Virus record (IMG/VR): IMGVR_UViG_3300048928_000524
Coordinates: 1 to 27,266 of that record
Origin: a virus
DNA length: 27,266 nt
Strand: one strand, 5' to 3'
Shown: positions 1 through 27,266 of the stretch, in pieces
How positions within the stretch are numbered: position 1 is the stretch's first letter
Layout: each line of letters begins with the position of its first letter
Program-made: the position numbers and the translations under genes
The notes under the pieces: generated by a model
The model's input: only the letters and a program-made list of their open reading frames with translations
The model's database searches: none
What the model was told of the DNA's origin: nothing

Positions 1-79
1 TCAGCACGACAGCGAGGCCGAGGGCGGGGTGGTGGCTGAAGTAGCCGGATGCGAGGCGGTGGAGGACGGAACGGTGCAT
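1..79 (-). CDS. Hypothetical small protein, 5' part only (continues past the left edge)
   Basis: ATG at 79..77 is preceded by a strong SD (AAGGAGGA, reverse complement of 83-90). My translation reads MHRSVLHRLASGYFSHHPALGLAVVL... and stays open to the window edge. It is too short to appear in the ORF track. Confidence 0.3.
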   Translation of the reverse strand, partial: MHRSVLHRLASGYFSHHPALGLAVVL

Positions 80-89
80 CGTGTCCTCC

Positions 90-230
90 TTATGCCTGGC
101 GCTGGGTGATGCGCGCGGGCTCTGTCTCGGACGTTTCGTCGAGATGAAGGGCGTATGCGTGCAACAACAGCACTGAGCCTAGTGCGGCGAGGTAGGCTGA
201 GAACTTAGCGAGTTTGCGAGAGGTATGCAT
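90..230 (-). CDS. Hypothetical 46-aa protein with one hydrophobic helix; first gene of the leftward (PL-like) operon
   Basis: My translation of the minus strand is MHTSRKLAKFSAYLAALGSVLLLHAYALHLDETSETEPARITQRQA*. GGAG lies 5 nt upstream of ATG 230..228. The stop at 92..90 sits 10 nt before the next ATG. The gene lies directly downstream of the OL-like operator/promoter block. Confidence 0.35.
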   Translation of the reverse strand: MHTSRKLAKFSAYLAALGSVLLLHAYALHLDETSETEPARITQRQA

Positions 231-260
231 TTGCACTCCAAGTGGCTGTTGGAGTGAAAG

Positions 261-291
261 AGTACCCATGGGTATTGATCAAAACAATACC
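261..291. promoter_or_regulatory. OL-like operator block with a putative leftward promoter
   Basis: AGTACCCATGGGTATTGATCAAAACAATACC matches the reverse complement of 4550-4580 at 23/31 positions. The three elements GTACCC, GGGTATT and CAATACC fall at identical spacing, and TACCCATGGGTA is a perfect palindrome. On the minus strand, TTGTTT - 17 nt - TACTCT lies in the same register as the PR-like hexamers at 4554/4577. Confidence 0.5.
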
Positions 292-523
292 TTTATGGTG
301 GGTAAATGTAGAAATGTATTGCACTGCTAATTGGATTTCTAACGACTCCAAAGAGCCTGCCGTTGGAATAACCCCACCCCAGAGGGGAGCGGGCGGCCAC
401 CTTGAAATTGACCTGCAGTGCTATATTCTGAGCCGCAATATCCGGTTGCTTTTGATCGCTCGTAATAGATAGTCTATGTCTGACCTGGATCAAAGCGGGT
501 ACAGAAATTGAGGTGGGGGGGAA

Positions 524-1954
524 ATGTTCCAGTCGATATCAAAAGAAGCTTTCGAAGCTCGCTTTTACGGCCGCACGCCTTTCGTTAGGTTGTTCTCGAC
601 CGAACTAGAGTGGTTCATGGAAGAACGGGGCGAGACGACGATTCTTGCGGTAATGCTCCGATGCGAGATCGACAAAGACTTTAATGCGATTTTGCTAGGC
701 CGTGACCTAGACCGCAGATTCAGAGCTATCAATGTCATTGTCTCGAAGGACTCTCGAGACGAGCTTGTAGAGGCACTAAATGCTTGTGTGGATGATTTAT
801 TCAATGCGCATGTAGAGGGCTGCTTTCCACAGGGCGACGAAACTAGCGCTTTTGCTATCTTCGATCCGCGTGTTCCTGAAAATCGCCGAAATCGATATTA
901 TCGATTATTAGTCGAGGATCCCGTTCATTTTCCGGCTCGGGTCATGATGGAGGAGTTGGCGTATTGGTTCAAGGATCCGGATGGCGTTTTCATTCGCGCA
1001 CTTCAGGGAAATGAGTTTAACTCCAGGCTCTTTGAGCTTTATCTTCATGCTGTCTTCTATGAGCTGGATTTTGAGATTAGCCGTGATCATCCGCAGCCAG
1101 ACTATTGCCTGCAGAAAGGAGCGGACCAAGTTTTCGTAGAAGTGGCAACGATCGCTGAGCAGGAGAACGTAGAGCAGTTAGAAGTCAATGAGGAAACTCT
1201 CCGGGAGATAGAGCGCCACGCTGCAGAGGAAATGCCTTTTAAGTTTCAACGTGCTTTGTTGAACAAGGTTCGGCACAGGCCTGAGCCAAGCAGATTGCAC
1301 TATTGGGAACTTGACCACGTTCGAGGAAACCCATTCGTCATCGCGCTACACGACTATTCGCGCCCAATGTCCATGGCATTCTCCAGTATGGCGTTGCAAG
1401 AATACTTATACGGTTGGCGTGTGACGAGGGAGGGTGTATGTGAGACTTTTGATCGTCACGTTGTGGGCGAGCGCAGTATTCCCGTCAACTTCTTCTCACA
1501 CGATCGCCATACGCACATTGCAGCCGTGATGTTGGCAACTCAGGGAACGATTCCGAAGTTCAATCGGATGGGGCGCCTTGCGGGCCTGCGCAGTCCTAAC
1601 TCCCTGGCCATTGTTACGGGAGCGAGGACGGATGGGCAGGGGGATGTACGGCCTTTTCGGGCCATTGTGGAAGAGCGCAAATACTCGGAACTCTGGCACG
1701 AAGGCATCTACATCTTCCACAACCCTAGGGCGGTGCATCCTTTGGATCCAGAACTCTTCCCGCACGTAATTCACGTGTTCCAAACAGACGACGGAATCGA
1801 ACAGCTTGTGCCAACCAATTTCATCGTTTCAAGCACTACTCAGATGTTGATTTCAGAGCCGCAGGCGATTAATGAAGTGCTCCGGCGCCTTGATGAGGCA
1901 AACGAAGGGCCACAGGCTGCGAATCTTCCCGAGGTCAATGACTTGGGTGGTTAA
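524..1954 (+). CDS. Hypothetical 476-aa protein of the low-GC island, with a possible degenerate PD-(D/E)xK nuclease-like core
   Basis: This is a long ORF in AT-richer DNA with a purine-rich SD (GAGGTGGGGGGG) just upstream of the ATG. The segment FELYLHAVFYELDFEISRDHPQPDYCLQKGADQVFVEVATI (aa 170-210) shows the E...PD...hhhExx pattern of restriction-endonuclease-fold proteins, but it lacks the canonical Lys. I recognise no other family. Confidence 0.8.
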   Translation: MFQSISKEAFEARFYGRTPFVRLFSTELEWFMEERGETTILAVMLRCEIDKDFNAILLGRDLDRRFRAINVIVSKDSRDELVEALNACVDDLFNAHVEGCFPQGDETSAFAIFDPRVPENRRNRYYRLLVEDPVHFPARVMMEELAYWFKDPDGVFIRALQGNEFNSRLFELYLHAVFYELDFEISRDHPQPDYCLQKGADQVFVEVATIAEQENVEQLEVNEETLREIERHAAEEMPFKFQRALLNKVRHRPEPSRLHYWELDHVRGNPFVIALHDYSRPMSMAFSSMALQEYLYGWRVTREGVCETFDRHVVGERSIPVNFFSHDRHTHIAAVMLATQGTIPKFNRMGRLAGLRSPNSLAIVTGARTDGQGDVRPFRAIVEERKYSELWHEGIYIFHNPRAVHPLDPELFPHVIHVFQTDDGIEQLVPTNFIVSSTTQMLISEPQAINEVLRRLDEANEGPQAANLPEVNDLGG

Positions 1955-2163
1955 CGCGATGCGACAACGATACAGGACAGGTTTGAGGATAGGATCGCCT
2001 ACAGAAAAGTAGCGGGGTCGCAATTGAGCGAAGTCAGGCGCTGTTCCGGCCCCTAAAAGAGCACTGCGTCCGCGCAGCACCTTCGACTAGCAGGTCGAGG
2101 ACATGCTCGAACCAAGCGTTTGAGCGGTCGCTGATCATCCGAGTGACTGAAAGCGGTTCTACC

Positions 2164-3075
2164 ATGACATCATCGCTTCAACCTCCTTTTTCGGCTCGAG
2201 CCAGAGGCAAACACCGACAGATCGACGGTGATTTTCCTGCCTCTGCAAGAAGCGGTCTACTTCACCTAATCTCTGATCTCGTCGAGCGTAGGTACGTTAA
2301 AGACTGGACGGTTGTCGCGCGCGAATTGCATCGGATCGGACGGCTTGAGGTGGTCAGCTATGACGCTTCATATGGGACGAGCTTGAAGCAAGCTAAGCTG
2401 AACGTAGAAACAGCCCTCAAAGAGCTTCGTTGGGACAGGGCCTATGATTTCTGTGAGCGCTTGTTTAGCCATCTTCCTCACGAAATCGGCTTCGAGGACA
2501 GTGCAGGTAATTACTGCGTTGATGTGCCGGTAAGTGAAATTCAAGCGTACATCGCCACCGAACTTCAGCGACTTTTTCTAGAAGAAGACCTTGCGTATGA
2601 GTTTTCGGAAGGCGCTGTCCGCCGACGCGGTCGAAAGCACACTGTAGAACTCACAGCAAAGTCGCAAGTTGTACTTGGGGACACGCGGCTCTCAAGCGCG
2701 AGGAGGCACTTCGACAAGGCTCTACAGTTTTTCCGGCATCCTACGCGCCCTGACTTTGAGAATGCTGTTAAGGAGGCTGTCTGTGCAGTAGAGGCTGCCG
2801 GGAAAGTTCTTTTCCCGATGGCAAAAGCAGCGACTTTAGGCGACCTCATAAAGTGGCTTGGTACAACCCCAGAGGTATCCGTGCCGAAGGCGATCTGTCA
2901 GACCTACACAGGAGTGTATGCGTTTCGAAGCGGTGGCGAAGGGGTTGGCCACGGCGGGGCGAACGGGGGAAAGGCCACGCTGGAAGTAACTGAGTACTTG
3001 TTAGCGGTCTGTGCTTCGCAGATCATCTTCTTTGTCGACATCGCCAACTCTATGGAAGTTGACGTTCCGTTTTGA
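2164..3075 (+). CDS. AbiJ-NTD4-like / Abi_C (HEPN)-like abortive-infection-type protein
   Basis: The ORF runs 2143..3075 with a GTG at 2143; I prefer the ATG at 2164 (MTSSLQPPFS...). The N-terminus PFSARARGKHRQIDGDFPASARSGLLHLISDL resembles my recollection of the AbiJ N-terminal domain 4 consensus (FSxRxG...lp..lRn.l). The C-terminus ENAVKEAVCAVEAAGK...VYAFRSGGEGVGHGG resembles the Abi_C/HEPN R-x(n)-H motif (R262, H270). The spacing is 7 residues rather than the usual 4-6. Confidence 0.75.
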   Translation: MTSSLQPPFSARARGKHRQIDGDFPASARSGLLHLISDLVERRYVKDWTVVARELHRIGRLEVVSYDASYGTSLKQAKLNVETALKELRWDRAYDFCERLFSHLPHEIGFEDSAGNYCVDVPVSEIQAYIATELQRLFLEEDLAYEFSEGAVRRRGRKHTVELTAKSQVVLGDTRLSSARRHFDKALQFFRHPTRPDFENAVKEAVCAVEAAGKVLFPMAKAATLGDLIKWLGTTPEVSVPKAICQTYTGVYAFRSGGEGVGHGGANGGKATLEVTEYLLAVCASQIIFFVDIANSMEVDVPF

Positions 3076-3889
3076 GTGGATGTGTCTCATGAGGGAAACC
3101 GTAGACAACCCTCATGAGCGCATTCTCTGCTTCCGCGAGCAGAGCGTCCCCTTCCCGGAGCATGTCGTCGGAAAGCGCGTGGGCGTTCGCGGCAAAGTAG
3201 GTTGCTTCCTGCCCTGCCGGAGGCATCCACGCAGACACCTGAGCACGTACGTTGCGGAATAGCTGAATCGCATTCAGTGTTTCGAGTTTCGCCTGCGGCG
3301 TCGTCCGTCCGGGTTGGCGCACAAGCTCCCAAAGGCAGTTAGCAACGGTCTCAATATGCAGCTGTGTGATGCTGAGCAGAATGGCAGTAGTTTCGGGCGA
3401 CGCGCGGAGATGTGTGCTGAACGCAATGCGCAACATTTGCTCGCAGCGGTGATAGCGCGCAGTGGCATCGTTCCATTTTTCCTGCAGAGTAGCTTGCATA
3501 GCTTGGTCTAAGGTTCCTGGTTGGTGGGGTGGATGATGTGGACCATTGCGCGTGTCGCGGGGCTGCGGCTCAGAGCTTTGCTCTTTCGCTCGCAGCCTAA
3601 TCGCAAGACGCAGCTGCATCGCGGCGTCCGCAGCATCGTTCAATCGATGCCTGTAGAAACCTCCGACGACGAAGGCCGGTTTGTGGGTCGGCGACGTGGG
3701 TTTCAGGACGAGCGCTACGCCGTCGTATGCGTCGCTCTGAACGTGCTCCAGCAACAGAGCCACCGCGCGATCGAGATCGCGCCGATACCCCGCAGCGAGA
3801 CGCGCGTCTTGCGCTTTGCTCTGGCTCGATGGAGGTGTTCCAGGCGGTGTGCGCGTGCCTGGCTGAGGAAACTGAATGAGGATGCCCAT
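3050..3889 (-). CDS. Hypothetical 279-aa protein downstream of the repressor
   Basis: The ORF is 3050..3991. The first 34 codons cover the cI terminator T-run, so I start at ATG 3889..3887 (MGILIQFPQPGT...). The C-terminal two thirds look like a genuine helical protein. I recognise no family and see no obvious SD. Confidence 0.5.
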   Translation of the reverse strand: MGILIQFPQPGTRTPPGTPPSSQSKAQDARLAAGYRRDLDRAVALLLEHVQSDAYDGVALVLKPTSPTHKPAFVVGGFYRHRLNDAADAAMQLRLAIRLRAKEQSSEPQPRDTRNGPHHPPHQPGTLDQAMQATLQEKWNDATARYHRCEQMLRIAFSTHLRASPETTAILLSITQLHIETVANCLWELVRQPGRTTPQAKLETLNAIQLFRNVRAQVSAWMPPAGQEATYFAANAHALSDDMLREGDALLAEAENALMRVVYGFPHETHPLKTERQLP

Positions 3890-3988
3890 TGTTGATTCGA
3901 CTGACGGCCCGCGCGGGCAGCCATGTTGTTGGTGGGCGGCCAACAATAGAATAAGAATCCTCCTATTCGCGTCCTGCTCAACAGGAAA

Positions 3989-4013
3989 CAAAAAATCCCG
4001 CCGAAGCGGGATT
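3989..4013 (-). terminator. Intrinsic terminator of the repressor gene
   Basis: The minus strand reads AATCCCGC-TTCG-GCGGGATT followed by TTTTTGTTT, an 8-bp stem with a UUCG loop. It starts 3 nt after the cI stop. Confidence 0.7.
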
Positions 4014-4015
4014 CA

Positions 4016-4504
4016 TTAACTGGCGCGCTTGCGCTGCGCCTTTGCCTTGGGAAGAGGTGGGTAGCCGTAGTCGGAGGGCTCTGCAACTTCTGCTGGTGCT
4101 TCTTCGAAGCGCTTTGCCTTCGGTCCATCTGCACGGGCAATGGGCGTCGCCCCTTTGAGCTGTTTCTTCGCAGCAAGTACCGCTTCAAGTGTCGCAATCG
4201 CGGCTTCGATATCCCGTTCAGACAAGTCATTCAGTGCACTGATTGCCAGTGCGCCGAAGTCGGGCGCTGGTGGCGCCTCGTCTTCTGCATCGAGGGAGAA
4301 AGGCGGCAGGTGGAGCGCTTGCTCGATCTCGCGCGCGACGTCTTCGCCGATGCGCTTGCCACCGGCTTTGCCTTCTTCGTAGAGCATGCGCCCCACGTAT
4401 GACTGGGCCTTGCCGATGGCCTGGGCGAGTTTCACGATCGAGCCCTCGAAGCGAGAGACGCGGATCTGGTCCAGCCGCTGCCGACGTCGTTCGTACTTAT
4501 CCAT
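4016..4504 (-). CDS. CI-type HTH (XRE-family) prophage repressor, 162 aa, with no S24 peptidase domain
   Basis: The N-terminal segment GSIVKLAQAIGKAQSYVGRMLYEEGKAGGKRIGEDVAREIEQALHLPPFSL is a typical cI/XRE helix-turn-helix. The gene is divergent from a Cro-like gene. The C-terminal half is Ala/Pro/Lys-rich and has no Ser/Lys autocleavage module. Confidence 0.8.
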   Translation of the reverse strand: MDKYERRRQRLDQIRVSRFEGSIVKLAQAIGKAQSYVGRMLYEEGKAGGKRIGEDVAREIEQALHLPPFSLDAEDEAPPAPDFGALAISALNDLSERDIEAAIATLEAVLAAKKQLKGATPIARADGPKAKRFEEAPAEVAEPSDYGYPPLPKAKAQRKRAS

Positions 4505-4549
4505 TCTTTACAAATTCCGGCCCTGTTTTTCGCGGAAACGCCCCGCCAA

Positions 4550-4582
4550 GGTATTGAGATAAAAAATACCCGTGGGTACCAT
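4550..4582. promoter_or_regulatory. OR-like operator block with a PR-like promoter
   Basis: GGTATTGAGATAAAAAATACC has 5-bp inverted arms (GGTAT/ATACC). It overlaps the near-palindrome TACCCGTGGGTA. TTGAGA (4554-4559) - 17 nt - TACCAT (4577-4582) reads toward cro. Confidence 0.5.
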
Positions 4583-4588
4583 CGCCGC

Positions 4589-5017
4589 ATGGAAAACCTG
4601 CGGGCTTACTTAAACGCAATGTCACCCGACAAGCAGGCGGATTTCGCGCGCTTGTGTGGCACGACGATCCGCTACCTGCGGAAGGCGATCAGCCTCCGCA
4701 TACGGTTAGGGCCGATGTTCTGCGCCGGCATTGAGAGGGAGACGCGTGCGCTTGTTACGCGCAAACACCTTCGTCCCGACGACTGGCATTTGATCTGGCC
4801 CGAGCTCGTCTCCGCCCGCGCGCCATCTTCACGGCGACACCTGCGGCCAATGCGGCCCAAACCTCGAATGATACCGGCTGCTGCATCTGCGGCCCGTCTT
4901 CGACGTGTTCGCCGCAGGGGCAGCTTCCGCGCATTGGGCCGTGCCTTTCCAACGATGAGGCGAGTGTACGCGCCCGCCAGAACCGCCGGTAGTGCGACCC
5001 GCACGGCGGCCCTATGA
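4589..5017 (+). CDS. Cro/YdaS-family HTH regulator with a long basic C-terminal tail
   Basis: FARLCGTTIRYLRKA...IERETRALVTRKHLRPDDW matches the YdaS/Cro-type pattern (...IE..T.G.V.r..LRPD.W). It occupies the first position of the rightward operon. Residues ~75-142 are Arg/Pro/Ala-rich low complexity. Confidence 0.7.
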   Translation: MENLRAYLNAMSPDKQADFARLCGTTIRYLRKAISLRIRLGPMFCAGIERETRALVTRKHLRPDDWHLIWPELVSARAPSSRRHLRPMRPKPRMIPAAASAARLRRVRRRGSFRALGRAFPTMRRVYAPARTAGSATRTAAL

Positions 5018-5038
5018 CCCCACTTTAGGAGACATCTC

Positions 5039-5563
5039 TTGAGCCATCACTATTCCGAAATCAACCAACACGACGCGCTCTATTGGGTGGCGCGCGGCTA
5101 CCCGGGCGGCGTTGAAGGATTGGCCGCGCGGATGGACAAGTCCGCTGCGGTGCTGCGCAACAAGCTGCTGCCGCATGTGCAGACGAACTACGTGTCGTTT
5201 GAAGAGGTGTCGGTGATTGTCGAGCACGCGGAAGGTGCTGGCGTGCCGAACGCGAAGCTGCCGATTCAGGCGCTGTGCTGGCGGCACGGGATGGTGGCAA
5301 TTCCGCTGCCCGAAGTGGCCCGCGAGGATCTGCCGAATACGGATCTGTATGAGGCGCTTTGCAATGTGTTGGCCGAGGTGGGGGATGTGAGTCGCGCGAT
5401 GTCTGCTGCGCTGGCTGACAACCATCTCTCTGAGGGTGAGATGCGCAAGCTGGAGCGGGAGTTTGAAGAGGCGACGGCTTCTGTGATGGTGCTGCGTGAG
5501 CTGCTGCGCGTGCGTGCGCAGCGTGATGCGGAGCGGTTGCAGCGGCTGCGTAGCCAAGCGTGA
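5039..5563 (+). CDS. Phage regulatory protein CII (phage 186 CP76 family)
   Basis: The TTG start has AGGAGA 6 nt upstream. LAARMDKSAAVLRNKLLPHVQTNYVSFEEVSVIVEH and LCWRHGMVAIPLP parallel the 186 CII segments LAERAGMNVQTLRNKLNPEQPHQFTPPEL and IHCLPCVPV, which I recall from memory. The position after cro fits. Confidence 0.65.
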   Translation: MSHHYSEINQHDALYWVARGYPGGVEGLAARMDKSAAVLRNKLLPHVQTNYVSFEEVSVIVEHAEGAGVPNAKLPIQALCWRHGMVAIPLPEVAREDLPNTDLYEALCNVLAEVGDVSRAMSAALADNHLSEGEMRKLEREFEEATASVMVLRELLRVRAQRDAERLQRLRSQA

Positions 5564-5645
5564 TGCGCCTGATGGTTGTTTGTTGTGCATGTCAGCCGGT
5601 GCCGATGCATTGGCTGCTTTTTGAGCGCGTGCGCGCATAGGAGTA

Positions 5646-5849
5646 GTGATGCAAGGCTGTAAAGAAAATTGCGGTGGGGTGGCGAAGTTGTCGCAGGAAG
5701 ATGCCACGCGGATCGCGGATGTGCTGTGCGCGAAGGTTGAGCAAGACAACTGCACGGCCCAGGGGCTACCCGCGCGTCTAACTGAGGCCCGTGAGGCTCT
5801 GACGCGCGAGCTGCTTCAGTTGGCTGAGGCTACTAAGCCCTCTTGCTGA
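5646..5849 (+). CDS. Hypothetical 67-aa early protein
   Basis: The ORF lies in the orientation of the early operon. There is no recognisable family. Confidence 0.4.
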   Translation: MMQGCKENCGGVAKLSQEDATRIADVLCAKVEQDNCTAQGLPARLTEAREALTRELLQLAEATKPSC

Positions 5850-6009
5850 GGTAGTCGGTGTAGGTCTCGATGAAGTCCTTGCAGAATCGGGCTACAGCTT
5901 CGCCCGATTCCTTGCTTGTGCGCAGTTCATTTTGGAATAGCGTGGGCTGGAGTTTGAGGATCTTGTCGAGCAATTCCTCGGCAGCTATGCGTGCGGAATA
6001 AATATCCAT
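5833..6009 (-). CDS. Hypothetical 58-aa helical protein, reversed relative to the early operon
   Basis: The ATG at 6009..6007 lies inside the longer track ORF 5833..6369. The translation MDIYSARIAAEELLDKILKLQPTLFQNELRTSKESGEAVARFCKDFIETYTDYLSKRA looks like a real amphipathic protein. GC is locally lower (31/60 in the line starting at 5881). The upstream 120 codons of the track ORF look like shadow sequence. Confidence 0.4.
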   Translation of the reverse strand: MDIYSARIAAEELLDKILKLQPTLFQNELRTSKESGEAVARFCKDFIETYTDYLSKRA

Positions 6010-6139
6010 GTGCTTCCTGCAAAGAGTTTGAGTGGTCGTCGTCGGGTTCGGAGCCCGACGAAGCAGTGTTGCCGCCAGAGGTTGGGGCGGCAACCTGTAG
6101 GGCAGGGTTGTATCGATTTTTGACAGGGCTGAATCGCGC

Positions 6140-6538
6140 ATGACACAAACGCAGAGCAACACGTCACGCTTTTCACACGGCATGACGTGCTGCAAGGCGG
6201 GGCGTGTTGCTGTGGGCTTGTCGTGTGACCGGCCGGACCAGATGTGTTGTGCGTGGCACCGCATTGCGGGGGCGTTCAAGCCTCGCGGGTTGGCGGTGCT
6301 GTCGAAGTTTGCGGAGCATCTGCTGGATGCTTGCGCGTGGCCGCTGGCTGATGTGTTTTGGCCGTTCAATGCGGCTGGTGAGTCTTCTGCGCTGGCGTTG
6401 GCCTGCGCGTCGCGTTATCGCGCGATTTCAACTGAGGCGGAGCGCCTCGCTTTTCGATCCACTGTTGTTGCGTCGACGTCGCCGGAGTTTGTGGCGGTGT
6501 TTGACGTGCTGTGTAAGGCCGCGCCGCTGCGGCTGTAA
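6140..6538 (+). CDS. Hypothetical early protein (start uncertain)
   Basis: The ORF is in the operon orientation. There is no recognisable family, and Cys-rich N-terminal residues make the start uncertain. Confidence 0.4.
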   Translation: MTQTQSNTSRFSHGMTCCKAGRVAVGLSCDRPDQMCCAWHRIAGAFKPRGLAVLSKFAEHLLDACAWPLADVFWPFNAAGESSALALACASRYRAISTEAERLAFRSTVVASTSPEFVAVFDVLCKAAPLRL

Positions 6539-6548
6539 GGGCGATTCC

Positions 6549-6737
6549 ATGGACATTCCTATCGAGGCCGTTGGCGCTGTTTGGGCCAAGGGCAGGGCGG
6601 CTGCATTGTCTGGCCGTCCGTTGGATGAGGCGAACGAGTATCCGGCTGGCAGCGCGCATCACGCGGCGTGGCTGGCGGGGTATATGGGCTTGGCGCGCAC
6701 GTATGGAGGCGAGGGTGTCGGCGTATCGCATCAATGA
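6549..6737 (+). CDS. Rmf/CrpP-family small protein (62 aa)
   Basis: This is an internal ATG of track ORF 6204..6737. WAKGRAAALSGRPLDEANEYPAGSAHHAAWLAGY follows the Rmf-like pattern G+xAGxxG...(C)PY...s....WLxGW/Y. Confidence 0.5.
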   Translation: MDIPIEAVGAVWAKGRAAALSGRPLDEANEYPAGSAHHAAWLAGYMGLARTYGGEGVGVSHQ

Positions 6738-7746
6738 TCTTGAGTTGAGCGCGCTGTCCGGGGCGGGTGCGGAGATCGCGCATCTGTACCTGGTGGCGCT
6801 GCGCCCGCGTATGGACTTCAGGACGGGCGTGGTGGGGCGCGTGGTGCGGATCTCGTATCAGGCGCTGCGTGAGTGGACGGAGCGCACTGCGCGTCGCGGC
6901 GTGCGCTACCTGGCGCATGACAAATCAAAGCTGCAGCGGATGTTGGCGCAGCTGGAGAAGCTGGGGCTGCTGCGCCGGCTTGGCGGGCAGTACGAGCTTG
7001 TTTTTGCGTGCCCGTTGGCGGATACGGATTCGTGCGTCCAAAAGAAAGCCGGTCGAGGTTCGATACACCCGCAGGATGGCTACGAATTCAATGCTGATGC
7101 GGGTTTCAAGGATGTGCCTGAGTCTGTGGATAACGCGAAAGCCGCCACACATCCGTATTCCGGTAACACCTATAAAACCAACCCCCCTAACCCCCCACGC
7201 CGGGGGCGTGAGAAGAAGGAGATTGAGTCCCCCACGCCTGCGGCGCGGGAGGATCGAAACGGCCCCCAACACCGTCGCACGCGGCGGCACCGGCTCTCAG
7301 AGGAACGTGGTCAGAACACGAGCGTGGTTGGGGATGGGCTTGCAGAGAGTGAGGATGGGCAAAGCGTGGCGTGGCAGGCAGACCTTGCCTGGCCGGTTGA
7401 CCTGAGAGGGCCTGAGCGGGCGCGTGTTGCACGCATTGTGGCTCGGGCACCCGTCGGCATGAGGCAGGTGGTGGTCGACGAATGGCGGGGCCGTATGGCG
7501 GCGGGTGGTGTGGACGATCCGTTTGCGATGTTGGCGTATCACGCGAAGCGGGCGAGCGATCCGGATTGGGTGCCGTCGTATGCGGCGGCGGTGCGGGAGT
7601 CGCGCGAGCGGGCAAGGGCGCTGCGGCGCCAGCAGGAGGAGGCGCTGGCGCGGTTGCAGGCGCAGGCGGAGCAGGCGGTGGCTGGGCTGCCGTGGCATGC
7701 GGGCCGGTTGCGGCACGCGGCAGGCGTTGCGCGAGGTGCGGCATGA
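6703..7746 (+). CDS. Replication initiator-like protein (N-terminal winged helix)
   Basis: I start at ATG 6703, in frame with the track ORF from 6571. LSGAGAEIAHLYLVALRPRMDFRTGVVG...ISYQALREW...KSKLQRMLAQLEKLGLLRR is typical of phage O/replication wHTH proteins. A Pro/Arg-rich linker and a helical C-terminal domain follow. Confidence 0.6.
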   Translation: MEARVSAYRINDLELSALSGAGAEIAHLYLVALRPRMDFRTGVVGRVVRISYQALREWTERTARRGVRYLAHDKSKLQRMLAQLEKLGLLRRLGGQYELVFACPLADTDSCVQKKAGRGSIHPQDGYEFNADAGFKDVPESVDNAKAATHPYSGNTYKTNPPNPPRRGREKKEIESPTPAAREDRNGPQHRRTRRHRLSEERGQNTSVVGDGLAESEDGQSVAWQADLAWPVDLRGPERARVARIVARAPVGMRQVVVDEWRGRMAAGGVDDPFAMLAYHAKRASDPDWVPSYAAAVRESRERARALRRQQEEALARLQAQAEQAVAGLPWHAGRLRHAAGVARGAA

Positions 7747-8042
7747 CGGCTGCGGAGGCGTTCGACGCGGCGGCGCTGGCGGCGATCGGCAAAGGTGAGT
7801 GGCCGTCGCGGGCGGTGTTCTGGTCGGCGGTGCGGTTTGGGATGAAGGCCGTTGAGGCGGCGCGCTGGGCTGATGCTGAGGAGCGGTGGTCGTCGCTCTG
7901 GCGCGTGGCAGTGGCTGAGCATCTGCCGCCGATTCCGGATGCGCCGTTGGTGGGGGCGCCGCCGTCGGTGGTGCAGGCGGAGCGGCAGCTTGCGCGCATG
8001 CGTGAAATCGTCGGATCGAGGAGGCAGGATGTATTGCGTTAA
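7743..8042 (+). CDS. Hypothetical 99-aa early protein
   Basis: The ATG overlaps the stop of the replication gene (ATGA). It is in frame with track ORF 7482..8042. Confidence 0.5.
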   Translation: MTAAEAFDAAALAAIGKGEWPSRAVFWSAVRFGMKAVEAARWADAEERWSSLWRVAVAEHLPPIPDAPLVGAPPSVVQAERQLARMREIVGSRRQDVLR

Positions 8043-8442
8043 GCCGCGTGAGGTGACGAGGCAATCTGCGTTGGTGACGAGCGAGGATCAGGCGCTCGAT
8101 GATCTGCTGTTGGAGTGGTTCCGCTGGGAGGCGCAGTATTCGGGCGAGAAGTGGTTTTCGAACCGGGATGCGACGTGCGGTGGGTCTGCGAGCTCGCGGC
8201 AGTGGATGTCGACGGATGACATTCACGAGGCGAGCGTGGATGCGTGGCAGATGCAGCAGGTGGCGGCGGCGATGGAGGCGATCTCGGGCGACCATGCGCT
8301 GGCGATTCGGGTGGAGTGTCGGAACAGGCTCGGGCCGGGCGTGTGGCGGAACCCGCGTGCGGGGCTGCGGCAGCCGTTGGCGTATGCGGCGGCGAAGGTG
8401 GCGATCAGGCCGTGGATTGTGAAATTCGGTGTCGAGTATTGA
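8029..8442 (+). CDS. Hypothetical 137-aa protein; possible Q-like late regulator
   Basis: This is an internal ATG of track ORF 7852..8442 and the last gene before a strong terminator. LLLEWFRWEAQYSGEKW...DDIHEASVDAWQMQQVAAAMEAI loosely parallels the LERWGAWA...DDDAM...M layout of 82/21-type Q proteins, which I recall from memory only. Confidence 0.5.
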   Translation: MYCVKPREVTRQSALVTSEDQALDDLLLEWFRWEAQYSGEKWFSNRDATCGGSASSRQWMSTDDIHEASVDAWQMQQVAAAMEAISGDHALAIRVECRNRLGPGVWRNPRAGLRQPLAYAAAKVAIRPWIVKFGVEY

Positions 8443-8504
8443 TGGTGGCGGGGGCGTCGCTTAAAGTTCGGTTCGTGGGGCGACGTGCGCCCATAGAAAA
8501 TGAA

Positions 8505-8540
8505 AGCCCGACCGGATTGCTGTGTCGGGCTTTTTGTTTG
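8505..8540 (+). terminator. Intrinsic terminator at the end of the early operon
   Basis: AGCCCGAC (8505-8512) pairs with GTCGGGCT (8524-8531) across an 11-nt loop, followed by TTTTTGTTTG. An A-run upstream gives partial bidirectional character. Confidence 0.7.
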
Positions 8541-8666
8541 TGCGGTGTTGTCTTGCAGGGGCTGGCCGGGAGCTGTCCGAGTACGGTAAGGAGAGAAAAT
8601 CGAGCAGTGCGCCGATGACCACTCTTCACCTACGGCAAGCCCTCCTGCAAATCGCCAGCAGGGTCA

Positions 8667-9335
8667 TCACTGAACAACGAGCTCGTACTCGATGTCTTGA
8701 ACCATACGACCGTAATCGCTCGAGTTTTGATTGTATCGGCCGCCAAACTTGAGTGTGTAGCGCCCGCGTTGCAGAGGCTTCAGCAGAACCCAGTATCCGT
8801 CAGATGCTGAGGGATAAGCCTTGTACGGGCGCTGTTCTGGCTGAATACGTTCGAAGATGTCGAAGCACTTCTCGCTAGCGGTGCGAAATCTTCTTACGTT
8901 GGAGAGCGACGTTCCGTTCAGCTCCACAAACAGATCTATAGCGGAGTCATTGTTGAGTGCAGCTGCCGCTTTTGCCTTTTCGCAGGTGTAGGTGTCGTTT
9001 CCTCTGGCGGGGTAGTACACCATATTGACCACCGGAAAGAACAATGGTTTGCCAGCGGGTACGACACACGACCTCCGGATCTTTGAAGATCCAAAGCCGC
9101 CTGCCAGGAACCAGACTGCACCTTGTTGGCCAGCTCCACAATTCGCCCCCGTCAAATCGCGCAGGGGATTAACTTCGGAAGGGATCGACATTGCCCACTG
9201 CCACCACTCCGTCGACAACTGTGCGACAGATGCTCCCTTGACTGAACTGCCGGGCTGAAACGCAAAGTCAGCGGCGAGTGCCGGGATCGGCAAGGCAAGC
9301 GCGGCAGCCACTGACACGACGATATTGCGAAACAT
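8667..9335 (-). CDS. Secreted protein of unknown function (moron)
   Basis: I start at the second ATG (9335), which has GGAGA 5 nt upstream. The product begins MFRNIVVSVAAALALPIPALA/ADFAF, a classic Sec signal peptide with an AxA site. GC is low (28/60 in the line starting at 8881). The orientation is opposite to all flanking phage genes. Confidence 0.8.
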   Translation of the reverse strand: MFRNIVVSVAAALALPIPALAADFAFQPGSSVKGASVAQLSTEWWQWAMSIPSEVNPLRDLTGANCGAGQQGAVWFLAGGFGSSKIRRSCVVPAGKPLFFPVVNMVYYPARGNDTYTCEKAKAAAALNNDSAIDLFVELNGTSLSNVRRFRTASEKCFDIFERIQPEQRPYKAYPSASDGYWVLLKPLQRGRYTLKFGGRYNQNSSDYGRMVQDIEYELVVQ

Positions 9336-9733
9336 TACTGTCTCCATTTTTGCAACGACATTAACGTGCAGAAATACTCAGGGAAATAGATCGAGAGGCG
9401 GTGCGAGATTATCCGGGTGTGTGTTTGTGGTTGACTGGCGTAGATGCGCAGTGTCGCGAGGGTGCAACAATGCATTGCGCACCGCTTGCGCACACCTGTT
9501 GTTCTCGCAGTGGATCCCAACTAACCGAACGAGAGGTGACCGGATAGCGTGGGGTGCCTCCTGTTGACCTATCGCTCCGCGAGAATCGGTGACGAACATC
9601 TCATCTGTCTGATGGAGCCCGGCGTCGGCGCGCCTTGCCACGGCCGGGGCGAAAGCCGGGGGCCCCTGGGCCCAAGGGCTACTGCGGGGGCGCTCACCCG
9701 CGACTCTTCGTTAGCGGCCAGTTTTCCAGCTTA

Positions 9734-9780
9734 GTGAAATTCACCTCCGATGAGGTGAAACGGTGAAATCATGAGTGAAA
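9734..9780. repeat. Cluster of GTGAA(A) motifs around the terS start (candidate cosB/terminase-binding sites)
   Basis: GTGAAATTCAC (9734-9744) has inverted arms GTGAA/TTCAC. GGTGAAA occurs at 9754-9760 and 9762-9768, and GTGAAA at 9775-9780. Confidence 0.4.
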
Positions 9781-10415
9781 CGATCCTTCTGACGCGCTCG
9801 GCGTTTGCGGCGCGCCAGAACTGGTCGCCCAGCTATGTCACCAAGCTCGGCAAGGAAGGGAAGCTGGTCACCACGCCGGACGGCAAGCTGGTCGACGTCG
9901 ATGCCACGCTCGCGAAGATCAAACGCGGTGCCGACCCCGCCAAAGAAGCCGTCCGCGCCCGCCACGAGGCTGCACGCATCGACCGCGATGTCTACAGCGC
10001 AAGAGACACAACGCCCGACGCCGACCCATCCCTCGGCCACGACTTCCAAGCCGCCCGCGCCGAACGCGAGTACTACCAGGCACAGCTAGCCCGCACCGAA
10101 TACCAGTGGGTCTCTGGCCTGCTGGTCAGCCGCATAGCCGTAGAAGACGCCGCCGAAAAGATGGGCGCCAACCTGCGCGACCGCATCATGGGCCTGCCGC
10201 GCCAGATCGCGCCCGAGCTGGCCTCGATGACCGATCCATGGGCCGTCGAGCGCCATCTCGAAACCGCACTGCGCAAGGTGCTCGACGACATGATCGTCCA
10301 CGGCGCCGCAGTGCTTTCCGAATCCATCAACGATCCCGACCGCGGCAAGTTGGCCGACCTGTCACGCGCGGGGAAAGAGAGGTACGGCTCCATGGAGCCC
10401 ATCGACACATCGTGA
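9771..10415 (+). CDS. Terminase small subunit, lambda Nu1-like
   Basis: The N-terminal HTH is LTRSAFAARQNWSPSYVTKLGKEGKLV. The middle region AEREYYQAQLARTEYQWVSGLLVSRIAVEDAAEKMGANLRDRIMGLPRQIAPEL parallels Nu1 YERHRLTRAQADAQEL...VLSRIAGEIASILDGLPLSVQRRFPEL. The gene lies immediately upstream of, and overlaps, TerL. Confidence 0.8.
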   Translation: MSETILLTRSAFAARQNWSPSYVTKLGKEGKLVTTPDGKLVDVDATLAKIKRGADPAKEAVRARHEAARIDRDVYSARDTTPDADPSLGHDFQAARAEREYYQAQLARTEYQWVSGLLVSRIAVEDAAEKMGANLRDRIMGLPRQIAPELASMTDPWAVERHLETALRKVLDDMIVHGAAVLSESINDPDRGKLADLSRAGKERYGSMEPIDTS

Positions 10416-12358
10416 GCCATCCCGACGGAGCCGCACTGTTCGCCCGCGCCTTCCTGGCCGGCCTGAAGCCTGACCCCGAGTTGTGGGTAGACCAATGGTC
10501 CGAAGACTTCATGGTGATCCCCGACGAGTCGGGCGCTGCCGAAACCGGGCCATACCGCTCCGCGCGCACGCCGTACGCCGTCGAGCCCATGCAGTGCCTG
10601 TCGCCCGCGCATCCGTGTTTGCGTGTGGTCGCCATGGTCGCGTCGCAGTTGTTCAAGACGCAGGTCGCGTTGAACTGGATCTCGGCGACGATCCACCGCG
10701 CCCCGGCCAACTTCCTCGCGCTGCAACCGACGTTGAACCTCACACGCCGCTTCTCCGCACGTGTGGCCAAGACAATCGATGCTGTACCCGTCCTGCGCGA
10801 GCGCGTAGCATCGGCCCGATCGCGCGACGCCGCCAACACCGCCGAGCGCAAAGACTTCCGCAAGGGCACGTTGTTCATCAACACAGCCGGCTCCGCAGCC
10901 AACCTTGCAGAAGTCTCCGCCCGCTACGTGTACGGCGACGAAATCGACCGCTGGGTGCGCGACCTCAACAACGAAGGCGACCCAATCGGCATCGCCGAAA
11001 AGCGCGCCAGCACCTTCGGCCGCAACGCCAAGTTTTACTACTCGAGCTCGCCCACCATCGACGGCGCCTCGCGCATCGCCGAGCTCTACGCCCAGAGCGA
11101 CCAGCGCCACTACTACGTGTCCTGCCCGCACTGCGGCCACGAGCACATCCTCGAATTCGAGCAGCTGCGCGCAAGCGGCGACTTGAGCGACGTCTACTGC
11201 GAGTGCCCCGCGTGCTTCTACCGCATCCGCGAGCACGAAAAGCCCGCGCTGTTCAAGACTGGCCGCTGGATCCCGCACGCCAAGGGCGACGGCGAGACGG
11301 TCGGCTTCCATCTGTCGACGGTGTATTCGCCGCTGGGCTGGGTGTCCTGGCGCGCGCTCATCAAGGAACACCGCGAGGCCAAGCTGGCGCAAGAGAAGGG
11401 CGATCCCGGCCTGATGCAGGTGTTCTACAACACGCGTCTGGCGCGCGTGTGGGACAACGCCCAGCAGCGCACCAGCGCAGACGAACTGCGTGACCGCGCA
11501 GAGGACTACCGCCTGCGCACCGTGCCCGCCGGCGCGCTGCTGCTGACCGCCGCCGTCGACACCCAGGACGACCGCCTAGAACTGCTCATCATGGGCTGGG
11601 GCGAGGGCATGGAGCGCTGGACCATCGATCATCAGATTTTCATGGGCGACCCGTCCGACCCCGCGCTGTGGGCGACGCTCGACGAAGCCCTGCAGGCGAC
11701 GTTCCTGCACGCCTCCGGCAAGGACATGCAGATCCGCGCTGTTGCCATCGACTCCGGCGGCAGCCACACGCAGGACGTGTATCACTTCACGCGCCTGCGG
11801 CAGTGGCGCCACGTGCTGGCCGTCAAGGGCGCCAGCAAGCCGAACAAGCCGGTGATCGCACAGCGCCCGTCCCGCGTGGACGTGACATGGCAGGGCACCA
11901 CCGAGGTCGACGGCGCCGAACTGTGGATCGTCGGCACCGACACCGCCAAGGACTGGATCTACAACCGCTTCAAGCTCACCAGCGGCCCGGGCGCGTTGCA
12001 CTTCTCGAACGACTTGCCGCTTGAGTTCTACAAGCAGCTCACCGCCGAGAAGCAGATCGTGCGCTACGTGAAGGGCTACCCGCGCACCGAGTGGGTCAAG
12101 GCGCGCGGCGACCGTAACGAGATTCTCGACTTGAACGTCTACAACCTCGCTGCGGCGCATTACCTGGGCGTGCACAAGTATCAGGAACCCGACTGGCGCC
12201 GGCTGCGCATGCACTTCGATCAAGGCAGCTTGTTCGCCGCAGCACCCGTCAATGACGAAGCGCCCGCAGAACCCGCCGCACCACCGGCCCTAGAGCCACC
12301 GCGCCCCGCGCATGCACGCCGCCGCGTGGCTGCGTCGCGCTACCTCAAACGACGATAG
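10412..12358 (+). CDS. Terminase large subunit, lambda gpA family
   Basis: The GTG start overlaps the terS stop (GTGA). Motifs shared with lambda gpA include YYVSCPHCGHEH, FHLSTVYSP, VDTQDDRLE...MGWGEG, AIDSGG, VGTDTAKDWIYNRF, QLTAEKQ and RNEILDLNVY. The 102 codons upstream in the track ORF overlap terS and are Arg-rich shadow sequence. Confidence 0.95.
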   Translation: MSHPDGAALFARAFLAGLKPDPELWVDQWSEDFMVIPDESGAAETGPYRSARTPYAVEPMQCLSPAHPCLRVVAMVASQLFKTQVALNWISATIHRAPANFLALQPTLNLTRRFSARVAKTIDAVPVLRERVASARSRDAANTAERKDFRKGTLFINTAGSAANLAEVSARYVYGDEIDRWVRDLNNEGDPIGIAEKRASTFGRNAKFYYSSSPTIDGASRIAELYAQSDQRHYYVSCPHCGHEHILEFEQLRASGDLSDVYCECPACFYRIREHEKPALFKTGRWIPHAKGDGETVGFHLSTVYSPLGWVSWRALIKEHREAKLAQEKGDPGLMQVFYNTRLARVWDNAQQRTSADELRDRAEDYRLRTVPAGALLLTAAVDTQDDRLELLIMGWGEGMERWTIDHQIFMGDPSDPALWATLDEALQATFLHASGKDMQIRAVAIDSGGSHTQDVYHFTRLRQWRHVLAVKGASKPNKPVIAQRPSRVDVTWQGTTEVDGAELWIVGTDTAKDWIYNRFKLTSGPGALHFSNDLPLEFYKQLTAEKQIVRYVKGYPRTEWVKARGDRNEILDLNVYNLAAAHYLGVHKYQEPDWRRLRMHFDQGSLFAAAPVNDEAPAEPAAPPALEPPRPAHARRRVAASRYLKRR

Positions 12359-12366
12359 AGAACCGC

Positions 12367-12573
12367 ATGGCTTACACAAAGCAAGATCTCCAGCGCATCG
12401 AGCGTGCACTGGTGAAGGGCGAGCTCGAGGTTCAGTTTCAGGACCGGCGAGCCCGATACCGCTCGGTGGACGAGATGCTGCGCATCCGCAGCGAGATCGT
12501 CCGCAACCTCGAAGATGCCGCACCGGCATCGCGGGTGATCCGGCTGCGCTCGGCAGGCAAGGGGGTCACATGA
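12367..12573 (+). CDS. Head-tail joining protein, lambda gpW family
   Basis: This 68-aa ORF lies between terminase and portal, as in lambda. The sequence YTKQDLQRIERALVKGELEVQFQDRRARYRSVDEMLRIRSEI is gpW-like. Confidence 0.8.
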   Translation: MAYTKQDLQRIERALVKGELEVQFQDRRARYRSVDEMLRIRSEIVRNLEDAAPASRVIRLRSAGKGVT

Positions 12574-14075
12574 CCCGATACCCTGCGCTGGGCCAGCTTG
12601 GTTTCGTCTTGCCGGCGGAGCGGGCGGTTCGGGCGCAGGCATACGAGGCCGGCGGCACTACCGGCAGCCGTGGTCGCGCGTGGCGCACGTCGGGCGCGGG
12701 GCCAAACGCCTCTGTCACGCAGAACCTCGGCACCATCCGCACGCGGGCACGCAGTGCCGTCCGCAATGACCCATGGGCCAAGAAAGCGATTGCCGGGCTG
12801 GTGACCAACGCCATCGGTACCGGCATCGTGCCGCACCCTTACCATCCCGACCTAGCCGTACGCAACGCGCTTAAAGAGCTGTGGAGCGACTGGGTGCTCG
12901 AAGCCGACGCCGATGGTCTGCTCGACTTCTACGGCTTGCAGACGCTGGCCGCCCGCGCCTTGTTCACCGATGGGGAGGTTCTGAACCGCGTCCGCCCCCG
13001 CCGCCCGGAACGTGGCCTCTGCGTGCCGCTGCAGGTGCAGCTTTTCGAAGCCGACCACCTGCCAGCCAACCTGAATCAAATGCTGCCCAACGGCGGCGAG
13101 ATCGTCTCCGGTGTCGAGTTCGACCGCGATGGCGACCGCGTTGCCTACCACCTGCACCGCCGGCACCCGGGCGAGGCAGGGCGCGCGGCCACGCAGGCAG
13201 GAACGGTGCGCGTGCCCGCCGCCGAGATCCAGCACGTATTCGAGCCGGTGCGGCCGGGTGCCGTGCGGGGCTGCTCGGCGCTGGCAACGGTGCTTTTGCG
13301 CTTGCACACGCTCGACAGCTTCGACGACGCCGTGCTCGTGCGGCAAGAGGTGGCGAACCTGTTCGCGGGCTTCATCACCCGGCCAGCGCCCACCAGCGTG
13401 AAGTTGGATACGTTGACGGGCCAGCCAGTCGAGTTCGACGGCGACGGCACGGCGCTCACCTCGATGGAGCCCGGCTCCCTGCAAGAACTGCTCCCCGGCG
13501 AGGAAGTGCAGTTTGCCGAACCACCCGGCGCCGGTACCGACTACGGTCCCTTCATGCGGCAGCAGCTCATGGCCGCCGCCGCATCCGTGGGCCTGCCGTA
13601 CGAAGTGCTCACGGGCGACCTGCGCGACGTCAGCGACCGCGCCCTGCGCGTGATTCTCGGCGAGTTCCGGCGCCAGCTTGAGCAGCTTCAGTGGAACGTC
13701 TTCATCCACCAGTACTGCCGCCCCGTCTGGGCCGCCTGGACAGACGCCGTGGCGCTGTCCGGCGTGCTGCCCATGCCCGACTACTACCGGAACCGGCGTC
13801 TCTATCAGCGCGTGCGCTGGGTGCCGCAGGGCTGGCCGTACATCAACCCGGTGCAAGACGTACAGGCTCAGCGCATCGCCATCCGCGCCGGGCTGGCCAG
13901 CCGCTCGGCCACGATCCTCGCGCAGGGCGAAGACCCGGAAACCACCGATGCCGAAAACGCCGCCGACAACGAACGCGCCGACAGGCTTGGCCTCGTCTTC
14001 GACTCGGATGCGCGCAGGCGCGACAGCGCCGGCAACGTGACCGACAACCAGGAACACACCAACGATGAAAGCTAA
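12570..14075 (+). CDS. Portal protein, lambda gpB family
   Basis: The ATG at 12570 overlaps the gpW stop. The size (501 aa), the position and the sequence character (WAKKAI...LVTNAIGTGI, PQGWPYINPVQD) are typical of lambda-family portals. Confidence 0.92.
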   Translation: MTRYPALGQLGFVLPAERAVRAQAYEAGGTTGSRGRAWRTSGAGPNASVTQNLGTIRTRARSAVRNDPWAKKAIAGLVTNAIGTGIVPHPYHPDLAVRNALKELWSDWVLEADADGLLDFYGLQTLAARALFTDGEVLNRVRPRRPERGLCVPLQVQLFEADHLPANLNQMLPNGGEIVSGVEFDRDGDRVAYHLHRRHPGEAGRAATQAGTVRVPAAEIQHVFEPVRPGAVRGCSALATVLLRLHTLDSFDDAVLVRQEVANLFAGFITRPAPTSVKLDTLTGQPVEFDGDGTALTSMEPGSLQELLPGEEVQFAEPPGAGTDYGPFMRQQLMAAAASVGLPYEVLTGDLRDVSDRALRVILGEFRRQLEQLQWNVFIHQYCRPVWAAWTDAVALSGVLPMPDYYRNRRLYQRVRWVPQGWPYINPVQDVQAQRIAIRAGLASRSATILAQGEDPETTDAENAADNERADRLGLVFDSDARRRDSAGNVTDNQEHTNDES

Positions 14076-15168
14076 ACAGAGGAAGTGGTACGACCTCAAG
14101 GCCGCGCGCAACGCCGCCGGCAAGACGGTCGCAGAACTGCGCATCTATGACGACATCGGCTTTTGGGGCACCACCGCCAAAGCGTTCGTCAACGAGCTCG
14201 ATGCCGTCGCCAAGGACGCAGATGAAGTCCTCGTCGCCGTCAACTCCGGCGGCGGCGATGTGTTCGACGGCTTTGCCATCTACAACGCACTGCGGCGCTA
14301 CAGCGGCAAGGTCACGGCGCGCGTGGATGGCATCGCCGCCTCGGCCGCGTCACTTGTCGCCATGGCCGGCGACACCATCGTCATGCCCGAAAACGCCATG
14401 ATGATGATCCACAACGCCTGGACCATCGCCGCCGGCGACGCCGCGGCATTGCGCAAGACCGCCGAGCTGCTCGACAAGACACGCGACGGCATCGTCGCCG
14501 CCTATCGGCACAAGTCCGGCCTGTCTGACGACGAGATCGTCGGCATGATGGACTCCGAAACATGGATGACCGCGGCTGAAGCAAAAGAGTTGGGCTTCGC
14601 CGATCAGATCGAGGCGCCCGTCAAGCTGCAGGCGTCTATGCGCACCGGAGAACTGCTCGCGCGGTTTGAGCACACGCCCGAGGCGTTGCTGAAAGCGCTC
14701 GAAGCTCCGCCGGCGGAGCCGCCGAAAGCCGCCGCACCTGTAGCACCAGCAGCGCCAGCGGCAGCACCGGTCGCCACCACGCCGCCGCCAGATCCCGGCG
14801 CACTCGCGCAACACGCCTTTGCAGCGTGCCGTGCCGCAGGCCTGCCGCAACTGGCTGAGGCTGTCGTGGCGTCCAGCGCGCTCGCCAGCAATGACGCCAT
14901 CGATGCCGTTGTCGCACGCGCCAAAGACATCGCCAGCCTGTGCACGGCGGCACACCTGCCCGAGCTGACCGCGCAATTTGTTGCCGACGGGCTCAACGCC
15001 GAACAGGTCCGCGCCCGGCTGTACGACCGCGTCATGGCGGCCAGCACGACTGGGCTGTCGAACCGTCAGCCGCAGGCTAGCCAAGAACCCTCCGAGCGCA
15101 AGACCGGCCCGCACGGCCCGAGCATCTACAGCGCCCGCCGCAAGAAAAAGCCTTCGGCGCTCGCCTGA
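14065..15168 (+). CDS. ClpP-type (S14) prohead protease fused to an Ala/Pro linker and a scaffold-like C-terminal domain
   Basis: VNSGGGDVFDGFAIYNAL...IAASAASLVAMAGD...MPENAMMMIHNAW is a ClpP-family serine protease core. The C-terminal ~170 aa form a helical domain after PPAEPPKAAAPVAPAAPAAAPVATTPPPDP, analogous to lambda C/Nu3. Confidence 0.9.
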   Translation: MKAKQRKWYDLKAARNAAGKTVAELRIYDDIGFWGTTAKAFVNELDAVAKDADEVLVAVNSGGGDVFDGFAIYNALRRYSGKVTARVDGIAASAASLVAMAGDTIVMPENAMMMIHNAWTIAAGDAAALRKTAELLDKTRDGIVAAYRHKSGLSDDEIVGMMDSETWMTAAEAKELGFADQIEAPVKLQASMRTGELLARFEHTPEALLKALEAPPAEPPKAAAPVAPAAPAAAPVATTPPPDPGALAQHAFAACRAAGLPQLAEAVVASSALASNDAIDAVVARAKDIASLCTAAHLPELTAQFVADGLNAEQVRARLYDRVMAASTTGLSNRQPQASQEPSERKTGPHGPSIYSARRKKKPSALA

Positions 15169-15191
15169 AGCAACTCATTGGAGTCACCCAA

Positions 15192-15527
15192 ATGCAGATC
15201 CAGACACAAGGCGTGCAAACAGCCGAATTCCTGCTGACCGAAGCGCCGGGCAGCCTCTCGCGCGAGCAGATCGCCGTGGCGGGGGGCGATGCGCTTCCGG
15301 CCGGCCAACTGCTCGAGCAGGACGCCGACGGCACCGGCTACGTCCCGTACGGCACCACAGAAGACGGCAAGGTCACCGCCATCCTGTACGCGCCGCTGCG
15401 CGCCTCCGATGCCGTCCGCCGTGCCACCGGCATCGTGCGCCTCGCAGAGGTCGCCGAAGCCCGCTTGACCGGCCTGGACGCCAAAGCCCGCACCGACCTG
15501 CTCGCGGCCTTCATCGCCGTTCGCTAA
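15192..15527 (+). CDS. Head decoration protein, lambda gpD-like
   Basis: This 111-aa ORF sits between the protease and the major capsid gene. EFLLTEAPGSLSREQIAV...GQLL and a C-terminal LAAFIAV are typical of the decoration-protein family. Confidence 0.8.
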   Translation: MQIQTQGVQTAEFLLTEAPGSLSREQIAVAGGDALPAGQLLEQDADGTGYVPYGTTEDGKVTAILYAPLRASDAVRRATGIVRLAEVAEARLTGLDAKARTDLLAAFIAVR

Positions 15528-15554
15528 GCACCCACACGAAATCAGGAGAACCCC

Positions 15555-16556
15555 ATGGCTGATATGGCCCTGTTCAATGACGACGCCTTCTCCATGACGG
15601 CGCTCACCGCCAGCATCAACGAGTTGGAAACAACGCCCTCGCGGCTGGCCGCCCTCGGCCTGTTCGAAGAAGAGGGCATGACCGTCACCACCGCGCAGAT
15701 CGAGCGCGACGGCGAAACGCTGCAGCTTGTCGCCTCGGCAGAGCGCGGCTCGCCCGGGCAAGTGGTTGTCGGCAGCAAGCGGCAAACCATTCCGTTCAAC
15801 GCCGTGCACCTGCCGGACATCGCCACCATCAAGGCCGACGAAGTGCAGAATCTGCGCGCCTTCGGCGAAGAGAGCGAACTCGAAGCCCTGCAGACGGTGG
15901 TGAGCAAGCGCCTGCAGAAAATGCGCCGCCAGCTCGACGCCACCCACGAGTTCCACCGCATCGGCGCCATCAAGGGCCAGATCCTCGACTCGGACGGCCA
16001 ATCCGTCCTGGTCGATCTGTTCGAACGCTTCGGGCTGAAGCAACAGCAACTGCCCATCCTCATCGGCGACGTGCGCTCCTCAACGCTGGAACTGCTCGAC
16101 ATGGTGGAGGACTCGCTCGGCGCCACGCCGCACACCGGCGTGCGCGCCCTGTGCGGCCGCAACTTCTGGCGGCAGTTGATGACATCCAAGGACATCCGCG
16201 AGACCTACCTCAACACGCAGATGGCCGCCTCGCTGCGGGGCGACCCGCGCGACACCTTCGACTTCGGTGGCGTCACGTGGGAGCGCTATCGCGGCCGCGT
16301 CGGCAACGTGGGCTACATCGGCGACGACGAAGCCTACGCCGTGCCCGAAGGCGTGCCGGAACTGTTCATCACCCGTTTCGCGCCGGCGGACTACATGGAG
16401 GCCGTCAACACCAACGGCCTGCCGTACTACGCCAAGCAGGAAGCCGGCAAGTTCGGCAAGGCCGTTGAGCTCGAAGCCCAGTCCAACCCGCTGCACCTGT
16501 GCACCCGCCCACGCGCGGTCATCAAGCTGTCGGCCGCGACGGGCAAGGCGGCCTGA
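15555..16556 (+). CDS. Major capsid protein, lambda gpE family
   Basis: The protein is 333 aa. The N-terminus LFNDDAFSMTALTASINELETTPSRLAALGLFEE and the C-terminal region match the capsid E family pattern. The position is canonical. Confidence 0.95.
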   Translation: MADMALFNDDAFSMTALTASINELETTPSRLAALGLFEEEGMTVTTAQIERDGETLQLVASAERGSPGQVVVGSKRQTIPFNAVHLPDIATIKADEVQNLRAFGEESELEALQTVVSKRLQKMRRQLDATHEFHRIGAIKGQILDSDGQSVLVDLFERFGLKQQQLPILIGDVRSSTLELLDMVEDSLGATPHTGVRALCGRNFWRQLMTSKDIRETYLNTQMAASLRGDPRDTFDFGGVTWERYRGRVGNVGYIGDDEAYAVPEGVPELFITRFAPADYMEAVNTNGLPYYAKQEAGKFGKAVELEAQSNPLHLCTRPRAVIKLSAATGKAA

Positions 16557-16557
16557 T

Positions 16558-16875
16558 ATGACGTTTCGGGACCACGTGGCGGATTTCGACACGGCAGTTT
16601 TCGAGGCGCTCTCTGACGAGGTGCAAATCGACGGCAAGCCCGACCCGGTGATGGGCATGTTCTATTCGCCGTGGCTGGACGTCGAAACCGTGCGCGGCCA
16701 GCGCACGGGCCTGCGTGAGCCGTTCGTGATCTTGCGCGATGCCGACGCCGCCGGCGTTCGCCAGCGCACGCGTGTGCAAGCGCTGGGCGACGTGTTCAGC
16801 GTCATGGAGCTACAGCCGGACGGCTCCGGCATGACCAAGCTGATACTGAGGCCAGAACCATGTCCGTCACGTTAA
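16558..16875 (+). CDS. Head-tail connector, lambda gpFII-like
   Basis: FDTAVFEALSDEV...GMFYSPW...PFVILRDADA...VFSVMELQPDGSGMTKLIL parallels lambda FII FDNLFDAAI...GVFDDPE...PSLFVRTDEV...FWVDRVSPDDGGSCHLWL. Confidence 0.7.
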   Translation: MTFRDHVADFDTAVFEALSDEVQIDGKPDPVMGMFYSPWLDVETVRGQRTGLREPFVILRDADAAGVRQRTRVQALGDVFSVMELQPDGSGMTKLILRPEPCPSR

Positions 16876-17402
16876 AGGCAGAGCTGGACATTGCCGCAGC
16901 GCTGGCTCCGCTTGCAAGCCTTGGCAAAGACGCCATGCGCAACGCCTGGCGCCGCGCGCTGAAGAAGAGCGCCAACTGGGTGAAAGGCCAGACAGCAAAG
17001 CAAGTCTCGGCCGAGATGCACATCGCGCAAAAGCTGATACGGCAGCGCCTCTACTTCTTTTTGCGCAGTGCAGACAAAGGCAAGGTCTGGCTCGGCCTCA
17101 ACGCCATCGAGGCACAGCGGCTCGGCAACCCGCGCCAAACGCGGCGCGGCGTCTCTGTCGGCCGGCATCGATTCGATAAGGCGTGGATCTACCGAAGCAC
17201 GCGCGGCAGCCAAAGCGACGGCAAGGTCTTCCGCCGCGTCGGCAAGGCGCGCATGCCCATCGAGGGCGTCAAGCTCGACTGGGCAGACAAGGGCGAAGCC
17301 GCTTTCAGAAAAGCCGCCGCTGAAATCGAAGCGCGCCTCATGGTCTTACTGGAGCAGGAAGTGAAATACGAAATCCTGAAGGCGACCGGCCATGCTCGCT
17401 GA
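16860..17402 (+). CDS. Minor tail / tail completion protein, gpZ-like
   Basis: This is a 180-aa basic protein at the head-tail junction. It resembles prophage minor tail protein Z family members in size and sequence style (recollection-level match). Confidence 0.55.
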   Translation: MSVTLKAELDIAAALAPLASLGKDAMRNAWRRALKKSANWVKGQTAKQVSAEMHIAQKLIRQRLYFFLRSADKGKVWLGLNAIEAQRLGNPRQTRRGVSVGRHRFDKAWIYRSTRGSQSDGKVFRRVGKARMPIEGVKLDWADKGEAAFRKAAAEIEARLMVLLEQEVKYEILKATGHAR

Positions 17403-17904
17403 TCTGCAGCAACTCTTCGACGCCGTGGAATCGCACCTCAAAGCGCAATTCCCGGACGTCGCCCTCATCGGCTGGGCACCTGAAATCGAAGACAGCATGC
17501 CGCTGCCGGCCATCCTGCTGTACGTCGGCGCGCTGCGCCCGGGCACCGACCCCGGCACCGGCCAACCGCCCATCAACATCGTGATCGAGCTGCGCGTCGT
17601 TGGCGACCCGACCGAGCCGAACGCCGAAGCCGCCATGTGGCAGCTCGCCGCGCGGCTCATCAAGGTACTGCACCACCAGACGTGGGGCCTGCCCGTCACC
17701 ATGGCCGAGCTGGAGAGCGACGGCTTCCACCCAGACGGCATGCGCCCCGATCTCGACGGCTACAGCGTCATCGCCGCTGAATGGCGGCATGAGTTCGACC
17801 TCGGGCCGCCCGAATGGGCGTTTGAAGACACCAGCGGCACTACGGTCGATTTCGACATCCAGCCGCGCCACAGCGAGGCTGACTATGGGCTACGAAGCGG
17901 GTGA
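17392..17904 (+). CDS. Putative neck/tail completion protein
   Basis: This is a 170-aa ORF with start/stop overlaps on both sides, lying between the connector genes and the baseplate genes. The family is not firmly recognised. Confidence 0.55.
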   Translation: MLADLQQLFDAVESHLKAQFPDVALIGWAPEIEDSMPLPAILLYVGALRPGTDPGTGQPPINIVIELRVVGDPTEPNAEAAMWQLAARLIKVLHHQTWGLPVTMAELESDGFHPDGMRPDLDGYSVIAAEWRHEFDLGPPEWAFEDTSGTTVDFDIQPRHSEADYGLRSG

Positions 17905-18559
17905 AGCAGACCGGCGCCTTGCTTGCATCGTGCAGGCCGGCGTGATTGCGCAGGTCGACCTCGCCGCCGCGCGCTGCACCGTGACCGTTGCCGACTGGAC
18001 GTCCGATTGGCTGCCGTGGTGGTCGCGCGCTGCCGGCGCCGTGCGCGAATGGCGCCCGCCGTCGCCGGGTGAGCAGGCATTGCTCGTCTCGCCGTCCGGC
18101 TGCCTTGAAGGCGGCTTTGTCCTGGCGGGCTTCTATACGGACCAGCACGGCGGCGCGAATGGTCAATCGTCAGATCTGACCGCCACCGACTACCCCGATG
18201 GCGCCCGCGAACATTACGACCACGCCGCGCACGAATACCGGCTTGCGGTACCGGAAGGCGGGCAAATCGTCCTGCAGGTGGGCGACACGTCGCTCACGCT
18301 GCGCGCCGACGGCGCTGTGCTGAAAGCGCCGCAGCTGCGCGCCGACGTGCCGGCATCCACCTTCACGGGCAATGCCCTCGTGGAAAAGGCGCTCGCGTTC
18401 ATGGGCGGTTTGTCAGGGCAGGGCGCCGCCGGCGGCACCGCTGTCGCCATCCAAGGCGGCATTCAAGCCACAGACGATGTGGTCGCCGGCGATGTATCCC
18501 TGCGCGGTCACTCGCATATGGAGCAGGGCGACGGCGCCCCGGTGGGCAAGCCGTTCTAG
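17885..18559 (+). CDS. Baseplate spike/assembly protein, P2 gpV-like
   Basis: The ATG at 17885 is in frame with the track ORF from 17600. AGVIAQVDLAAARCTVTVADWTSDWLPWWSRAAGAVREWRPPSPGEQALLVSPSGCLEGGFVLAGFY aligns with P2 V TGIIVETDLNAGRCRVQTGGMCTDWLQWLTHRAGRSRTWWAPSVGEQVLILAVGGELDTAFVLPGIY. There is a C-terminal HSH apex motif. Confidence 0.88.
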   Translation: MGYEAGEADRRLACIVQAGVIAQVDLAAARCTVTVADWTSDWLPWWSRAAGAVREWRPPSPGEQALLVSPSGCLEGGFVLAGFYTDQHGGANGQSSDLTATDYPDGAREHYDHAAHEYRLAVPEGGQIVLQVGDTSLTLRADGAVLKAPQLRADVPASTFTGNALVEKALAFMGGLSGQGAAGGTAVAIQGGIQATDDVVAGDVSLRGHSHMEQGDGAPVGKPF

Positions 18560-18581
18560 CTGCAGCACATATCAATCGCAA

Positions 18582-18604
18582 GGCGGCCACGTGCCGCCTT
18601 TTTT
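18582..18604 (+). terminator. Terminator-like hairpin between gpV and gpW
   Basis: GGCGGC (18582-18587) pairs with GCCGCC (18593-18598) across a 5-nt loop and is followed by six T residues. It lies in the 58-nt gap between the two baseplate genes. Confidence 0.4.
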
Positions 18605-18617
18605 CATTGGAGGCACC

Positions 18618-18950
18618 GTGGCCGTCGTCGGCATGAACAGACGCACGGGAGCGCTGCTCTCGGGCATGGACCACCTCCTGCAAAGCCTGACAGACATCCT
18701 CAGCACACGACGCGGCACCCGACGGGAGCGGCCCCAATACGGCAGCGATCTACCCGACAAGGTGGACTTGCCCATTACGCGCGGTTGGGTTGCCGCCGCG
18801 CAGGCAGAAGCGGCACGTGCCATCACGCGGTGGGAGCCGCGCCTGCGACTTTCGCGAGTGCGGGTGGAGGGCATTGAAGACGGCCGGGTGGTCTGGCGTG
18901 TCGTCGGCATCTACAACGAGCGGGCCGTCGATCTCAAGGTGACGTCATGA
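18618..18950 (+). CDS. Baseplate protein, P2 gpW / GPW-gp25 family
   Basis: The GTG at 18618 lies 4 nt after GGAGG; an alternative ATG is at 18633. LLQSLTDILSTRRGTRRERPQYGSDLPDKVD...AITRWEPRL is the GPW/gp25 signature. Confidence 0.85.
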   Translation: MAVVGMNRRTGALLSGMDHLLQSLTDILSTRRGTRRERPQYGSDLPDKVDLPITRGWVAAAQAEAARAITRWEPRLRLSRVRVEGIEDGRVVWRVVGIYNERAVDLKVTS

Positions 18951-19834
18951 GCGTAATCGACCTGTCCGCATTGCCGCCGCCCGACGTTGTCGAACCACTC
19001 GACTTCGAGGCGTCCTACCAGCGGCTCCTCTCGACCTTCATGGGACTCTGTCCGGAATGGTCGGCCACCATGGAATCTGACCCCGCGGTCAAGCTGCTGG
19101 AACTGCTCGCGTATGTCGACGTGCAGCAGCGCGCGCACGTGAACGATTCCGCACGCTCGACCATGCTCGGCTTTGCCGTGGGCTCCGATCTGGAACACTT
19201 GGCCGCTGGCTTGGATACAAAGCGACTTGTTGCCGTGCCGGGCGACACGGAAGCATTTCCGCCGGTGGCGCCCGTGATGGAGTCGGACACTAGCCTGCGC
19301 ACGCGTGCTCAGGGCGCATTCGAGCGCCTTTCCGTCGCCGGCCCGCGCGCCGCGTATGAGCTTCACGCCCGCGCCGCAGACGGCCGCGTGGCAGACGCCC
19401 GCGCCATCTCGCCTGCGCCGGCGGAAGTCATCGTGTCGGTGCTCAGCAACGAAGGCGATGGCACAGCCTCCGACGAGCTCGTCGAGCGCGTGCGGCAGGC
19501 GCTTAGCGATGAAGACGTGCGCCCGCTAGGCGATCGGTTGACCGTACAAGCGGCGCGCATCATCCCGTACCGCCTGCGCATCGTGCTGTACCACTACCCC
19601 GGCCCGGAAGCGGAGCCCATGGTGGCGGCCGCGTGGGAGCGGCTCAATGCCTACGCGCAAGAGCAGCGCCGCATCGGCCGGGACGTACGCCGCTCCGCCA
19701 TCTTCGCTGCAGCGCACGTCGCAGGCGTGCAGCGTGTGGAAGTGGCAGAGCCCGCCGAAGACATCATCGTCGACCTGACAGAGGCGTCTTACTGCACTGG
19801 CATCGACGTTGTTGTCGGGGGCGCAGATGAGTGA
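18947..19834 (+). CDS. Baseplate protein J
   Basis: The protein is 295 aa and follows gpW with an ATGA overlap. The N-terminus IDLSALPPPDVVEPLDFEASYQRLL is typical of P2 gpJ-like proteins. Confidence 0.9.
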   Translation: MSVIDLSALPPPDVVEPLDFEASYQRLLSTFMGLCPEWSATMESDPAVKLLELLAYVDVQQRAHVNDSARSTMLGFAVGSDLEHLAAGLDTKRLVAVPGDTEAFPPVAPVMESDTSLRTRAQGAFERLSVAGPRAAYELHARAADGRVADARAISPAPAEVIVSVLSNEGDGTASDELVERVRQALSDEDVRPLGDRLTVQAARIIPYRLRIVLYHYPGPEAEPMVAAAWERLNAYAQEQRRIGRDVRRSAIFAAAHVAGVQRVEVAEPAEDIIVDLTEASYCTGIDVVVGGADE

Positions 19835-20447
19835 CAAAACGCTGCTGCCCGCAAACGCAACGCCGCTCGAGCGCGCCCTGGCGCAAACCATCCTGACGCT
19901 GCTCGACACGCCCGTCCCGTTGAATCAGTTGTGGGATGCGGACACGTGCCCCGTGCGGCTGCTGCCCTACCTGGCAAGCGCTCGCTCGGTAGACCGCTGG
20001 AATGCCAACTGGCCGGAAGAGGTCAAGCGCCGCGTTGTGCGAAACGCCTTTGGCGTGCATCAGCGCAAGGGCACAGCGGGCGCGCTCCGGCGGGCCCTCG
20101 AACCGCTGGGCTACCGAGTGACGATTCACGAATGGTGGCAGGCGCAGCCACCGGCCCGGCGGGGCACATTCGCGGTCGACGTTGGCATCGAAAACACGGG
20201 CGTCACAGAGGCAACCTTCGAAGAGATCGAACAGATCGTTGACGACGTCCGGCCGCTATCAAGACATCTGACGGGGCTCACGCTCAGCGCAGAGATTGCC
20301 GGCCACACCGGCATACACGCCGCCTGCCTGGAGGGCGATACGGTGACCGTGTACCCATACATGCCCATTGCAGTTGCCACAGAAGGTGCCACGCACATCG
20401 CGGTCGCCGCACACGTTGTTGAAATCACTACGGTATCGAATGGCTAA
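19827..20447 (+). CDS. Tail protein I (P2 gpI family)
   Basis: LLPANATPLERALAQ...LWDADTCPVRLLPYLA...SVDRW is the conserved gpI N-terminal signature. Confidence 0.9.
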   Translation: MSDKTLLPANATPLERALAQTILTLLDTPVPLNQLWDADTCPVRLLPYLASARSVDRWNANWPEEVKRRVVRNAFGVHQRKGTAGALRRALEPLGYRVTIHEWWQAQPPARRGTFAVDVGIENTGVTEATFEEIEQIVDDVRPLSRHLTGLTLSAEIAGHTGIHAACLEGDTVTVYPYMPIAVATEGATHIAVAAHVVEITTVSNG

Positions 20448-22062
20448 GTATTTTGCGACTTTGACGGAGATCGGCGAGGCCAAGATGGCCCGCACGCTCG
20501 TCTCCAATACGATGGTCCCGCTCACAGAAATGGCCGTGGGCGACGGCGGCATTGATGGCGGCGCAGACGCCGATGTCATGCCCAGCGCTGCGCAACGTGC
20601 CCTAGTGCGCGAACGCCACCGCCGGCCCTTGAATCGCCTCGTCCGCGATGAGAAGAACCCAAGCATCGTCATTGCCGAGGTCTACCTGCCCGAAGAGGTG
20701 GGCGGGTGGTGGTCGCGTGAGCTGGGCCTGTACGACGACGATGGCGAGCTGTTCGCGGTCGCCAACGTGCCGCCCAGTTACAAGCCAGTGCTCGCAGAGG
20801 GATCCGGGCGCGGACAGTTTTTCCGCATGATGTTGATCCACAAGGCGGCCGGCAACATCGTTCTAAAGATCGACCCGGCGGTTGTGGTGGCAACGCGCGA
20901 GTATGTCGACGACGAGGTGCGGGATCTGCGCCTCACGCTCGAGGAGAAGGCGGACAAAGCCACCACCCTGGCTGGTTACGGCATTACCGACGCCGTAACA
21001 GTGGCGCAAGGCCTGGCGGCCGGTATCGGCGCAGACCTGAGCGTTACCAACGGGCTTGTTGGCGATCTGAACGCGGTGACAGAGCCGGGCGAGTACTACT
21101 ACAACGCGACCAACGCCAACCGGCCATCCGCCTATGGCCTGCTGAAGGTATGGCGCGAGCAGTTGACCACCGTCTATCAGGTGGCGCATGCAGATACCAA
21201 TGACGTCTACACCCGCCGCCTGCTAGACGGCGTGTGGGCACCGTGGCGCAAGCTTGCGGGTACCGACAGCCCGGAGTTCACCGGTACACCACGTGTGCCG
21301 ACACCTGCCATTGGCGACAACAGCCTGCAGGCGGCAAACACCGCCTTCGTGCGCGCCTATGTGGCTTCTGCCGTTACTGGTAACGAAGTCGGACGCATCT
21401 TCTTCGAGGTGCGGACGCTACCCCGTGCGGGCTGCTTGCGGCTCAACGGAGCGTTGCTCATGCGCGCTGACTACCCGGAGTTGTTCGCCTATGCGCAGGG
21501 CACCGGTGCCATGGTTACCGAAAGCGAGTGGTCTTCGAACGCGTGGGGATGCTTTTCCATTGGAGACGGAGAGTCCACCTTTCGGTTGCCGGAGTTCCGT
21601 GGCGAAGGTTTGCGGTGCTGGGACGATGGGCGCGGTATCGATGCCAAGCGCGGCGTCGGAACATGGCAAGACAGCCAGAACCGGCAGCACACGCACGCTG
21701 GCTCCAGCGCCGCGGCTGGCGATCACGCGCACTTGGCCTGGACAGACGCCCAGGGGTGGCACGCCCACACGGGTTCGACGTCGGTGGGCGGCGCGCATGC
21801 GCACGGTGTCGGCGGTGGCACACCCGTCGCCCCGGTGGGCAATTGGTCATACCGCGATGCGGGTGGCACCTGGTCGGCCACAAGCTCGACCGACGGCAAC
21901 CACAGCCACACCGTGTCTCTCGACGGTAACGGATCGCACGGGCACAACGTTGGCATCGGCGCAAACGGCTCGCACAGCCACGTCATCACTATCAATGCAG
22001 ACGGCGGCACGGAGGCGCGCATGCGCAATGTCGCCTTGCTGGCCATGATTCGCGCATTCTGA
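20440..22062 (+). CDS. Tail fibre protein (P2 gpH-like N-terminus, tail-collar domain, HxH-repeat tip)
   Basis: The N-terminus AKYFATLTEIGEAKMA...MAVGDGG is gpH-like. STFRLPEFRGEGLRCWDDGRGID is a collar-domain motif. The C-terminal part has seven HxH triplets. Confidence 0.9.
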   Translation: MAKYFATLTEIGEAKMARTLVSNTMVPLTEMAVGDGGIDGGADADVMPSAAQRALVRERHRRPLNRLVRDEKNPSIVIAEVYLPEEVGGWWSRELGLYDDDGELFAVANVPPSYKPVLAEGSGRGQFFRMMLIHKAAGNIVLKIDPAVVVATREYVDDEVRDLRLTLEEKADKATTLAGYGITDAVTVAQGLAAGIGADLSVTNGLVGDLNAVTEPGEYYYNATNANRPSAYGLLKVWREQLTTVYQVAHADTNDVYTRRLLDGVWAPWRKLAGTDSPEFTGTPRVPTPAIGDNSLQAANTAFVRAYVASAVTGNEVGRIFFEVRTLPRAGCLRLNGALLMRADYPELFAYAQGTGAMVTESEWSSNAWGCFSIGDGESTFRLPEFRGEGLRCWDDGRGIDAKRGVGTWQDSQNRQHTHAGSSAAAGDHAHLAWTDAQGWHAHTGSTSVGGAHAHGVGGGTPVAPVGNWSYRDAGGTWSATSSTDGNHSHTVSLDGNGSHGHNVGIGANGSHSHVITINADGGTEARMRNVALLAMIRAF

Positions 22063-22071
22063 GGGGTTCAC

Positions 22072-22779
22072 ATGCTGATTCACCATTACGACAACCAGAC
22101 CGGCCAATACTGCGGCAGCCAACTGGCCGACGCTGATCCTCGATCCCCGGGGCGTTGGCTGCTACCTGCCTTCGCAACTGATCAGGTGCTACCAGAGCGC
22201 ACCGCCGAAACATGGCCATTCTTCCGTGACGGCGCGTGGGTCATGCTGCCGGACTTTCGAGGCAAGGTGCTGTATCGAACCGACACTGGCGAGCAGGCAG
22301 AGATTGTCGCGCCCGGTATCCGCCCGCAAGACATCGGGCTGACAGTAGACCCCCGTCCCTCCAATGACCACGTCTGGAAGGACGGCACGTGGCGGTTGTC
22401 CGCCGAGCAGGTTGCCAAACGGGCGCGCGACGAGGCGATGGCCACCTTCAATGGAAAGATGGAAATCGCACGACAGGCCAACGCCGGCAAAGCCGATGCT
22501 TACGCCGCAGGGTTGCTGTCGGATGTGGAGATTGCCGTCTTCAAAGCGTGGGCCGCATATCAGATGGATCTCGTTCGCGTACTGTCTGCGCCGGCTTTTC
22601 CCGAGAGCATCGATTGGCCTGATGAGCCCGATGTAGAAGCCGTGAAGGCTCAGGTACTCGCCGAACAGGCGGCGGCAGAGCAGCTTGAGAAAGAGCGCGC
22701 TGCGGAAGCTGCGGCCGCTGAAGCGGACCCGGCGCCCTCGAACACCGACAACACCGAGGTACAGACCGCCGACACATGA
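22072..22779 (+). CDS. Tail fibre assembly chaperone (gpG-like)
   Basis: It lies directly after the fibre gene. LPAFATDQVLPE...DGAW and HVWKDGTWRLSAEQVAKRARDEAMA...FKAWAAYQMDL are typical of caudoviral tail fibre assembly proteins. Confidence 0.85.
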   Translation: MLIHHYDNQTGQYCGSQLADADPRSPGRWLLPAFATDQVLPERTAETWPFFRDGAWVMLPDFRGKVLYRTDTGEQAEIVAPGIRPQDIGLTVDPRPSNDHVWKDGTWRLSAEQVAKRARDEAMATFNGKMEIARQANAGKADAYAAGLLSDVEIAVFKAWAAYQMDLVRVLSAPAFPESIDWPDEPDVEAVKAQVLAEQAAAEQLEKERAAEAAAAEADPAPSNTDNTEVQTADT

Positions 22780-22896
22780 CGCAAGCCCCATAGGAAACCG
22801 ACGCGCCGCTCCCTACCGTAACGAGAGTCATCGGCGCACCGTCACGCACAGGCGCCCATGACCACCCGTCGCACGTTCAACTGTTCAGGAGCAATC

Positions 22897-23133
22897 ATGG
22901 CAAAAGTCGTCGTCACCCTTGTGGGGCACAACAAAGAGAATCTCGTCGGGCCGGCCGTCACGGTCGGCACGGCGCGGTGGGGTCATAACGGAGTCGATTT
23001 CGGCAAGGAAGTGGAGATTGCAGAGGGCACCTACACCGTCACGGTGTACAGCGCCGGCAAGGTCATCCACACGCAACACGCTCACGTCCCGCGCGATGGC
23101 CGGTATCCCATCGAGATCGATATCGACAACTGA
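22897..23133 (+). CDS. Hypothetical 78-aa protein (moron at the P2 Z/fun position)
   Basis: The ATG at 22897 has AGGAG 5 nt upstream, so the track start at 22858 is less likely. The sequence style is beta-rich (VVVTLVGHN...GTYTVTVYSAGKVIH). An intrinsic terminator follows. Confidence 0.55.
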   Translation: MAKVVVTLVGHNKENLVGPAVTVGTARWGHNGVDFGKEVEIAEGTYTVTVYSAGKVIHTQHAHVPRDGRYPIEIDIDN

Positions 23134-23182
23134 GTCGACGCCGCCGGCCTGCCGTAAGGGCCCCTGACCGCACACCCAAACG

Positions 23183-23208
23183 AGCCCCGCCACCGAGCGG
23201 GGCTTTTT
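23183..23208 (+). terminator. Intrinsic terminator after the small moron
   Basis: AGCCCCGC (23183-23190) pairs with GCGGGGCT (23197-23204) across a 6-nt loop and runs into TTTTT. Confidence 0.7.
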
Positions 23209-23235
23209 CATTTCTACATCCCATCGAGGAGCCGC

Positions 23236-24399
23236 ATGGCATCTTCTTTCTTCCACGGCATCACCACCACGATTGTCGACACCGGCCCGCGCCCGATCGC
23301 CGTGCCGTCGTCGTCCATCATCGGCCTGGTCGACACGTTCACACCGGGCCCGGATCTCGTGCAGCCCGATGTGCCGGTGCAGATCACCAACGCGCGGGAG
23401 GCGGCGCAGGCCTTCGGGCAGAACAGCGCCATCACCCGCGCCATCAAGGCCATTCAGGAGCGCACCTCGGCTGTCATCGTTGCAACCGGCGTAGCCGAGT
23501 CGGACGATGCGGACGCGCTCACCTCCAGCGTCATTGGCGGCACCACGGGCACCGGCATGCGCACCGGCCTGCAATCGCTGCTCGATGCCAAGTCGCGTTT
23601 CAACGTGCAACCGCGCCTGCTGATCGCGCCGGGGTTCTCCGCGCGGCAGCCGGTCGCAACGGCCATGGATGCACTGGCCTCCAAGCTGCGCGCCATCGGC
23701 ATCATCGATGGGCCGAACACCACCGACGAAGCCGCGCTCGCGTACGCCGGGAATTTCGGCTCCAAACGCCTGTACATGGTCGACCCGGGCGTGCGCACAT
23801 GGGACACCACCGCCAACGCAGAAGTTGACGCACCGGCATCGGCCTTCGTTGCTGGCCTGTTCGCCTACACCGATGCGCAGTACGGCTACTGGGCGTCGCC
23901 GTCCAACAAGGAATTCGTCGGCATCACCGGCACCGGCCGGCCCATTGAGTTTCTCGACAACGATCCGTCCTGCCGCGCCAACCTGCTCAACGAGGCCCGC
24001 ATCGCCACCATCATCCGTGACGGTGGCTACCGCCTTTGGGGCAACCGCACGCTGTCGGCAGACCCGAAATGGTCGTTCGTCACGCGCGTGCGCACTCTCG
24101 ACATCCTCATGGATGCGGCGCAGGCCGGCCACAAATGGGCGGTCGACCGGGGCATCACCAAAACGTACGTGCACGACGTTACCGAAGGCCTGCAGGCGTT
24201 CATGCGCGACCAGCGCAACGCGGGCGCGCTGATCAATTTCGAGGTCTATGCAGACCCGGTGCTCAACACCGCCAGCCAGATCGAGCAGGGCCGCGTCGTG
24301 TGGAACGTGCGGTTCACCGATGTCATCCCCGCAGAAAACCCGAACTTCCGCTTCGAAGTCACCAACGAGTGGCTGACCGAAGTGCTCGACACCAAATAA
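23236..24399 (+). CDS. Tail sheath protein (P2 FI family)
   Basis: The protein is 387 aa. The N-terminus FFHGITTTIVDTGPRPIAVPSSSIIGLVDT parallels P2 FI [28 protein letters not shown]. The position upstream of the tube gene fits. Confidence 0.95.
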   Translation: MASSFFHGITTTIVDTGPRPIAVPSSSIIGLVDTFTPGPDLVQPDVPVQITNAREAAQAFGQNSAITRAIKAIQERTSAVIVATGVAESDDADALTSSVIGGTTGTGMRTGLQSLLDAKSRFNVQPRLLIAPGFSARQPVATAMDALASKLRAIGIIDGPNTTDEAALAYAGNFGSKRLYMVDPGVRTWDTTANAEVDAPASAFVAGLFAYTDAQYGYWASPSNKEFVGITGTGRPIEFLDNDPSCRANLLNEARIATIIRDGGYRLWGNRTLSADPKWSFVTRVRTLDILMDAAQAGHKWAVDRGITKTYVHDVTEGLQAFMRDQRNAGALINFEVYADPVLNTASQIEQGRVVWNVRFTDVIPAENPNFRFEVTNEWLTEVLDTK

Positions 24400-24411
24400 C
24401 GGAGGCGCAAG

Positions 24412-24915
24412 TTGGTACCCGAGACACTCTACAACTTCAACCTGTTCGTGGATGGCACGAACCTCGCGGGGCAGGCGTCGGAGCTGACGCCGCCCAAGCT
24501 CAAGATCAAGACTGAGGACTACCGTGGCGGCGGCATGGATGCGCCCGTCAAGCTCGATATGGGCATGGAGGCGATGGAAGCGTCGTTCTCGCTCGTCACG
24601 CTGTCCACGGCCGTGCTGAAGCTCTTCGGCCTGGCCGATCAGAACGCCTTTAACGGCACGTTCCGCGGTGCTCTGCGCACCAAAGATGGCAAGACCCGCA
24701 GCGTCGTGCTCGTCCTGCGGGGCATGCTCTACGAGGTCGACCCCGGCTCGTGGAAGCCCGGCGAGAAGTCCGAATCCAAGTACTCCGTCAGCGCTGATTA
24801 CTACAAGCTCGAAATCGACGGCCGCGTCTGGCACGAGATCGACGTGCTTGGCTGCAAGCGCGTCATCGACGGCGTTGACCAGCTCGCCGACGTGCGCGCC
24901 GCCATCGGCATGTAA
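24412..24915 (+). CDS. Tail tube protein (P2 FII family)
   Basis: The TTG start has GGAGG 6 nt upstream. NFNLFVDG...LTPPKLKIKTEDYRGGGMDAPVKLDMGME matches the FII pattern LPKLTRKMEEYRGGGMDG. Confidence 0.95.
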   Translation: MVPETLYNFNLFVDGTNLAGQASELTPPKLKIKTEDYRGGGMDAPVKLDMGMEAMEASFSLVTLSTAVLKLFGLADQNAFNGTFRGALRTKDGKTRSVVLVLRGMLYEVDPGSWKPGEKSESKYSVSADYYKLEIDGRVWHEIDVLGCKRVIDGVDQLADVRAAIGM

Positions 24916-24938
24916 GACCCCACAAGAGACACACCAAG

Positions 24939-25259
24939 ATGCAAACCACCACCATCAAGCTGAAGTTTCCCGCCACCGTCAACGGCGTCAAGGTCGATGC
25001 GCTCACGCTGCGCCAGCCTACCGTGCGCGACATGCGCGTCGCCGGGCAGCAGTCGGGCGGGGATGAAGAACTGCGCGAGATCCTGCTGTTCGCCTCGCTC
25101 GCCACCGCTGGCCAGAACGACATCGAGGGCCTGACCTACGTCGACTATCAGCGCGTGCAGCGCGGCTACTTTCGGCTGCTGGCCGACCGCGAGGGTGCCG
25201 ATGCGGGAGGTCAAGCTGCTGACCAAGCGCCTGCTGGCGATGGGCGTCAGCCCCTCTGA
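24939..25259 (+). CDS. Tail assembly chaperone gpE
   Basis: This 106-aa ORF lies between the tube and tape measure genes. KLKFPATVNGVKVDALTLRQPTVRDM...DYQRVQRGYF is the gpE-type pattern. Confidence 0.85.
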   Translation: MQTTTIKLKFPATVNGVKVDALTLRQPTVRDMRVAGQQSGGDEELREILLFASLATAGQNDIEGLTYVDYQRVQRGYFRLLADREGADAGGQAADQAPAGDGRQPL

Positions 25260-25308
25260 CATTGACGCCATGACGGTCGACGACATGGTGTGGTGGTTGA
25301 CCGACTGA
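25201..25308 (+). CDS. GpE-family segment: E-prime C-terminal extension, or a separately initiated 35-aa peptide
   Basis: My translation of the +1 phase is MREVKLLTKRLLAMGVSPSDIDAMTVDDMVWWLTD*. This resembles the short conserved GpE-family region (..W/V SPSD/E hD.M(S/T)h.Eh..W). The phase is open from 25135. GAGGG lies 5 nt upstream of ATG 25201. Confidence 0.6.
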   Translation: MREVKLLTKRLLAMGVSPSDIDAMTVDDMVWWLTD

Positions 25309-25351
25309 CGCAGCAACGCGCCCCAAACGCCGCCAAGTAGCAGGAGCACGG

Positions 25352-27266
25352 ATGGCAACAAAAGATATCGCCCTTGGCATCGTCATCGGCGGCGCGGTCA
25401 GCTCAACCCTGGGCCGTGCCGTCAACGAGGTCGGCACCAAGCTGGAGGCACTCAAGAAACGCGCCGGCGAGGCACGCGTCTGGCAGAACGCCATTGGCGA
25501 GACGCAGCGCCTGCAGCGCGAGTTTCGCGATCTGCACGCCGCCGGCGACCGCGCGGCAGACAAGGTGCGCATCAAAATCGAGCGCAATACCCGCGCGCTG
25601 CACGATGCCGGGTTCGAGGTCGACCGGCTCGACCGCTCCTACCAACGGCTCGGCCGCACCGCTCGTGGGCTGGAACTGCGTGCGCGCGGCGCCGAGCTCA
25701 TCGCCAGTGGCCGAGACCGCCTGCGCAACACCATTGGCGACACCGGCAAGTTTGTCGCTGCCGCCGCAGTGCCCACGGCCATCTCCGCCAACTACGAAGC
25801 CATCATCCGCGACATCGCCATCAAGGCCGGCGCCGCGCGCACCGACAAAGAGCGCGAGATGAGCAGCGGCATTGCCGCCTCCGCGCAGCAAAGCGGTATC
25901 GGCCGAAACGTGCTGGCAGATGCCGTCAACCAGATGGTGTCGGCCGGCATGGATCTCGACCGCGCGCTGTCGTTCGCGCCGCTGGTGGGCAAGTTCTCCG
26001 TCAGCCAGGGCTCAGACCCGAAAGAAACCGCGCGGATGATCCAGGCGCTCGAGCAGAACGCCAAGATCATCGACCCCGCCAAGATGGCCCAGGCGCTGGA
26101 AACCATCTCGTTTCAGGGCAAGGAAGGCTCCTTCGAATCGAGCGACATGGCGCGCTGGTTCCCCGTGCTGCTGGCCGACATGCAGAAGCTGGGCATTGTC
26201 GGCAATTCGTCGGTCGAGCAGCTCGGCGCGCTGCTGCAGGTGCAGATGAAAACCGCCGGCAGCGCAGACGAGGCGGCCAACAACACCAAGAACTGGTTCT
26301 CCAAGATCGGCAGCGCGCAAACAGCGGGCAACTACGCCCGCGCCGGCATCGACTATCAGGCCAAGATGCGCGAGGCCATCGGCAAGGGCTGGAGCACGAT
26401 GGAAGCATCCTTCGTGCTGGCCCGCGCGTACATCGAGCAGGCCGACCCCGAGAAAGCCCAGCAACTCGCCGCCGCAGCCAAGCAGTTCAACAACGAATCC
26501 GACCCCGCCAAGCGCGAAGCGCAAATGCGCGCGTTTGAAGAGACCATGAAGACCGGCGATCTCTTCAACGACATGCAGGTCAAGGCCGCGCTGACCGCCT
26601 ACATGCAGAACTCGGATCTGTATCAACGCCTCAAGCGTGAGGGCGCCCAGGCCACCGGCGAGATTGAGAAAGACCTGGAAGACCGCCGCGCGAGCTCCAA
26701 ACAGAAGTGGGCCGAAGTCGGGCAGGCGTGGGATGAAGCCATGCGTCGCATTGGCGATGCGCTCAAGCCTGTAACGGATAGCGTAGCGGATCTCGCCGCC
26801 GGCGCCGGAATGTCGGTCGGTAAGCTCGCGGCGGAATCGCCCAAGGCCACCGTCGCCATCGGCGGCGTGCTGGCATCAATTCTGGCGTTCAGAAGCGCCC
26901 GCGCCGTGTGGTCGATCGGCAAGGGGCTCACCAACATCGCTCGCGGCACTGCCGTGGCTGCAGGTGTCGGCCGTGCGGCGGAGGTGGCCGGCACTGCCGC
27001 CAAGGTGGCACCGGCCGCCGCAATGGCGCCCGGCGTGCTGGGCGCTTCGGGCCGGTTCCTGAAAGGTGCAGCGCCCAAGCTGGGCAAGGTCGGCTCGGTC
27101 GCGGGCGTTTTGGCGCTGGTGGGCACGGCTGGCATAGCAAGCGCCGAAGCGGCAGAGAGCCCCGGCTCCAAGGCCGACAAGGCCAAAGCCATCGCGGGCA
27201 TCGGCGCAGGCCTCGCGGGCGAGCTTGCCGGCGGCGCAGCGGGCCGCGCCATTGGCGCTGTCGCCG
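25352..27266 (+). CDS. Tail tape measure protein, N-terminal ~638 codons (runs off the window)
   Basis: This ORF is not in the track because it has no stop in the window. The ATG at 25352 has AGGAG 5 nt upstream. My translation MATKDIALGIVIGGAVSSTLGRAV...ISANYEAIIRDIAIKAG...VNQMVSAGMDLDRAL...FESSDMARWFPVLLADMQKLG is typical of a tape-measure core, followed by Gly/Ala-rich hydrophobic segments. The three minus-strand track ORFs here are shadows. Confidence 0.9.
   Translation, partial: MATKDIALGIVIGGAVSSTLGRAVNEVGTKLEALKKRAGEARVWQNAIGETQRLQREFRDLHAAGDRAADKVRIKIERNTRALHDAGFEVDRLDRSYQRLGRTARGLELRARGAELIASGRDRLRNTIGDTGKFVAAAAVPTAISANYEAIIRDIAIKAGAARTDKEREMSSGIAASAQQSGIGRNVLADAVNQMVSAGMDLDRALSFAPLVGKFSVSQGSDPKETARMIQALEQNAKIIDPAKMAQALETISFQGKEGSFESSDMARWFPVLLADMQKLGIVGNSSVEQLGALLQVQMKTAGSADEAANNTKNWFSKIGSAQTAGNYARAGIDYQAKMREAIGKGWSTMEASFVLARAYIEQADPEKAQQLAAAAKQFNNESDPAKREAQMRAFEETMKTGDLFNDMQVKAALTAYMQNSDLYQRLKREGAQATGEIEKDLEDRRASSKQKWAEVGQAWDEAMRRIGDALKPVTDSVADLAAGAGMSVGKLAAESPKATVAIGGVLASILAFRSARAVWSIGKGLTNIARGTAVAAGVGRAAEVAGTAAKVAPAAAMAPGVLGASGRFLKGAAPKLGKVGSVAGVLALVGTAGIASAEAAESPGSKADKAKAIAGIGAGLAGELAGGAAGRAIGAVA

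Follow-up and report, generated by a model that had tools for sequence, protein, structure and literature searches.

Introduction

PD-T7-1 is a named anti-phage system that consists of a single gene; Vassallo et al. 2022 (PMC9519451) validated it in E. coli. The reference protein is RCQ85672.1 of E. coli ECOR46, encoded by an ORF of 1350 nt. A clone carrying just this ORF behind its native promoter protected E. coli, the effect being stronger on T-even phages than on T7, and the system is also active against a Teseptimavirus. The E. coli homologue protects when expressed alone (PMC9519451, PMC12409345). A second architecture relevant here, AbiJ-NTD4, was described by Anantharaman et al. 2013 (PMC3710099). 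Phages that escape lactococcal AbiJ have been mapped to single-strand annealing proteins (PMC13064643).

Here we analyse two adjacent genes in a window of 27,266 nt, the whole of the stretch taken from the IMG/VR virus record IMGVR_UViG_3300048928_000524. The original prediction, made from the letters alone, had read them as one candidate two-gene defence system in a prophage immunity region. We find it highly probable that the island instead consists of two stacked, independent single-gene cassettes that a temperate Ralstonia phage carries in a variable defence hotspot.

Results

Layout and composition of the island

Gene 1 (positions 524-1954, + strand) encodes 476 aa, and gene 2 was first listed at 2143-3075 on the + strand as 310 aa from a GTG; both ORFs lie where the original prediction had put them. 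The ORF of gene 2 is real, but its start is most likely the ATG at 2164, giving 303 aa (2164-3075), because nearly all homologues are 302-303 aa long and begin with MT(S/T)S. The gap between the genes is accordingly 188 nt when measured to the GTG or 209 nt when measured to the ATG, as had been claimed, and the 209-nt spacer (1955-2163) is without a called promoter or terminator.

Gene 1 has a GC content of 0.509 and gene 2 one of 0.530; over positions 524-3075 the value is 0.522. Same-size windows over positions 5600-27266 have a GC content of 0.650 ± 0.017, the lowest being at least 0.606, so the island lies at z = -7.6. The sharp drop in composition that had been noticed by eye is therefore genuine, and the hand counts behind it (30, 25, 31 and 43 G+C per 60 bases) were all exact on recount. 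Homology to sister phages continues to positions ~292-302 and then ends. Together, the sister-phage breakpoints and the GC content (0.52 versus 0.65) delimit a low-GC cargo island from ~300 (303) to ~3110-3160.

A sigma70 promoter had been proposed upstream of gene 1. The sequence TTGAAA-16-TATTCT is indeed present at 402-429 (+ strand) and agrees with the consensus at 9 of 12 positions, but matches of this quality are no more frequent than chance (2 found versus 2.2 expected). A conserved TGCTATATT at 418-426, which resembles an extended -10 element, overlaps this site. Conservation of the upstream DNA of gene 1 is limited to one 10-mer, GTGCTATATT at 417-426, which recurs upstream of the homologue in Burkholderia seminalis, where its distance to the ATG is similar. 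For gene 2, neither promoter calls nor upstream comparison yielded a convincing promoter, and the upstream DNA of its homologues showed no conservation with the 1955-2163 spacer. No tRNA that might mark an attachment site was found on the window or on locus L016.

Gene 1 belongs to the PD-T7-1 family by profile match

Gene 1 had been described as belonging to no recognised family. The PADLOC profile PDLC04073 (PD-T7-1), however, aligns with residues 3-443 over profile positions 2-448 of 452 (E = 8.1e-142), and on this match gene 1 is a full-length PD-T7-1 homologue. PADLOC PD-T7-5 matches residues 112-437 (E = 1.6e-47) and phrog_8571 matches with E = 1.4e-87. Recognition came from PADLOC and PHROGs only, Pfam and NCBIfam searches returning nothing. 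Proteins from Yersinia P2-like, Morganella and E. coli lambdoid phages are 51% identical to gene 1 over 93% of the length. For the 449-aa proteins found in E. coli, Klebsiella, Enterobacter and their phages, identity is 50-52% over 92-93% of the length; enterobacterial homology was judged on this 449-aa group, to which the tested E. coli gene belongs.

A putative nuclease centre in gene 1

Conservation, an AF2 model and Foldseek point to a predicted PD-(D/E)xK-like core at residues 165-250 (1016-1273, + strand). The order of elements is a helix carrying E171, strands carrying D193 and E206, and a helix carrying K248; the modelled secondary structure is alpha-beta-beta-beta-alpha, with a D193-E206 spacing of 13. 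Residues E171, P192, D193, E206 and K248 are invariant in 35 family sequences of 33-78% identity, whereas the lysine of the E-x-K motif is missing throughout. This agrees with the original reading of a PD-(D/E)xK-like motif devoid of its lysine, and the positions given for E171, P192, D193 and V205-E206-V207-A208 were confirmed. Outside the putative core, further residues are invariant, among them K345-G350 and H399-N400.

HHpred with the E. coli PD-T7-1 protein gave a weak match to Hjc (80%, residues 177-219), and Foldseek with the gene 1 model aligned 46 columns locally, and weakly, with Hjc 4tkd (prob 0.63). Globally, the AF2 model (pLDDT 89) had no significant match in the PDB or BFVD by Foldseek, and an HMM search of PDB sequences returned chance matches only. 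The structural check suggested earlier thus produced a weak local resemblance but no global confirmation of a nuclease fold, so that the nuclease assignment rests on a short motif.

Nuclease action on DNA is nevertheless the most likely mechanism suggested by these residues. The E171/D193/E206 centre would cut invading phage DNA, with a catalytic lysine that may be supplied from elsewhere, e.g. by K198 or K248, while recognising the target or controlling activity would fall to the N-terminal domain (residues 1-110) and the beta-rich domain at the C-terminus. Alternatively, gene 1 may be no nuclease at all: E171, D193 and E206 could bind a metal or ligand, and defence could depend on the C-terminal beta-rich domain with its invariant PKFNRMG and FHNP sequences. 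The family-wide lack of the E-x-K lysine, the lack of a significant structural match to any nuclease and the many invariant residues beyond the core are what such a protein might show, but the motif spacing and secondary-structure order suit a PD-(D/E)xK core, the two weak Hjc matches were obtained independently, and relocated or replaced lysines are well known among PD-(D/E)xK enzymes. We regard the non-nuclease explanation as unlikely.

Gene 2 is a probable member of the AbiJ_NTD4 and Abi_C/HEPN family

Two PADLOC models of the candidate PDC-S32 match gene 2, one with E = 2e-25, in which residues 82-299 align with positions 84-279 of a 285-position profile, and the second with E = 1.6e-18. 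The PADLOC AbiJ model (lactococcal type) did not match; at E <= 1, the PDC-S32 models were the only ones to do so. The profile check on the window that had been recommended thus names PD-T7-1 for gene 1 and PDC-S32 for gene 2. No mention of PDC-S32 was found in the literature searched.

The N-terminal residues 9-164 (2188-2655, + strand) match Pfam AbiJ_NTD4 with E = 2e-7 and 32.1 bits, just below the cut-off of 34. All 37 relatives of gene 2 match the same domain (best 2e-18), which bears out the AbiJ_NTD4-like N-terminus proposed originally. The model of this region is alpha+beta, with a pLDDT of ~90 over residues 30-150, and its role is presumed to be sensory or regulatory.

The C-terminal domain (residues 174-296; 2683-3051, + strand) is all-alpha and is presumed to be a HEPN RNase. 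It contains a helix with N200-x2-K203-E204...E210 and an R255-x7-H263 dyad (codons 2926-2928 and 2950-2952; R262 and H270 were correctly placed in the 310-aa numbering). The R-H loop lies between helices 242-255 and 273-296 and is modelled at low confidence. Within the clade, H263 is present in 37/37 and R255 in 36/37 members, in keeping with the HEPN-like C-terminus that had been suspected. The spacing of seven residues, one above the canonical Rx4-6H range, had been singled out as unusual, yet it is fixed in all 37 clade members and hence no oddity of this protein. Pfam searches with the full length and with the C-terminal half of gene 2 gave no Abi_C or HEPN match. The link to Abi_C was found only via more distant relatives, 18 of 37 full-length sequences at 20-45% identity matching that family (best 1.7e-5). 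Foldseek with the gene 2 model found nothing significant in the PDB, the weak matches to the HEPN toxins HepT, SO_3166, ST0689 and AbiV all having E > 1, and HMM searches of PDB sequences found nothing relevant.

Taken over the clade, these matches suggest that gene 2 is a member of the AbiJ_NTD4 plus Abi_C/HEPN-like family. It falls under a PADLOC candidate and has an architecture known since 2013 (PMC3710099). By analogy, its mechanism is most likely abortive RNA cleavage: AbiJ_NTD4 would sense a phage component and hold the HEPN-like RNase in check, and once a phage infects, RNA would be cleaved at the R255/H263 site and the infection aborted, as in the model that Anantharaman et al. 2013 put forward.

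The island occupies a variable slot in the immunity region

The left border of the slot is the left arm of an inverted repeat, an OL-like operator at 262-293 with the palindrome TACCCATGGGTA; its 32 nt are 78% complementary to the right arm at 4548-4579. The latter, an OR-like operator, overlaps a promoter-like TTGAGA-17-TACCAT in front of a cro-like gene. A cI-like repressor gene (4016-4504, - strand) matches PHROG families of transcriptional regulators and repressors and is 91-100% identical in sister phages; genes 1 and 2 are transcribed in the opposite direction, as originally stated. Directly after the cI-like gene is an intrinsic terminator (3993-4014, - strand) with a 9-bp stem of which five pairs are GC, a TTCG loop and a T-run.

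On the right, the slot is bordered by gene 3 (3050-3889, - strand), which encodes ~279 aa (279 aa in the JGI call) and runs convergently to gene 2, the last 26 nt of which it overlaps. No family match was found for it in the family searches. We considered gene 3 as cargo and rejected this, because every sister phage keeps it, at 67-82% identity, whereas the cargo is exchanged, and we assign it to the conserved backbone.

In the sister phages, cII is 97-98% identical and the flanking genes are kept, whereas the slot, which extends from the left operator and early-left promoter to the conserved gene 3-cI block, holds 3.2-6.2 kb of other cargo (loci L034-L043). This may be a type I-B retron (RT 4e-127, ATPase-Toprim 2e-177), IetA/IetS (9e-148 and 0) or PifA (2.5e-82) with an AriA-like ATPase; in other cases it is a RelA/SpoT candidate or cargo that was not recognised, and PADLOC also names PDC-S33. 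Among six sister phages there are five different cargo sets, four with PADLOC-recognised systems. PADLOC-negative cargo comprises a trio of HATPase-like, DUF4325 and membrane proteins in L035 and L043 and, in L042, a 1251-aa protein adjoining a RelA/SpoT-like gene. As judged from this comparison, the immunity region of these Ralstonia phages has a defence hotspot in this slot; neither the phage family nor the slot was found described in the literature searched. Since the sister phages hold other defence systems at the same place, we take genes 1 and 2 to be real defence cargo and not a new two-gene system; the earlier view that they are horizontally acquired, defence-type cargo of a prophage immunity region is upheld.

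Are the two genes active in defence?

We infer enzymatic activities and triggers for both genes, and activity in Ralstonia, from the comparisons above. One or both could instead be inactive in the host, as decaying or repurposed cargo, or gene 2 might have a non-defence role. Consistent with this, PDC-S32 is a computational candidate only, the HEPN domain is not detected directly in the window protein, and gene 2 has no convincing promoter. Against it, both ORFs are intact and full length compared with their families and keep all family-invariant residues, and the pair is found again, at 99.8-100% identity, on a second contig. The recognised defence systems of the sister phages occupy the same slot, and relatives of gene 2 lie in defence or conflict neighbourhoods, adjoining an OLD-like ATPase, HEPN_Swt1 and T6SS toxin/immunity genes. 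This alternative is in our judgement distinctly improbable.

The two genes do not travel together

Co-occurrence was examined by running both family HMMs over 78 loci. A relative of gene 1 was found in 71 and of gene 2 in nine, corresponding to ~69 and 6 independent loci, respectively; both were found together only in copies of this phage. Relatives of gene 1 are present in 16 phage records, none of which (0/16) has a gene 2 relative. In P2-like, Morganella and lambdoid phages, as in a defence island of Paraburkholderia, gene 1 relatives occur singly, and their neighbours vary in every context examined. All-against-all BLAST revealed no common neighbours of gene 2 relatives. A genome-contig scan with the gene 2 protein alone gave at least two loci, alignment-based scans of viral contigs being far more productive. 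The ~350-aa proteins upstream of gene 2 relatives in L008 and L010 were considered as a conserved partner and rejected because BLAST found no shared neighbours.

The pairing at the centre of the original prediction, tested by the neighbour comparison it had called for, does not recur outside this phage, and its supposed novelty is lost since gene 1 belongs to the family of a published single-gene system (PMC9519451). That the genes form one mutually dependent system, a nuclease-like partner with a HEPN effector, is very improbable: they are adjacent, co-directional and 209 nt apart within one low-GC island, no terminator is called between them, and PD-lambda-3 joins a PD-(D/E)xK protein with an AbiJ_NTD3-HEPN protein, but the pair is absent elsewhere in the 78 loci, PD-T7-1 needs no second gene in E. 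coli, relatives of gene 2 stand by themselves among unrelated neighbours and PADLOC lists PDC-S32 as a single-gene candidate, the genes differ slightly in GC content, and sister phages stack unrelated systems in the slot (AriA-like ATPase with PifA; IetAS with Aga_REase-like). The absence of co-travel and the swapping of slot cargo therefore lead us to stacked, independent cassettes; the adjacency of genes 1 and 2 would reflect stacking in the hotspot, and each would work alone. As they share a direction with no called terminator between them, co-transcription is possible, and some functional interplay may thus exist in this phage.

Discussion

The lead that started this work is corrected by our analysis: an apparent two-gene system resolves into a diverged PD-T7-1 and a catalogued single-gene candidate, and an immunity-region hotspot in Ralstonia phages is documented. 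The unrecognised cargo of L035/L043 and L042 forms a short list of candidate new systems, and the residues E171, D193, E206 and K248 with PKFNRMG and FHNP, invariant at 33-78% identity, provide a map for mutagenesis of PD-T7-1. We tentatively suggest a wider reading, to which we give somewhat less than even weight, in which the slot is an undescribed hotspot useful for discovery, the gene 2 clade (R-x7-H, PDC-S32) is a real abortive-infection RNase and the PADLOC-negative cargo of sister phages includes new systems. Less likely, PD-T7-1 and the AbiJ-like gene would act in this phage as a layered defence targeting DNA and RNA. Ralstonia includes plant pathogens, and their biocontrol by phages is being pursued, so the prophage-borne defence content of strains matters for the choice of phage.

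Compared with described systems, gene 1 shares with PD-T7-1 a single-gene, moron-like organisation, often in prophages, and an E...PD...E motif at the site of the weak HHpred match to PD-(D/E)xK (Hjc). It differs from the tested PD-T7-1 in being a betaproteobacterial, Ralstonia-phage copy diverged by ~50%, in having an acidic C-terminal tail of 25-30 aa and in its location in an immunity region rather than in P2 hotspots; the range of PD-T7-1 now reaches Ralstonia phages. With PD-T7-5 (Vassallo et al. 2022), gene 1 has a common core and C-terminal region, but PD-T7-5 is without the ~110-aa N-terminal domain present in gene 1 and PD-T7-1.

Gene 2 resembles the AbiJ-NTD4 family (PF18863 + PF14355) in its succession of an alpha+beta NTD4 and an all-alpha domain with R...H, and both the AbiJ family and PDC-S32 in being a stand-alone gene in defence or mobile contexts. 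Unlike AbiJ, it has no PADLOC AbiJ match, an NTD4 below the cut-off, no Abi_C match by itself and a spacing of 7 instead of 4-6. As a pair, the two genes recall PD-lambda-3 (Vassallo et al. 2022), in which a PD-(D/E)xK-like protein accompanies an AbiJ_NTD3-Ymh (HEPN) protein. PD-lambda-3, however, is a conserved three-gene operon including a beta-propeller protein, it combines NTD3 with Ymh rather than NTD4 with Abi_C and does not contain PD-T7-1, whereas genes 1 and 2 do not co-occur elsewhere.

The slot itself is most readily compared with lambda rexAB/cI and the P2 hotspots (Rousset et al. 2022; Vassallo et al. 2022), which likewise hold interchangeable low-GC defence cargo at a fixed place between conserved phage genes. 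Like rexAB, the island lies between the left operator and cI. Its cargo, however, does not form an operon of the cI-rex type, since it is transcribed against the direction of cI, which is itself followed by a terminator, and its phage family is set apart from the named hotspots by a Ralstonia host, lambda-like head genes and a contractile tail.

Prophage context of the low-GC island

Both open reading frames of the original prediction, gene 1 (524–1954, + strand, 476 aa) and gene 2 (2143–3075, + strand, 310 aa counted from a GTG), are present, and its four hand counts of 30, 25, 31 and 43 G+C per 60 bases proved exact. The GC content of 524–3075 is 0.522 (gene 1, 0.509; gene 2, 0.530), compared with 0.650 ± 0.017 for windows of the same length in the rest of the element (z = −7.6). 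The start of gene 2 has to be moved: since nearly all of its best 120 homologues are 302–303 aa long and begin with MT(S/T)S, translation almost certainly starts at the ATG at 2164, giving 303 aa. A sigma-70 site proposed at 402–429 matches at 9/12 positions, which is no better than chance (2 sites found versus 2.2 expected). The 10-mer GTGCTATATT (417–426), shaped like an extended −10 element, is common to the window and the otherwise diverged region upstream of the Burkholderia seminalis gene 1 homologue.

The same locus, at 99.8–100% identity, lies on a 42-kb JGI contig that makes the whole left end of the prophage visible: host pheS-pheT-ihfA-merR, integrase, small early-left genes, genes 1, 2 and 3, followed by a cI-like repressor, a cro-like gene, cII (CP76 family), terminase gpA and a lambda-type portal. 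The adjacent host pheT is 97–98% identical to Ralstonia (pickettii/insidiosa group), which makes the element an integrated Ralstonia prophage. In L016, one of the two contigs besides the window's that carry this phage, positions 1–5752 show the prophage inserted immediately downstream of pheS-pheT-ihfA-merR of its Ralstonia host; no tRNA was detected by ARAGORN at this junction, so that on this side at least a tRNA gene does not serve as attachment site. Compared with the window, L016 and the second contig, L014, differ in gene 1 at a single residue, L56V (99.79% identity). Genes 2, 3 and cI are 100% identical but identity falls to 94% in cro, pointing to a recent recombination event rightward of cI.

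A 32-nt inverted repeat (78% complementary, arms at 262–293 and 4548–4579) contains the palindrome TACCCATGGGTA, present in each arm as TACCC(A/G)TGGGTA. The right arm overlaps a promoter-like site ahead of cro, and the arms look like OL-/OR-type operators. If so, genes 1–3 and cI would lie inside the immunity region, and the predicted placement of the island there holds. The left arm would supply a leftward promoter toward small ORFs at 230–90. A strong intrinsic terminator (4014–3993, − strand) follows cI.

Gene 3 (listed as 3050–3991, − strand) is convergent with gene 2, the last 26 nt of which it overlaps. It is 67–82% identical in those sister phages whose contigs cover the region, and searches of Pfam, PHROGs, NCBIfam and PADLOC found nothing that matches it. 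Since the TTG listed as its start (3991) overlaps the cI terminator (3993–4014), the real start is probably near 3889, for a protein of 279 aa, the length called by JGI. A second low-GC patch (8400–9600, GC 0.52–0.57), between the early genes and terminase, holds a 226-aa ORF (8667–9347, − strand) that begins with a signal peptide and matches nothing in Pfam or PADLOC. It looks like a further moron and may encode a secreted lysogenic-conversion factor.

Gene 1 and the PD-T7-1 family

Gene 1 has no match in Pfam or NCBIfam and matches the PADLOC PD-T7-1 model end to end (E = 8.1e-142); judged by sequence, it is a new, diverged member of that family. The related PD-T7-5 model covers only residues 112–437 (1.6e-47), so that an N-terminal domain of ∼110 aa appears specific to PD-T7-1-type proteins. 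PD-T7-1, a single ORF of 1350 nt cloned with its own promoter from E. coli ECOR46, carries the label 'Nuclease' and gives stronger protection against T-even phages than against T7 (Vassallo et al. 2022, PMC9519451). It was active against a Teseptimavirus in a later study, and reviews class it as a single-gene PD-(D/E)xK-type system without a known mechanism.

A published HHpred search with PD-T7-1 gave a weak Hjc/PD-(D/E)xK match at residues 171–219, the same segment that had been picked out by eye as nuclease-like. The residues named there (E171, P192-D193 and V-E206-V-A) are all in place, and E171, P192, D193, E206 and K248 are invariant in an alignment of 35 homologues (33–78% identity). 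The Lys reported as missing, two positions past E206, is absent from all 35. A confident AlphaFold model (pLDDT 89, pTM 0.87) places E171 within a helix, D193 where a strand begins, E206 in the next strand and K248 in the following helix, a predicted order that is the one expected of a PD-(D/E)xK core. Searched globally against PDB and BFVD, the model matched nothing significantly, and its sole local match is to Hjc (46 columns, prob 0.63); the nuclease assignment is therefore plausible but based on a short motif. The C-terminal beta-rich domain (270–443), with invariant motifs PKFNRMG (344–350) and FHNP (398–401), matched no known fold.

Gene 2 and the AbiJ family

Gene 2 falls just below the AbiJ_NTD4 cut-off of 34 (E = 2e-7, 32 bits) and matches the PADLOC candidate PDC-S32 at 2e-25; the PADLOC AbiJ model did not match, nor did any Pfam family match the C-terminal half alone. 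A profile search of 1.84 billion representatives returned 2,866 relatives. Among 37 full-length relatives scanned (20–45% identity to the window protein), all match AbiJ_NTD4 (best 2e-18) and 18 match Abi_C, the AbiJ-type HEPN domain (best 1.7e-5). H263 is invariant and R255 is present in 36/37; the two correspond to the predicted H270 and R262, also in place. The 7-residue R–H spacing, described originally as unusual, occurs in every member examined and is therefore the norm of the clade.

In the structural model (pLDDT 78) the N-domain is alpha+beta and the C-domain all-alpha, and the R...H loop sits between the final two helices. Foldseek gave weak matches only, several of them to the HEPN toxins HepT, SO_3166, ST0689 and AbiV. 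This architecture resembles the AbiJ-NTD4 plus AbiJ HEPN class of Anantharaman et al. 2013 (PMC3710099), who proposed that the AbiJ N-domain detects a phage component and holds a suicidal RNase in check. Lactococcal AbiJ escape mutants map to single-strand annealing proteins, and AbiJ is without a known mechanism (PMC13064643). No mention of PDC-S32 was found in the literature. By its profile matches, gene 2 is a member of the AbiJ-NTD4/PDC-S32 family.

Genes 1 and 2 very probably do not form a system

The original prediction had good domain guesses and read the pair as an undescribed two-gene defence system, naming neighbour co-occurrence as a check. When profile HMMs of both families were run over six-frame ORFs of 78 loci, gene 1 relatives were found in 71 and gene 2 relatives in 9, and both together only in one IMG/VR contig, which stands twice in the set and is that of the window's phage. 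Of 50,697 phage records searched with tblastn, 16 contained a relative of gene 1 and none a relative of gene 2. Yersinia P2-like, Morganella and E. coli lambdoid phages carry the gene 1 relative as a solitary moron in opposite orientation. Different neighbours again surround it in B. seminalis and within a defence island of Paraburkholderia, the latter with Shedu-like SduA_C and PRTase-CE next to it. Beside the closest gene 2 relatives stand either an OLD-like ATPase together with a HEPN_Swt1 protein or, at a prophage end, T6SS toxin/immunity genes, and these relatives have no neighbours in common. From the loci and phage records covered, we conclude that genes 1 and 2 are not a system.

A gene 2 relative (61% identity, 6001–6906) occurs in just one further viral contig, L120. 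There too it lies in a low-GC patch, with a small HTH repressor-like gene (9532–9957) ∼2.6 kb away, and may represent another immunity-region placement.

The slot is a defence hotspot

A cII 97–98% identical to that of the window was found in ten viral contigs. In most of those covering the region cI is near-identical (91–100%); in L038, L039 and L042 it is alike only over the last ∼35 residues and cro is diverged. Nucleotide homology to the window ends at ∼292–302 and resumes at ∼3110–3160, enclosing a low-GC slot of 3.2–6.2 kb with different cargo in each phage. L037 carries a type I-B retron (RT 4e-127, ATPase-Toprim 2e-177), L039 IetA/IetS (9e-148 and 0) with an Aga_REase-like gene, and L034 PifA (2.5e-82) with an AriA-like ATPase. 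The L042 slot holds, at 3005–7998, a RelA/SpoT-domain protein (PADLOC PDC-S33; Pfam RelA_SpoT 1.9e-19) and, after it, a 1251-aa protein without a family match. L035 (414–2259) and L043 (2145–3990) share a trio on one strand, encoding a 336-aa protein that weakly matches HATPase_c_2, a DUF4325 (STAS-like) protein of 109 aa and a membrane protein of 170 aa; PADLOC v2 recognised none of them, and their position in the slot makes them a candidate defence system. Two unrelated systems stacked together are common in the slot, which accounts for genes 1 and 2 lying side by side with no functional link between them.

The island is thus real defence cargo and not an undescribed system: a diverged PD-T7-1 member beside an AbiJ-NTD4/PDC-S32 member in a defence hotspot. 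Three points remain of interest: the AbiJ-like candidate clade, how PD-T7-1 works, and the cargo in sister phages that was not recognised. The slot itself is analogous to lambda rexAB and to the hotspots of P2.
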